Below the pieces are notes generated by a model. That model was not told where the DNA came from, searched no databases, and worked only from the letters and a program-made list of their open reading frames with translations. A stretch of DNA of 64,000 nucleotides from Octopus bimaculoides (lineage: Eukaryota). Where the stretch lies: positions 47,504,833 through 47,568,832 of the forward strand of contig NC_068991.1 of assembly GCF_001194135.2 (NCBI RefSeq), written 5' to 3'. Positions 1 to 64,000 of the stretch are shown in pieces (within the stretch, counting starts at the first letter, position 1; each line of letters begins with the position of its first letter). The translations under genes and the position numbers were made by a program.

Positions 1-50
<50 letters not shown>

Positions 51-550
51 GTGAGTGAGTGAAGGCGTGTGTTGTCGTGTATGTATTTTTTTGCATGTAT
101 GTGTAAGTGGCACTCTCTCTCTCTATCACACACACATCTTTCATATACACGTACATGCATACATCTTTTTTCAATGTATGTGTGTGCACGAGAGAGAGAG
201 AAAGAGAGAGAGAGAAAGTGAGAGAGAGAGAGAGAGTGCCTCTGATACATACATGCAAAAAAATCCATACATGACTACATATCTTTACTCACTCACTCTC
301 TCACACATACACACGTCCATCTTTCACTTTCTGCTCTCCCTTCAAAGCAAATGTCGCCTTCCAAAGAAGAGTAATGGAATAAAACTTTCAACAGATATTC
401 ATGAACAATCACATGATCCCATATGATCGAGCTTGACAACAATGCCAGGGTTTGCGGAACATTAGGAGGCCAGGGTAGTTGATTCCACGCAAAAAATCCG
501 GATTTTTTTTTTGTGAACTGTGTGGAGGTGCTCTTGTAAAATTTCGAAGA

Positions 551-892
551 AATCAACCCCAGGACTTATACTTTGTAAGCCTGTTACTTATTCTATCAGT
601 TTCTTTTACCGAATCGCTAAAGAGGACGTAAACACACTAGCATCGGTTCTCAAGTGATGGCGGTGGTGATGGTGGTGGGGGGGGGGACAAAGACACACAC
701 ATACACACATAAATAAATATGTATATATATGTACGACTGGCTTCTTTCAGTTTCCGTCTACCAAATCCACTCAAGAGACTTTGGTCGGCCCGAGGCTATA
801 GTAGAAGACACTTGCCCAAAGTGCCATGCAGTGGGACCGAACCAAGAACCATGTAGTTAGGAAGCAAGCTTACCACACAGCCACGCCTGCGC
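551..892 (-). mobile_element. tRNA-head SINE, dominant family (partial)
   Basis: Matches full-length copies at 21686 and 27629; internal microsatellite. Confidence 0.85.
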
Positions 893-1548
893 TTCATAAA
901 TTTTCAAAAATTTTTTTTAATAAAAAAGCTACCCTCCCTCCTATCATTTGCAAGGGTGTGGTGGAAAAAAACTCCTGAAAACTACCCGTCAAAACGGATA
1001 AATTGCAATTTATATGGGTGTGCTATTCCGAAAGTCCGCTAAGGCATTATATATACATGTATGTATGTGCATGTATAGGTGTAGCGTGATGACAGTTATT
1101 CAAATCGTTAACAATGTACTTTGATCTTAAATAAAACGCAACTAAGAAGTGTAGTTTTAAATTGTTTACAATTTAAAACTACGCAATACAACTTTCCGTA
1201 AGAGTGAAATTACAGACCGTATCCCGAAATCCTTTAAACTGTGGTGGCCATCACGCGGGGTGCCTGTATGTGTGTATATAGCAGCGCACAGGGAAGTAGT
1301 AAAAATGACAGTAATGTTTTGAGCAATAAGATAATTACGAAAATTGAATTAAAAAAAACTAACACTGAAATGAAGCATTTTAAAGTAAATGAATAATAGA
1401 TATTAAAAACATAAACAAAAACTTTTTTCGAAAAGTAATTATGTTTGCGTCAGAAGAAAGTAGTAGTAGCTTTTAGAGGCAGGGAACCAAGTCTATGGTA
1501 GCTATTCCCATTGAAATCTCGTTCTATTATTGTCATTGAAAAGGCAAG

Positions 1549-1558
1549 TCTCGCGAGA
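1549..1558. promoter_or_regulatory. TCTCGCGAGA palindromic promoter motif in a CpG-retaining region
   Basis: Exact match to the known housekeeping-promoter palindrome; CpGs are locally frequent at about 1000-1960. Confidence 0.55.
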
Positions 1559-2133
1559 ATTGTCAGTTGCAGCTACCCCCCTACAGGACGCTGGGTTATT
1601 ATCGCCTATATAAGCAAGACGAGCTGCAAACATCTGTGGCTTCCAAGAAGCCAGCACGCCACTTCGCTCATAACGATTGTCTGGTAGAAAATACATGTAC
1701 ACAGATTATAATATATATTAAATCATGGCTGCACCCAATCAAGTCGTAAGTAGTTAATTATGTAATATAACAAGCAAATAGTCAGTGATATATACACACA
1801 TATATATATTTTCTGTGAAGCCATCTACCAGGCTTTTTACTTAATAATTGAGAATTCAATAAGCTACGAAGTAGCAGTTTTTTTTTCTATTTGAAATAAC
1901 GTGTTGTCCTCAAACATGGCTAACCCCTGTCGTGTTCACTTAGTTTTGATCTTCGGAGTGCGTGATTTGTCTGAGTGTGTATGTATATATAAGTATGTGG
2001 CAATTATGGACTTGTATTTGTATCTATATAAGTATGTGGCAATTCTGTACGTGTCTGTATATATTTATATATATATATACCCTTTTCTGTGTTTGTGTGT
2101 GTATATATATATATTATATACCCACTATACAGT

Positions 2134-2218
<85 letters not shown>

Positions 2219-3616
2219 TAAGTATGTGTCTAAACTTAGAAAAAAGTATAGTCTTAATAATTATGATTAAGATGAGAGAGATGGAGATTATGGTTTTTTT
2301 CTTTAAAAAACACCAAAAAAAAAAAAACCTCGAAGAGTGAGAGAATTTCTCCATCTCTCCAGAATTTATTTGGCCCAACCTTTTTCTTCTTCCACCGTTT
2401 AATTTCCATTTCTAATCTTAGATGAGAAAGTACCAGACATTTCATGTTTAATATACTCCAGTAAGCACACTTTTTTTTCTGATTATTTTTTCTTTTGAAG
2501 AATAAAAAGTAAGTAATATATCGAAATATGTTGAGACCAAATTTCCAAAAATATGGGTCGTAGTGTAATAGTAGAATTATTTATCTTTTACGATGTCTTC
2601 ATAGAAATTTAGTATATTTTATTTCTAATTGTAGACGTTAACAGTTATTATTCTTAGAGCACTCTCAATGCTATTACTCTCTCTCTCTTTCTCTCCGTCA
2701 CAATTACTTCTCCCTTTCCCTGACACACTCTCCGTTTCTTTACTTGTGATTATCGCTCTCTCTCTCTCCCCCCACTCTTTGTCCCATTATATCTCTCCCT
2801 CACTCAGATCTATCCTTTCTCTCTCTTCTTACTAGTACATATCCAGCTTTGCTTCCTCTCTCACATATCCTATCTCTCTAATTGTCAGTAAACATGTCGT
2901 TTTCCCCTCTTTTCTCTCTCTCCCTATCTCTCTCACTCGTTGTTAGATCAACCTTCATTCCAGTTGCTAGTCACACATACAATATACACACACGTGTTAA
3001 GGTCTTTAATTATGTGCTAACAAATTCTCCCCCCCCCCTCCAGCCACAAATATTCCTGTTAGGACTCTTGACAACCACCTGTGTAATTAAAAGTTTCAAT
3101 GTTTTATATCAATATTCATACTTGGCGAAAGCTTTTACCTATCGTTTTCAATACCATCACCTTAACTTAGGAAAGTATGAATGTCAAAACATGAATTCTT
3201 TCCTCTATAAAACTGATTTAGTGCCTTTGAAAATCAATGTTAAATTTAAAGGAAGGAAAGCCAAAACAGTGATAATTAAAATATTTGCCATAGTTCTGTG
3301 TATATCCTGTTTTAGAATATTTCTACTTCTGTTCTCGTGGACATGTTGCCAACTTTCTCAGGTGCGATTTGGGTTTTGGACAGATCTCAAGAGGCTTGTT
3401 TTTTCAATTAGCAGTTAAATAATAATAAAGTAGTTATTAAAACATGTCAGTTTAAATTACTCTAATTACAAATGTGTATTTCGTTACAATCGTTATTTTT
3501 TTTTCCACACCACATTAAAGCTATGATATTGTGGAAATCAAATTGGATAATTATCTTTGAGCAGCTTCGTTTGCTTTTAATTATATTTAAGAAAATCTTC
3601 TGAAGTAGTTTCCTTA

Positions 3617-3653
<37 letters not shown>

Positions 3654-5479
3654 CTTTCGGAGGTTTTGCAGTATCGAGACTAAATGTTGTAAGTTGTAAG
3701 CTACTGGCTTTTATTGGCACTGGAAATTGGTCTTCATTAGAAACTTCCGAAAGCTTGGATACTGTTTAGGATTTTGAGATTACAGTTGGCCTATTTTTAT
3801 CAAGGACACCCTCAAAATACTTTTAGCTCGTTCGGTAAACACTTACCATGAAAGGATCAACAGTGTTTACTCTTTTGTAAGCTTAATCTTTCATGCATTC
3901 TTGAGTGCTGTTTCAGAAGAAGCATCTATGATTGATTTTGTATTGAGAGCATCTCAAAGTTTTTTAGTGAGCGTGATATTCTTCTGATTAATTCAAGCAA
4001 AACCTTGATAAGCATGAATTTCTTAGCTGTAGTTTGTAAAAATCGCAGAATGGTGTTGTATGTTACTCTCTGATTTTAATGTGTTTAGTATTAAAAAAGA
4101 AAAGAAAAGGTGTAAAGTTTGTAAACTTTAGATGTGATATTTGCCTTTGATTTCTAAAGAAGTGAGACAACACTATACTTTCATTTTAATATTATTGTTA
4201 ATTGTTTTATATAACAAACAAGCGAGCATCTCCGAGGTCACTCGACCAGCCAGAAATAGCAGCCAAATTTTTCTCAAAGTACACTTTGCATTTTTTTTTT
4301 AAATCGAGGATACATTGGACATTTAATCCTAGATACCCCCGAAAAAATGAAGAGGGTTACAGCTTGAATGACTTCCGTCATAAATTTGCTTGATATGGGC
4401 TAATCAGAGACGAAACAACAGTCATAGAAACAACATAAGTATTAGTTAAGAACTAGTCGATATAATCAACTATACTAGTGGTTCCTAACTTGGGGTTCTG
4501 CAGACACCTGAGGGTTCATGTAGAACTGATTGTGTAAACATCATCATTTAATATCTTGTTTGATAGACCCAATGTGCTAGAGGATTGCAGTGAACTACAA
4601 ATGTCTGTTTTAGCATGGTTTCTATAGGTGGATTCCCTTCCTAATGTCAACCACTTTACAGAGTGTACGGGATGCTTTTTTTCACCCTGACACTAGCATT
4701 AGGCAAACCTTCCAAAAGCCAAGGATCTACTTGTGGGGTAAAATCTATTTGAATAAAAGTAGTGAAAGTACTCAGTTCCCATGAAGTTGACACCCCAGCA
4801 TGATCACAATCTAGTGAGTGGAATAAGTAAAAATAAAGGACTAGAAGACAAAATATCTTTAAATATAAGTAAAACTAGTGGTAAGAACTACCACAGTGTT
4901 GTGTAACCCTTTAACATTTAATCTGGCCAAAATATTTAGCCTGCTTTATGTTCAAACAGGCTAGATCTGGCCTCTAACACCTACCCTACAATGTTATTCT
5001 AAAAATAAATAATCTCATCATTGAAATTTTGAAGCTACAAGATAATGCATTCTTAATTCAAAACAATGTGAATAAATAGGCATTACATTTGATAGAATAA
5101 TCTGAATGCTAAAGGGATAAGGCTGGATATTAAAATATTGTCTGTCACAAGTCCTAATTATGAAACAAATGTTTTTCATTTCATACAAGGGTGCACACAT
5201 AATCTGCCTCATAAAGAAGTTTGCTTCACAACTGAATGGTTTCAGGTTTGATCCCATTGTGTCAACTACACCCATGTGAATGGAATTTGGTACATGGAAA
5301 CTGTGAAAACCAGTTAGGATTGTTTCTTTTTTTAGTAGTAGACTTAATCTATTATTGCCTAGTTTCGAACCTGGCTTTTTTTGCAAGCATTTGCACTAGG
5401 TCTCTGTTCTGAGGATAACTTCCATTTCCTGAATGGTAGGTAGTGTCAATGACCATTTTCAGAGTGTGCAAGACTGTAA

Positions 5480-5740
5480 AGTCATGGGTATTTCCCTTCT
5501 TCCTCCTCTTAACTAAAGAGTTGCTGTAAGATCCAACAGTACCCACTTTTATGCAGCTGACACTACTCTTCATTTTTCCCTAAGATTCTCCAACCATGCA
5601 GCACTTCTATCTTAGATATCACATGCTAAATGCTCACTAACTCCATGAACAAAGATCTCTAAAGCACCTTTCAATCGGAATATACTATTTTTGTTTCTTT
5701 TAACAGCACAAAAACACGAATGCTACTTATATCGTAAAAG
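5480..5740 (+). mobile_element. Degenerate LINE reverse transcriptase fragment
   Basis: Translates FFLLL..ELL*..THFYAADTTLHFS (YADD-like) then FNSTKT; stops and frameshifts. Confidence 0.6.
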
Positions 5741-5950
5741 CATCATTGTACTCTCATACACACATTAACGTTTTAGCATTTAAACTGGCCATATCTGGCC
5801 CAAATATTATACCTGTTCTATGGTTAAGCTGGCCAGATCTGGTATTGCATACCTACCCTACAATGTCATTCTAAAAATATACAATCACATCAGTGAAATC
5901 TTACACGTACAAGACAATGCCTGAGTAATTCAAAATAATATGAATAAATT

Positions 5951-6142
5951 GGCCTTCATGCGGGTGACGCGTAAAAGCACCCACTACACTCTCTGAGTGG
6001 TTGGCGTTAGGAAGGGCATCCAGCTATAGAAACTCTGCCAAATCAGATTGGAGCCTGGTGTTGCCATCCGGTTTCACCAGTCCTCAGTCAAATCGTCCAA
6101 CCCATGCTAGCATGGAAAGCGGATGTTAAACAATGATGATGA
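5951..6142 (+). mobile_element. RTE-tail-type repeat ending in (GAT)n
   Basis: GTTAGGAAGGGCATCCAGC...CCAACCCATGCTAGCATGGAAAG; copies at 7858-8065, 28893-29070 (-), 33822-34000, 38061-38220 (-), 50020-50180. Confidence 0.75.
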
Positions 6143-6437
6143 AAGAGTTAATCATGAGCAGCATTCAACTAATGCCCTGAAAATAGCTCCAATTGTTGGG
6201 TCTCATTATTATCAAGGATTTCTCCCAGTAAAAGTGCACTTTTAACATAGCTAGGACCACATTCCAATGAATTGGCCCATCTCTTCTGCACAAGAAGATA
6301 CTTTAGCCTCCCACCCAACCCCAATCAGTTATTGATACTCACCAAACTTCAAGTGTGGCTCATAGTGGACTCTATTTCTTGCATCTGGGTTGGTGCTGCT
6401 GCAAACACAAATAATCCTAGATTGCATGCAGTAAATA

Positions 6438-6690
6438 GTGGAGGTGCATGGTTTAGTGGTTAGGGTATTGGACTAGTGATCATAAGATGGTTGTTTCAAT
6501 TTCTGGACCAGGTGATGCACTGTGTTCTTGAGCAAAATACCTCATTTCACATTACTCCAATTTACTGAGCTGGCAAAAATGAGTAATCCTGTGATGAACT
6601 GGTATCCCATCTAGGTGAAGAATTTTTACCCCATGAGACCAGGAAACTGGCCCTTATGAGTCGGTATGACTCGAGAAGGTAACTTTACCT
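6438..6690 (+). mobile_element. tRNA-head SINE with CORE/V-like body
   Basis: GTGGAGGTGCATGGTTTAGTGGTTAGGG head, TGTGTTCTTGAGCAA core motif. Confidence 0.65.
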
Positions 6691-6714
6691 TAACTATGCG
6701 GTAAAGAGTCACCT

Positions 6715-6900
6715 CATTGATTGGCATAATGTCATAAGTGCTCTCCAGCTGCTGATTCACAGGCATGCTATTTCCTCTCTCTACTTTACTGCTACTATAA
6801 TGGCCTTTACTCCTCGGAGCTGACTGGGCTCATGCCATTTTCACTTTGGCATTCCTGTCTCACTTGGTTTTTCCTCTCCTCCTCATCACTGTTGTTGTGT
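6715..6900 (+). mobile_element. LINE 3'-region fragment, probably same element as 5480-5740
   Basis: Translates LQLLIHRHAISSL...YYNGLYSSELTGLMP, resembling Jockey/CR1-group C-terminus. Confidence 0.5.
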
Positions 6901-9900
6901 CCAACGCTCCAGGCACCGAACTGATCACTACACTCAGTTCTTCCGTGAAAGGATGGTGACCCTCTGGAATTCTCACCCTGCTCTCATTTTCCCCATGGGT
7001 GTTTGACTTACAAAAGTTCAAGAGGAATAGGAAGCTAAAGGGGCCTGCTAAGGCTATGTTCACTGTCCCTTCTTCAAGCTCAGAAAGTAACAAACTAAAA
7101 AAGGAATGACAAGCTAAACAAGAATTGTAACCAAAACTGTCCTCCTCCTAAAGTCATACTTTGTTAACTTAATGATGAAGAAACACAGTTGATAATTTGG
7201 ACTTGGTGCATTGTATCTCGGAAAGAGACTGGATGGTTATAGCTGGAATGCCTTTAGTCATAAATCTGCACATTTAGAGCTGACTGGGGTTTAAAAACAG
7301 CCACTGATTTTATTAACTACTTGCCAGAACCAACAAGGTAGTGTCTGTGTCAGTTATTGGCAAACTGTGACCTGTGGGATTTTATGCCTAAACAGAAAAT
7401 AACCTTTAATTCTTTTGCAGTGCAGCCCACTTGGTGAGCCATATCTTGTGTGGTTCGTTTCTTGAAAAAAGTTGCTAGTTCCTAGTTTATGTGATTGGTA
7501 GATGTGCTCGAAATAACAAATTCTCCCTCACATTACAACCTACCATCTTAAAAAAGTGAGGTCTTGGTTTTACGTGGCCTATATACACTGCCTGGACAGA
7601 AAATGGAATGGTCAGGTGTGGAATGTCAATCTTGAATCTGGTTGATGATGAGCTAAACAACAGCTTTCTGATCAAAATCGTTGATTTGGTTTTAGACCCA
7701 GGAAGACATAGGAGAAATTAGTGAGAAAGGATCTTTGGATGCTGTGCCTCACTGAGGAAATGACAAAGGACCAGGAGATGTGGTGATTTGCTATACTTGA
7801 TCAGCCACGTCAGGCTAGGTTAAGTCACTGTCTTCCACACATACAGGCTTGTTTTTTCAGGTGCTGGTGCCGCTTAAAAACCACTTGTGCCAGTGGCATG
7901 TAAAAAGCACCCAACATGCTCTGTTAAGTGGTTGCCATTATGAAGGGCATGCAGCTGCAGAAACTGCCACAACGGACAGTTGGGGGTCTGGACAGCTTCT
8001 TGTCAAACTGTCCAACCCATGCCAGTATGGAAAGCGGACGTTAAACGACAATGATGTTGATGAAAATTGGGGTTGTGAGTTAGCTGAATCATTAGGGTAT
8101 TGCAACAAATCCCATGCAGTATTTGTTCTGACCTTTTATATTCCGAGTTCAGATCTTGTGATCAAGCCTCCCTATTATCACTCTGAAGCCAATGAAATAA
8201 AGTACCAGTCAAGTATTGAGATTGTTATAATGGAACTATTTCCTCTCTCAAAGTCTGACCTTGTGCCTAGTTAAGAAATAAAGATTGAATATGATAGAAA
8301 TGTTTTGACAAATTCTGTAAATTCATTTGCCTACCTATAGTTTTCATCTTCATTGTTGTCCAGTAAAACTTGTAATTAGCCTATTATTGTACATTTGCTT
8401 TTCCATTATGGTGTGGTAACAACATCCTGAAGTTAGGCTTCGCCATTTTTTCCTGTGACTTCTACAGTCCTCCTCTTCTGCACATTCCTTCTACTTGTAA
8501 TATTTGATACCCTTTTTGCCCAACTTTCATCTACGTCATGTTTTTACCAACATATTGGTTAAGTATATTTGTGAAGTGTTTGTAAATTGTTATACATCTC
8601 TGATTTAGATCTCTTATATTATAACATAAAGTGAAGGGTTGTTTTTTGAATGGTTATGTTATGGATTTTATACTATAAACCTTATCTTTTAAAGATGTTG
8701 CATTTTTCAATATATGCATTTGCAGGTGTGATTAATAGTTGCAAAAGTTATACTGGTTTTAGTTGGCTTAGATTTGAAGTTCTATAATTGTTAGATCATT
8801 ACTTCTATGCATATACTTAGATATGACTTCTGACTAAATGAAAAAAGAATAGATGAGTTAGTGTTAATATATTTAATGCAAGGAACATTGAAAAACTTAG
8901 AAATAAATATGCAAAATGAAATGTTGACCAACTACAGCTGTCACTTGCAAGTGAATATGACTCTTTAGCCTGCTTTTGCTAATTGTTTTAAGTGACTTTG
9001 TAGTTGCAAGATAACATACACCCTATGTTCTCCTACCCATAATCCAGCAGAACATCCAAGATGTGACGGGGAGGAGGGAAGGGGGTTCTACCAGTCTTCA
9101 GCTGAGTGGATTGGAAAATTATGAAATGAATTATCTTTCTCAAGGACACTTCAGAAAGGAAATAAGGTCAGGATTTTTATGGCCATATGTACTTTCTGTT
9201 GCCAATCTTATTTTGATTTTAAATAAGATATTCTCTATTCCAAAGGACTTCAAAAGCTCAGAACCACCAGAAATGTCGGTATCATGTGTGTTTATGTATG
9301 TCTATGTTAATGTTTACATTCTGTGCTTTGCATGAAAAGCATTGAGCTGCTAACAATGATGGTTGTTGACACTTCCTGACAACAAATTGTCCTTCAAAGA
9401 TGAGTGGAATAAAACTGATATGGGTTAGTGACTGGAAGGGCATCCGGCTGAAAAGCAGTGCTATGCATTCACCTAAAAAGTGCTTTCATGGAAAACTAAT
9501 GTAGACCAAACTAATGTGTATATGTAGTTATTGTTCGTTAAAAATTGTAATTAATGTGACAATTAACATAACTGGTTTGTTGTGTCAGTGAAGGTCATCT
9601 AGTTATAAAAACATTTTTGTATACAATACTCACTTATTGCAATTATGTTTGCAAAGATAATGGGTTGTTAAAAAAATGGTAACGGGATGTGAATGATATC
9701 ACCTCTGAGGTCACATTGTGCATGACCCGAAGCCAAATATTGGCAATTTTTCTTAAACTGCAAAAGACTGGTGATATTAAAACTTTATTTATTTTTTTTT
9801 TTTTTAATTCCTCACTTGTGTTAACCACTGGATGTTTATGTTGATGCTGCTAATGACAATGCACAAATAATTTTGAATTCTGCAATAGTGACCATATAGG

Positions 9901-10388
9901 TGCAATTTCATTTTGTTGAAACAATACAGAAGTGTCAGTTTATGTCATCCGCATAAAAAGAATATAAAAGTTAAAAGAACAGAGTATTGAACCATGTGTA
10001 TTTCTGTGGAAATATAGTCTTTGTTTCAATTCATTTTTAAAATAATGAATATAATGAAATGTGCTGGCATGACTGGGAAAATCTCTTTGCAACCACATGG
10101 TTTCAGGTTCAGTTTTACTGTATGGCACCTTCCACTATAGCCCTGGGTCATCCAATATCTTGTGTGTGTGTTTGTGTCCTGCACTTCCCTGCTTGATAAT
10201 GTGTTGATTTGTTTACATCCCTGTAACTTAGTTCACCAAAAGAGACTGATAGAATTAGTACCAGACTTTAAAAAATAAGTACTGGAATTAATTTACATTT
10301 GACGGATATTTGTCCTCATCTTGTTTGTTGTTAACACAACATTTCGGCAAATGTAAATAATGTACATAATTCCTCATTTCTTAAATAT

Positions 10389-10757
10389 TTGTTGTTGGCA
10401 CTCCGTCACTTACGATGTCGAGGGTTCCAGCTGATCCGATCAACGGAACAGCCTGCTCGTGAAATTAACGTGCAAGTGGCTGAGCACTCCACAGACACGT
10501 GTACCCTTAATGTAGTTCTCGGGATATTCAGAGTGATACAGTGTGACAAATCTGGCCCTTTGAAATACAGGTACAACAAAAACAGGAAGAAAGAGTGAGA
10601 GAAAGTTGTGGTGGAAGAGTACAGCAGGGTTCGCCACCATCCCCTGCCGGAGCCTCGTGGAGCTTTAGGTGTTTTTGCTCAATAAACACTCAACGCCCGA
10701 TTTGGGAATCGAAACCGCGAGTCCGCTGCCCTAACCACTGGGCCATTGCGCCTCCAC
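10389..10757 (-). mobile_element. tRNA-head SINE with 10-bp target site duplication
   Basis: Head GTGGAGGCGCAATGGCCCAGTGGTTAGGG, (CAA)n tail, TCTTAAATAT at 10379-10388 and 10759-10768. Confidence 0.85.
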
Positions 10758-12153
10758 CTCTTAAATATAGAACTGTGGCATTAATTTGTTTGACTGAAAT
10801 CTTCATGGCAGTGCCACAGCATGACTGTTGTCCCATGTCTAAAACAAGTAAAAACGAAAAGGTGATAAACCTGGTGTTTAAAACATAAAAATAATATGAA
10901 ATTTTTGTGGAAAAATTTTAATTTAGATCTCTTATAACCAAGAAATTTGTATCATAGCACTTACAGGGCCATCTCAGACGGGTTGATATCAAAAGGATTC
11001 ATGCTCTATGCATCAGTTAACAATTGGAAAAACAATAATTAACTTTTGTTAACCCTCTTGAGACACCCAGGCCAATTGATTGGCCCAAGTTATACAAGCT
11101 GAAAAGAATTCAAGGCTGATTCATTGGCCTGATGAAACAAAGATGAAAGGTTGGTTCTGAAGTGTAATAGCCAATCAGAGATTGTATTTCAGTACATCTT
11201 TTTTGTCTTTTCACAAACATTTATGTTTATTATTTTATTTATTTACATGTATTGTGTTGTTTTAGGTTTTTTTATTGTGATAGATATATTGTACGGTTTA
11301 TAAACTTTCATAATATCTATATAGTTTTAAATACTAATGAAGTAGCTTTAGGCACTTAATCCTTCATTTTTTACATGCACCCATCAATTTCAATCTCAAA
11401 AGAAAAAAGTTTTGGTCTTTTTGGCAACACATACCAAAACACCTTGTTTCTCAAAAGGATTAATATATTTAATGCTTGAATGCACTCATTTTTGTACAAG
11501 GATAGTTTTATTTAGTTTTTAAGCAGTTTTATATTCCTATATTGACCAATCAGTGCAGTGTGTAATCGCAATTATAATGTACCACTCCACCTTCTATACT
11601 TAGAAGTAAATTTTATCTTTAGCAGACTTTTGGAATACTTGCCCCTTGAACTTCTATATCACATTAGAAATGAAAAGGGTAGTTGCTTTTAATTTTTGTA
11701 TTTTTGTGTGTCTTACAATGGAAATTGTTCTGAAATCTTTATTTTTTCTAAAAATTTCAATTTTCACATACCCCTTCTCCACTTGCATATTTTTTTTTTC
11801 TCTGGAGAATGGGGTTTCAATAGAGAAACCCCATTCAATATAGAGCTATTTCAAAATTTCACCTCATCTTAACTTTTTTTTTTACATTTGAATGTAGTGC
11901 AATGTAATGTATGTATGCTGTACAATACAAACTGAAATATAATGCAAACCTCACTTTTTGTTCCTAAAAATCATCACCATTATTTTGCTGTTGACTTTTT
12001 CATGCTTGCGTATGTCAGATGGAATTTGTTGAAGTTGATATTCTATGGCTGGATGCCCTTCCTGTTGCTAACCTTCATCTTTTTCCGTGTAAGGTAATAT
12101 TTCTCCCTCAGCAGACATGTTTTCATGGAAGGTTTTTTAGTTGAAGAAATTGC

Positions 12154-12293
12154 CCCCCAAGACTTATTCTTTGTAAACTTAGTAGTTAGTCTTTTGGTCT
12201 TTTGCCGAACTGCTCAATTATGAGGATGTAAACACACCAACATCGGTTGTCAAGTGATGGCAGGTGATACAAACACAGGCACTCACATATTTG

Positions 12294-12365
<72 letters not shown>

Positions 12366-12516
12366 CGATGGGCTTCTTTCAGTTTCCATCTAACAAATCC
12401 ACTCACAAGGCTTTAGTTGGCCCAAGGCTATATTAGAAGACACTTGCCCAAGGTGCCACGCAGTGAGGTTGAACCTGGAACCATGTGGCTAGGAAGCAAA
12501 CTTACCACACAGCCAC
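12154..12516 (-). mobile_element. Dominant SINE (partial) with long internal (TA)n
   Basis: Same family. Confidence 0.85.
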
Positions 12517-12774
12517 AGCTGTGTCTAACATACATAAGTTCATTAAAATGCCAGCGCATTTATATTTGTGTTTTTCTTGTTATTGTGTAATGGTTGTAAA
12601 TGAGTTGCCCTGTCATACAGGCTGTACCATTCATTTCCAATATTCTGACCATGGGGGAATATTACCGTGCTTGGAAACATGAGGGTTGGCAACAGGAGGG
12701 GTAGTCAGCTGTAGAAAATTTGCCTGAACACATACAAGCATGGGGAAGTGGACATTAAAATGATGGTGACTTTT

Positions 12775-12806
<32 letters not shown>

Positions 12807-13447
12807 CGTTTTCTTTTCCTCACAGCATTATTTTTTTCTAGTTAAGGACTTGTGGCTGTGTTAGAAATTACTATTTTATTCTGTTAGCTTTTTAACGAAC
12901 CCATGTTAAAATATGTTACCTCTGACTTTGGTAGGAGCATCTAGCTTTAGCGATGTCAATGAGGACGAAGCAGAAAACAAGTAAAGAAATTAAGTTTAAA
13001 CTGATTATAAAATCTTGTAGTTGTCTTTTAATTATCTTTTACTGGCAGTAAGATAACTTAATTGCAAAAAATACTTGTTTAACAAGCATTTCACCCATGT
13101 AAGTGCACTGGAAATGTGAAGTGGTACATGATGTATAAAACAGTAGCTGAGTAGAAAGGCTGTTAGGATATTGACGAGTAAGTGATTAATTTGTCGCTGT
13201 ATTACCTCAAATATCTTAATCCTTTAGTCATCTACATTATTGTACTTCTGTTTTAACCACCCTGTCTGATTGTTTGCAGTGATACTGGGGCATTACATCA
13301 TTGATGGATCTGCATAACTAAGATTCTTGTAAATATATATCCTACTTAGCAAATATAGAAATACTTGAGTTTTACACTTCATAGAACTGCTTACTTTGGA
13401 AGTATGCTTTTACCACCAGTGATAATATAAGAAAATATGGTATACAT

Positions 13448-13838
13448 ACTCTTTACTCTTTTACTTGTTTCAGTCATTTGACTGCGGCCATGCTGGAGCA
13501 CTGCCTTTAGTCAAGCAAATTGACCCCAGGACTTATTCTTTGTAAGCCTAGTACTTATTCTATCTCTCTTTTTGCCGAACCGCTAAGTTACGGGGACGTA
13601 AACACACCAGCATCGGTTGTCAAACGATGGTGGGGAGGGACAAACGCAGACACACAAACACACATACATATATACGACGAGCTTCTTTCAGTTTCCATCT
13701 ACCAAATCCACTCACAAGGCTTTGGTCGGCCTGAGGCTATAATAGAAGACACTTGCCCAAGGTGCCAAGCAGTGGGACTGAACCCGGAACCATGTGGTTG
13801 GTAAGCAAGCTACTTACCACACAGCCACTCCTGTGCCT
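13448..13838 (-). mobile_element. Dominant SINE, full length
   Basis: Same family, head and (AGTAAA) tail present. Confidence 0.9.
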
Positions 13839-14511
13839 GCAATAATTTTAACTCAACTTTTATTAATTTCTTAGTGCTTATGCAAAATGATAAAATGCAA
13901 ACACCAGAAAAATATGTTACTTTAAAATAAACTGAATAAAGCCCCCCCCCCCCCAAATGTACATTATCATTCTTGATATTCTGGCAGATTCAAATATGAA
14001 TATGTTAATTGCTGTTGTATTTTGTCAATGGAGAACAACTTATTTCTCGTTTGTATAACCTCCCGTAACTACCTGTCATTTACTTCCTCTCCTCCATCTC
14101 TATGATTCTTTCTCTCTCATTGTGTTTGTAGCATTCTTTTACTCATTGCATGCCACCAAGCCTGGTATGTGCACTTGTCCTTCACTTCAACACTCTGTAT
14201 CTCTTTTACCCCCCCTCTCTCTCTCTCTCCTTCATTTCTCTTTATGATAAAGCATGAGTGGAGAAATCAATCAATCAATCAAATCAAACCAACCAACCAA
14301 CAAACAAACAAACATATCAGCTATTATTATATAGAGTTAGTAAAATAACTACCATTCATTTTGAATACTGTTTGAATCCAAAATTAATTTGATTCTGTAT
14401 TGACTTTACAATTTCTATTTTCCCATTTTAATAATCTTTGCAGCTAGTTGCAACCAAGTTAGATGTTACTTGTCTATCATCTCATATTTTTTTCATTTGA
14501 TTTGCTGTTTA

Positions 14512-14546
<35 letters not shown>

Positions 14547-16770
14547 CATTCTTGGCTTTATGTAGATAAATATTCCACTAACCTTGAAAGTGTGACATGC
14601 TAGTTGATTGTCTTCTATATAATAAACTAGTGGCAATAGTTGAGGTCTTTATATATCATATGCTTTCAACTTCCAGCTGGCTACTTACTTTTTTTCTTTT
14701 TATATTAATTGAACAAGAGCTTGAAGCAGGCCTGATGGATCTTTTCTATTTGGTTGTCACTTTTCAATTTCTTCATTTTTCTTCCAACTAATATATTTGA
14801 TGTATTGATGTAGTTTTGTATGGTAATCATTGATAGGAAATTCATTTTTGCCATAAATCAATAAATAAAGAGTTAATGGCTTTTAAAGTTTGCAAATTTG
14901 GGGTAATTTTAGCCACTTGAAAGCCACAGACATATAGGTGCCTGTTTCCATAGTAACAAACCAAGCTTTTACCAAGCTGCTTACCCACACAGTCATTTTG
15001 CACTTATTAAATGCTTAAAACACACTAAGTATGAGGTGATCGTGAGACATGCTAAAAATAATAGCTAAATAGGCCTTAAATCACACACCAAAGTTTTTTG
15101 TTTGTTTTTGCATAATAGTATGAATTCCTGTCTATAGAATACAAATTTGCAAACATTTTCTGAAAATTCTAAAAAACTTAAAAAGTTACAAGGGGTTATA
15201 TGGTGTGTGTAGAGCAGAATTACATCAATATTTCATTTGTTCACAGTTGACAACACGTGCAGTCATGCACAAAATGACGTTTTCCAAATCCTGTTTTCTG
15301 GCTTGGTAAAAATGATCAAACTTTAAACCTCTGTAACTTTTATAAAAAAATTTTCAGGGAAAAAGTGAATGAGCCTCTGAGATACAGTGTGAATGGAAAA
15401 TTACATCAATACACCAAATTATAAATTTCCTGTAAACTTTAAAATTTCCGTGCAGCCAAATTGAAAAGATCTGGCCTGATCAGCAATGCTTTCTAGCTCA
15501 TCCACTGAGAGATTGATTTTTTTTTTATGGTTTATTGAAAGAAATGTAATAGCGTCTTAGATTTGCAGGCCCTTTGAAATTCATATCTTATCTCTGGACA
15601 GTGTCTCTAGTGAAGAATCTTAATTCTTAGTTGTCAAAACCATCTAGCTTGGGAGAGTAATGTTCAATGCTTTATGTAATATGGGCTCTTACATAATTAA
15701 CATTCCTGCCAAAGACAAAATCTTTGGTAATCACTTTTTTATTCAGATGGATAAGTCTCTCAAACTATCTAAGGCTTGAGAAATATAAAACTAGTTCCAG
15801 TACACTAAGTGGATTACCTATTAGTAACTGTCGGCCAAACTAAAATCATCTTTGTAAGCTGTTGCTGTTTATCACCCTTCCAAATCAGTTCCGATCGAGC
15901 CAAAATGCTCCAGTTCTTTTATCCAATGTTTTCCACTTTTTTTTTAAGGCTGTAGGATGTAATATGAAGGAGCTTTAGCTGCTATTTCTGGCAACTCAAG
16001 CAGCCGCATAGGCATTCCATCATTTCCTTGTTGGTCTGTGTCACAAAAGAAAGTTGCTTGGCCTGTTGATTTACAGTCTGTAAATCTATCAAGCTGCAAG
16101 GTTTGAACTTCTGACCTTGCAGTCAGTAACCAACCACCACTGTACCTCTTCAACCAGTGTGACTAATTTTAAATATTCTTTAATAAGTTGTACTGAGCTT
16201 GAACAAACAATGTACTGAATATAAGTTGTCATGACAACTGACTGAGTATAATGAGCTTTAGATGGGAAGGGAGTAAGATTTGAAGTCAAGTTGTTTTTAT
16301 CTTAGTGTTGTTTGTTTAAATATAGATGAGACTGTTGGAGCTGAAGTGAAATTCCAGCTGAATACACTAAGTGCCATGAATAGATTGGCTAATATGATTT
16401 TGATCAGAAATTCTAATTGAAAAGTTGTTGTGTACTTTGGTTTAGTATGTTCTTGTAATTGTTTATTAAATTTGATGTGATAAGTGGCTGTGATATTTCT
16501 GCATAGGCAGCTATGTATTGTTGGACATGTGTTATAGCTATAGAGGTAATAAATATAATCAAGATATATACAAAGTGCGATGGGTAAATTATCGCATGCG
16601 CATTGTTTGTTTTTGACTTTGTCAACTACATAGTATAGTAGGGTCAGTCGGGCACTGTCTGTGAGAAAAACAGCACCATGATGCAATTCACTCTGCCAGG
16701 AATTGGGAAACAACATGCTGTACTGCTTGGCATTTGTGCTGGAAGCTCTAATATGAACATTTCAGAGTGT

Positions 16771-17380
16771 TAAAGATGTCAATCTGAGGACACATACCAA
16801 GAGTGATAAAGATCAAACTTCCACTCCACATCATGGTGTTTGGAGTGATCACTAGTGATGATAACGTTATGCTTCCATTCATCTTCCCACACAGCCTCAG
16901 ACTCAACATAGAGGCCTACTTCAAGTGCCTGGAAGAGGTAGTGCTGCTCTGGGTCAAGAGGGTGGCTGCTGGAAGACGCTATGTTTGGCAACAGGACTCT
17001 GCACCATGCCACACAAGCAGGAGAACCCAGTCATGGCTATCAGACAATTTCTGCAGCCACATCAACCACCTAACAACCATCAACATCTGGCCACCTAACT
17101 CCCCAGACTGCAACCTACTTGATTAGTATGTGTGGGGCACAGTTGAGCGAGAGACCAACAAAACTCCTTGTAACATCAAAGATGAACTGAAGGCAAGGAT
17201 TATGGCAGAATTCACCAACTTAAACAAGGAGACTGTCCAGAAGAGTTACAGGAGATTCTGGAGGCTGTGGTTGAAGCCAATGGCAATTTTATTGGATAAA
17301 TTTACTCTTTAGTATTTCAAGATATTTTCATGTAATTTTGGTAAATATATCTGTTAAAATGAGATGACAGTTTATTCATT
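16771..17380 (+). mobile_element. Tc1/mariner transposase 3' fragment (maT/DD37D-like)
   Basis: IMVFGVITSD..., WQQDSAPCH, WPPNSPDCNLLD motifs; stop at 17126. Confidence 0.85.
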
Positions 17381-17809
17381 GTAGCCTGTATATATACATA
17401 CATACAGACACCATTGTGTGGTTAAGAAGCTTGCTTTCCACCATGTGGTCTCAGGTTCAGTTCTGCCACAAGGCACTTTTGGCAAGTGTCTTCTACAGCC
17501 CCAGACTAACCAAAGCTTTGTGAGTGGATTTGGTAGGTGGGAACTGAAAGAAACCTGCCCTGTGTGTGTGTGTGTGTGTGTGCATTTGTCTTGACATGAT
17601 GTGGTGATTTTTTTTTTTTTTTTTTTTTTAAAGAGCATCGCTGTCATACAAATTATGTTGTTCATGCCCAATCTTCCAGCAGGAAATATTTTCTAGCTTG
17701 GAAACAGGTAATGGTTGTTGACAGGAAAGGTATCAGGTCACAGAAAATCTGCTTCAACGAATTCTGTCTGACCTATACAAATTAGAAAAGTGGACATTAA
17801 ACACACATA

Positions 17810-18026
17810 CAAGGGAGTGCTGTAAAGTTTCTGGCTTTAAGGGCATTGCAAATAGCCTGGTTGGAGGCTCAACCTTCCAAGTCCTTTTACAGGGCTTAGA
17901 AAAACTGAAGGACCACTGCAATAAGTGGGTGAATCTGAGGGGGGAATAGGTTGAATGAAGTCGTAATTAATTGATCCTCCCGTGTTTTCTTTTATCCAAA
18001 GCCAGGAACTTTTTAGCATTTCCTTG
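17810..18026 (+). mobile_element. Mariner-derived MITE
   Basis: About 30-bp imperfect TIRs, TA flanks, internal WLEAQP..FYRGLEKL..CNKWVNLRGE transposase tail. Confidence 0.8.
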
Positions 18027-18380
18027 TATATTATATGTGTGTGTGTAGTCTTGGGTTCAATCTCACTGCACTGCACCTTGGGCAATTATCTTCTATAGCC
18101 TCAAGCCAATCAGAGTTTATTGGGTTGAAACTGTAAGCCATTTAATTTGGTGCCCTCAAAGTAGTGTATAGCTTAACTTTTGTAGATTCCTGCTTTGAAG
18201 AGGTAGAATGGTTTTATATCAGAATACAAAGCTACCTTGTGACTGGTGGAGTGGAGAGACAGGAAGAAAGTACAATTTATGAGTTGCTACAGTAAAAAAA
18301 AAAATAGTATATCAAGATATTGAATTATTCTCAGGCCGAAGTTCCTATACAAATGATGGCAGAAAAGTGAATTCCACTTC

Positions 18381-18533
18381 AAAGTACCCTTGGATAAGGT
18401 GGCAGTGTTAAAGGTACTCTTTGATCAGGTGGTAGTGTTAAAGGTATCCTTGAAATAGGCAGCAGTGTTAAATGTACCCTTGGATTAGGTGGCAATCTTA
18501 AAGGTACTCTTGGATCGGGGTGGCAGTGTTAAA
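18381..18533. repeat. Diverged 30-bp minisatellite x5
   Basis: Consensus AAAGGTACYCTTGGATYAGGTGGCAGTGTT. Confidence 0.85.
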
Positions 18534-19183
18534 ATAGGTAACAGATTGTGTCTATAACTCAATGACATGTACATTCCAATGAGCTTCCACACAGTTTCTA
18601 GTTACCCAAAATTCACTTGCAAAGTTTGGTTGACTCTAGGCTGTGATACAAGGCATTTTCCTAAGTTAGAGCACAATAGGCTCGAACCTGGAACAACAGG
18701 ATAGCAAAACAAGACTTCTTAACCATACAACAATGCTTGCACTAGTGGTTTCATAAAAGTGGGTTAGAAATTCGTCATTAATGTGTCAATGATAATCTCA
18801 TAGACATCTTTTAAACATAAACTGGAGCTTTCGTGAGCTGATTAATGTATTGTTAGTATCTGAGAAAATACCTTGCAGTATTTGGTTGCAGAACTTTATA
18901 CTCTTAAGTTCAAATCCTCTTGAAGTCAAGTTTGCCTTTTAATCTTTCCAGAATCAGAAAAATAAAGTACTAATCAAGTACTGAAGTTGATTTAACCGAT
19001 GATAGCCTCTCCCAAAATACATGTCCCTGTACCACTGTTAGTATGTCATTTACAAGACATTGATTAGCTTGTTGCTATAGTACAAAACACTTATTCCACT
19101 GGTAAAAGCATCTTCTATAGCCTTGGGTTGATCAATGTCTTAAAAAGGCAAACTGGATAGATGGATAACTGTATAAAAGCTTG

Positions 19184-19233
<50 letters not shown>

Positions 19234-21685
19234 GTGTTTGTTTTTATGTTCAGTTATAATAAAAACAATTTTACATTAATCTGATAGGTTACCCTATACT
19301 TTTGTAGAGTACAAATTTATTATTCTTAAACAAGAATGTTGTTGACAGTAACTTCAAAGTTTCAGCCTGCTAAGCCATTGTCAGACTGCAATACATTAGT
19401 CTTGTCTTTATATAGTCTCTGTTGAGTTGAAACCATCTGTAGGTGTGTGAGCTTGTGTGGGGTGGTAATTAGGTTTTTCATGATTGGTTGTTATGGAAAG
19501 GTGTCTTGGAAAAATTTTAATTGATTAGATTTTGGGGTTATGTTTTGGGAGTGAAATTGGGTAGTTGGATAACTGAATGGGGGAGGTTTGTCTCTCTCTC
19601 TCTCTCTCTCTCTCCCTCTCTCTCTCTCCCCCCCTCTCTCTCTCTCTCTCACTCTCTCTCACACACACACACACACACACTTGCATATATGACAAACCTC
19701 CATAAAGATTATCCATCTACCCAATTTCACTCCTGAAACCTGTTTTCTCCACACATCAGTGGCATTATTTGTCCCACATAAACAAACAAAAACCAAAAGT
19801 TTGGCAGTGTGATATGTGTGTTTTTTTTCAACTTGGCTTCACATTGAACATGTATTCATTACTTCCATTTTCTTTCTTCTACCTAACTTTCTGAAACACA
19901 TAACTTAAGCTTAAAATGTCTTTGACATTTCAGGCTTTTCTTAACCCCTTTCTTGCCATATTTCTTGAGGCATATACTATGTCTTCCAGCTAATCAAGAA
20001 TTGGGAGAGATTTAGTTGAATAACTTTTTCATTGTGAAATTGATATTTGGAAAATAAACAGTTTTTAAATGAACAATTATATAATGGACAGTTTATTTTT
20101 ATATGAGGGTTAGTTTCAAAAGAATTTATTGCATTGACCTCCAACACTCTTGTTACCATGTTTCTGCTGAAATATGCTGCCGCTGTTTCAATAAATTTTG
20201 AAAACAATGAAGAATTTAATAAAATAACTTTGTCCTTAAGATGGTGTTGGAACTTAGTTGTTATGGAAGGTTTTAATTTAGGTCACTCTAAAACAAGAAG
20301 TTTGTATTGTAGGGTGGGTATCAAAAAAGTTAAACTAATAACTGTCTCTTGGTTTCACTTTGTTTTCTGTGCTATTATTCTTGTCATTATTTTGACCACT
20401 CTATGATCTTTTGTTTCTTATGCAGGATTTCATTGTTCTTAAACACTACAGTAGTCCTGTGAAACAGTTTGCATGAACTTTTAAGAATCTTTAACTGTTC
20501 CTAAATGTTTAACCGTTTTGTTACTATATTTCTGTAGAATTATACTACCTCTATTCCAATAATTTTGAAAATTATACTGTATTTTAGTGAATTAACTTTG
20601 TCATAATTGATCTGGTGTTTGGAGCATAAACATGAAATTTTGATGGTTTGAATTTAGATCACTTTAAAAACATGAGGCTTCTATAATAGAACTAGTGATG
20701 GTCCCAGACAGGTTAGTATCAAAAGAACTAAACTCATATCACCAATAGTAGGCTTTGAGCTAAAGTCTGTCACTGAGTTTTCTGTTAGCTTTATATTTGC
20801 TGCTGCTTTAGTCTTCCTTAGTTCCTCTTATGTGGTTTTTTTTTTATCTATGACAACTTAATTCTATTGTGGGATAGCTTTGCTACTGTGTTGATTTTTT
20901 CTTTTTCTTCTCTCTTAAAACTTTACCATTTTCTTGTGTTAATGTCTTCTGCCCACTGCCAGACTTCAAACAACTTCCCCAGTTTTTTAAAATTTATTTT
21001 TATTTTGTCAATGCTACAAAAGCAGTAAAATAAACTTTAAAAATACACCAAACTCATGAATAAGATGTTATCAAGGTTTTAAAAATATTCATTTACTTGT
21101 TTTACTTACTTAACTTCCTTGTATTGTCTAAAATTGTATTTGTGAAATAATAAAATGGTTAAGAATATGCATAAAGGCATTTAAACCAATGGGAGGTGTT
21201 TTCATTTAGTTGTCTTAATTGTAATTTAATAAGTAACCTATAATTAAGAGAGACCCATGCTGAAATGGTGACAGAAGAATTGGTGAATTTATTGAAAAAT
21301 AGTTGAAAGTCTGAATTTTCTCTATCCACTAATGTAACTTATAATATATATTCATATGTTATTAAACAAATTGCTGCAGTAGTAGTCTAAAATCTCATTG
21401 AACAATGTCTATGAAATATTAATTAGCTGTCGCATGATACGTATTATATACTAATTCTTTGTAGTATCGATTCGTTTTCAGTGGGTGTTTCTTTTTTTAA
21501 GGATTATCAGAGGTGTTGACATTGAGCTTGTGTCTCATCCATATATATATGCGTGTGTGTATATTTCATTGAATACACAAAATCTGTTCATGTTTTATCC
21601 TTTTTATTTTAGATTTTTATGTATTTTCTAATTAGTTTGTTTTACAGCTGATTTGGAGTGATAAAGTTACAAAATTCATATTCAT

Positions 21686-21846
21686 AGGCGCAGGAGTGGC
21701 TGTGTGGTAAGTAGCTTGCTAACCAACTGCATGGTTCCAGGTTCAGTCGCACTGCGTGGCACCTTGAGCAAGTGTCTTGTACTATAGCCTCAGGCCGACC
21801 AAATCCTTGTGAGTGGATTTGGTAGATGGAAACTGAAAGAAACCCG

Positions 21847-21884
<38 letters not shown>

Positions 21885-22076
21885 CAGTGTCCCAACATCA
21901 CTTGACAACTGATGCTGGTGTGTTTACGTCCCCGTAACTTAGCGGCTCGGCATAAGAGACTGATAGAATAAGTACTAGGCTTACAAAGAATAAGTCCTTG
22001 TGTCAGTTTGCTCGACTAAAGGCAGTACTCCAGCATGGCCACAGTCAAAATGACTGAAACGAATAAAAGAATAAAA
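21686..22076 (+). mobile_element. Dominant SINE, full length
   Basis: AGGCGCAGGAGTGGCTGTGTGGTAAG head, GGTTCAGTC B-box-like motif, (TA)n centre. Confidence 0.9.
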
Positions 22077-22792
22077 ACATTTCCAGGCCATGAAAGTCTC
22101 ATTTTCGAGAATTGTATATGTTTGGGCTGTGTGTTGTTTATTGTACCCTGTTTGAATTTATGTAGACTTTACAACCCAAGGTTTTTTTTCCCCCTACCAT
22201 TAACTCCATACATCAGCAGTTATATGCATGTTGATTTGTTTGTAGTAGTTAGGTTTTTATGTTTAATAGCTACATGTTAATTTTTCATATTGTTTTAGCT
22301 TTTTACAGTTGGTTTTGGAACAATAAATTCCTAAATTCATAATTGATATCTCCAGAATTTCAGTTTCATTTTCAAGAATTGAATATATTTGGTGACTTTG
22401 TTGTTTCTATATACTTGTTAAGCTCATGTAGACTTTCCTACTAAAGGTTTTTTTTTAACCATTGACTTTATTATATATGTTGACTTTGTTTTATTTAATT
22501 TTAACATGTGGAATTAAATGAGTTTGTGAAATTGTTATTTCTAGTTTTCTGAGACAGAGGGGACAATGTTCAATATATTGTTAGATTCTTTGAGCCATCT
22601 GGGTAAAGTTATCAAGTGACATTGTTTTAAAATTGCTACAGATTTGTTTCTAGAAGGATAATGCTATTTTGGAGAAAAAGCATGTATGGTTAATTTTTTG
22701 TGTGAAACTTTTGGAAAGAAAGAGTTGTATAGGGGGTTAGAGAAATAAAAGCAAGTTTGTTACTTTTAAGTTCTACCTGGCCATCTAAAAAG

Positions 22793-22813
22793 ATGGCTGC
22801 TAAACAAGATGTG
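22793..22813 (+). CDS. GTF2A1: TFIIA alpha/beta, probable first coding exon (MAAKQDV)
   Basis: AAGATGGC start context, acceptor ttttaag at 22770 upstream, phase-0 donor GTTTGC at 22814; joins PKLY exon to give MAAKQDV-PKLY. Donor is weak. Confidence 0.6.
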
Positions 22814-23440
22814 GTTTGCAATATGATAGTAATCTATATTCACTGTTATATGGCATCTTCGTCATTGTCCTACCCAATCAATCACATGTTAGTACAATAT
22901 GGAAATTAATCCCAGGTCAGACGAAATCACAATGTATTACTCATATGGTTGCTCTTCATTCTTAATCTTTTGATTGATTGCCATGCGTTCAGTCAATGTT
23001 GACCAGGGTTATCCAACAGTAATTAGCTCTGTGTAGCTTTCCACATTGATTTCTGCTTGTGAGTGACTGAGGACATCATTTGTGTTTGTGATCTGTGCAT
23101 GCATTGTTAGCATTTGTTTTGTCCAATCCAATAAGAGAAACATTGCACTGAGGATGGGATTATATTTTTCTTCTTCACTATTTACTTTAGATAGATTTTC
23201 ATAGACAAATTGATATATTAGATACACATATTTTTATTGGCAGATTGATGGATGAATTTCATAAAAAGATATTTTGATATAACTGCAGGCATGATGTCTT
23301 GTTAAGTAGTTTGCCTTGCGTGGTTTCAAGTTCATACCCTGTGTATAGTATTCCAGGCAGTTGTTTTGTATTACCTCAAATTGGCTATCTGTGAGTGAAA
23401 TTGGAAGATAGAAACTATAGCAAGTTCTGTATTTTATATA

Positions 23441-23662
23441 TTCTTTTACTTGTTTGTCATCTGATTGCAGCCATGGTGGAGCACTGCCTTGAATTGCTTT
23501 TGTCGAACAATTTGACCCCCAAGACTTATTTTTAAGCCAAGTACTTATTCTGTTGGTCTCTTTGCTAAACCACTAAGTTATGGGGACGTAAACACACTAA
23601 CAATGGTTGTCAAGCAATGATGGTGGGGGCAAATACAGACGCAAAGACACACATATACAAAC

Positions 23663-23700
<38 letters not shown>

Positions 23701-23857
23701 GATGGGTTTCTTTCAGTTTCCATCTTTCGAATTCACTCATATGGTTTTTGTCAGCCCAAGGCTATAGTAGAAGACACTTACCCAAAGTGCCATGCAGTGG
23801 GACTGAATCTAGAACCATGTGGTTGGGAAGCAAGCTTCTTGTCACACAGTCACGCCT
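23441..23857 (-). mobile_element. Dominant SINE, diverged full length
   Basis: Same family. Confidence 0.85.
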
Positions 23858-23891
<34 letters not shown>

Positions 23892-24064
23892 GGAACAAAA
23901 ACACAAAAGAGTACAATATAACATTTGGACAGATAGATGATACAAGGCAGACAAGAGAAACAACAATTAGGACAGGTAAAAAAAGACGGGTCATTCGTAG
24001 CCTTCTTTCTTCAGTTAAGTCCCAGAAGTCACGACCATTTCGGTCAGTTACACTTGACCTTTTG

Positions 24065-24790
24065 GGATTGAGCACTGGGGTTGATGTAATCAACTAATGC
24101 TCTCCCACCAAATTTCTGGCCTTGTGCCTATAGTAGAAAGGATTATTATTATTGTGATGATGATAAGCTAGCAGAATCATACTGAACAAAATGCTTAGTA
24201 GTATTTTGTGTCTTTATGTCCTGAGTTCAAATTCTGTTGAGGTCAACTTTGCCTTACAGCCTTTTGGAGTTGATAAATTAAATTATGTACCAGTGGAACA
24301 CTGGGGTCAGTGTAATCAACTAACCCTCTCCCAATTTCAGGCCTTGTACCTATAGTAGAAATAATAATTATTATTATTACTATTGTCAAGGCAGCAAGCC
24401 GGCAGAATTGTTAGTATGCCAAGCAAAATACTTAGTGGCATTTTGGATATCCTTATTTTCTGAGTTCAAATTCTGCCAAGCTCAACTTCACCTTCCATCC
24501 TTTCGAGGTCGATAAATTGTGTTCTAGGAAAACACTGGGGCCAATGTAATCGACTAGTTCTCTCTCCAAAATTTCAGGCCTTTCTGCTTTTAGTAGAAAG
24601 GATTATTATTATATTGGTGGAGTGGTAGACAATGTATTGTCAAGCTAAGTACCTAAAGTATTTCCAGTTCTCTATGTTCTGAGTTCAAATCTTGCTGAAG
24701 TTGATTTTGTCTTCATTCTTTCAGGTTGATAAAATACTAGCCAGATACAGAGTTGACTGATTTGCTATACTATTCTTCTAAATAAATCTT
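24065..24790 (+). mobile_element. Head-to-tail chain of a second SINE family (1 partial + 3 units)
   Basis: Repeated GCAGAAT..TTAG..TTCTGAGTTCAAATT..CACTGGGG..TAGTAGAAAGG(att)n; further copies at 33469-33697 (+), 43910-44120 (+), 57845-58035 (-). Confidence 0.8.
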
Positions 24791-25155
24791 TGGACTTGAT
24801 TGTCATTCCAAGAAATCTGAATTATTCTTTCATATTTGTTCTTAAATGTTTGATGAAAAAGACAGGATAATGTTTGAAAATGTAGGTATTGTATATTGTA
24901 AGCACAATTGTTTTGCAGGTGGATGTCCTAGTAACTGTTGATCATCCAACTACATAAATAGGAAATCAATTTGTTAGTAAGATATGCTAAGGCAGATAGA
25001 GTTGTGTTTTAAACAGACATCCTGATGGCTGTAGAAGTTTGAACTTGTGACCATGTTATTACTTGTCCAATATGTTAACCATAAAAGAATTATTTCTAGT
25101 ATTTTTGATGAAATGAGAAGTGTTTGCTCAGTAATTTAACATCTTTCTTTTGCAG

Positions 25156-25257
25156 CCTAAACTTTATAAGACAGTTGTGGACGATGTAATAACCAGTGTA
25201 CGGGAAGCCTTTTTGGATGAAGGTGTCGATGAACAGATTTTGCAAGAATTACGACAG
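25156..25257 (+). CDS. GTF2A1: TFIIA alpha/beta exon (PKLYKTVVDDVITSVREAFLDEGVDEQILQELRQ)
   Basis: Conserved TFIIA N-terminal helical domain; tgcag acceptor, GTATTA donor, 102 nt phase 0-0. Confidence 0.95.
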
Positions 25258-26284
25258 GTATTAATCACATTTTAAGAGTTTTTTTTTTAATCTTTATTTA
25301 TCCCATAAATTATTTCAGTATCTTTTATGGTGGGTACATGGCAGAAACAGTAGAGCATCCAACAAAATACATTGTTGTATTTAGTTACATTCTGTATCAT
25401 CTTCCCAATGCAATCAACTGTACCTTAGAAGGTAGTACCCCAGCATGGCCATTGTCCAGTAACTGAAACTGATAAAAAAAAGTTATAAAATGGAAGAAAG
25501 TCATTTACTTCCCTTAATTTTGTTCATAATCTTGAAAAAAGAACACATGATCTTCTATTGAAAACTTTTGCATCATCTCCCATCTGAGCATAGATAATTT
25601 GATAATATGCTGTTTCCTGTTACAGCAACCCATGAGTTGTTGTTTCTTTCTCTCTCTCTCCCCCACCCCTGCACCAATCCAGAAGAATCTGTAAAGGTCA
25701 TACTTATTGCCCTTCTTCCTCTCATTAAGTCATAATAATAATAATAACAACAACAAAAATATTGTTCTGATATGTCAAGAAGTCACTGTTATCCTGCACT
25801 CAGAATTCACTACAATCCATGTAAGTTATTTGTTTATTTAATGTCCATTTTCCCATGCTAATTTGATTGAGAAAGGAATTGGTTCCAGGCAGGATTTTAC
25901 AACTAAAGGCTCTTCCTGTTGCTGACTCTCACCTATTTTCAAGTTAATAATTTTTCTTCATTCTACAGGCTTTCAAAAGTGTAGAGTAATTGGTCATAAT
26001 ATCAACAAGGAATATAAACATCTCTGTTATTTGCTTAAACAGTGACATGCAAAAAATATCAACATTCATGTGCATTTGCATGCCCACATGCATAACTAGC
26101 TTCTCACAGTTTCCATCTTTCTAATACACTCGCAAGGTATTGGTTGCCCAGGGCAAGAGTAAAAGACATTTGTCCAAGGTTCCTCAAAGGGAGACTGAGC
26201 CCGAAACCAAGTGGTTATGAAGCACATTTATTAACCACATAACCATGCTTGCGTCTGTATTCTTCAGAAGTCTTCATCCCTATC

Positions 26285-26450
26285 TGTTATGTCTCAACGC
26301 TACTACTATCTAGCACCTTCGGATGACCTCTACTCAACCGCTACACAACAGCTGCTTGACTGCTACTCAACACACCTACCACGGCCAGACTACCTCTATT
26401 TATATGTCTTGGGAGATCCTACTTCTTCGCCTGGTGGTGTTGACACAACA
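26285..26450 (-). mobile_element. Solo LTR-like element, 166 bp
   Basis: TGTTATGTC...GACACAACA ends, CTATC duplicated at 26280-26284 and 26451-26455, TATAAATA on minus at 26397-26404. Confidence 0.7.
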
Positions 26451-27305
26451 CTATCACTGTTATTCTACCTTCTATTCCTTATCACTTTTATTCACATTTT
26501 GGTTGAGAGGGTTGACATTGTCTGCAACCAAAGACAGATCTGCATGAGAAGACATGAAAGCAAATATTATACTGACCTCACACAGACACACACACATACA
26601 CATGTGCATACCATTTTTAACTAATGCAATGTGGACTGGCTTCAAACAAAGTTTGACCTTACTGTAGGTTCAACTGGAAGGACCAGCTTTCGGTGATGAA
26701 GCACAAAATATTTGGTAAATAACGCTGTAGTCCTTTATATTAGTTACGCACCAGAAGTGTTTGTCCAGAAAATATTCGATTATTCCACCTGTATTTGCAA
26801 TTTATTTTTGAAAGTCTGTAACAACCATGTTTTATGTATTGCTGACTGGCATATCCAGCTTGTTTCCATGGTAATCACAAGAATGTGCCTTTATCATAGT
26901 GCTACCTATTCTAATGGTTGAGTACCAAAAGCATTCTAGTTAGGGAGCTGACATTTGATACACATCACTTGAGTGATGTCTGGGTAGCTATCCTTATTGT
27001 CACACCTGATTTTTTTTGGAATGAGCTAGTCACTAACAAGAAAAGAGTTGAAGTTACACCTAACAGAAAGAAAAGCTGTCTTTGACGACCTGTTATCATC
27101 ATTTAATGTCCGTTGTCCATGCTGACATAGGTTGGACTATATACATTGTTATGTTAAACAAGTTATAGTATGGTAGTCTGTGGATGAGGATAATCAATTT
27201 GTGTTCCAATTGCCTTCCATCATTTTGTACAGATTTTTGTTTAGAATGTTTGTTTCATTTTAAGCCTGTAGAGACATGTTAGAATTCTAATTTATTTATT
27301 TCAAG

Positions 27306-27423
27306 TCCTGGGAAAATAAAATGATCCAATCAAAAGCTGTTGGTTCAGTAACAGAAGAACACGTTTTCTCCGGTCCTTACGCTGTGGCAACACAATCACA
27401 GACAATTGCTGGAAAACAGAAAG
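27306..27423 (+). CDS. GTF2A1: TFIIA alpha/beta exon (SWENKMIQSKAV...AGKQK)
   Basis: Continues the conserved WENK..QSKAV motif; caag acceptor, G|GTATCT donor, phase 0-1. Confidence 0.9.
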
Positions 27424-27628
27424 GTATCTTTATTTTCCTTGTTTCCCTTTCTAAATATACTAAGTTTTCATTTTTCTTTTTTTTTTCTTCTTCTATCGTA
27501 AGCCTTGATTATTTCAAGATGAGGCAATGTATAAAATAACTTTTATTGTATCAATCATGTTGTTCCCATTGCGTTTAACTTTGATATGGTCATTTTGACA
27601 ATGTTTGTGTGTATGTATGAATGAATAT

Positions 27629-28047
27629 AGGCGCAGGAGTGGCTGTGTGGTAAGTAGCTTGCTTACCAACCACATGGTTCCGGGTTCAGTCCCACGGCAT
27701 GGCACCTTGGGCAAGTGTCTTCTACTATAGCCTCGGGCCGACCAAAGCCTTGTGAGTGGATTTGGTAAACGGAAACTGAAAGAAGCCCGTCGTATATATG
27801 TATATATATATATATATATGTATGTGTGTATATGTTGTGTATCTGTGTTTGTCCCCCCAACATCGCTTGACAACCAATGCTGGTGTGTTTACGTCCCCGT
27901 AACTTAGCGGTTCGGCAAAAAGAGACCGATAGAATAAGTACTAGGCTTACAAAGAATAAGTCCTGGGGTCGATTTGATTCGATTAAAGGCGGTGCTCCAG
28001 CATGGCCGCAGTCAAATGACTGAAACAAGAAAAAAGAAAGAAAAGAA
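27629..28047 (+). mobile_element. Dominant SINE, full length, little diverged
   Basis: Same family. Confidence 0.9.
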
Positions 28048-28754
28048 TGGTTTGTACCCATAGATCATCTTGCTAATGTGGTCAGCCAGGAATCTGAGGT
28101 ACATGGAGTGATATACTTTGCCCAGCAACACAACACAGTAAATGCATTAAGATTTAAATTAAATTAATGACCTTAAGCCTTTTGCTATTAACCCCAACCT
28201 GAGATTGCCCCTGAGAACAAACTTTCTGTTTTAAACTGATCTTAATTAAAACCTTTCATCAAAATTTCATGTTAATTTATGTTCCAAACAGTAGCTTAAT
28301 CATGACAAAACTAATTTACTAAATTCCTCATTATTTCCAAAATGAATTGAAACAAAGGCAGTGCATTTAAATAGAAATATAGTAACAAAATGGTTGAACA
28401 TCACAGCTATTGGACCTCTTAAAAATATTGAAAATTGATATTGTATTAGTAATGTATTTTACTATGCAATTCTGAAGCTTGATGGTGACTTCATCATCCT
28501 ATAACATCCGTTTTCCATGCTGGCATTAACTTGTTGAAAAGAAAAGAAAAAAAAAAAGAGTGGTTGGAAAATGAAATTATTCATTCCTAAGCAATTCTTT
28601 CCAGCAGGATGGAGGTAAGGTCAAACAGTCAACCACCAGGGAAAATCTCTAACGTTAAGTCAATATATTTCAAAAACAATTCTTTTATTGGTTTCACTTT
28701 TTGGATTGCAGCCATGCTGTGACTCTTGTCTTTAAGCGTTTAATCAATTATATT

Positions 28755-28899
28755 ATTTAACTAAATACATCATCTTCATTTAACTAAATACATCATCTTC
28801 ATTTAACTAAATACATCATCTTCATTTAACTAAATACATCATCTTCATTTAACTAAATACATCATCTTCATTTAACTAAATACACCATCTTCATTTAAC
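28755..28899. repeat. 23-bp minisatellite x6 (ATTTAACTAAATACATCATCTTC)
   Basis: Five identical units and one with a single substitution. Confidence 0.95.
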
Positions 28900-30559
28900 A
28901 TCTGCTTTCCATGCTGGCATGGGTTGGACGGTTTGACATGGAGCTGGCTAGCAGGGAGCTGTCCAGACTCCAATTGTCTGTTGTGGCATGGTTTCTACAG
29001 CTGGATGCCCTTCTTAATGCCAACTACTTAACGGAGTGTGCTGGATACTTTTTACGTGCCACTGGCACAGGTCATTCTTTGATGAGCTTCTGCCTTCAAA
29101 ACTTCATCCACAAGACTTTGGTCAATTTGCAGTTGTTGTAGAAAACATTTGCCTAAAGCATTATGCTGTGTGAGATTGAAACTAAAACCAGATGGTTCTG
29201 AAGTGAACATTATAACAGGCATAATCATGCCTGTGTGTCCATTATTATTAATGAAATGTTTCAAGTAGGTTTAAATAATTACAGAACTGAGTTATCAGGT
29301 GAAGTTCTTTTACAAAGAATTGCAATAGGTTTGATCTGTTATTATCTGGTAGTGACATTTAACAATAAATCTTGTATTTAATTACTGAATGGAACTAGAA
29401 TGTTTCCATAACTACAAGCTGCAGATCAGGAATTAAGAAATATCACTTAGTGTTGATGGAAGATATAATTAAAAGCTATGATTTTATTATATACATCCTG
29501 CTGAAGACTGTTGAAGGAACAATGAATTAACAATGGAATGCATTTGCTGCTTGACTTACCAGTTTGAGTCATATTAACCACACAAGTGCAGGAGTGGCTG
29601 TGTGTTTTAGATGTTTGTTTTCCAACCACATGGTTTTGGGTTCAACTCCACTGTCACACTTGAGCATGTATCTCCTACTATAGCTCCCAAACTGTCCAAA
29701 GCCTTGTGAGTAGATTTGGTAGACAGAAACTGAAAGGAGGCTTCATCTGTGTGTGTGTGTATGTTGGTGTCTCCTTGTCTTGACATTACATCATTATCAT
29801 TATCATCACTTTGTGTCTATTTTCCATGCTGGCATGGGTTAGATGGTTTGACTGGATGCTCTTTCTAATGCCAACCACTCCGAGAGTGTAATGAGTACTT
29901 TTTATGTGCCACCAGCACGGGTGCCACTTACATGACACCGCTAATCACCACGACTACGATTTCACTTGTCTTGACAAGTCATTCGTCTTCAATATTCTGT
30001 GAAACCTATCTGGTTATGAGGAAATAGTACTTAACTTGGAAATGAGTGAGAGTTGGCAACAGGAAAAGCATCCAGTCATTGAAAGTCTGTGTAATTATGT
30101 CCAACCCATGCAAGCATGGAAATTTGGACATTAAAATGATAATGATGATGATTTCTGTTATTAAAAAAGCAAACTGTCTCCATTAACATTTGTTTTAATC
30201 AAAATAATGTTTTTTTTTGTCTAAAAAGAAGTATACAACTATGAATTATAAGACTGTGACATTCCATGGTTGGTAGGGTAGCAGAAGATTTGTTTGATTG
30301 TAATATTAATATATACTTGTTGCACCTTACTTAATCAGTGTAGAGCTATGGTTGGTTACAATAATAATGCCAGCAACAACTGTTTTAAGGTTGTACAATA
30401 CAAACAAGATGGTGATATTTTTTTAAACTTAACATTGCCATTAGAACAGCACCAATAATAGGCAAATTACCCTCACAAGGCAGTAAAAGTTATCCATAAA
30501 TTGTTGACAATTTTTTTCTGCCTTGTAAAGGTAATTTACACATTATTCTTTCTTTTCTT

Positions 30560-31128
30560 TTTATTCATTTACTTGTTTCAGTCATTTGACTGCGGCCATG
30601 CTGGAGCACCGCCTTTAGTCGAATCAAATCGACCCCNNNNNNNNNNNNNNNNNNNNNNNNNNNNNNNNNNNNNNNNNNNNNNNNNNNNNNNNNNNNNNNN
30701 NNNNNNNNNNNNNNNNNNNNNNNNNNNNNNNNNNNNNNNNNNNNNNNNNNNNNNNNNNNNNNNNNNNNNNNNNNNNNNNNNNNNNNNNNNNNNNNNNNNN
30801 NNNNNNNNNNNNNNNNNNNNNNNNNNNNNNNNNNNNNNNNNNNNNNNNNNNNNNNNNNNNNNNNNNNNNNNNNNNNNNNNNNNNNNNNNNNNNNNNNNNN
30901 NNNNNNNNNNNNNNNNNNNNNNNNNNNNNNNNNNNNNNNNNNNNNNNNNNNNNNNATATATATATATATACGACGGGCTTCTTTCAGTTTCCGTCTACCA
31001 AATCCACTCACAAGGCTTTGGTCGGCCCGAGGCTATAGTAAAAGACACTTGCCCAAGGTGCCATGCAGTGGGACTGAACCCGGAACCATGTGGTTGGTAA
31101 GCAAGCTACTTACCACACAGCCACTCCT
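30560..31128 (-). mobile_element. Dominant SINE spanning an N-gap
   Basis: Both ends match the family; gap covers the microsatellite centre. Confidence 0.85.
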
Positions 31129-33129
31129 ACCAATCCACCTGAGACTGCTGCTTGGTTTATAATACAAATTTCCTGTTTTAAAGTGTTTTGAATTAAAACC
31201 TTCCATCAAAATTTTGAGTTAAATCATGTTCCAAACAACTGCTTAACAATGTCATTTTATTTTATTGAATTTTTCATTATTTTCAAAATTCATTGAAACA
31301 AAGGTAGTGTATATTAGTAGAAATTTGGTAATGAGAAGGTTAATACATTACACATTACTTCAGCCATGTTTGTTATCTATCTGTCTATATCTATCTGTAC
31401 ATGTATTAGTTGTGTAGCCCAAGGTTAGTTAACCTTGATTGAGCAGACTTATGATCAAAAGTGTTTTGATCCCTGACCACTTTCTCAAATATTTTGTATC
31501 TTGAATTACATTACTCAATCTGTCCTATTTTTAAGTTGGTAGTATGACATGTGGGAGATTTGATTGCTGTTTCTAGCAGGTCATCCTTGTCTTAAGACAC
31601 AATAACAGGGCTCTCCTCTCTCTCTCTCTTATATATAATCATGTAATTGAAACATTCTGGATTGCATGTACTATGATTGCACTATTCAACAACAATGCAT
31701 GTGCAGCCAGTGATCATAGATAACCAACCTACAGAGTCACCCATAAATAATACACTTCATGCTATTCTAGTTGTTCAATTATTACACAAGGTTTTGTAGC
31801 CTCGTGTTGCAGCAGCTCTGATTTTCCAGTTGCTGACAAATTTGATTAACATGCCAACATCAAATTTTGTATGAAACTCAAAACCCTGAAAATAATTGGT
31901 CAGGCTTTTGAGTTGCACATGTATTTTTAAGCTGATCAGGTGTCAGTTCAGGGTTACCAGTTTCTAACAAAACCTCCCAAAATATGGAAAAAATTTGTGA
32001 ATTCATTTATGAGGACAATGACTGAACAATCCATCAGTTCACTAAGTCATGAAGTCTATTTGGGGATTCTTGTGAATTTTGTCTTTGGCTCTTGACATTC
32101 AGTTATAATGAGTGACATTTTGAAGTATGCCTTGAGCACAAAATGAAATTAAAGCTGAAGGAGTGAAGTTTGTGGGAGCAAATGAAATTCCTATAGAATC
32201 ACAGGGGCTATTAAATGAGCTTCAGGAAGAAGATTTCTGCTGTACCTTTAAGTTCCAGAAACTGCTCTAAGGGAATGGTGCCAGAATATAAATAATGACA
32301 TTGTTTATTGAAGTACTGATATACCTTTAATATATACCATTATGTATGTGTGTAACCTTACTAGTGCCAATGACATGAGATAAGCACCCAGTGCACACTG
32401 TAGAGCGGTTGGTGTTAGGAAGGGCATACAGCCATACAAACCCTGCCAAAGCAACAACGGAACATAATGCAGGTCCTTGGACTCATCGAATCCTGTCGAA
32501 CCATCCAGCATGAGACATGGCTGTTAGAGGCTTCTGCTGCTGCTGATATATAAGATGCAAGCATGGTGAATGAGAAATTTACTCCCCAACTTCATGGTTT
32601 TGGGTTTAGTTGCCCCATTGCATGAACCTTGTACAAGTGTCTTCTGCTATAGTCCAAGGCTGAGGAAAGCCTTTTGAGTAGAATTGGTAGATGGAAACTG
32701 AAAGAAGTCCATCGTGTGTGTGCTGGTGTCTCCCTGTCTTGACATAGTGCTATAGTTGTAAATGAGCATCCTTGTCATAAAAGTGTTGTTCATTTCCAGT
32801 ATTCTGCAAAAATGTCTGGTTACAGGAAATATTAACTTGTTTGAAAATGGGTGTGAATTGGTGACAAGAAGAGTATCTGGCCTTAAAAAAATCTGCCTCA
32901 ATAAGCTCATCCAACCCATGGAGAAGTGGACATTGAAAAAGTGAAAATATGTATATATGTGTGTGTGTGTGTGTGTGATGGTATATGAATGGTCGTGATT
33001 TAAAGTACCTATTGTCATTTTTTACCCTCTCAAATCATTAATTCACTTTGGTTATGCAATTATGCAACAAATATTTATTGTGTAATCAAACCTACCCCAA
33101 AATGATTTTAAATATTTTTGTCATTGCAG

Positions 33130-33203
33130 TAATGTCAAATCAGTTAACTCAAGCAATATCAGTCCCAATTCAAATAACTCGTCCTGCCGGTACTACAGAA
33201 TTG
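33130..33203 (+). CDS. GTF2A1: TFIIA alpha/beta linker exon (VMSNQLTQAISVPIQITRPAGTTEL)
   Basis: ttgcag acceptor, GTAGGT donor, phase 1-0 matching both neighbours. Confidence 0.75.
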
Positions 33204-34058
33204 GTAGGTCTTTTTCTTTTTTTTCTTCTTTGCTTTATATTCCGTGTTTGCTTTATAGTTATAGTATACACTCGTCACTGTGTAACCCACCTTATGATGT
33301 ATACTACTCAAAACGTATCCCAACTCATAACATGTGCTCCTCAGTGAGTAATGTTGTGATTCCAGTGAGGGTTACACCAAAATGTGTTTCTCTGTCTCCT
33401 CCAGGCTCACAGAATTTGAACTTGGTACAGCTAGATAACAAACAACTTGTCAATATTACAGTGATATTAAGGCAGCAAGTTGGCAGAAGTGTTAGCAAGC
33501 TGTGTAGAATGTTTAGCAGCATTTCATCTGTCCTTATGTTCTGAGTTCAAATCCATCGAGGTCACCTTTACCTTTCATCCTTTTGAGGTCGATAAAATAA
33601 GCACCAGTTGAGCACTGGGGGTCAATGTAAATGACTTACCCTTTCCTCTGAACTTGCTGGTCTTGTGCCAAAATTTGAAACCATTGTTGTTATTATTAGG
33701 AGGACATGGCACAAGGTGGTGAAGCATGATCTTCAGATGTTGGGTCTTATGGAGGTGATGACAAATGATTGAAACCTTTGGAGGTTTGCCAGGCCAAGTG
33801 AAACCATAGTTGTGGACAGTGCCAGTGACCTGTAAAAGGCATCCACTACACTCATTACAGTGGTTGGCATCAGGAAGGGCATCCAGCTGTAGAAATCAAC
33901 CCAAAACCAGACTGGAGCCTGGTACAGGTCTCTAGCTTACCAGCTCCAATCAAACCATCTAACCCATGCTAGCATAGAAACAGACACTAAATGAGGATGA
34001 TTGTTATTATTATTATTGTTATTATTGTTATTATTATTATTATTATTATATATTGTAG

Positions 34059-34146
34059 AGTACCCCTGCTCAGACAGCTGCTATGGCTCTCACAACTGGA
34101 TTGTTCCAGCAACAATTAGCTGCAGGTATTTCTCTGCAACCATCTG
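34059..34146 (+). CDS. GTF2A1: TFIIA alpha/beta linker exon (STPAQTAAMALTTGLFQQQLAAGISLQPS)
   Basis: tgtag acceptor after (att)n, G|GTAAGA donor, phase 0-1; resembles the TPAATAATLAL linker motif of vertebrate TFIIA. Confidence 0.8.
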
Positions 34147-35402
34147 GTAAGAACTTTGATATTTTTGTCAGCATACATACACACACACAGACACAAAAAC
34201 ACACATTCACTCCTAAACACTGTTGCATGGATGCATACTCATTTGTATGCACACACATATGCATGTCTGCATACACTCAACACACTCACAAATATTAATG
34301 TGCATATGAACAAAAGCTGGAACATGCATTTCTCATCAATAATTTATAGGATTTGTGCTTAGATATGTATATAGAAGTATTTGTATAATTGTCAAATGCC
34401 GTATATATGGCTTGACCTATATTAGCATGGAAAAGTTGACGTTAAAAGAAATGATTGATTGATTGATTATGTATTTATTTCAGTCATTTAGGTGATACAG
34501 TTCTGGTGAGGAAGAGGACCCCATAACCATTTAGCATTTAAAAATTAGTTTTATAGATACATCTTTCAAAGTTTCTATTTTGTTTTTTACACATTAACTT
34601 GTCTATGTTGTACTATGTAAAACGTTAGAGATAGAAATCTAGTTGTTTCTTGTAATAAATAAATCTAAAGCAAAATTTTTCATAGAGCCTTAAAATACTA
34701 TTGTGGATGCCTACTTTACTATGTGCATGGACCGACCCCAGTTGAGAACCACTGATGGAAAAGTGTTCAGGATTTTGGATCTGGGTGTGTGTGACATAAA
34801 AAGGGGATGAGAATACAGTTATGTCTGAGAAGAAGGATTAGTTATATAATTGTTTGAGGAGAGCAGGGGCTGCAGTAGTAGTGGGAGAAGATGCACAGAG
34901 GGGACACATCATTGTGAGTTTGGGGTTGAAGTCTTTTTCAAGTGTGGATCTTTGTCAATTAGTCGAATGACTTCATGGTTGGGAAGCTTGCTTGCCAACC
35001 ATGTGGTCTGTTGTTCCATCCCACTGCATGACACTATAGGTAACTGTCTTGTGATATATATATATGTGTGTGTGTGTATGTGTGTACTCTTGTCTTTTCA
35101 TCACATTATGGTTGTAAATGAGCATCACTGTCATATAAGTGATATTGTTAATTTTCAGTTTAATGTGAAAAACATCAAGGGAAAATATTGCCTTACTTGG
35201 CATCAGGTGAAAGCTGCCAACAAGAAGGGCATCTGCACATAGAAAAACTGCCTCAATGAGTTCAGTCTCACCCATACAAGCATAGGAAGGTTGATATTAA
35301 ATTGATAAAATGCATCAGAATGTCTTGATAAAAAAGTTTTTTTTTTTAATTCTTTTTGTTGCTAATTTCTTTCTAATTTTCTCTTTTTTTTCTCTGTGGC
35401 AG

Positions 35403-35587
35403 CTAATAATCATTTTATCACAGTAACTAACATTCCACAACAAGCTGTTCAGTCATCACCACAAGTTGCCACGGCAACCATCACAGTTCCCAATGCAAAC
35501 ACACTCGTTCATAATCAAGTACACACCACTGCTACTGTTTCTGCTCCATCCACCCAAGTCCTGCACCCCACAGTAAATGCTTCAACG
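35403..35587 (+). CDS. GTF2A1: TFIIA alpha/beta linker exon (ANNHFITVTNIPQQ...NAST)
   Basis: Long polypyrimidine tract then gcag, ACG|GTGAGT donor, phase 1-0, open Q/T/V-rich frame. Confidence 0.8.
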
Positions 35588-35779
35588 GTGAGTACCACAA
35601 GTTTTCTCTTTTAGGTTGATGTTGATCTTTGATGGCTGAATTCTTCCAAATATCTTCCATTTGTTTGTTCTATTTCATATACATCATTCCATGGGATAAA
35701 GTTTTGTGTGTGTGTGGTTATTTATTTGTGTATATGTGATATAAGAGGGACAATAAACAAAAAATCCTTGAAGATACAT

Positions 35780-36050
35780 ATGCAATGATGTCTGGTGTCC
35801 TGCAGGAATCTGTTCTCAGTCCTCTTGTTTGTTGCATACATTAATGAAATAGATGCTAACTTGTACATGTTACTGTGTTTAGATATGGAGGTGACATTAA
35901 ACTGTACCTTGAGATAAAAAGGAAGGATCCTATACATTATAGATCTATCTTGCAATCTGACCTGAACATAATGCAGCACGAGATTCCTGACTGGTAACTC
36001 AAGTTGGCAGCAGACAAGTGTACCTCCATACATTTTGGGAGGAATAGTCT
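35780..36050 (+). mobile_element. Degenerate CR1/Jockey-type RT fragment
   Basis: SGVLQESVLSPLLFVAYINE resembles [20 protein letters not shown]. Confidence 0.65.
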
Positions 36051-36334
36051 GCAATTTACCTACTTACCAATCTTGAAAAATCTGCTGGTGAATGCAACCT
36101 AGGTATTATTGTCAACATTGATCTGTCAAAAAGGCTTAATGTGTCTTGCATCACTCAGTAGGACTCTTGTTAGCCACTCAACAGCTATCTATTTAAAGCT
36201 ATATATTTTTAAAAGAATGTCATTGAAGTTAGTGTCAGTTTTGATGGAATTAAATAAAATGGAATTAAAATAAATGATAAAAGATAAATGTATATTTGTA
36301 TCTGAAAAATATATTGTTAAATTTCTTTTGACAG

Positions 36335-36472
36335 CCAACTAGCATAATTCAGTTTGATGGGGCAGCTGACACAAGTTCTGAAGATGAAGATGATTACGAA
36401 AACGATGAGAATGAAGATGAGGAGGATGAGGCTGCAAATGAAGAAGAAGTCGAAACTGGAGGTGTTGAAGAG
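36335..36472 (+). CDS. GTF2A1: TFIIA alpha/beta exon with taspase-type site and acidic tract (PTSIIQFDGAADTSSEDEDD...GVEE)
   Basis: QxDG..DTSSE motif as in TFIIA; gacag acceptor, GTAATT donor, 138 nt phase 0-0. Confidence 0.92.
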
Positions 36473-38532
36473 GTAATTGATACATAGTTACCTTAAAAGT
36501 TCTTGGTTAATGTTAGCAGCATGGACTTATGAATGCTCCGGTAGGAAGGGTGAGGAAGAATGCTGTCAATTAATGAGTCATTATGATAATGACTCATTAT
36601 TATCATTATTATTTTACAGGCAAGGTTGTGTGATTTAAGAAGTTTGCTTCCCAATTACATGACTTCAAGTTCAGACTCAATGGGCAGCACATTGGGCAAA
36701 TAAAAGACTTATAAGTAGATTTGGTAAACAGAAACTGAAAGAATCCCGTTGTGTGTGTGTGTGTGTGTCATTGTCTTAACATTGTATGATAGTCCAAAAC
36801 GAATGTCATACAAGCAGTGTCATTCGTTTTCAATGTTCTGCAAAAACATGTCTGGCCATGGGGAAATATTATCTTGCTTGGAAACAGGTGAGGGTTGGCA
36901 ACAGGAAGGGTACCTGGTTGAAGAACATCTGCCTTAATAAAATCTGTCTGAACCATGCAAGCATGGAATAGTGATAAGTGGTGACAATGAAAAAAATGAA
37001 GAACAGTATTTGCATTTTATTATATGAATATTGGGACTGCATTAATTCTGTTACCTGACAACTTTACATATTTAAGACAGCTCAGAAAGGTTAAGCTCAA
37101 TGTCTTCTACCACAAGCAAAGTGTTTTCTTTTTTTGAGTCTCCTGAATTCATCAAATTGTTTGACACCTGACGTGTGATGCACCTGTTCAGGCTAAGTGA
37201 TCGTAAAACAATGGGAGATGTAGTGTTTTGCTCAAGAAATACAATGCACCAACTGGTCTAGAAATTGAAACCACAATCTCGAGATTGTGAGTGCAACACC
37301 CTAACCACTAGGCCATATATATTAAATAAATGACAAGGAAATAAGAAATTACTTCTTGAACTTCATTTGAAGCACTGATGAAACTACAGGGCAATACACA
37401 ATAACTCAACTGTGAGTGCATTGCATCTTATAGCAGAAACAGCTGTAAGCTAATGAAGGTACATGACATAATTTCTTATTCCTTTGTTATTTATGTAATT
37501 TCTTATTACTGCTCTACTCAACTGATGCTTTGTTCTGAAGCATATGTATATTGAATCCAAACACCAGGTCATTAGTATTGCTGTGCCTAAGCGAAATAAT
37601 GAAATGTGGGACGTGGTGGTAATGGGGGGGGGGGGCATGGCTATGTGGTTAAGATGTTTGTTTCCCAACCAGGTAGTTTTGGATTCAGTTTTGCTGCATG
37701 GCACCTTGGGCAGGTATCTTCTATAGCCCCCCTCTAAGTCAACGAAAGCCTTGTGAGTGGATTTAGTAAATGGAAATCAGAAGAAGCCTGTCATGTATTC
37801 ATATATATATATATGTATGTATGTGTGCATGCATGGGTGGATATTTGTGTCTCTTTGTCGTGACATCATGCAAGGGTTGCAAACAAGCATCACTGTCATA
37901 CAAGTGGTATCATTCATTTCTAATTTTTAATAAAAATGGGTCCAACCACAGGGAAATATCTTTATCTTGGAAACAAATGAGGGTTTGTCTTAGGGAAGGT
38001 ATCTGATCATATAAATCTGCTTTAACAAATTTTATTTAACCTATACAAGCATAGAAAGGTCATCATCATCATCGTTTAACGTCTGCTTTCCATGCTAGCA
38101 TGGGTTGGACGATTTGACTGAGGACTGGTGAACCAGATGGCTACACCAGGCTCCAATCTGATGTGGCAGAGTTTCTACAGCTGGATGCCCTTCCTAACGC
38201 CAACCACTCCGAGAGTGTGGTAAAAGATGATGTAGCCATATGCATGGTTAAGAAGTTTGCTTTGTAGTGACATAATTTTGGGTTTGATCTTAATGCATCG
38301 CTGACACCCCAGGTTGACTAATGCCTTCTTGAAATTTTCTTGACAGAATCTATTATATGGAAGTCCACTACATGTGTATGTTTGACTTTTTTTTTTTTTG
38401 CATTGGCATTGCTTAGACAATGGTGATATCATCTTGTTTCCTGGTGAAATGTGTATCAGAGAGAGAGGGGCGGAGAGGAGGAGTTCAATAATGATGATGA
38501 TGATTTGAGTTTTTTTTTTAATCCCAATTTAG

Positions 38533-38622
38533 GAACCTTTGAATTCCGAAGATGATGTTAGTGATGGAGATGTTACTGATTTGTTTGACACAGATAATGT
38601 CGTAGTATGCCAGTATGAAAAG
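38533..38622 (+). CDS. GTF2A1: TFIIA alpha/beta exon (EPLNSEDDVSD...DNVVVCQYEK)
   Basis: Conserved EPLNSEDDVS and NVVVCQY motifs; ttag acceptor, GTAAGA donor. Confidence 0.95.
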
Positions 38623-41143
38623 GTAAGACCAACTCCGATTTGATTCTCTATATTCTTCATTGTATTCTGTCTTGTTTTTATTTAAATATTAATATCACCT
38701 GTATTTATCAAACTATTGGATGTTATACACCGCTGGTCACAATGCACTCGTCCTTTTTTGATTGTGCCCTTCTTTTCCATCCTGTTCCAAATTAAGTGAA
38801 TTGTCTTCCCTCTGTGCTGGTGCCATATAAAGGGCACTCATGCCAGCACCATGTAGAATCACTGATGCTGGTGCCACATTAAAAGCAGCCAGCACACACT
38901 GTATGATGGTGCTAGGAAGGACATCCAGCCATAGAAACCATGCCAGATTAGACTGGAACTTGGTGCAGCTCTCCTGCTTGTCAGCATAGAAAGCAGACAT
39001 TAAAAGAGGCTGATGATGATGATGATGATTGTTGTGGAGACCTGATGCGCAGTCTTTTCTGATCTCTTAGATACCACTTGGCAACTGTAAGGGTTCACCT
39101 TTTGTTTGTGAGCCTTGCAACATGTCCAACCCAGTGGAACTTGTGTTTTCAGTACTCTGCGATCACATTGTTCACTCAAATTACTTCATTTTAGGTTTGC
39201 TCTCACAATGATATTCCTAAACTGGATCTTTCCATGCCCTTTTGCATTATAGCCAGTCAATATTCTTTCCTCTTTGTAGAAGCCCATGTCTCACTTGTGT
39301 ATAATGTAATTGAGATGATTCTAAACATAGGACATCCGTTCATTGTTTCAGAGTAGAGTTTTTATCTTTATTCAGTTATATTTCTGAGATTTTACTGGTG
39401 GCCTATCTTCAATATTGTCACTGTACACAAGTTTGGCCACCTAATTGACACTTCATAATTGCTATTATTTAACACATTTTCTTTAATTACTGTCAGATTT
39501 TTACAATTTGAGAACGTGTACATATTTACGTGTAATAAGTAGAACTTTAAAATCACACCTTAGTTTTCTTATATAGAAAGAAATTGTAACCTCGAGTGAT
39601 TATTCCATAAATGAATGTATTCACATTTGTTTTTACCTTCACTTTTTCTACTGTCAACATCAAACTTGCTCCTCAGAACATTACATATTTAATTAAAATT
39701 TCAAGATTGTTTCCCCCCCCCCCCACCTTTTTTTTTCTTCTTTTTACAAAAATATAAACAATGTTTTTTTTTATTAGTGAATATAATACTAATACAAATG
39801 TCTTAGTTTACCACATCATGTATGTTAGTATTATTTTACCTGTGCTTTGCATCCTACTCTCCAGAGCTAAAATATTTATCTATGGTGGTGATGCAGATTT
39901 TCGAATTCAGGCGTAAATATGTAACAACTTCTTTAAGGCTAGATGCTATTCCTTTGATTGTGCAGTGAGATTTACAGAAAGATATGTATATTAATGTACA
40001 TTATTTAATTCTTTTGTTACCATATATCTGTTGAATTACGCTCTTTTTTTTTTCCAGTTCATTTTGAAAGTAATGAAGTATATAGTAAAATAACTTTGTC
40101 CTCATCAAGCTGATGTTTGGAACATAAACTGACATGAAATTTTAATGGCAAATTTTAATTTAGATCATTTTACAACAGAAAGTTTGTATTATAGAACCAA
40201 AGGCATTCTCAGGCAATTTAGTTTAGTAGCAAGAGGGTTCAGCTTAGACCTTGATTGGGCTGTATTTATGAGTATTAAAATGGTGCTGTGTCTTAATAAG
40301 GTACAGTGTACATAACAAATTTTCCAGTCATAAGATATATCTGAAAGAAGGGGAAAAATAAAAACAATGTATAAAATATTGCTTCTTTGACTGAATTGGG
40401 GTGCAGTATTGAGGGAGGTGACTTAGTGCCAAGTGCTTTGAAGCTAAAGTGTGATAGAGGGATAGGAACAGGTGTTTTGTTGTAGATGAGATACATGGCT
40501 ACCCCAGCAGAAAAGGGAGAAAGGGTAGTGGAGATGAGGTGTCGGCATACCTTCAAGGTACAAGAAGGTGGATAAAGAGAGAATAGAGACAGAGAATTGA
40601 TGATGACTGGGTGGAAAGGTTTGTGAGAGTGAGATAGGTTTGTGGCAGATGAGAATAAAAGCAAATGTAGTGAATGGTGAATATGGATGGAGGCTTGGAA
40701 AATGGTGAATGTACTAGGAGGAGGAGGTGATAGGTGGTAATACATTAAAAAACAATGGGGTTGAGAGCAACAGTATAATAAAACTAAATAAATGACAAAC
40801 AGGGAGATGATGTGAAGTGCAGGTGATACAAAAGATGCAGTGACATAGATGGAGGTTAGAGGCATGTAGGGATGGATATAATGAATGTCTTTGTTTCAAT
40901 TGATTTTGAAAATAAAGAATTTATTATAATAACTCTATTATCAAGCTGGTGTTTGGAATGTAAATTAACATTAAATTTTGATGGTAGGTTTTAATTTAAA
41001 TTATTATATTAAAAAAATGGAATTTTCATCATAGAACTGGGACAATCACAGCAGGTTGATGATATTAAAAAGGTTAAACAAACAAACAAACAAAAAAACC
41101 AAGTATTGTTAATTGAAAAACACAAACAATACTCTTCTTTCAG

Positions 41144-41251
41144 ATTCATCGAAACAAGAATAAATGGAAGTTCCAGTTAAAAGACGGAATTATGAATCTC
41201 AATGGAAAAGACTCTGTATTTCAAAAAGGTGTTGGAGATGCTGAATGGTAG
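41144..41251 (+). CDS. GTF2A1: TFIIA alpha/beta last exon (IHRNKNKWKFQLKDGIMNLNGKDSVFQKGVGDAEW*)
   Basis: Conserved C-terminal beta-barrel sequence ending AEW-stop; total CDS 924 nt. Confidence 0.95.
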   Translation: MHRNKNKWKFQLKDGIMNLNGKDSVFQKGVGDAEW

Positions 41252-41359
41252 TTGTCTGTCGAAGTTGCAAGAAGAGATGTTCATGAAATAGAATTTACTT
41301 CCACGGAAAACTGTGCTTGACATTGTTTGTAATCAACTGCTAAGTCAATCATCCTCTAA

Positions 41360-41639
41360 TTTGTGTGTGTGTGTGTGTATATATAAATATGTATATATAT
41401 ACATATATANNNNNNNNNNNNNNNNNNNNNNNNNNNNNNNNNNNNNNNNNNNNNNNNNNNNNNNNNNNNNNNNNNNNNNNNNNNNNNNNNNNNNNNNNNN
41501 NNNNNNNNNNNNNNNNNNNNNNNNNNNNNNNNNNNNNNNNNNNNNNNNNNNNNNNNNNNNNNNNNNNNNNNNNNNNNNNNNNNNNNNNNNNNNNNNNNNN
41601 NNNNNNNNNNNNNNNNNNNNNNNNNNNNNNNNNNNNNNN

Positions 41640-41684
<45 letters not shown>

Positions 41685-41696
41685 TTATAGATTCAT

Positions 41697-41727
<31 letters not shown>

Positions 41728-42050
41728 ATGCATATATATACGTTAAACTTTATAAATTCATTTGTGTGTGTCTGTATATATAAATTTATAAAGTTTAACA
41801 TTTTTATATATACATACACACTCATACACATGCACACGTATACATTTTATAAATTCATATACATATTTATGCATGTATATATGTGTGTGTATATGTATAT
41901 ATTCATATGTCTACACACATACCCATATTTTTATATATATATATCCACAGATATATAGATACGATATATACACATATACATATATAAATATGTATGCACA
42001 TACATGCAAGTATACCATTCGCACTCACTCATGAATATGTGTGTGTGATG
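41360..42050. repeat. (TA)n/(TG)n low-complexity block with gap, just 3' of the GTF2A1 stop
   Basis: Direct inspection. Confidence 0.9.
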
Positions 42051-42485
42051 AATACAGGAACATGCACTCGGGTGGGGATTTAGCCCATGATTTACCCCGT
42101 CATTAATCCCTCACACTTTATTAAAATAAAATTATCATATAGAAGTGAAATTACAATTCTCACAGCTCCTAGCATGGCTAACACACATCTAACAATACAT
42201 CTCCGATTCTTTGCTCCATGGCATTTCTTATATTTTAAAATCTTAATGATGTCTACTGCTTCTCTCCTACCCACTCATTGGAAGATTATCATTGTACACT
42301 TTTTGGTTAAATCTATAATCTAGGTTTGGATGATCTTAACATACATACAATCATATTCAGGAAACATTTAACATCTAAAATTTTAGTTGGAAAGGTCTGG
42401 ATTGGTTGATGTCTATTTAATATTTAAGTACTTTATATTCAAATATTAGGTGTACACTCAAATACACATATACACAAATATGTTG

Positions 42486-42534
<49 letters not shown>

Positions 42535-44582
42535 TCACACAGATATACAAATATGTAAATACACACACAAATACATGCTGCAACATAAATTGCAAGGGAA
42601 GTGGTGCGAATATGCAGTATCTTGCAAACTTTTCGGAAATCTATTTCATTCATTTATGGAGTCATTTAAATTCTCCTTGCAAAAAAAAGTTTTATTTTTA
42701 ACATTAAAAATAAAATATTTTAATATAGTTATGTGTGAGTGTGTGTATATATTACCTTTGTGTGTGTGTATGTGTGTATGTGTATGTTATATTGTAGACA
42801 TGCCTGTCTTTGAGTTTGATCTTTTTTTTTTTTTCCTAAAGATGTTTTGTTATTTCTCTATTAGTTGCTATAAGGGCGTTAAGTTTCTTAATGCTTCAGT
42901 TACTTCATGTCCTCATCTAAACGAATAGTGATAATAGTGGCATGTTGCTGCCATTTTTCATTTTTAGTTTGTAGAAAAGGATCATAGGAATGATGTAGTA
43001 ACTGATAAAGTCAGCAACACCGTGTCAGTACTACTATCTCTTCGTTCTGAAGCTGAGAGTCTTACAGTGTTAATGGATTTAGGAAACCTAATGTTCCAAA
43101 CTAAATATGAACTAATAAGGAAATATTGGAAAGCAATCTGTAATTTAGGAGATTAATTTCAAACGGTCATGTTTTCAATTTGACATGCTTGAAAGTTGTC
43201 CTTTTATGATATGTGTGTGTGTACATATGTGTACATGCATTTGTATTTGTATATACATGTAATGTATATGTAAGTATGTTCATGTGGGTGAATGAGTATA
43301 TAATGTGAAATTCATTTATTTTTCAAATCTTAGAACCACTCACGGCTAGCTTTGTCATTCAAAGCTAGATGTTTGTACAGGGATTAGCATTGTTTTGCAT
43401 CATTAAAAATGAAAGCAAATTACAGTCTTATGCACGTGATTTAGCCGAACTTTTCCTTTTTTAAATTCTTTCCTCCTTATCAAAAGTTTTCTTAATTATG
43501 GATCATGATTAATTTTATCTAATGAATTTCCTTTAGATCAGTTTTAAAATTATCAACATTCACATACATACATGCTTTCTCTCTCTCTTTTTCTTTAGCA
43601 TTTTTTTCCTGTTTTCGTTTAAATTTTACTGAATCCAATAAAATTTTGAAAACCACTAACAAAAAAGAAAAACCCCAGAAAATAAAGTAAAATCCCCTCA
43701 GAAAACCAAATTTCAAACAAAATGCATAAACACTCAGAAAAACCCCAAGAAAGAAAAGAAATATCACTGCTGAATCTGTACATAGTCATTGCTCTTTGTT
43801 TATTCTCCAGCAATTGGGTAAAATTGTTGATTTAAACAAACAAAAAATATCTTATCCAAAGTCTGATTTTCAAAAAAATTAAATAATTTCTTTATTATTA
43901 TTGTGGTGGTGAGTTGGCAGATACGGTAGTTTGCTGGACTAAATATCTTAATGTTTTTAGTCGTCTCTCTACCAAGAGTTAGAATCTCTTCTGTTGACTT
44001 AACCTTTCATCTCTCTGGGGAGCGGGGTCGATAAAGCAAGTACCAGTTTTATACTGGGATTGAATGAATTGATTATAACTTTAAATAAAAATTTTAAAAA
44101 TAAACAACAGAAATTGGCCCTGTCTCTGGTGAAAATAAATTATCATTGTTATTTTCCTAAAACCTTATTTTCAGTTTTTCTCTTAGTATTATGATGCACA
44201 TTTTTATCTCTTTGCTTGGTTGGTTTGTATAAACCAAGATTCTATGTTTCTCTTTGTAAATCTGTTTTAAAGTAAAAGATTTTTTTTTTCTTCTTTTTGA
44301 TTGTTTTTTTTTTTATTTCAGCAGTTTTGTCACTACTATCTGCTGTAATTTTACTGCCAAGTAAAATCATTTTTGGTTTTATCAGACCCTCTGAACTAGT
44401 CCCTACCAGCCTTGTGTGTAACTTTTGTCTTCTTGCTGGCTATTTATATGTTAGTTTCATTTTAACCATTAAAAGAAAAATAAGGGAAGTTTTTCATTAA
44501 AGTTCTTATGAAAATGTTTTAAGTGTTTCTGCTGCAGTAATTCAGAAGAATTTCTTACTCTTTTTGTAGTATTGCTGTTTAA

Positions 44583-44774
44583 CCCTTTGGCATTCAGATT
44601 ATTGTATCAAATGTAATGCTCATTTATTCACATTATTTTGAATTAACCATCTTGTGGCTTCAAGATTTTTGATGTGATTATCTTTATAATGGCATTGTAC
44701 TTGTAGGTTTAAGAGGCCAGATGGTTTGAGCATAAAACAAGTAGATTAATATGGCCAGTTTAAATGCTAAAGGG
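44583..44774. mobile_element. piggyBac-like MITE
   Basis: TTAA flanks, TIR CCCTTTGGCATT / AATGCTAAAGGG (11/12). Confidence 0.75.
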
Positions 44775-47321
44775 TTAATTATTACAATTTACTTATTGTC
44801 AAACTTTCAGTTCTTTCTTCAAATAATGAATACCAAATATCTTATAAATGGCAAATTTGCAGTGTCATAGGTGTTGGACAAAGTTCTACAGAATTTGCTT
44901 TGACTCTCCACTCTTGAATATAAAAAAAAAAAAAAAAGTACCAGTCCAGGGCAGCAAGTTGGGATTTGATCTCAGAATACTCAGAGCTGGAACATCTATT
45001 TTAAAATCAAATCTCACTACCATTGAAAAATGATTATACATCTGTCAAGCAAGTGACCAACAGAATCAGCAGTTTGAAACAAAAACCAATGGAAACCAGA
45101 TATCCTTAGTTTCATTGGAAGATTGACTACCGTCTATAGACAATAAAACCATCTGATCTGGGGAAGTAGATTAGACCCATATTGAAGCTAAGATCCAATC
45201 TTCTTAAAATTGTGCTATTTTATTATTTCAGAATCACAAAAAAGTTTGTGTCAAATATTTTTGGCTAAAGATGGCTGTATCCAACTGTTGATGCTTACAC
45301 TAATTATCGGCAGAAACACTTGTTCAATCACACAGTAGATATGTCTCCATCACTGATTATGGTCTTAATCCCACTACATCTCCTGTGAATGTATGTAGTT
45401 GCCACCTATTCCTTTTCTTCATATTGGACTTCAACGTATTTCCAAGTTCTGTTACTAAAACTGGAGTCTTCGTCAAGTTTACTCTGAGACCTCTTTATTC
45501 TAACTTGTTTCTACATCTGAAATTTCCTCTCCAACTCTTAATACTCGGCTATAAGAATCAGGTCTTAACTCAGTTACAGCTTGAATAACAATAGAGGTGA
45601 GAACTGAGTCTTGTTCAACACTAAACTGCACATTCAGTGAACTCCTTTACTGAAAGTATCCTTGTACAAAGCTTGTATTGCTCTCAAGTTATTCATCTAT
45701 GAGTTCCTTTTAAAGACTATTATACTAGTACATAGTATAATAGTCTTTAAAAGGAACTTCGCAAAGGCCCCCAGATCAAGAGGATTAATTATTGACTGTA
45801 AATTTCTCTAGCAGTAGTCTCTAAGAACATAAAGACTTAACTGGCATAGATTTAAATTGTATTTCATCTCGGCTGATTCTCTACCTGATCACCTGTGCTT
45901 CAAACTTAGTCCATCAATTTGATGTCTCTGATTGCTTGTTTCTAAAGCACCTGTCTAGTTGACAATTACACTTCTATGCCAGTGATTAGATAAGACTTCT
46001 TCGGTTTCAGACTAGCTTGAGCCTTACTTTGCCAGTTTTCAACAACTCAGTGACTATATCCAATGGATCTCTTTTCTGACCACCTATTAATTTCATTACC
46101 ATATTTCTGTAAAAATATACTGTTTCAATTAATTTTTAAAATAATGAAAGATTTACTCATTTGACTGTAATCATCAAATTATTTAGAACATAAATTAACC
46201 TGTAATTTTGGAAGATTTTAACTTGGATTATTCTAAAGCCAAAAATTTGTATCATAGGATGAAGTGCAGCTTGGTATCAAATAAGTTGCTCTTTCTGAGA
46301 ACTGAATTGATCATTTTGTACAATCAGTGTTTTGCAATAAGATTTCCAAGTGGTGATGAGAGTAAGTATGCTGTTATTTGAAACACCTTGATCTTTCCCA
46401 ACATTAGACTCTAGAACACTGGTAAATTTACCTTACACTCTTCAAGTTATGTCCACTACAACTCAGTCTTTTTGTTGGGCTCTCTTGTGCTATTCTACAC
46501 TATATCTGGCTGATACTTCACTATTTGCACTTACTTTCAGCTGGTTATACTTTTGAAACCAGATTCTGTCCATATAGATCTCAAATGCACCCTTTTTCAT
46601 CACCCACTTTACAAAACTCACTGTGTGACTATCAAAGTAACTAAACCTATGTTGGTTATTATCCTCTCCACCTCCAATTTCCAGATGAGAATGAAACCTC
46701 ACAACCATGTTTATTATTAAGTACCAAGGTAATTATGTTGCAGTGCACAAGCAGAGAAAAGTTACCTAATCCAAATTATACTGACTGCTTTTACATTATC
46801 TGTGCATCTTTCTGACAGAGATCTTACAAAGGACAAAAGTATAGTCAGTAGTAGATGGAAGCCCCCTTTGCTTCATCTTCCTTACAACAAAGCTCCAGGA
46901 AGCAGAAACATGGCCCCTCTCAAAGAGAATAACAGAGCCCTGAGAACATCAGATGGTACCATCACATTTCTAATAAAGAACTACACATGCATATACATTG
47001 GTCTGCAGTCTCCCACCTTTAAGTATCCACTATGTGCCGGTATTGATTTGACATCAATCTAGGAGGGTGCAGAGGGAGAGCACTGGTAGTCTTGGTCAGC
47101 TTTATGCACAATACATCTGGAACCACCAAGCTAGTTCCCTGCAATATTTTCTGTAACCAACACACCATCCATCCATTCTCAAACTGATTTTAGTTGGTTG
47201 CCTGATCAGACGGAAGCTTTGTTAAATTAATCTTGCACACGCTACAAAAAGGTTTATGGCAAAACAAAGAAGCAGAACTCAATATTAAATAAGACATGTT
47301 TTTTTTTTAAAGTAATTTTTG

Positions 47322-47327
47322 TTTATT
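47322..47327 (-). terminator. AATAAA polyadenylation signal of RPS23
   Basis: 20 nt after the stop codon on the minus strand. Confidence 0.65.
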
Positions 47328-47347
47328 CATTTATGAAATAAAATTGT

Positions 47348-47710
<363 letters not shown>

Positions 47711-47928
47711 TCAATGAGTGACCCGGAGGGAAGATGGTAAATGTATGGATTTGGGAAGATACAAAGGCAGCACTGAATATAGCAAAAGATTACAGATGAA
47801 AGCAGACGAGTAAATTGAAACCCAACAGGACAAGAGTACACCCAACAATATGCTGCCTGTCTTTGGCTTGATATAGAAATTAATAACATTTTAGAGACTG
47901 TAACAGAAGACAATTATTAAAATGGTAG

Positions 47929-47998
47929 AAGCTTTCAGAACAAGTGATCATCAAATTATGATTCTCAGTCCGCCACTTATAGTTCATCATATAAGCTT
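47929..47998 (-). ncRNA. Derived U43-like C/D snoRNA, all boxes intact (copy A)
   Basis: C 47984-47990, D' 47965-47968, D 47935-47938, perfect 7-bp stem GAAGCTT/AAGCTTC. Confidence 0.75.
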
Positions 47999-48477
47999 CA
48001 TTTAGCAACCTCTAATAACAATAACTTGAGTAAGACAAATGATCATTAATATCTAATCATGAGAGGACTTCAAAATGCTCACCTTGTGAAACCTTATATT
48101 AGTTATTTTACAATTAATATTTACTTACAGGATGCAACTTTAATAGCTAACTCTGCATACTCATTTGGAAAATAACCTGTGCCTCATATTTCATGCACAC
48201 ATGATTTTCCAGAACACCTGCACTCTACATTTGGTTGCCATGCAATTTAATACATCGTACCTTAACACCATACATGTTTTACATTCAAACCAGTCATTCA
48301 CACTTACCTGCGACAATCACATCATCAAAATCTCAAAGCTATGAGGCATTACATGATTAATTCAAATAAATAAGCATTAGATTTGACACAATAATCTGAA
48401 TGTTAAAGCTGAGTATGCTGTAGAAATTGACCATAATGATTTCAAACAAACAAAAATTATGTAGAAGATAATTATCA

Positions 48478-48545
48478 AAGCCATCAGTCTAAGTGATTGT
48501 CAAATTTTGATTTTTCAGCCCGCCACTTACCTTTCAGCATAAAGT
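48478..48545 (-). pseudogene. Degenerate derived U43-like unit (copy B)
   Basis: D and D' present, box C reads ATGCTGA, several substitutions. Confidence 0.55.
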
Positions 48546-48823
48546 TCACAAGTTGGAAAATATAAGGACAATTTTGGCCTAATAATTTTCCAGCATATCA
48601 CAATTTGTAAACCCCATGCAAATGAATATAAAAATTCAAAATGTTTGCCATATCTTAAAACTTTACTAAAACGAAGTGAACAAAACAATTAACTTTACAT
48701 ATTAACTCCATAACTTACTCTGAAATGGAACTTGAAGAGGAAAAAATGCTTAATATCTAAAGGGTAAATTAAATTCAAGAGAAAGTTTAATAAACCATAT
48801 GAAGACCAATTATTGAAATGGTA

Positions 48824-48887
48824 GAAGCCATCAGAATAAGTGATCATCAAATTATGATTTTCAGTCCGCCACTGAATATAAGCTTCA
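48824..48887 (-). pseudogene. Derived U43-like unit lacking box C (copy C)
   Basis: D, C' and D' intact; segment with TCATCAT deleted. Confidence 0.65.
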
Positions 48888-48987
48888 TCTAACAGCCCCA
48901 AAAGCTAAAAAATATTACGCAAACCAAGCAGTTTGGATTGAGAAACATCAGCTTTAACAAACCATGACTCCTTATAAGAATATAATT

Positions 48988-49015
48988 TTCAGCCTGCCAC
49001 TCATCATCTAGCAAC
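48988..49015 (-). pseudogene. Fragment of derived U43-like unit (copy D)
   Basis: ttttcagcctgccactcatcat plus shared flank; 3' half missing. Confidence 0.4.
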
Positions 49016-49068
49016 CCCACAAGTTGTGAAACACAGCTGTAATATACCATGCCTTACAATTTTCCTGT

Positions 49069-49231
49069 AGGCACAAGAGTGGGTGTGTGCTAAGTAGCTT
49101 GCTTACCAACCACATGGTTCCGGGTTCATTCCCACTGCGTGGCACCTTGGGCAAGTACCTTCTACTATAGCTTCGGGCTGACCAAAGCCTTGTGAGTGGA
49201 TTTGGTAGACAGAAACTGAAAGAAGCCCGTC

Positions 49232-49272
<41 letters not shown>

Positions 49273-49460
49273 TGTGTGTGTATGTTTGTCCCCCTAACAT
49301 TGCTTGATAACAGATGGTGGTGTGTTTACGCACCCGTAACTTAGCAGTTCGGCTAAAGAGAATGCTAGAAGTACTAGGCTTCCTGTGGTTGATTTACTCG
49401 ACTAAAGGCAGTGCTCCAGCATGACCGCATTCAAATGACTGAAACAAGTAAAAGTAAAGT
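49069..49460 (+). mobile_element. Dominant SINE inside snoRNA array
   Basis: Same family. Confidence 0.88.
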
Positions 49461-49790
49461 ACCTTGTCAAAGAATTTACAACCAAAATGCCAACACCACC
49501 ACTTTAAGATGTCTGCTTCACTTTTTGCATTGAACAAAACGATGTGTAACGATTGAACCTAACTTCATTGGACATTTTCAGTATCTCAGCCACTATCCCT
49601 GTATTCATATACTGATAAACACAATTTTTGAAAGGCTAAAAGTAATTGGAGAAACCCATGTGTAACCTTCCCTATGCCAAGTGTTTATCAACAAAATGTT
49701 ATGGTCTTTCAGGTTTACAACAGTCAATATTTAGTTTATAAGTGGTAATAAACTATAGAAACCAAATTATATGAAAGATAATTACTGAAA

Positions 49791-49860
49791 AGCTAGAACA
49801 GAATAAGTGATCATCAAACTGATTTTTCAGTCCGCCACTTATCATTCATCATATAAGCTT
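49791..49860 (-). pseudogene. Derived U43-like unit with box D mutated to CTGT (copy E)
   Basis: C 49846-49852 and guide intact; plus strand ACAG replaces TCAG. Confidence 0.6.
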
Positions 49861-50388
49861 CACAAGCTGTAAAACATAACTATGATATAATTTTATCATA
49901 ATAAGCCTGGCCTCATAATTTCCAGCATATCACAATTGGTAAACCTCATGCTAAGTAAAAGCCTGGTTGCTCTTGCAACCCTCTCCAGCCGAGCATCCCT
50001 AACCTTGTTGGCCTCTAAGTGCTGGTGCTGCGTAAAAAGCACCCAGTACACTCTACAATGGCTGGCATTACAAAGAGCATCCAGTTGTAGAAACCATGCC
50101 AAAACAGACATGGAGCCTTCAGCTGGTCAGATCACACAATCTATGCCAGCATGGAAAATGGACATAAATAATGATGCAAATAATTGTAACAATTCAAATT
50201 AAATTTGCCATACCTCAAAAACTTTACTAAAACTAAGTGAATAAAACAATTGTTAACACTCTTTAGTTGATATCCCATCAAAAGAGCCTTGACTTACTCT
50301 GAGATAGAGGTCAAAGAGGAAAAAAAAATGCCTAATATCCAGATGGTAAATTAGATTCTCTAGAGTAAGCTTAATAAGCAAACCATAT

Positions 50389-50724
50389 ACTCTTATTTGT
50401 TTCAGTCATTTGACTGTGGCCATGCTGGAGCACCGCCTTTAGTTGAGCAAATCGACCTCAGGACTTCTTCTTTGGATGCCTCGTACTTATTCTATGAGTC
50501 TCTTTTGCCGAACCGCTAAGTTACGGGGACGTAAACACACCACCATCGGTTGTCAAGCGATGGTGGGGGGACAAACACATACATATGACGGGCTTCTTTC
50601 AGTTTCCGTCTACCAAATCCACTCACAAGGCTAGACACTTGCCCAAGGTGCCACGCAGTGGGAATGAACTTGGAACCATGTGGTTGGTAAGCAAGCTACT
50701 TACCACACAGCCACTCCTGTGCCT
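50389..50724 (-). mobile_element. Dominant SINE inside snoRNA array
   Basis: Interrupts flank AAACCATA|TGAA that is uninterrupted in the paralogous cassette near 48792-48804. Confidence 0.88.
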
Positions 50725-50750
50725 ATGAAAACCAATAATTGAAATGGTAG

Positions 50751-50820
50751 AAGCCATCAGAGTAAGTGATCATCAAATTATGATTTTCAGTCCGCCACTT
50801 ATAGTTCATCATATAAGCTT
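50751..50820 (-). ncRNA. Derived U43-like C/D snoRNA, all boxes intact (copy F)
   Basis: C ATGATGA 50806-50812, guide CTATAAGTGGCGG, D' 50787-50790, C' TTGATGA, D 50757-50760, stem GAAGC/GCTTC. Confidence 0.75.
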
Positions 50821-51518
50821 CATCTAACAGCCCCAAAAGCTATAAAATATCTCACAGACCAAAGTATATTTTTGTTTTGATCTTAAAAAAAAAACAGAAG
50901 CTGTTAGACACCACAAAATGATAGCATCAACATCAAGGATGCTTCAAACCACTCAATTTCATTTTTAGTGTAACTATCTTTTAATAACTACTAGCAGAGA
51001 TACCTGGCCTTGCTTGGGATTAAAATGGCATAGATTCTTTCATTGTTTTACTTGTTTCAGCCATGTGATTGTGGCCATGTCAGAGCACAGCCGTTGGCCA
51101 AACAAATCGACCACAGGATATATTAGTACTTATTCTATCAGTGCCTTTTGCTAAACCGCTAATTTATGGGAACATAAACACAGCAACATCGATTGTCAAG
51201 CAATGGTGGGGGTACAAACACACCACAAACCTTGCTCTATACATACGTACATACATATGCACATCTATACACGTGTGTATGTACGTATATGTGTATATAT
51301 ATATATCTTACTTGTTTCAGCTGCCTGAGTGTGGCCATGCTGGAGTATTGCCTTTTAGTTGAAGAAATCAACAACTGGACTTACTCTTTGCAAGCCTGGT
51401 GCTCATTCTACCAATATCTTCTGCCGAATCGCTAAGTTATGGGGGAGAGGAGAGAGAAAACAACACAAATATATATATACATATATATATATAGGACAGA
51501 CTTCTGCATGACTCACTG

Positions 51519-51585
51519 GGTGATCAGTAAAGATATTTTATCCACAATCTAATTCAGTGAACGGATCATGTCTCATCATATCACC
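51519..51585 (-). ncRNA. Orphan box C/D snoRNA family 2 (copy a)
   Basis: C 51573-51579, D' 51554-51557, D 51524-51527, stem GGTGA/TCACC. Confidence 0.8.
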
Positions 51586-52392
51586 TTATATGTAGAAGCC
51601 TCCACCACACACCATCAATATTGACCTATACTTCCTCAAATTTTGATTTCTATACTCAAGTTTACAATCCAACTCCACTTACAAATTCAAACAGCCAGTA
51701 TGCATATATACATATATATTTATACATAGTAAATCTAAAAAAAGAAAAGCAAACATGAAAAAACTACAACGCGAGGACGTGGTACATGCAATGTATTAGC
51801 AAATGCTCAGGAAAGGAAAGAAAGATGGTTTAACGTTTCGAGCAAAGCCCATCTTCAGAAATGTGGTTACATATATATATATATATATGTATACACGCAT
51901 ACATAAATATATCATAGTAAAAGTATTAATAGTTTCACTATTGATACATAATACTGAAATAGTGTAAGGAATAAGAGATTGCTCCAGGCTTGCATTAAGC
52001 AAGTTGAAAATTTTTTTGGCCCATAACATTGCATGGACCAAGTAAGGCATGTATAAAATTTGAATGAAATTGGCTGGGTAGTCCTTAAGTTTTAGTGATA
52101 CGCACATACGGACATTCTCAGTTTGATATATATATATATATATAGATGAAATTAACTTCACATGTACAACATTTTTAGCACAAATGCCTAGTGAAGACAG
52201 AATGAACATCTTAGGTCCATATCGTAATTAATACCAACACAACTTTTGAAAGGCTGAAAGCAATAAAATCATGTACAGACTTCCCTCTGCCAAGTAGGTT
52301 ATCCACCAGGTGTTAATGTCTATCAGGTACGCAAGAGTAAATTATAAACTATAATAATCAACCAATATAAAAGACAATTATTGAAAAGTTAG

Positions 52393-52430
52393 AATCCATC
52401 AGAATAAGTGATCACCAATTGTGATTATTT
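52393..52430 (-). ncRNA. 3' half of derived U43-like unit (copy G), cut by assembly gap
   Basis: TCAGAATAAGTGATCA plus shared flank GACAATTATTGAAA; remainder is N. Confidence 0.55.
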
Positions 52431-53225
52431 NNNNNNNNNNNNNNNNNNNNNNNNNNNNNNNNNNNNNNNNNNNNNNNNNNNNNNNNNNNNNNNNNNNNNN
52501 NNNNNNNNNNNNNNNNNNNNNNNNNNNNNNNNNNNNNNNNNNNNNNNNNNNNNNNNNNNNNNNNNNNNNNNNNNNNNNNNNNNNNNNNNNNNNNNNNNNN
52601 NNNNNNNNNNNNNNNNNNNNNNNNNNNNNNNNNNNNNNNNNNNNNNNNNNNNNNNNNNNNNNNNNNNNNNNNNNNNNNNNNNNNNNNNNNNNNNNNNNNN
52701 NNNNNNNNNNNNNNNNNNNNNNNNNNNNNNNNNNNNNNNNNNNNNNNNNNNNNNNNNNNNNNNNNNNNNNNNNNNNNNNNNNNNNNNNNNNNNNNNNNNN
52801 NNNNNNNNNNNNNNNNNNNNNNNNNNNNNNNNNNNNNNNNNNNNNNNNNNNNNNNNNNNNNNNNNNNNNNNNNNNNNNNNNNNNNNNNNNNNNNNNNNNN
52901 NNNNNNNNNNNNNNNNNNNNNNNNNNNNNNNNNNNNNNNNNNNNNNNNNNNNNNNNNNNNNNNNNNNNNNNNNNNNNNNNNNNNNNNNNNNNNNNNNNNN
53001 NNNNNNNNNNNNNNNNNNNNNNNNNNNNNNNNNNNNNNNNNNNNNNNNNNNNNNNNNNNNNNNNNNNNNNNNNNNNNNNNNNNNNNNNNNNNNNNNNNNN
53101 NNNNNNNNNNNNNNNNNNNNNNNNNNNNNNNNNNNNNNNNNNNNNNNNNNNNNNNNNNNNNNNNNNNNNNNNNNNNNNNNNNNNNNNNNNNNNNNNNNNN
53201 NNNNNNNNNNNNNTCCCATTAAAGA

Positions 53226-53314
53226 TATGCCATCAGTCTCAAGAACCAGAATGTATACCCTCCATGTATGTGGCAAAATCAGGTTATACAAGCTAGAGCT
53301 CATCCTCTGGCATA
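53226..53314 (-). ncRNA. Orphan box C/D snoRNA family 3 (copy a)
   Basis: Perfect 7-bp stem TATGCCA/TGGCATA, AGGATGA 53300-53306, D' 53279-53282, D 53233-53236. Confidence 0.65.
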
Positions 53315-53845
53315 CTGAAATGAACCCAACATAGATTGTTCACTTCTAATGACACCCCTCATTCACTCCCTGCAACTCACTGACCATCACCTACCTTTCT
53401 TCACCAACACCCTAGCAGCCATTACTCTCTCTACCCTTCCCAAGCTGTCCCTACCATCTTTTATCTTTCTTACCAACTGAAGCCCAGTTATTCCCACCTC
53501 CACAACAAACTGCTTCTGCCCCTTCTATAACACTTTTCTAACCTCTTAATATTCAGTATACTCTTTGAATATAACCATCAAATCTGAGTTTTGGTTTACC
53601 TGAGGCTACAGATGACACCTGCCCCAAAAATGCTGTGTAATGGGACTAAACTCAAAACCATATGTTTGCAAAGCAGACTCTTGACCATACAGCTATGCCC
53701 GTATCTTGCATTTTATAAGCCAAAAACCTGTGCAATTAAACTGTCTTATGGAATGATAAAATAAAAACTTTACTACATACTAAAATCATTGCTGATTGTA
53801 AAAACACACAAAGAATGATCTCAAAGGAAGTCAGGTGAAATAAAC

Positions 53846-53920
53846 AAGCATATCAGTGAAGTGACAATCATTCATGTTTAGGATTTCAGTCCGCCCGTCA
53901 CTTAAATCATCACATAAGCC
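53846..53920 (-). ncRNA. Box C/D snoRNA, U43-like (copy H)
   Basis: C GTGATGA 53907-53913, guide AGTGACGGGCGG, D' 53886-53889, 3' end TGATTGTCACTTCACTGA. Confidence 0.85.
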
Positions 53921-54437
53921 TGATCAAGAAACTTCACAACCAAAAACCATCAAAACTTGTCATTACATTCCAACTAATACTAACACAACCCACTTATGAG
54001 CAACTGACAAACCCTAAAAAAATTACCATTAAAAAAAAAAAAAAAAGCTTATCCATAAAGCAACAAACAGCAAAAAAATTTATAACCCACATCATAAACT
54101 AAGCACCAATCTAAAATAAAGAGCAAAAGGCCAACCAAGAAGACTTCAAATATCACAACCACGAAGATGCTAGAAATAATCGTTTAGCAATCCTTCAAGC
54201 CATAAAATAACATACAATCTACGGTACAATTTTTGCTAACCACAGCATTAGCACCATCATATGTCAAACCTCGATTTTCCCTGCACTGAAGATGAAAGAT
54301 GCAAGGCATTATATCCAATGCACTATCAAGTAAGTTAACTCTTATTACAAATAATAAAATGTGAAACTAAACCAAACAGTGGTCACAAATTTAATACCAA
54401 CAGTAGTTGAACTATCAAGTTTTAAGTGATCTTCATC

Positions 54438-54497
54438 TGGGGATCAGAAAATCCTTTAACAACACTGCAATTCAGTGAAAGGATCGAGTTATATCAC
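54438..54497 (-). pseudogene. Family 2 snoRNA pseudogene (copy b)
   Basis: D and D' present, guide mutated (GATCCTTTCA), box C lost. Confidence 0.6.
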
Positions 54498-54890
54498 TTT
54501 GCAGAGGAAAACACCACATCTAGCATTAATCAATATAATCTAATTACACCCACCCATATTTAGCCCCAAATGTAGACAAAAAAATCTTTGTATCAAATTA
54601 AAACATTTACTCTATATTACACAACATTTATACGAATTCTTGGTTCTCTGAATATTACCATTTTTTCCAATAGTATTTTGCTTTCTTACCCATACAAAAA
54701 CAAACATCAGCTTCAAATTTCGTAGAAGCATCTCATCAATATGAAGAGTTTATTGCTCCAATAATTCATTTTATAAGCTAAGTTTTGAAAAAATGTGAAG
54801 GCAGGCATAATTTCTAAAACACTCCCTACAGAAAGTGTACACCTATAGCTTTTCTCCATGCTCAAGTAAAATTTAAATTATCATTCACAG

Positions 54891-54966
54891 AAGCCTATCA
54901 GAAAAGTGACTATCATTCAAATTTTGGACATCAGTCCGCCCGTCACTACATATTCATCATATAAGC
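54891..54966 (-). ncRNA. Box C/D snoRNA, U43-like (copy I)
   Basis: C 54954-54960, same 14-nt guide, D' 54931-54934, D 54898-54901, stem AGCTT/AGGCT. Confidence 0.87.
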
Positions 54967-55095
54967 TATTCTCACTCAAAACTGCAAAAACCATATAAGG
55001 CATAATTTAATTAAGTCCATATTAACTTAAGTGGCATTCAATTGTTTAAAGTCTCAGACTTCAAGATTCGTCTTTTAGTTTGTGTGTGTGACAAC

Positions 55096-55364
55096 ACATG
55101 TTGTCAACTGTAAATACACAAAATATTATCACTAATATGGCTTTCTCGATGTCGATCTAGTTTTCTTCTTGGAAATTGACCTCCACAAATGAAGCAGGTA
55201 AGAATGAACCCTAGCTGCATATATGCAAGGCTTTTCTCAAGTTTAAAATGCGACATTGCTTTTGTTATCTACATTCCACACACAAACATACAGAAAAGAA
55301 GTATGTATGTGTATCGAAAAAGCCATATTAGTGATATTTCATGTGTTTACAGTTGACAACACAA
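55096..55364. mobile_element. MITE with about 50-bp TIRs
   Basis: 55099-55150 is an imperfect inverted match of 55313-55361; related end at 15241-15260. Confidence 0.7.
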
Positions 55365-55669
55365 ATACATCAATAAAGATGCAGTTTGGAGAAGGAAAAT
55401 TTTTAATGTATAAATGCAGCAGAATGGGCTAGAGGCATTATCTAGTTGGACAATAGATAATAGTAAAACGAACTACAGAAACCCAGAGTAACTATACAAC
55501 ATTCTAACACCACAAATGGCTTACCTACATTACATTCGTGTTTAGATTATGCATCTTAGGTTACAATATATAAAAAAAAAAAAATCCTGTAAAAATTCAA
55601 AAATTCAAGTCAAACTTCAGTCAGAACTAACAGTTCAAGGTGGTGAAATTATTTCAATGATTTCCATCT

Positions 55670-55736
55670 GGAGATCAGAAAAGATTTTGACAACAGAACA
55701 ATTCAGTGAACGGATCAAATTTTCATCATATCATCC
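55670..55736 (-). ncRNA. Orphan box C/D snoRNA family 2 (copy c)
   Basis: C 55723-55729, guide TGATCCGTTCA conserved while spacer diverged, D' 55703-55706, D 55675-55678. Confidence 0.75.
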
Positions 55737-56650
55737 TGCTGTGGAAAACACCTAACCAAACACAAGCCTGCCAACACATTTCATTTAATTAACCCTTTTG
55801 ATACTGACCTGCTTGAAACCATCTCTGGTTCTATGATACTTATTGTTTTTAAACTATTTTATTCAACCTTCAACATTTAATCCATGCCCAAATATTCTCC
55901 TTAGTTTACATTCAAAACAGCGTCTTACACCCGCCCTACAATGTCAGTCTAAAAATATTACAACACCATTGAAATCTCAAAGATACAAAATAATGCCGGA
56001 TCAATTTAGCACAATACAAAAAAATCTGTAGATTTGAAACCTGAATGTTAAAGAGTAAAAGCTTTTCATCAGCTGTCCGCCAACACTTTTTTCTGCAAAA
56101 TAGGGGTAGCTTATCCTGCTCAGGCCATATTATTAGCATTATCCTGCATTTGAGAATTTAAAATAACTTCTTTAACTTTCTAAGACATCTCAACGCTTCT
56201 AAAGCAAACTTTGTTTGTTTGTTTACGTTCATCATAATTTGAATTTTTCTTTATGTTTTTATGTTCCAAAGATCAGTTTAATAATGACAAAGGTATGCTA
56301 GCAAAAGAGTCTAACAAAGTATTTATATAATGTAACTTGACTGTTACGAAACACCTCAAACCAGCAAGTCTTATATTCAAGTGATTATCTTACTATTTAT
56401 ATAAAATTTCAATAGGAAACACAAAATTGTCAATAGCCTAATACTGATAAATAAAAAAAAGTTTATTTTACACAACTTTTGTTTTAATTATATTAAAATC
56501 TGCAACAAGTCATTGTATTCAAAATAACAAGCAATCTAATTCATGCATGTAATGAGAAGGCAGGCATAATTTCTAAAACATTGCCTACAGAAAGTGTACA
56601 CCTATAGCTTTTTCCAAACGCTCAAGTAAAATTTAAATTATCAATCACAC

Positions 56651-56727
56651 AAGCCTATCAGAAAAGTGACTATCATTCAAATTTTGGACATCAGTCCGCC
56701 CGTCACTACATATTCATCATATAAGGC
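56651..56727 (-). ncRNA. Box C/D snoRNA, U43-like (copy J)
   Basis: C ATGATGA 56714-56720, guide GTAGTGACGGGCGG (14 bp to 18S, one G-U), D' 56691-56694, D 56658-56661. Confidence 0.85.
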
Positions 56728-56987
56728 ATAATTTAATTAAGTCCATATTAACTTAAAATGACTTACGGGTAAAAATAAATAAATAAAATTTTGGTGAGAT
56801 TTATTGCCTTTCTGATTCAATTCATTTTGAAAAGAATTTAGTTAAGTAATTTTACCATTATTCAACTGGGGTTTGGAACATAAAATGAAATTTTAGGCTT
56901 GAATTTTTATCATTTTGTGGATCACTGCACCTCATTCAAATACATGACCACCATGTTCAGAAATCCAGTTCCCTTCAATGTCCTTAA

Positions 56988-57493
56988 CCCTTTTGATACT
57001 AACCTGGCCGAGTACCGATTGTTATTTAAATGTAAATTTGCACACAAATCCCGTTAGTACATTCGTGAAAATACGTGACTTCACTTTGTAAATAGTTGAG
57101 TTATTGTATCGACACTGTTTGGGAGTTTCATGCTATCAAGCAGTGATTCTGAATTTGAAGGCTTTTCAACAGAAGATATGGAGATATTGAGAAAAAGAAT
57201 GAATGAGGTACAAAAGCATGTAGTGAATGAAAATGAATCGGGTATTTCTGTATCCGAAACCGAAAGCAGTGATTCTGAAGAAACTGAAAGCAGCGACAGA
57301 GAGGATGATTTTACCAGAATGGAGTAAAAACTTTAAAAATCTTTTTACTAACAAATTTTCTGAGGAGACAGGGCCTACCTATATAGTCTTTCGCAGGAAA
57401 AGTTCTTTAATGAAACTAGTCCAAATTCATGCTTATTTTAGAACTGAAACTCATGCGGGGTGTATTTTGGTCAGAGATATATTATTGAAAGGG
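56988..57493 (+). mobile_element. Internally deleted piggyBac-like element
   Basis: TTAA-CCCTTT...AAAGGG-TTAA; acidic ORF MLSSSDSEFEGFSTED at 57130 like piggyBac N-termini. Confidence 0.65.
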
Positions 57494-57590
57494 TTAAACC
57501 TTAAATATCCTGAGATACACCTCATTTATTGAAATGCAGCACACAATACTAACACATCATAACCAATATCCAAAATTGCATGACTCTTTG

Positions 57591-57657
57591 GGTGATCAGA
57601 AAAGATATTTTATCCACAGTCTAATTCAGTGAACGGATCATGTCTCATCATATCACC
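57591..57657 (-). ncRNA. Orphan box C/D snoRNA family 2 (copy d)
   Basis: GGTGA-T-ATGATGA-gac-ATGATCCGTTCA-CTGA...CTGA-TCACC; 67 nt. Confidence 0.8.
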
Positions 57658-58153
57658 TTATATGGAGAAACCTCCACCACACACCATCAATATTGATCTA
57701 TACTTCCTCAAATTTTGATTTCTATACTCAAGTTTACAATCCAACTCCACTTACAAATTCAAACAGCCAGTATGCATAACACAAACACCCCAAAGACAGT
57801 TACGGTAATACAAGAGTCATTTACTTAAGTCAATAAATAGTCCTTTCTGCAATGGGCACAAGGCCTGAAATTTTGAGGGAGGGAATAAGCCAATTACACT
57901 GACCTCCCCCCCCCCTGCTCGCCTAACACTTATTTTATCAACACCAAAAGGAATTATAACTCAGAATGCAAAGTTGGACGAAATGCCACTAATCATTTTG
58001 TCTGGCACGCCAACAGTTCTGCCAGTTTGCTGCCTTATTTCAATAAACAATGGAAACTAAATCACCTCTAGATGCGACAGAAAGCAAGTGAACCACCAAC
58101 AGGCAATAAACAGTACAATAACTATGCACTAATGCAAGTGCAATGCAACAAAC

Positions 58154-58230
58154 AAGCCTATCAGAAGAGTGACACTCATCATGATTAGGACATCAGTCCG
58201 CCCGTCACTAAGGTTTCATCACATAAGCTT
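58154..58230 (-). ncRNA. Box C/D snoRNA, U43/SNORD43-like (copy K)
   Basis: C GTGATGA, guide TAGTGACGGGCGG, D' CTGA, C' ATGATGA, D CTGA, terminal stem; 13 bp to 18S CCGCCCGUCGCUA. Confidence 0.88.
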
Positions 58231-58787
58231 GATCTATACTAGCATTACTTCTGTATTGCATGAATGCATAGCTACACACATCAGAGTGAAGGCAATTCAA
58301 GACCCATCCTTATATACATATAAAACTATGTTCCCTGAACTCCTCTTTACTAAAATAAACAAAATGTATTCGTCATTTACTTCAGGAAGTGGGGGGGGGG
58401 AATTCTGATTGAACAGGTTACACATCTTGCATAGCAAATGCCTTTATACAACTGAAATTTTCTCCCATAACCATGGGAAACAAGTTACATTCTTTATGCT
58501 TGCTAACGTCCGTATTATGAAGAAAAAAAAAACTAGAAAAAGTAAATCTAGTACAAAGCCCCAAGGGAATATGTTTTCCATTAAGCAGCACATTCAGAAG
58601 GGGTGGGGGTGCACAACATACATGAAAATACAGTAGTAGCCAAATCATATAAATTTATTTAAAATTACTTTATATCCCAAATCCTGGGGAAACAACACTG
58701 TCAGTCCAAGAATCCCACAACCAAGTTTAATCAACAAATATTTACTCTTTTCCATCCCAGAAGAAGGCCATAATTTCCCATTAAAGA

Positions 58788-58876
58788 TATGCCATAAATC
58801 TCAAGAACCAGAATGTATACCCTCCATGTATGTGGCAAAATCAGGTTATACAAGCTAGAGCTCATCCTCTGGCATA
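58788..58876 (-). pseudogene. Family 3 snoRNA with box D destroyed (copy b)
   Basis: Same body as 53226-53314 but plus strand TAAA replaces TCAG at 58795-58798. Confidence 0.6.
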
Positions 58877-60005
58877 CTGAAATGAACCCAACATAGATTG
58901 TTCACTTCTAATGACACCCCTCATTCCCTCCCTACAACTCACTGACCACCACCTACCTATCTTCACCAACACCCTAGCAGTCATCACTCACTCCACCCTT
59001 CTCAAGCTGTCCCCACTATCTTATCTTTCTTACCAACTGAAGCCCAGTTATTCCCNNNNNNNNNNNNNNNNNNNNNNNNNNNNNNNNNNNNNNNNNNNNN
59101 NNNNNNNNNNNNNNNNNNNNNNNNNNNNNNNNNNNNNNNNNNNNNNNNNNNNNNNNNNNNNNNNNNNNNNNNNNNNNNNNNNNNNNNNNNNNNNNNNNNN
59201 NNNNNNNNNNNNNNNNNNNNNNNNNNNNNNNNNNNNNNNNNNNNNNNNNNNNNNNNNNNNNNNNNNNNNNNNNNNNNNNNNNNNNNNNNNNNNNNNNNNN
59301 NNNNNNNNNNNNNNNNNNNNNNNNNNNNNNNNNNNNNNNNNNNNNNNNNNNNNNNNNNNNNNNNNNNNNNNNNNNNNNNNNNNNNNNNNNNNNNNNNNNN
59401 NNNNNNNNNNNNNNNNNNNNNNNNNNNNNNNNNNNNNNNNNNNNNNNNNNNNNNNNNNNNNNNNNNNNNNNNNNNNNNNNNNNNNNNNNNNNNNNNNNNN
59501 NNNNNNNNNNNNNNNNNNNNNNNNNNNNNNNNNNNNNNNNNNNNNNNNNNNNNNNNNNNNNNNNNNNNNNNNNNNNNNNNNNNNNNNNNNNNTACCCCCC
59601 CACCCCCACCCAAGTGCTCAGCTTACTGTGTAGTGTAGTTGACATTAGGAAGGGCATTTAGCTACAGAAACCGTGCTAAGGTAGATATTGGAGCACTAGT
59701 GAGGTTACTAGGTAACTTGAAGATTGAGTTGGGGTGCACAATTAAGGAGCTGAAGTGTGATAGAACAGGTGTCTTGCAGAAAAGGAGATACACAATTTCC
59801 TCACCTGGAAAAAGCAAAAAAAAAAAAAAGGTACTTGGTGAACATGAAAGAAACTAGAGATAGGCAGCTGGAAAGAAAGGATAGGGAGTCAAGTGTGCTG
59901 AACCTTTCCCTAACTTCAAATGCAACTGATCCAGTTATTTCAGGTACATTAAGTTAAGCAGGTCCAACCTGCAAATGGGAATATTCCATTACCTCCCACT
60001 AAAGA

Positions 60006-60092
60006 TATACCATCAGTCTCAAGAACCGGAATGTTTGTTCTCCATGTATGACAAAATCAGACAATACAAATTAGAGCTCATCCTCTGGCATA
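60006..60092 (-). ncRNA. Orphan box C/D snoRNA family 3 (copy c)
   Basis: TATGCCA-G-AGGATGA...CTGA (60057-60060)...CATTCCGGTTCTTGAGA-CTGA-TGGTATA; 67 nt after the exon 3 donor. Confidence 0.65.
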
Positions 60093-60159
60093 GATCTTAT
60101 TAAATATCACATTTACATAATTCAGAAAATATGAAATCGAAAAAATAAGTGAAACGAAC

Positions 60160-60280
60160 CTCAATGAAATTTAAACAACCATCATTAGGTACGAAGGCTG
60201 TGATCTTTTTACCATTCTTTATGAGCTGTACTCTCACACATTTTCTGATGGCTGAGTTAGGCTGTTTGGCTTCAACACCA
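60160..60280 (-). CDS. RPS23: RPS23 exon 3 ([19 protein letters not shown]...LNFIE)
   Basis: Invariant KQPNSA loop; ttcag acceptor, GAG|GTTCGT donor, 121 nt. Confidence 0.97.
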
Positions 60281-60391
60281 CTGAAAAGAGAATACATACA
60301 TGTATATATACATGAAAAAAATTTGCAATGCAGCAAAGGGACAATCTCAAAATTTAGGGGGGAGAAAAAAAAATCACATAAATATACGTAC

Positions 60392-60551
60392 ACTTTTTCT
60401 AAAACGATTCCCTTAGCATGGGAAGAACCGCCAAAAGGATTGGCCTTGTATCTGGTACCCAAATTTGCCTTTTTGTAGTCATTATCGTGCCATCTCTGTT
60501 TACGGCGATGATTCTTTAGCTTTCGTGCAGTTCTCAAACCTCTGGGCTTAC
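60392..60551 (-). CDS. RPS23: RPS23 exon 2 ([12 protein letters not shown]...GIVLEKV)
   Basis: uS12 sequence; tttag acceptor, GT|GTACGT donor, 160 nt. Confidence 0.97.
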
Positions 60552-62607
60552 CTAAAAAAGAAAAAAATTCATTTGAGATGGATCCTATATTCGAATTATA
60601 ATGGAAGTAAAACCTGAAATCACAGTCATTGTGCGATAGTATTTGCTGAAAATCAAGAATTTAGAAAAGTCATTCGTAAAAACGAAAATACCAATCCACT
60701 CTGTGCAATCATATTCAATTAAATATAATACAATTTATAATATTAAGGAATGAGATGGCCATGGTTGAAATGTCAGGGTCCTGCAGAAGTCTGCGCGTGT
60801 ACAAAACAAAAACGAATAGGACTATCGTTTATAAAAAATCTCGTTTTCAGGCCAATGGATACTGAGAATGGACGAAGGGAAATAATCCATGTTTCATCGT
60901 GAAATTGAACGTATGCAAATGATTACCATCTCCCCTTCGAGGATAGATACCGCATAGTGTCCCCCCCTTTTTTTTAAGACGGTAGAATGTTTTTTTTTTT
61001 GGGGGGGGGGGGGCTTTTTTTGCCCCAAAACTCACATTTTCGGATACGGAAAATAGCCAAAAATCGGCACTTTGAATCCCCCACCCATTTTTCACGTAGC
61101 ACTAAACTTAAAACTTTAGAGGGATTTTTTTTTTCAGAATCATAATCTCCGTATTTTTTCGGCATATTTTGAAAAAAAGAAAAAAAAAACTTCTGAAATA
61201 AGTTAAAAATGAAGAAATTAGGGTAAGGGAAGGGTAATTTCAAAATGCCGATNNNNNNNNNNCTTGCCCCCCTTTTTTTTTTTTTTACTCTTTCTAACCG
61301 GTCAAACTCAGCATAGAAACTACCTCGCCGACTCGGGCTCTCAATGTTGACGGTGGCGTGTTAGATTTAGCATTGAATGTACACAACACATGCTGAAACA
61401 CACTGAATGAAATGCAGATGGAATTCAGTATCGGTTTCATCCCGACACCGATGATGCCAATAAATCCGGATCCAAGTATCATAGCTAATGTGGCTCTTCT
61501 GAAGAATTCAGAACAATGTATTCAGCAATTTAAGATATGTTACGTATATAATGTGCCTTTCTAATGTTTTCCAGTCACCAATGTTATAATAACATTTTTA
61601 TTATTACACCAGTCTAATGAGTCGGATAGGCGGACTTTCGGAATACTTATCACCTCATGGAGAGGGGGAAAAACAAGGAATTGGGTGGTTGTTTCTTTCT
61701 GTGAAAGATACTTTATTTTGCTATGAGGGGAAACCCCCTCCCCCGCATTCCAGTAAGCTTTCTTACAAGAACAATAGCAATATTTTGTAGACAGGATTTC
61801 GCAATGTACATTACCGTGTAAACTGAATCAACATGACTGAGCAATTCGTTAGGTTTATTTCAACATTACCAGAGCAATAACCACTGCTCCAGTTGCCCGG
61901 CCACGAAGGCAATGTCCAACAGGTTTGCCGAAATAAAAATGTGTATTAAAAAAAAAAAGAATAAACTGTGGTGAAAATTAGATATGCTAAATATAGCGTT
62001 GAACACACCAGAGATATATGATCGATGATATTCCATCTTAAACCTTGGGCAGGGAACAGATTTTCCCAGTGACCCGTTTTAAGACTCCTTGAGAGCGATT
62101 TGGAAATTAGCTGCTATTTCTAGTAGGTCAAGCTCCCTTTTTAAATATCATTTTTTTTTTGTCTAGGGAAATTCTACATTATCAGCTGAGATATATAATG
62201 GAACTACTCAGTAGAAAAAGCAACTTTCAAGATAGCAATAACCAAGTCGGAAAAGTCTTCCAGATAAATATTTCTTAAAAAGTGCATTACCATCTGTAAT
62301 TCCAATGATGATTATTTAACATAAACTTTAAATATAAAGATGAAAAATGTACTTTTTCCAATCGGGACAATATCTAATGTACAAACTAAAATTGTACAGT
62401 TTAGTCATTTTGCACGTGGGTCACTTCTAAAAATGACCAATTATGTGGCAAAACCCAAGTTAATTTCTTAAGAATAACGAAAGCCTTAACTGTTATATAT
62501 TAAATTCAAAGACTTAAAGAAAGGATGGTAATTACTGCATTAATTCATCACAATATATGTATAGATATATTTATTGTAACATAAGGCTGACTGCCATGTG
62601 GAAAGGA

Positions 62608-62620
62608 AAAATGGCAGCGG
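62608..62620 (+). promoter_or_regulatory. YY1-like site (AAAATGGCAGCGG) in RPS23 intron 1; second at 62830-62838 (GATGGCGGC)
   Basis: Matches AANATGGCG-type consensus; YY1 sites downstream of the TSS are common in RP genes. Confidence 0.45.
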
Positions 62621-62825
62621 CGATGTGCAGAGGTCTGCTGTTAAGTGGTGTTCGACTTTTGTCGGGGATTTCATTAAATCATTGGAAGAATATTAAAGTT
62701 ATAACAACACAGAAAGGAAACATATAACACAAACAAATGTTGTATGTAACAACTGGACAAAACAACGATGTTGGTGCGGAATAAATTGGATATAAACGAC
62801 GGGAGAAATGCCGAGAACAACTTAC

Positions 62826-62829
62826 CCAT
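62826..62829 (-). CDS. RPS23: RPS23 exon 1 (ATG G)
   Basis: Minus strand GCCGCCATC-ATGG|GTAAG; phase 1 matches exon 2 (GT AAG CCC = G K P). Confidence 0.9.
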
Positions 62830-62844
62830 GATGGCGGCTTGATT

Positions 62845-62854
62845 GAAAAGAGAA
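62845..62854 (-). promoter_or_regulatory. TCT/5'TOP-type pyrimidine start of RPS23 (TTCTCTTTTC)
   Basis: Oligopyrimidine tract about 16-25 nt upstream of the ATG, typical of ribosomal protein genes. Confidence 0.75.
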
Positions 62855-64000
62855 CGTGTCACGAGAGGGCGCTGTAGGGTAAGAAAGATTTGTTAGAAAG
62901 GGAGGGAGGATGTTACGAGAGTCTCGTTTGTCACATGACTTCTCCTTGTCAAATCTCATGTGAGTGACTCTAGAATATATTAGCAGACAGATCCACAGAG
63001 AAACTGACAATTATTTCTGGGTTGAAGCCTTTGCTTCATATTTCAGGGGATTTATTAAATAACAATACATAAATATATATACATATCTGTTCTAAATGGA
63101 TTACCGAGGAGTTGGTTCTATATTTTCTATTATTTTAATTTCATTAGCACCAATATTTGCAAATGATGTACCTGCTCTGATATGGTCACCTTCACGGTAA
63201 TATATTAATTATAATACAATATAAAATATAAGTAAAATATAATATATTTGTAATATAATGCAATGTCTACCTAAATATTTCTATTTACAGTTGTTTCACC
63301 TCTGACATATATACATAATTAATATCTGTCCCTATTATGGTTCTGTTTCACCTCCTTTCTTTCATATATTTTGGACAGTTTCTTCTATTACAATTTCTTG
63401 TTGTTCTTTATCTCATCCGCCCCCAGATTTCCCTATTACAAATTACAATAATAATAATGTCTGTCTCTAATTTTTCTGTACAGCTATTTATCTTCTTTTG
63501 ACGCACTTGTTGAGGTGCTCTCCTGTTGATTATGGTAATACACACACACACATATGCATCTATCTACACACAGACACACACATTTATATGTGTGTGTGTG
63601 TGTTTTCTGTATGATTAAATATAAGCATTTTCAATGTGTAAAGCCATTCCACTATCGCATTGCTTTGTTATTGGACTCTGATCCCTCTCTTGCTTTATAT
63701 AAACACTGTCAGTATGAACACTTTATATTATCTAATTTAATATTTCTTTTTCAAAGACTAATTTCATATTTAATTAAAGCATTCTGGCTTTTTCACTCAC
63801 CCACATTTTTGTCTTGAGAAGAAGAAAGAGGTGCTAGAATCGAGGGAACTAAACTCTAGAATATTCATTTCAAGAAGCTTTTGACCCTGTAAAAACAAAA
63901 CGCAAATACAGCGATCCCTGTCAAGACTGAATCCGTTTTAGAGATTTATCGTTTCAGTTCCAGATCATCCTTAAGTCCCGTGATCAAACATGTTTCAACC

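Follow-up and report, generated by a model that had tools for sequence, protein, structure and literature searches.

We confirmed that one intron of the ribosomal protein gene RPS23 of Octopus bimaculoides carries what, judged from its sequence, is a genuine cluster of box C/D snoRNA genes. The cluster probably arose by local duplication, and its units would be co-transcribed with RPS23 and released by cuts between them.

Host gene and unit inventory

The window (the whole 64-kb stretch of O. bimaculoides DNA that was analysed) carries RPS23 on the minus strand. The encoded protein is an exact match to XP_014772553.1, the 40S ribosomal protein S23 of this species. Intron 3 hosts all the units (Table 1). 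As a whole, it is absent from the spliced RPS23 cDNA, in which exon 3 is joined directly to exon 4 and which is identical to the spliced coding sequence of O. vulgaris and O. sinensis at 432 of 432 positions. The annotation of three genomes gives a single intron at this position.

Using motif and nhmmer scans, we found 17 box C/D units and one fragment in intron 3 and none in the rest of the window. All of them are on the minus strand, i.e., in the host sense within one RPS23 intron, as the preliminary description had stated; its tally of 11 U43-like, four family 2 (F2) and three family 3 (F3) units also held. However, it had spoken of three families and of about 18 units with C/D boxes and stems. 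It turned out that there are four guide classes, U43A (n = 4), U43B (n = 7), F2 (n = 4) and F3 (n = 3), and that 11 units combine intact boxes with a stem. One more is cut by an assembly gap (52426-52393), and six, about a third, are decayed: they lack a D or C box or are reduced to a fragment. Under strict criteria (a C box, CUGA 45-100 nt downstream and 5 bp or more in the terminal stem), the sense strand of the intron gave seven units and the antisense strand none, whereas 300 dinucleotide shuffles averaged 0.07, with 2 at most. The predicted folds of four representative units all have closed 5' and 3' ends. The F3 C box, AGGAUGA, is non-canonical, and in some F2 copies the terminal stem is only 3-5 bp long.

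The first unit, F3_1, and the 5' splice site are ~66 nt apart, and this location is kept in all three species. From the end of the last unit, at 47928, it is 432 nt to the 3' splice site (previously given as ~435), and the vertebrate placement rule is indeed not followed.

Table 1. Features of the RPS23 locus in the order of transcription
Feature	Position	Strand	Remarks
RPS23 exon 1	62826..62853	-	pyrimidine-rich leader CTCTTTTC..., end ATGG/GTAAGT; 5' limit approximate
RPS23 exon 2	60392..60551	-	also in the cDNA
RPS23 exon 3	60160..60280	-	
RPS23 intron 3 (GT...AG)	47495..60159	-	12,665 nt, two N gaps counted; host of all units
F3_1	60007..60091	-	intact; C box AGGAUGA; D' and D CUGA; 7-bp stem
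recursive-splice-like site (Y)17CAG/GTGAGGAA	59797..59823	-	kept in three species; sole such site in the intron
assembly gap	59056..59592		extra F3 copy in the corresponding stretch of the sister species
F3_2	58789..58875	-	decayed; D box CUGA to UUUA
U43A_1	58155..58230	-	intact; D' guide AGUGACGGGCGGA; 9-10 bp stem
F2_1	57591..57657	-	intact; C box AUGAUGA; D' guide UGAUCCGUUCA; stem GGUGA/UCACC
U43A_2	56652..56725	-	boxes intact; recent duplicate partner U43A_3, 95% over 176 nt
F2_2	55671..55733	-	boxes intact; stem weaker
U43A_3	54892..54967	-	intact
F2_3	54440..54496	-	decayed, C box lost; D guide: 14 bp with 18S UAAAUCCUUUAACGA
U43A_4	53847..53920	-	intact; O. vulgaris orthologue 100% identical
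F3_3	53227..53313	-	intact; 8-bp stem; gap 13 nt away
assembly gap	52431..53213		5' half of U43B_0 missing
U43B_0	52393..52426	-	gap-cut; 3' half alone present
F2_4	51519..51585	-	intact; recent duplicate partner F2_1, 96.5% over 202 nt
U43B_1	50750..50821	-	intact; D' guide UAUAAGUGGCGGA, U43A minus 3 nt; D guide GAUCACUUACU
U43B_2	49798..49861	-	decayed, D box lost; orthologue decayed too
U43B-type fragment	48985..49010	-	C box and guide remnant
U43B_3	48824..48884	-	decayed; C box deleted
U43B_4	48478..48543	-	degenerate; C box AUGCUGA; C' lost
U43B_5	47928..47999	-	intact; 7-bp stem; last unit before the 3' splice site
RPS23 exon 4 incl. stop codon	47348..47494	-	

Comparison with sister species

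A comparison of the intron across cephalopods, proposed in the preliminary description, bore out the layout. In O. vulgaris and O. sinensis, whose two independent assemblies are gapless, the families, order and strand are identical within the corresponding intron, with 16 units, 14 of them intact in O. vulgaris. The copy number varies among the octopus species, with 16-18 units in an intron of 12.7-15.4 kb. The chromosome-level assembly of O. bimaculoides has a base-for-base identical sequence with identical gaps, and the contigs flanking each gap are colinear with the gapless introns of O. sinensis and O. vulgaris. Further copies had been suspected in the gaps: the one at 52431-53213 does conceal at least the 5' half of one unit, and the one at 59056-59592 is the position of the extra F3 copy of the sister species. 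The layout is robust to the gaps because the two gapless sister assemblies and the spliced cDNA agree.

Conservation and decay of the units

Between O. bimaculoides and O. vulgaris, the intact units are 96.3% identical, compared to 87.0% for those other parts of the intron that can be aligned (Fisher p = 3e-18; 32% of the rest is unalignable), as expected from the earlier remark that units are better conserved than spacers; these identities were taken from best BLAST hits, so gene conversion between paralogues could inflate the conservation of the units. Conservation climbs at the unit edges and drops within ~20 nt downstream, and the identity is 0.84-0.85, the background level, in the 40 nt upstream of the units vs 0.94-0.97 inside them. 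Within families, the boxes and one guide per family are invariant over paralogues and species, and the remaining segments are variable. Several paralogues per family have one-to-one orthologues with 94-100% identity, and their flanks have 82-92%. U43B_2 and U43B_4 are 84% and 74% identical between the two species, which is the background rate or faster. Since copies with broken boxes drift to 74-84%, decay is fast enough to be visible after the loss of constraint. These comparisons have shown that the intact copies are, apparently, under purifying selection. The spacers carry a piggyBac-type MITE and SINEs, and in O. vulgaris also a 2.5-kb LINE; they tolerate transposable elements and appear to be dispensable.

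It could be supposed that most copies are inert, i.e., that one copy per family, for example near the intron ends, is processed and the others are young pseudogenes. Six of the 18 O. bimaculoides units are visibly decayed, several pairs of units are recent duplicates with 95-97% identity, the copy number is unequal between species, and under the vertebrate position rule, units distant from the 3' splice site should be processed poorly (PMC5519232). However, several paralogues in each family have orthologues better conserved than their flanks, and it is the copies with broken boxes that drift at or above the background. We therefore consider it unlikely that most copies are inert.

Guides and targets

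The D' guide of U43A is complementary to the 18S site of human SNORD43 and pairs with ACCGCCCGTCGCT in every panel rDNA locus that reaches the 18S 3' end. The residue predicted to be methylated is the equivalent of human 18S C1703. The U43B guide is 3 nt shorter, and its pairing with the SNORD43 site is lost, ~5 bp remaining. Thus, among the 11 units called U43-like, the U43 guide is kept in four copies and lost in the seven U43B copies. In a panel of 120 real rDNA loci from organisms other than octopus, we found no convincing target for U43B, F2 (D' guide) or F3, nor, for F2 and F3, a convincing conserved rRNA target.

An Rfam scan, another check proposed in the preliminary description, placed all families below the gathering score (U43A at 20-22 bits vs 45, F2 at 27-28 vs 37). 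The likeness to SNORD43 (U43, RF00221) lies in the D' guide GACGGGCGG followed by the D' box and complementary to 18S ...ACCGCCCGUCGC..., and in the D-side segment GUCAC..UCUGA, which is similar in octopus U43A. The octopus units differ from SNORD43 in this low score, in being multi-copy and hosted by RPS23, and in having the U43B derivatives with a 3-nt guide deletion. In vertebrates, the host gene of SNORD43 is RPL3.

Proposed origin and release

The cluster would have grown as short DNA blocks, each comprising a unit and its flank, were repeatedly duplicated locally, and would evolve through the birth and death of copies. All units would be transcribed within the RPS23 pre-mRNA, and the core C/D proteins may assemble on each of them via the C/D kink-turn and the 5-10-bp terminal stem, independently of the distance to a splice site. 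Long external stems lead to splicing-independent C/D snoRNP assembly (PMC5519232). The internal units are 0.3-1.2 kb apart (up to ~3 kb at the O. vulgaris LINE) in one excised intron, so endonucleolytic cuts in the spacers would be needed, with subsequent exonuclease trimming to the protected ends. In Xenopus, intronic snoRNAs are released endonucleolytically via XendoU (PMC10557570). Inefficient cutting would be expected to lead to a build-up of sno-lncRNAs, RNAs that have a snoRNA at either end.

Recursive splicing had also been suggested as a release route: stepwise removal via cryptic exons or ratchet sites would place one unit in each sub-intron. The conserved (Y)17CAG/GTGAGGAA site lies ~200 nt downstream of F3_1 in three species and could isolate this unit in a 354-nt first step; a strong, conserved 3' splice-site-like tract is found 139 nt after F3_1, and in O. 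vulgaris and O. sinensis, some of the F3 copies are followed by CAG/GTAAGA. However, simple scans, which would miss weak or non-consensus sites, found no splice-site pairs giving each unit its own intron. Of the 24 intact units scanned in O. bimaculoides and O. vulgaris, 21 have no 3' splice-site-like polypyrimidine-YAG tract in the 160 nt downstream, and no AG/GTRAG site recurs after units or is conserved, except for one near F3_1. The direct exon 3-exon 4 junction in the sole cDNA at hand, the one intron in three genome annotations and the weakly conserved, transposable-element-rich spacers also argue against stepwise removal. As a general route it found no sequence support, the intron having one conserved recursive-type site, and we regard it as rather improbable.

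It is very improbable that each unit has its own intronic promoter and does not need the RPS23 transcript. Many nematode intronic small RNAs are reported to have their own promoters, the octopus units are distant from splice sites, and some of the U43B copies have an AT-rich, TTTATA-like stretch in front of them. However, no upstream motif is common to units across families, the 40 nt upstream are at the background identity, and every unit of every family is in the host sense. An assembly artefact, with collapsed or duplicated contigs at the two gaps inflating the copy number or a foreign contig misplaced in the intron, is scarcely credible: although the assembly is based on short reads with estimated gap sizes and the inter-gap contig (53214-59055) starts and ends with one 282-nt sequence (94.7% identity), the 5% divergence of these ends points to paralogues and not identical collapsed reads, each of the seemingly out-of-order copies F3_3 and F2_4 is physically joined to colinear sequence within its own contig, and the 16 units recur in equal order and strand in both gapless sister assemblies.

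Comparison with known systems

Our literature search found no paper on snoRNA organisation in cephalopods. Release from RPS23 intron 3 by cuts between units would resemble that of the polycistronic snoRNA transcripts of yeast and plants, which is Rnt1/RNase III-dependent (PMC10557570, PMC12508059). There too, units must be separated endonucleolytically before exonuclease trimming, but most of those polycistrons are transcription units in their own right, their spacers are short, and they carry defined RNase III stem-loops, signals that we did not identify in the octopus intron. The SNORD115/SNORD116 arrays and UHG/dUhg-type hosts resemble the octopus cluster in having many paralogous C/D units in tandem, in evolving by birth and death, and in that their guides are partly orphan. 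They have one intron per unit between non-coding exons, whereas the octopus cluster lacks detectable exons between units and its host is a ribosomal protein mRNA.

Mammalian introns with two snoRNAs yield sno-lncRNAs, as in the Prader-Willi region and mouse RPL13A (PMC4234469, PMC11028025). They are similar in that an intron of an animal gene holds more than one C/D snoRNA, and exonuclease trimming from two ends would halt at the outermost snoRNPs. However, they contain two snoRNAs and were shown experimentally, whereas the octopus intron holds up to 18 predicted units.

The preliminary description had named plants and yeast as the precedent, but animals offer one too: intronic clusters are known in Drosophila (PMC2780460, PMC11028025). 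Such 'intronic gene clusters' of snoRNAs were found first in rice, later also in Drosophila melanogaster (Liang et al. 2002; Huang et al. 2004, 2005, cited in PMC2780460), and a 2024 review recognises 'intronic snoRNA clusters' as a category (PMC11028025). In those clusters, as in octopus, one intron of a protein-coding gene holds several host-sense snoRNA genes, the paralogues are locally duplicated, and release cannot be tied to one snoRNA per splicing event. Huang et al. are said to have found mainly box H/ACA snoRNAs in the fly clusters, the fly C/D snoRNAs being mostly one per intron, with dUhg hosts. The octopus cluster differs in that all its 16-18 units in 12.7-15.4 kb are box C/D, its spacers of 0.3-3 kb are invaded by transposable elements, and the host is a mollusc. 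Thus, the octopus layout is unusual for an animal, but rice and the fruit fly already provide examples of its kind.

Composition of the Unit Cluster in RPS23 Intron 3

Using core-motif and nhmmer scans, we found 17 repeat units and one fragment in intron 3 of RPS23, all on the minus (host-sense) strand, and no further units elsewhere in the 64-kb window. This confirms the cluster of 11 U43-like, 4 family-2 (F2) and 3 family-3 (F3) units proposed in the preliminary description. The distance between the last unit and the 3′ splice site is 432 nt, where about 435 nt had been estimated. We also ran a strict box C/D scan, whose hits had to combine R[U/G]GAUGA with a CUGA 45–100 nt beyond it and a terminal stem no shorter than 5 bp. 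The sense strand of the intron gave 7 such units and the antisense strand 0, against a mean of 0.07 (maximum of 2) for 300 dinucleotide-preserving shuffles. The single strict-scan match beyond the intron is a ATGATGATGATGA repeat (ATGATG microsatellite) and was rejected as a snoRNA. The microsatellite adjoins an apparent coding exon ending AAAAG/GTAAGA.

Eleven units in the window are intact (F3_1, F3_3, U43A_1-4, F2_1, F2_2, F2_4, U43B_1 and U43B_5; the suffix is the copy number), and six are decayed: F3_2, F2_3, U43B_2, U43B_3, U43B_4 and the fragment. The same families recur in the host sense in intron 3 of O. vulgaris and of O. sinensis, with 16 units each; in O. vulgaris, 14 of the 16 are intact. 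In these sister species the order is F3 four times, then U43A-F2-F2-U43A-F2-F2-U43A, then U43B five times.

The spliced minus-strand exons encode exactly XP_014772553.1, the 40S ribosomal protein S23, and the protein is identical in O. sinensis and O. vulgaris. A contig look-up returned four loci that encode it, namely those of O. vulgaris (L001), O. sinensis (L002) and the chromosome-level O. bimaculoides assembly (L003), and an intronless cDNA contig (L004). L003 equals the window sequence across the entire overlap, gaps included. L001 and L002 are gap-free, with an intron 3 of 15.4 and 12.7 kb, respectively, and one intron is annotated here in the three genomes. L004 is 436 nt long and matches the spliced O. 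vulgaris/O. sinensis coding sequence at 432 of 432 positions. In it, exon 3 is joined directly to exon 4, which indicates that the entire unit-bearing stretch is removed from the mRNA. The L004 record is JAENPV010000087.1 in GCA_016612955.1, a 'Campylobacter fetus subsp. venerealis' assembly, where its product is named '30S ribosomal protein S12' (MBK3499493.1). It is eukaryotic cDNA contaminating a bacterial genome entry.

It had been suggested that the two N gaps of the intron may hide copies. This is reasonable, since one gap halves a U43B-type unit and the other sits where the sister species carry one extra F3 copy. The O. bimaculoides contigs flanking each gap are colinear with the gapless sister-species assemblies. 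Within its own contig, each of the two 'out-of-order' copies (F3_3 and F2_4) runs on without a break into colinear sequence, so we read their placement as a lineage-specific segmental duplication rather than a misjoin.

Two observations concern the 5′ part of the gene. RPS23 exon 1 lies head-to-head with an ATP6AP1-like gene (VAS1_LD and Ac45-VOA1_TM domains) only a few hundred nt apart, and the two probably share a bidirectional promoter. The small gap in RPS23 intron 1 lies between long homopolymer runs, which suggests poor local assembly.

Features of the RPS23 locus (window coordinates unless a locus is named; a slash marks a splice boundary)
Feature	Position	Strand	Description
RPS23 exon 1	~62826 on	−	CTCTTTTC... 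ATGG/GTAAGT
RPS23 exon 2	60551-60392	−	
RPS23 exon 3	60280-60160	−	
RPS23 intron 3	60159-47495	−	12,665 nt including two N runs
RPS23 exon 4	47494-47348	−	
F3_2		−	decayed; D box changed to UUUA
F2_3	54440-54496	−	decayed; without C box
F2_3 orthologue, O. vulgaris	L001 13800-13864		intact
U43B_2		−	decayed; without D box
U43B_3		−	decayed; C box deleted
U43B_4		−	degenerate
Fragment	near 49000	−	decayed
Gap, intron 3	52431-53213		bisects one U43B-type unit
Gap, intron 3	59056-59592		extra F3 copy at the corresponding place in sister species
Gap, intron 1	61253-61262		10 nt
Recursive-splice-like site	59797-59823	−	(Y)17CAG/GTGAGGAA, at 59805; L001 ~6120, L002 ~6095
RPS23/ATP6AP1-like head-to-head region	~62826-64000; L003 1-3004		
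ATGATG microsatellite	38494-38579	+	single strict-scan match beyond the intron
Low-complexity (AT)n/(GT)n hairpins	49224-49292, 51236-51312, 51850-51912		false miRNA matches
SINE-like repeat	49068-49456, 50385-50725, 51046-51444		three copies, one inverted
MITE-like element	56984-57497		514 nt; TTAA ends
Solo end of the MITE-like element	55789-55803		
Insertion, O. vulgaris	L001 18138-20641	host sense	2.5 kb

Anatomy of the Four Guide Classes

Alignments and a table of boxes and stems divide the units into four guide classes. Both C and D boxes are present in 11 O. bimaculoides and 14 O. vulgaris units. Every intact unit has a D′ CUGA 15–19 nt past the C box, and the terminal stems of intact units are 5–10 bp long, with 3–4 bp in some F2 copies. 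U43A (4 copies in the window) reads GUGAUGA/AUGAUGA, guide AGUGACGGGCGGA, CUGA, then GUCAC and a final CUGA, with terminal stems of 6–10 bp. U43B (7 copies, counting the fragment and the gap-cut copy) has the D′ guide UAUAAGUGGCGGA, 3 nt shorter than that of U43A, and the D guide GAUCACUUAUU; the alignment clearly points to an ancestor shared with U43A. F2 (4 copies) consists of AUGAUGA, a segment ending in UGAUCCGUUCA, CUGA, a variable D guide and CUGA, closed by the stem GGUGA/UCACC. F3 (3 copies of ~87 nt) has CUGA as both its D′ and its D box, the D guide CAUUC(U/C)GGUUCUUGAGA and a stem of 7–8 bp. Its C box is the variant AGGAUGA, with G replacing U at position 2, and does not vary among 10 copies. 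Minimum-free-energy folds bring the ends together in all four representatives, one per class, and the fold energies of these representatives show no significant difference from those of shuffled sequences.

At gathering thresholds, Rfam gave no match in the whole window or in both sister-species loci. At permissive E-values there were weak matches to SNORD43 and SNORD2. The U43A copies score 19.9–22.4 bits against RF00221 (SNORD43, gathering score 45), and the U43B copies do not match this model. F2 scores 27.4–28.2 bits against RF01299 (SNORD2, gathering score 37). We rejected the identification of F2 as SNORD2: the alignment covers only the boxes and the terminal stem, and the guide is not matched. 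The permissive search also returned microsatellite-driven 'miRNA' matches (mir-297, mir-1277, mir-3149 and others), which are false positives from low-complexity hairpins.

Conservation and Turnover of the Units

In every class, paralogues and all three species share unchanged boxes and one unchanged guide, and the remaining segments vary. The units had been described as better conserved than their spacers, and this turned out to be so. The comparison of O. bimaculoides with O. vulgaris gives 96.3% identity for intact units (783/813 aligned positions) and 87.0% for the rest of the intron where alignable, with a further 32% of this rest unalignable (Fisher p = 3e-18); these are aligned-column statistics on best BLAST hits, to which gene conversion among paralogues could contribute. 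The decayed copies U43B_2 (84%) and U43B_4 (74%) are at or below the background. A meta-profile gives identities of 0.84–0.85 for the 40 nt upstream and 0.94–0.97 within units; downstream, identity is 0.92 over the first 20 nt and ~0.79 beyond. Together, these observations point to selection on the intact copies.

Paralogous units in the window are 80–90% identical, and their spacers are 69–72% identical or unalignable. Three recent duplicate pairs share 95–97% identity across 176–282 nt, and O. bimaculoides differs from the O. vulgaris/O. sinensis lineage in copy number and order. Apparently, the cluster undergoes birth-and-death evolution through local DNA duplication. We also considered snoRNA-derived retroposons (snoRT) and rejected them: the copies are limited to one intron, have no A-rich tails and share non-A-rich flanks among paralogues on both sides. 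These flanks, together with the 69–72% spacer homology, argue for segmental duplication at the DNA level and not for retroposition. In the clam Mercenaria, the homologous RPS23 intron is ~430 nt long and contains no units. The ten neighbouring 90%-identity clusters of the RPS23 protein include no cephalopods, and partly for this reason our dating of the unit cluster stops at the genus Octopus.

Predicted Guide Targets

We scanned all guides against a panel of 120 real eukaryotic rDNA loci from metagenomes, fetched with a conserved 28S 19-mer; the panel stands in for octopus rRNA. The U43A D′ guide pairs over 12–13 bp with ACCGCCCGTCGCT, the 18S helix-44 site, in all panel loci reaching the 18S 3′ end. 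The fifth-nucleotide rule leads to C1703 on human 18S (1869 nt), the SNORD43 site. By this pairing and the predicted C1703-equivalent site, U43A would be a functional equivalent of U43, despite an Rfam score under the gathering threshold. U43B has lost the pairing with the same 18S site, only ~5 bp being left after the 3-nt deletion.

The invariant guides of U43B, F2 and F3 gave no convincing target in conserved rRNA of the 120-locus panel and no cis target within the window. Two candidates were rejected. The F2 D′ guide pairs over 11 bp with LSU UGAAUGGAUUA, with two G·U pairs among them, and one of these falls on the methylation position. The pairing of the U43B D guide with 28S AAUAAGUGG is only 9 bp long. 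In the decayed F2_3, the D guide GUUGUUAAAGGAUUUU pairs over 14 bp with 18S UAAAUCCUUUAACGA; the O. vulgaris and O. sinensis orthologues, which are intact, have one mismatch beside the predicted methylation site. This pairing is the remaining lead and may point to a former or real target.

Proposed Processing of the Intron

A single intron, itself removed whole from the mRNA, carries many intact, constrained C/D units in the host sense. The units would be transcribed together with RPS23, as their orientation and the lack of a conserved upstream promoter signal suggest. An independent promoter for each unit is not supported, since the units share neither an upstream motif nor upstream conservation. 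The snoRNP proteins may then assemble on each unit whatever its position. In mammals, long external stems render C/D assembly independent of splicing (PMC5519232); the stems of the octopus units measure 5–10 bp. Internal units would be freed by endonucleases cutting in the spacers, after which exonucleases would trim the ends. Such cuts would be needed because exonucleases working alone on the debranched intron would halt at the outermost snoRNPs. Where two snoRNAs share one intron, this halt produces sno-lncRNAs (PMC4234469, PMC11028025). Endonucleolytic release occurs in yeast and plant polycistrons, and some Xenopus intronic snoRNAs are released via XendoU (PMC10557570).

The main alternative is that each unit lies alone in a hidden sub-intron. 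Rare non-coding isoforms with extra exons are possible, and the intron has one recursive-splice-like site, ~200 nt past F3_1 and ~350 nt into the intron, which is kept in three species. It is the sole such site in the intron and could at most isolate the first unit, F3_1. Against hidden sub-introns, we scanned 24 intact units from O. bimaculoides and O. vulgaris, and 21 have no polypyrimidine-YAG tract within 160 nt downstream. AG/GTRAG sites do not recur after units, no recurrent or conserved splice-site pairs were found, and the cDNA L004 has no extra exons. As for intron-containing transcripts, an exact look-up of an intronic ORF in transcript assemblies gave no match.

In the furthest-reaching scenario, one excised ribosomal-protein intron would be cut into at least a dozen C/D snoRNPs by a pathway independent of splicing position, and/or would build up a ladder of sno-lncRNAs with adjacent units at their ends. 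Most units (U43B, F2 and F3) would then be lineage-specific 'orphan' guides, with targets outside conserved rRNA. We consider this whole picture unlikely, at roughly one chance in five. If true, the cluster would be an invertebrate counterpart of the mammalian SNORD115/116 arrays.

Mobile Elements in the Spacers

Spacers have taken up SINEs and a piggyBac-type MITE, and in O. vulgaris also an intact 2.5-kb LINE ORF, as would fit spacers with little information content. The SINE-like repeat lies in the spacers of the U43B part. The spacer element with inverted termini TTAACCCTTTTGATACTA / TATTATTGAAAGGGTTAA looks like a piggyBac-type MITE, and its antisense 65-aa ORF has no Pfam match. The O. 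vulgaris insertion, absent in O. sinensis and probably a recently inserted retrotransposon, lies between the last two U43B units; its uninterrupted 791-aa ORF resembles a LINE endonuclease/reverse transcriptase.

Comparison with Known Systems

Our literature search found no paper on cephalopod snoRNA organisation, and the giant-squid genome paper gives Rfam counts only. Cephalopod genomes gain at least four unannotated snoRNA guide classes, all under Rfam thresholds. The cluster also shows birth-and-death compactly, with lineage-specific duplications, a guide change from U43A to U43B via a 3-nt deletion, and dated copy decay. In animals, the intron offers a natural substrate for studying C/D snoRNP assembly far from splice sites and the nuclease that separates units.

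In rice and Drosophila, at least two snoRNA genes in one intron in the host sense make an intronic snoRNA gene cluster, and by its layout the octopus intron belongs to this type. Such clusters are thus already known, and RPS23 is an ordinary ribosomal-protein host; the preliminary description was right in what it described and set the implied novelty too high. In the work of Huang et al., fly clusters are reportedly mainly H/ACA, and fly C/D snoRNAs mostly lie one per intron. The octopus cluster differs from known intronic clusters in being all C/D, in its 16–18 units of four guide classes over 12.7–15.4 kb, in spacers that are long and carry transposable-element insertions, and in its mollusc host. 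If the units are expressed, RPS23 would be a clear animal case of a protein-coding gene with many box C/D snoRNAs made from a single intron.

In the UHG and SNORD115-116 arrays, exons lie between the units and each snoRNA has its own intron. Between the octopus units, no recurrent or conserved splice-site pairs were detected, and rare non-coding isoforms may still carry such exons. The canonical vertebrate intronic C/D snoRNA lies one per intron, ~50 nt upstream of the branch point (PMC5519232). With 16–18 units in one intron, the last of them more than 400 nt from the 3′ splice site, the octopus arrangement contradicts this vertebrate rule.

Follow-up and report, generated by a model that had tools for sequence, protein, structure and literature searches.

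A likely functional, lineage-specific orphan branch of U43 box C/D snoRNAs in intron 3 of octopus RPS23

U43-type copies in RPS23 intron 3

The window analysed here is a stretch of 64,000 nt of Octopus bimaculoides DNA (contig NC_068991.1 of assembly GCF_001194135.2, positions 47,504,833 to 47,568,832), which carries the gene RPS23 on its minus strand. Exon 1 ends at 62826 (ATG at 62829-62827) and is followed by exon 2 (60392-60551), exon 3 (60160-60280) and exon 4 (47348-47494); the spliced product of 143 aa matches RPS23 of O. bimaculoides, O. sinensis and O. vulgaris at every residue. Intron 3 (47495..60159, minus strand, 12,665 nt) hosts all the U43-like copies that we describe, derived and canonical, in sense orientation. 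This setting, intronic and on the coding strand of a ribosomal protein gene, agrees with box C/D membership, since animal C/D snoRNA hosts are typically ribosomal protein or translation genes. The octopus host nevertheless differs from that of human SNORD43, which is RPL3; RPL3 was rejected as host here after a tblastn search with an RPL3 sequence gave no match. No U43-like element was found in the RPS23 gene of the bivalve Mercenaria (locus L125), so hosting by RPS23 is not common to the Mercenaria gene. The octopus intron holds at least nine intact C/D snoRNAs within its 12.7 kb. Several snoRNAs in a single intron is an unusual processing context for animals, one that counts against reading the derived copies as functional orphans.

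A search with the anchor motif TCAGTCCGCC returned 29 matches at up to two mismatches, compared with 13 ± 3.7 in shuffled sequences, and the exact matches cluster at 47965-58193. Four canonical U43-type copies, the parent family, lie on the minus strand between 53846 and 58230 (53846-53921, 54891-54967, 56651-56727 and 58154-58230) and carry the guide AGTGACGGGCGGA. Seven derived box C/D copies occupy 47928-52430 on the same strand. The plus-strand reading is TCCGCCCGTCACT in the canonical copies and TCCGCCACT in the derived ones, the difference being a 4-nt deletion, common to the derived copies, in the spacer that separates boxes C and D'. Derived and canonical copies have the same box order, terminal stem (AAGCUU / GCUU) and about 80% identity, the derived ones differing in a guide shorter by 4 nt and in a C'-to-D spacer of 9 nt rather than 11 nt. 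The two sets align over the whole RNA, as expected from common descent with U43-type genes. In both, the spacer before box D is self-complementary to the D' guide, or to part of it. In the derived copies this could account for some of the conservation of the guide even without a target.

Two of the seven derived copies are intact. Copy A (47928-47999, minus strand), 433 nt upstream of RPS23 exon 4, reads GAAGCTT-ATA-TGATGA-ACTATAAGTGGCGGA-CTGA-GAATCATAATT-TGATGA-TCACTTGTT-CTGA-AAGCTTC; copy F (50750-50821, minus strand) has an identical guide, ACTATAAGTGGCGGA. In both, boxes C (TGATGA, or ATGATGA with the preceding A), D' (CTGA), C' (TGATGA) and D (CTGA) follow in that order, which is also seen in their orthologues. 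The terminal stem is 7 bp in A (GAAGCTT/AAGCTTC) and 6 bp including one G-U in F (GAAGCT/GGCTTC), and appears in the centroid folds of both; their fold energy is no better than that of shuffles, as is usual for C/D RNAs. The two copies differ at 5/72 nt, and the 12-mer TCCGCCACTTAT is exactly common to A, E and F. An earlier note on this DNA had described such copies with a 4-nt guide deletion, had put the differences between A and F, with all boxes and stems kept, at about five, and had named the 12-mer shared by A, E and F; all of this holds. Strings resembling 3' splice sites after A and F in O. bimaculoides, considered as marks of hidden exons downstream of the copies, are not kept in O. 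vulgaris and were discarded.

The other five derived copies, all on the minus strand, are broken. Copy B (48477-48547) is degenerate (C = TGCTGA, C' = TGACAA, guide AGGTAAGTGGCGGG); copy C (48824-48886) is a pseudogene in O. bimaculoides with box C deleted; a fragment at 48962-49018 has an internal deletion and nothing recognisable beyond D'; copy E (49787-49861) is a pseudogene in which a 5-nt deletion leaves D = CTGT, with guide ATGATAAGTGGCGGA; and copy G (52392-52430; C' = TGGTGA, D = CTGA) is visible only in its 3' half, the 5' half being hidden by an assembly N gap at 52431-53213. B, C and E do not possess an intact pair of boxes C and D. The statement in the earlier note that the derived subfamily expanded more than its parent is therefore right by count (seven against four), but only 2/7 are intact and most are pseudogenes.

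Rfam gave no match anywhere in the window at the gathering threshold. Two canonical copies reached 22 bits (E = 3-4) against SNORD43 (RF00221), below its gathering score of 45, while the derived copies had no SNORD43 match across the window at E ≤ 10; the other matches at this cut-off were simple-repeat 'miRNA' matches, which we dismissed. A focused scan of 47850-50900 returned no meaningful match to the derived copies.

Loss of 18S pairing and search for a new target

In the canonical copies the D' guide forms 13 bp with CCGCCCGUCGCU, a universally conserved sequence of the 18S decoding centre, as in SNORD43/U43, the family whose functional counterpart in yeast is snR70. The C to be methylated faces guide position 5, the same site as for human SNORD43, to which Cm1703 of human 18S rRNA has been assigned (PMC7114786). 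Against the decoding-site sequence ACCGCCCGUCGCUA, 13 positions of the canonical guide are paired, including one G-U, whereas the derived guide retains only 5 contiguous bp, in line with the drop to about 5 bp that the earlier note had given. The canonical guide finds its decoding-site match, CCGCCCGTCGCT, in 109 of 120 eukaryotic rDNA contigs. Given 13 against 5 contiguous bp, the decoding-site guide is a feature of the canonical copies that the derived copies do not share. Judged by base pairing, the 4-nt deletion abolishes this guide; the derived copies are paralogues of U43 by descent, yet non-functional as U43.

We looked for a replacement target in several places. In the same 120 rDNA contigs the derived guide matched 17 loci, compared with 15.9 ± 10 for shuffled guides, with no recurrent site. 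Two near-matches, CTGCAACTT[A/G]TA, fall within a short, variable loop of 28S immediately 5' of CAGUUUUAUC-GGUAAAGCGAAUGAUUAGAGG; we set them aside because they are lineage-specific and have a mismatch adjacent to the position of methylation. No complementary site was found on the RPS23 sense strand, either in the window or in the three octopus loci, and no conserved target was found for the spacers before box D. The suggestion of a retargeted snoRNA thus stands as far as a real U43-derived subfamily that has lost its 18S guide; the new target predicted along with it was not found, conserved rRNA giving matches at chance level only.

Orthologous copies and their substitution pattern

For comparison we used the RPS23 orthologues of O. 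vulgaris (locus L001) and O. sinensis (locus L002). O. sinensis barely differs from O. vulgaris, so that the three species amount to no more than two effectively independent lineages. Both loci carry the derived subfamily in orthologous positions, with three intact copies that are complete in their C/D boxes and collinear with A, F and C. The orthologue of A (motif at L001:20797 and L002:18014) differs from it at 4/72 positions, none of them in the boxes or in guide positions 1-13, and that of F (L001:16330 and L002:16289) at 2/72. The positional orthologue of C (L001:17727 and L002:17462) is likewise intact. The derived guide spacer measures 15 nt, and its positions 1-13 are invariant across all intact copies. 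Among the broken copies, the region of B has no counterpart in the O. vulgaris and O. sinensis loci. The fragment at 48962-49018 has an orthologous fragment in O. vulgaris (motif at L001:17590), the E orthologue of that species (L001:17118-17182) is broken differently, with TGATAA as box C, its guide scrambled and C' missing, and the counterpart of G, near L001:15821, is heavily degenerate. Loci A, F/C and E were therefore already separate before O. bimaculoides and O. vulgaris split.

Searches beyond these loci added no further relatives. A profile of an open reading frame that happens to read through a derived snoRNA, aimed at more distant octopods, gave no match, and exact look-up of three intronic or exon-spanning open reading frames found no record. 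No cephalopods occur among ten neighbouring RPS23 protein clusters. A 22-mer of the derived snoRNA was absent from a collection of bacterial and archaeal genomes, scanned for host contamination.

Flanking sequence has diverged between O. bimaculoides and O. vulgaris by 10.3% (556/5384). Taken together, the orthologous pairs of A and F show 6/144 changes (P = 0.006). The deficit lies in the core: of 64 sites in the boxes and guide positions 1-12 none has changed, where 6.6 changes would be expected (P about 9e-4), while the remaining positions, with 6/80 against 8.3 expected, look neutral (core versus rest, Fisher test, P = 0.027). The canonical copies behave similarly, with 8/233 changes. Copy A by itself, with 4/72 changes where 7.4 are expected, does not evolve significantly more slowly than the flanks. 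The broken copies (E, G, and C in O. bimaculoides) carry lesions in boxes and guide that differ between lineages. Divergence at the rate of the spacers, which the earlier note had named as the mark of a dead copy, is accordingly not seen for the core when the intact pairs are taken together.

Within the common core, F and C share five species-specific sites and have no locus-specific site; by this pattern the two have been homogenised by gene conversion. Similarity among the paralogues is in part a product of this process, and because of it the copies are not independent observations.

These data bear on a neutral explanation, in which one U43 copy was killed by the 4-nt guide deletion and then duplicated in tandem, its intact-looking descendants persisting without function through recency and gene conversion. 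Such a history would accommodate the visible decay of five of the seven O. bimaculoides copies, the homogenisation of F and C, the unexceptional rate of copy A, the missing target in rDNA contigs and RPS23 loci, and the lack of a significant Rfam match for any derived copy. Recency, however, sits poorly with a subfamily older than the split of O. bimaculoides from O. vulgaris, and the untouched core of A and F, next to positions changing at the neutral rate and to truly dead copies that do take box and guide lesions, speaks against a dead copy that was duplicated neutrally. Gene conversion alone, moreover, cannot preserve a whole family without selection on at least one donor. We regard the neutral explanation as possible but doubtful.

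A probable orphan branch of U43 and its possible roles

Starting from the observed anatomy, host gene, orthology, loss of 18S pairing and substitution pattern, we consider the derived copies a likely functional, lineage-specific orphan C/D snoRNA. On balance we favour, with some reserve, the fuller reading that they form a lineage-specific orphan branch of U43 (SNORD43/snR70-type) that is expressed and guides as follows. The branch would have arisen by tandem duplication within RPS23 intron 3, prior to the divergence of O. bimaculoides from O. vulgaris and O. sinensis, and a 4-nt deletion in the D' guide would have removed complementarity to the 18S decoding-centre cytidine equivalent to human Cm1703. 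Most copies would then decay in a process of birth and death combined with gene conversion, while the intact ones, two in O. bimaculoides (A and F) and three in O. vulgaris/sinensis, would be kept by purifying selection acting on all four boxes and on positions 1-13 of the guide (UAUAAGUGGCGGA). The intact copies would be transcribed with the RPS23 pre-mRNA, released from the intron and assembled with the core C/D proteins Snu13, Nop56, Nop58 and fibrillarin. Pairing with a predicted target RNA containing 5'-CCGCCACUUAUA-3' would direct 2'-O-methylation of the C opposite guide position 5, in the predicted Cm context CCGC*CACUUAUA.

Since the old 18S target is out of reach and the copies are yet intact in three octopus species, they probably act on another, putative target, which makes retargeting of the derived guide plausible. 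More tentative is the proposal that the single 4-nt deletion turned a decoding-centre guide into one of new specificity, with A and F as expressed snoRNPs acting on an RNA that contains CCGCCACUUAUA outside the conserved rRNA core. Such an RNA could be an snRNA, an mRNA or an rRNA expansion segment specific to cephalopods. An effect on splicing or A-to-I editing has been proposed for SNORD115; by analogy, 2'-O-methylation of, or pairing with, an octopus mRNA could affect either.

A role as functional snoRNPs other than methylation guides on a new target (stabilising the ends of intron-derived sno-lncRNAs, influencing how RPS23 pre-mRNA is processed, or acting as chaperone-type or competitor snoRNPs) would suit the crowded intron, several snoRNAs per intron being an architecture known to give sno-lncRNAs in mammals, as well as the lack of a target in the 120 rDNA contigs and the self-complementarity of guide and pre-D spacer in both subfamilies; but it seems improbable, as a purely end-capping or assembly role would put constraint on the boxes but not on 12-13 guide nucleotides, which do not vary among the intact copies of the three species, and changes do occur in the pre-D spacer, the other strand of the self-complementary helix.

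As an orphan branch of U43, the derived copies would exemplify a familiar class with an unfamiliar clarity, for orphan C/D snoRNAs are common and their origin is rarely so plain. Here one intron contains both the parent (four canonical U43 copies) and the offshoot, the mutation that founded the branch is one deletion of 4 nt, and across three species the boxes and guide of the offshoot stay unchanged, in contrast to its other positions and its dead sister copies, which drift. The locus would thereby offer a clean natural case of how a guide RNA gains a new target or a non-guide role, and it supplies a precise query of 12-13 nt, CCGCCACUUAUA, for octopus rRNA, snRNA and mRNA; were the copies unexpressed or targetless, it would be an ordinary birth-and-death snoRNA array. 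The literature that we found on snoRNAs and Octopus bimaculoides holds incidental mentions only, with no description of cephalopod snoRNAs.

Lineage-specific paralogues with diverged guides are described in surveys of the snoRNAs of chicken, fungi, plants and Drosophila (including PMC2653536, PMC5824354 and PMC11014333), and the octopus copies resemble them in that duplication followed by guide change or loss is the general route to orphan snoRNAs. The copies also resemble tandemly repeated orphan C/D families such as SNORD116 and SNORD115, which are multi-copy, tandem, intronic and without rRNA complementarity. Birth-and-death evolution with gene conversion is described for SNORD116 in PMC8789076, and is matched here by decaying copies and by the concerted changes of F and C. 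Unlike SNORD116 and SNORD115, the octopus array is small, with two to three intact copies, and its host is a ribosomal protein gene instead of a long non-coding one; the origin of the orphan, too, is directly visible as the 4-nt guide deletion, because the rRNA-targeting parent has stayed in the same intron.

RPS23 intron 3 and its U43-like elements

The exons of RPS23, found from the ORF listing, lie on the minus strand (exon 1, ending at 62826 with its ATG at 62829-62827; exon 2, 60392-60551; exon 3, 60160-60280; exon 4, 47348-47494), and the spliced 143-aa product matches the RPS23 proteins of Octopus bimaculoides, O. sinensis and O. vulgaris at every residue. Reading of positions 47500-53000 and extraction of all matches to the motif TCAGTCCGCC revealed eleven related U43-like elements, all on the minus strand and thus sense-oriented within the 12,665-nt intron 3 (47495-60159). 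The O. bimaculoides RPS23 locus of GCA_001194135.2 holds the same copies, with N gaps at gene positions matching those of the window. Within the intron the gaps span 52431-53213 (783 N) and 59056-59592 (537 N); O. vulgaris is ungapped at the counterpart of the former, where only a degenerate copy was seen. No conserved cryptic exons were seen in the intron (47495-60159). The 25-kb RPS23 gene of the bivalve Mercenaria mercenaria contains no U43-like element, so hosting of U43 by RPS23 is not common to that gene.

Four elements are canonical (53846-53921, 54891-54967, 56651-56727 and 58154-58230), arranged on the RNA strand as stem, TGATGA, (N)4-6 AGTGACGGGCGGA, CTGA, loop, box C', 11 nt, CTGA and stem. 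The derived layout is GAAGCTT ATA TGATGA ACTATAAGTGGCGGA CTGA AAATCATAATT TGATGA TCACTTACT CTGA TGGCTTC, in which the D' guide has undergone a clean 4-nt deletion (AGTGACGGGCGGA to AGTG----GCGGA). Only two derived copies in the window, A (47928-47999) and F (50750-50821), are intact. As the earlier note had it, they keep all boxes, differ at 5 of 72 nt and share the 12-mer TCCGCCACTTAT with E. Copy B (48477-48547) has TGCTGA as box C and TGACAA as box C', copy C (48824-48886) has box C deleted, a fragment (48962-49018) is unrecognisable beyond D', copy E (49787-49861) lost the GA of box D to a 5-nt deletion, and copy G (52392-52430), its 5' half hidden by the gap at 52431, has TGGTGA as box C'. 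The expansion proposed for this subfamily therefore holds by count, seven derived against four canonical, but consists mostly of pseudogenes.

In all intact copies of both subfamilies (e.g. 47928-47999 and 54891-54967) the D' guide is self-complementary to the spacer before box D, canonical copies through AGUGAC/GUCACU and derived ones through AUAAGUG/CACUUAU. Loss of the 4 nt moved this internal helix without destroying it. The second and third canonical copies (54792-54965 and 56551-56725) form a recent duplicate pair with 94.9% identity over 176 bp. As the canonical copies number three in O. vulgaris and in O. sinensis versus four in O. bimaculoides, this duplication looks specific to the latter.

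Orthologues, gene conversion and divergence of the derived copies

An RPS23 protein look-up recovered orthologous genes with all introns from O. vulgaris (locus L001) and O. sinensis (L002), each with three intact copies of the derived subfamily. In L001 the intact copies carry the GGCGGACTGA motif at 16330, 17727 and 20797, and degenerate ones lie at 17118-17182, near 15821 and near 17590. Positional orthology, assigned by BLAST collinearity, pairs F with the copy at 16330, C with 17727, A with 20797, E with 17118-17182 and the fragment at 48962-49018 with the copy at 17590, while the segment holding B has no collinear counterpart in L001 or L002. Because the orthologous loci are shared, the deletion and the splitting of the loci predate the divergence of O. 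bimaculoides and O. vulgaris. The loss of box C from copy C is confined to O. bimaculoides, the O. vulgaris and O. sinensis orthologues being intact; both lineages have a broken copy E, but the lesions differ.

Self-comparison of the array resolved a two-copy unit, E-type then F-type, in about three repeats with SINE-like insertions in between. Across the core of ~145 nt shared by F and C (window 50750-50821 and 48824-48886; L001 16330 and 17727), five sites unite the paralogues of each species and no site unites the copies of one locus; the flanks further out are locus-specific. This pattern indicates that F and C were homogenised within each lineage by gene conversion in the array, so that paralogue identity (93% for A and F) cannot alone be read as selection; the relevant evidence is the cross-species contrast between the core and the rest of each RNA. 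The SINE-like repeats themselves (49068-49456, 50388-50725, 51046-51273 and 51308-51443) are 69-78% identical to one another, and some are in inverted orientation; they have inserted among the snoRNA copies, and one adjoins the 3' flank of F in O. bimaculoides only.

Positions outside snoRNAs in ten collinear intron blocks differ between O. bimaculoides and O. vulgaris at 556 of 5384 aligned sites (10.3%). The intact orthologous pairs show 4/72 (A, not significantly different from the flank rate when taken alone) and 2/72 (F) differences, together 6/144 (binomial P = 0.006), and the canonical orthologues 8/233 (P = 8e-5). Each RNA was partitioned a priori into a core, comprising the four boxes and guide positions 1-12, and the remainder. 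For A and F together the core has 0/64 changes versus 6.6 expected (P = 9e-4) and the rest 6/80 versus 8.3 expected (Fisher test, P = 0.027), in a comparison of two effectively independent lineages whose copies are mutually non-independent. The core thus behaves oppositely to the spacer-rate divergence that the earlier note said would count against its proposal. Of the six changes, two lie in the spacer preceding box D, and one each at guide position 14, at guide position 15, on the first nucleotide of the loop and on the first nucleotide of the stem that follows D. In the dead copies, boxes and guide have accumulated both substitutions and indels, and these copies therefore serve as an internal control. 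A working C/D guide RNA would be expected to show just this combination of a fixed core and a drifting remainder. Against this pattern, the derived family is rather unlikely to be a set of neutral pseudogenes upkept by gene conversion, despite the homogenisation of F and C.

Guide target and interpretation

The 18S decoding site ACCGCCCGUCGCUA forms 13 paired positions with the canonical guide versus 5 contiguous ones with the derived guide, bearing out the drop to 5 bp noted earlier; the ancestral 18S complementarity is lost. Targets were sought in 120 eukaryotic rDNA contigs, obtained by scanning metagenome contigs with the 18S 3' end, under a rule of at least 11/12 paired positions and at most two G-U pairs. 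As positive control, the canonical guide (positions 2-13) found its match in 109 of 120 contigs at CCGCCCGTCGCT, which lies ~140 nt before the 3' end of 18S; this is 18S-C1703, the site assigned to human SNORD43 (PMC7114786). The derived guide matched 17 contigs, versus 15.9 +/- 10.1 for shuffled guides, and its matches are dispersed without any site recurring. A strict 10-mer search gave two stray matches, and neither the window nor the three RPS23 loci contain a complementary site on the sense strand of RPS23. Matching at chance level places the predicted target, 5'-(U)CCGC*CACUUAUA-3', outside the conserved rRNA core.

We lean towards A and F being functional orphan snoRNAs, an offshoot of U43, in view of their intact C/D architecture, their sense intronic site in a highly expressed ribosomal protein gene and the conservation of boxes and guide. 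The proposal of a retargeted snoRNA is partly supported: a conserved and probably functional orphan offshoot stands, without a target in the 120 rDNA contigs, and retargeting of the derived guide is plausible. Such RNAs would be co-transcribed with RPS23, released from the intron and assembled with Snu13, Nop56, Nop58 and fibrillarin; UAUAAGUGGCGGA would then pair with a new RNA, whose C opposite position 5 would receive 2'-O-methylation. A non-guide role, for instance as sno-lncRNA ends or in host pre-mRNA processing, would suit the chance-level rDNA matches but is improbable beside a guide fixed between species. The value of the finding lies in a founding mutation visible beside its parent and a precise guide sequence open to testing.

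By descent the derived copies are U43 paralogues; they fall short of the Rfam threshold and lack the 18S guide, and so lie outside SNORD43 on both of its defining tests. They fit the structural definition of the box C/D class, and behave most like tandem orphan families; for one of these, SNORD116, PMC8789076 describes birth-and-death with conversion. Our literature search found no description of cephalopod snoRNAs.

Other elements of the window

A second box C/D family occupies the same intron in the same orientation (51519-51585, 55670-55736, 57591-57657 and ~54421-54515, minus strand), exemplified by GGTGATA-TGATGA-GACATGATCCGTTCA-CTGA-...-CTGA-TCACC. Two 202-bp blocks (51505-51706 and 57577-57778) are 96.5% identical. 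Its Rfam matches are weak (SNORD2, snoZ40 and SNORD98 at 24-28 bits, below threshold), and D' guide positions 2-11 are complementary to GAAUGGAUCA, a conserved stretch of 28S, in six contigs of the rDNA panel. At least nine intact C/D snoRNAs (four canonical U43, two derived, three of the second family) share one 12.7-kb intron. Animals usually carry one snoRNA per intron, and this departure raises the mode of release and snoRNA-bounded long RNAs as questions.

Elsewhere, a plus-strand ORF fragment (16803-17126; ...WQQDSAPCHTSRRTQSWL...WPPNSPDCNLLD) shows a presumed similarity to the catalytic part of mariner/Tc1-type transposases. Lastly, the protein encoded by a 436-bp contig of a Campylobacter fetus assembly (GCA_016612955.1, JAENPV010000087.1) matches Octopus RPS23 exactly and bears the annotation '30S ribosomal protein S12'; the contig is almost certainly eukaryotic cDNA contamination.
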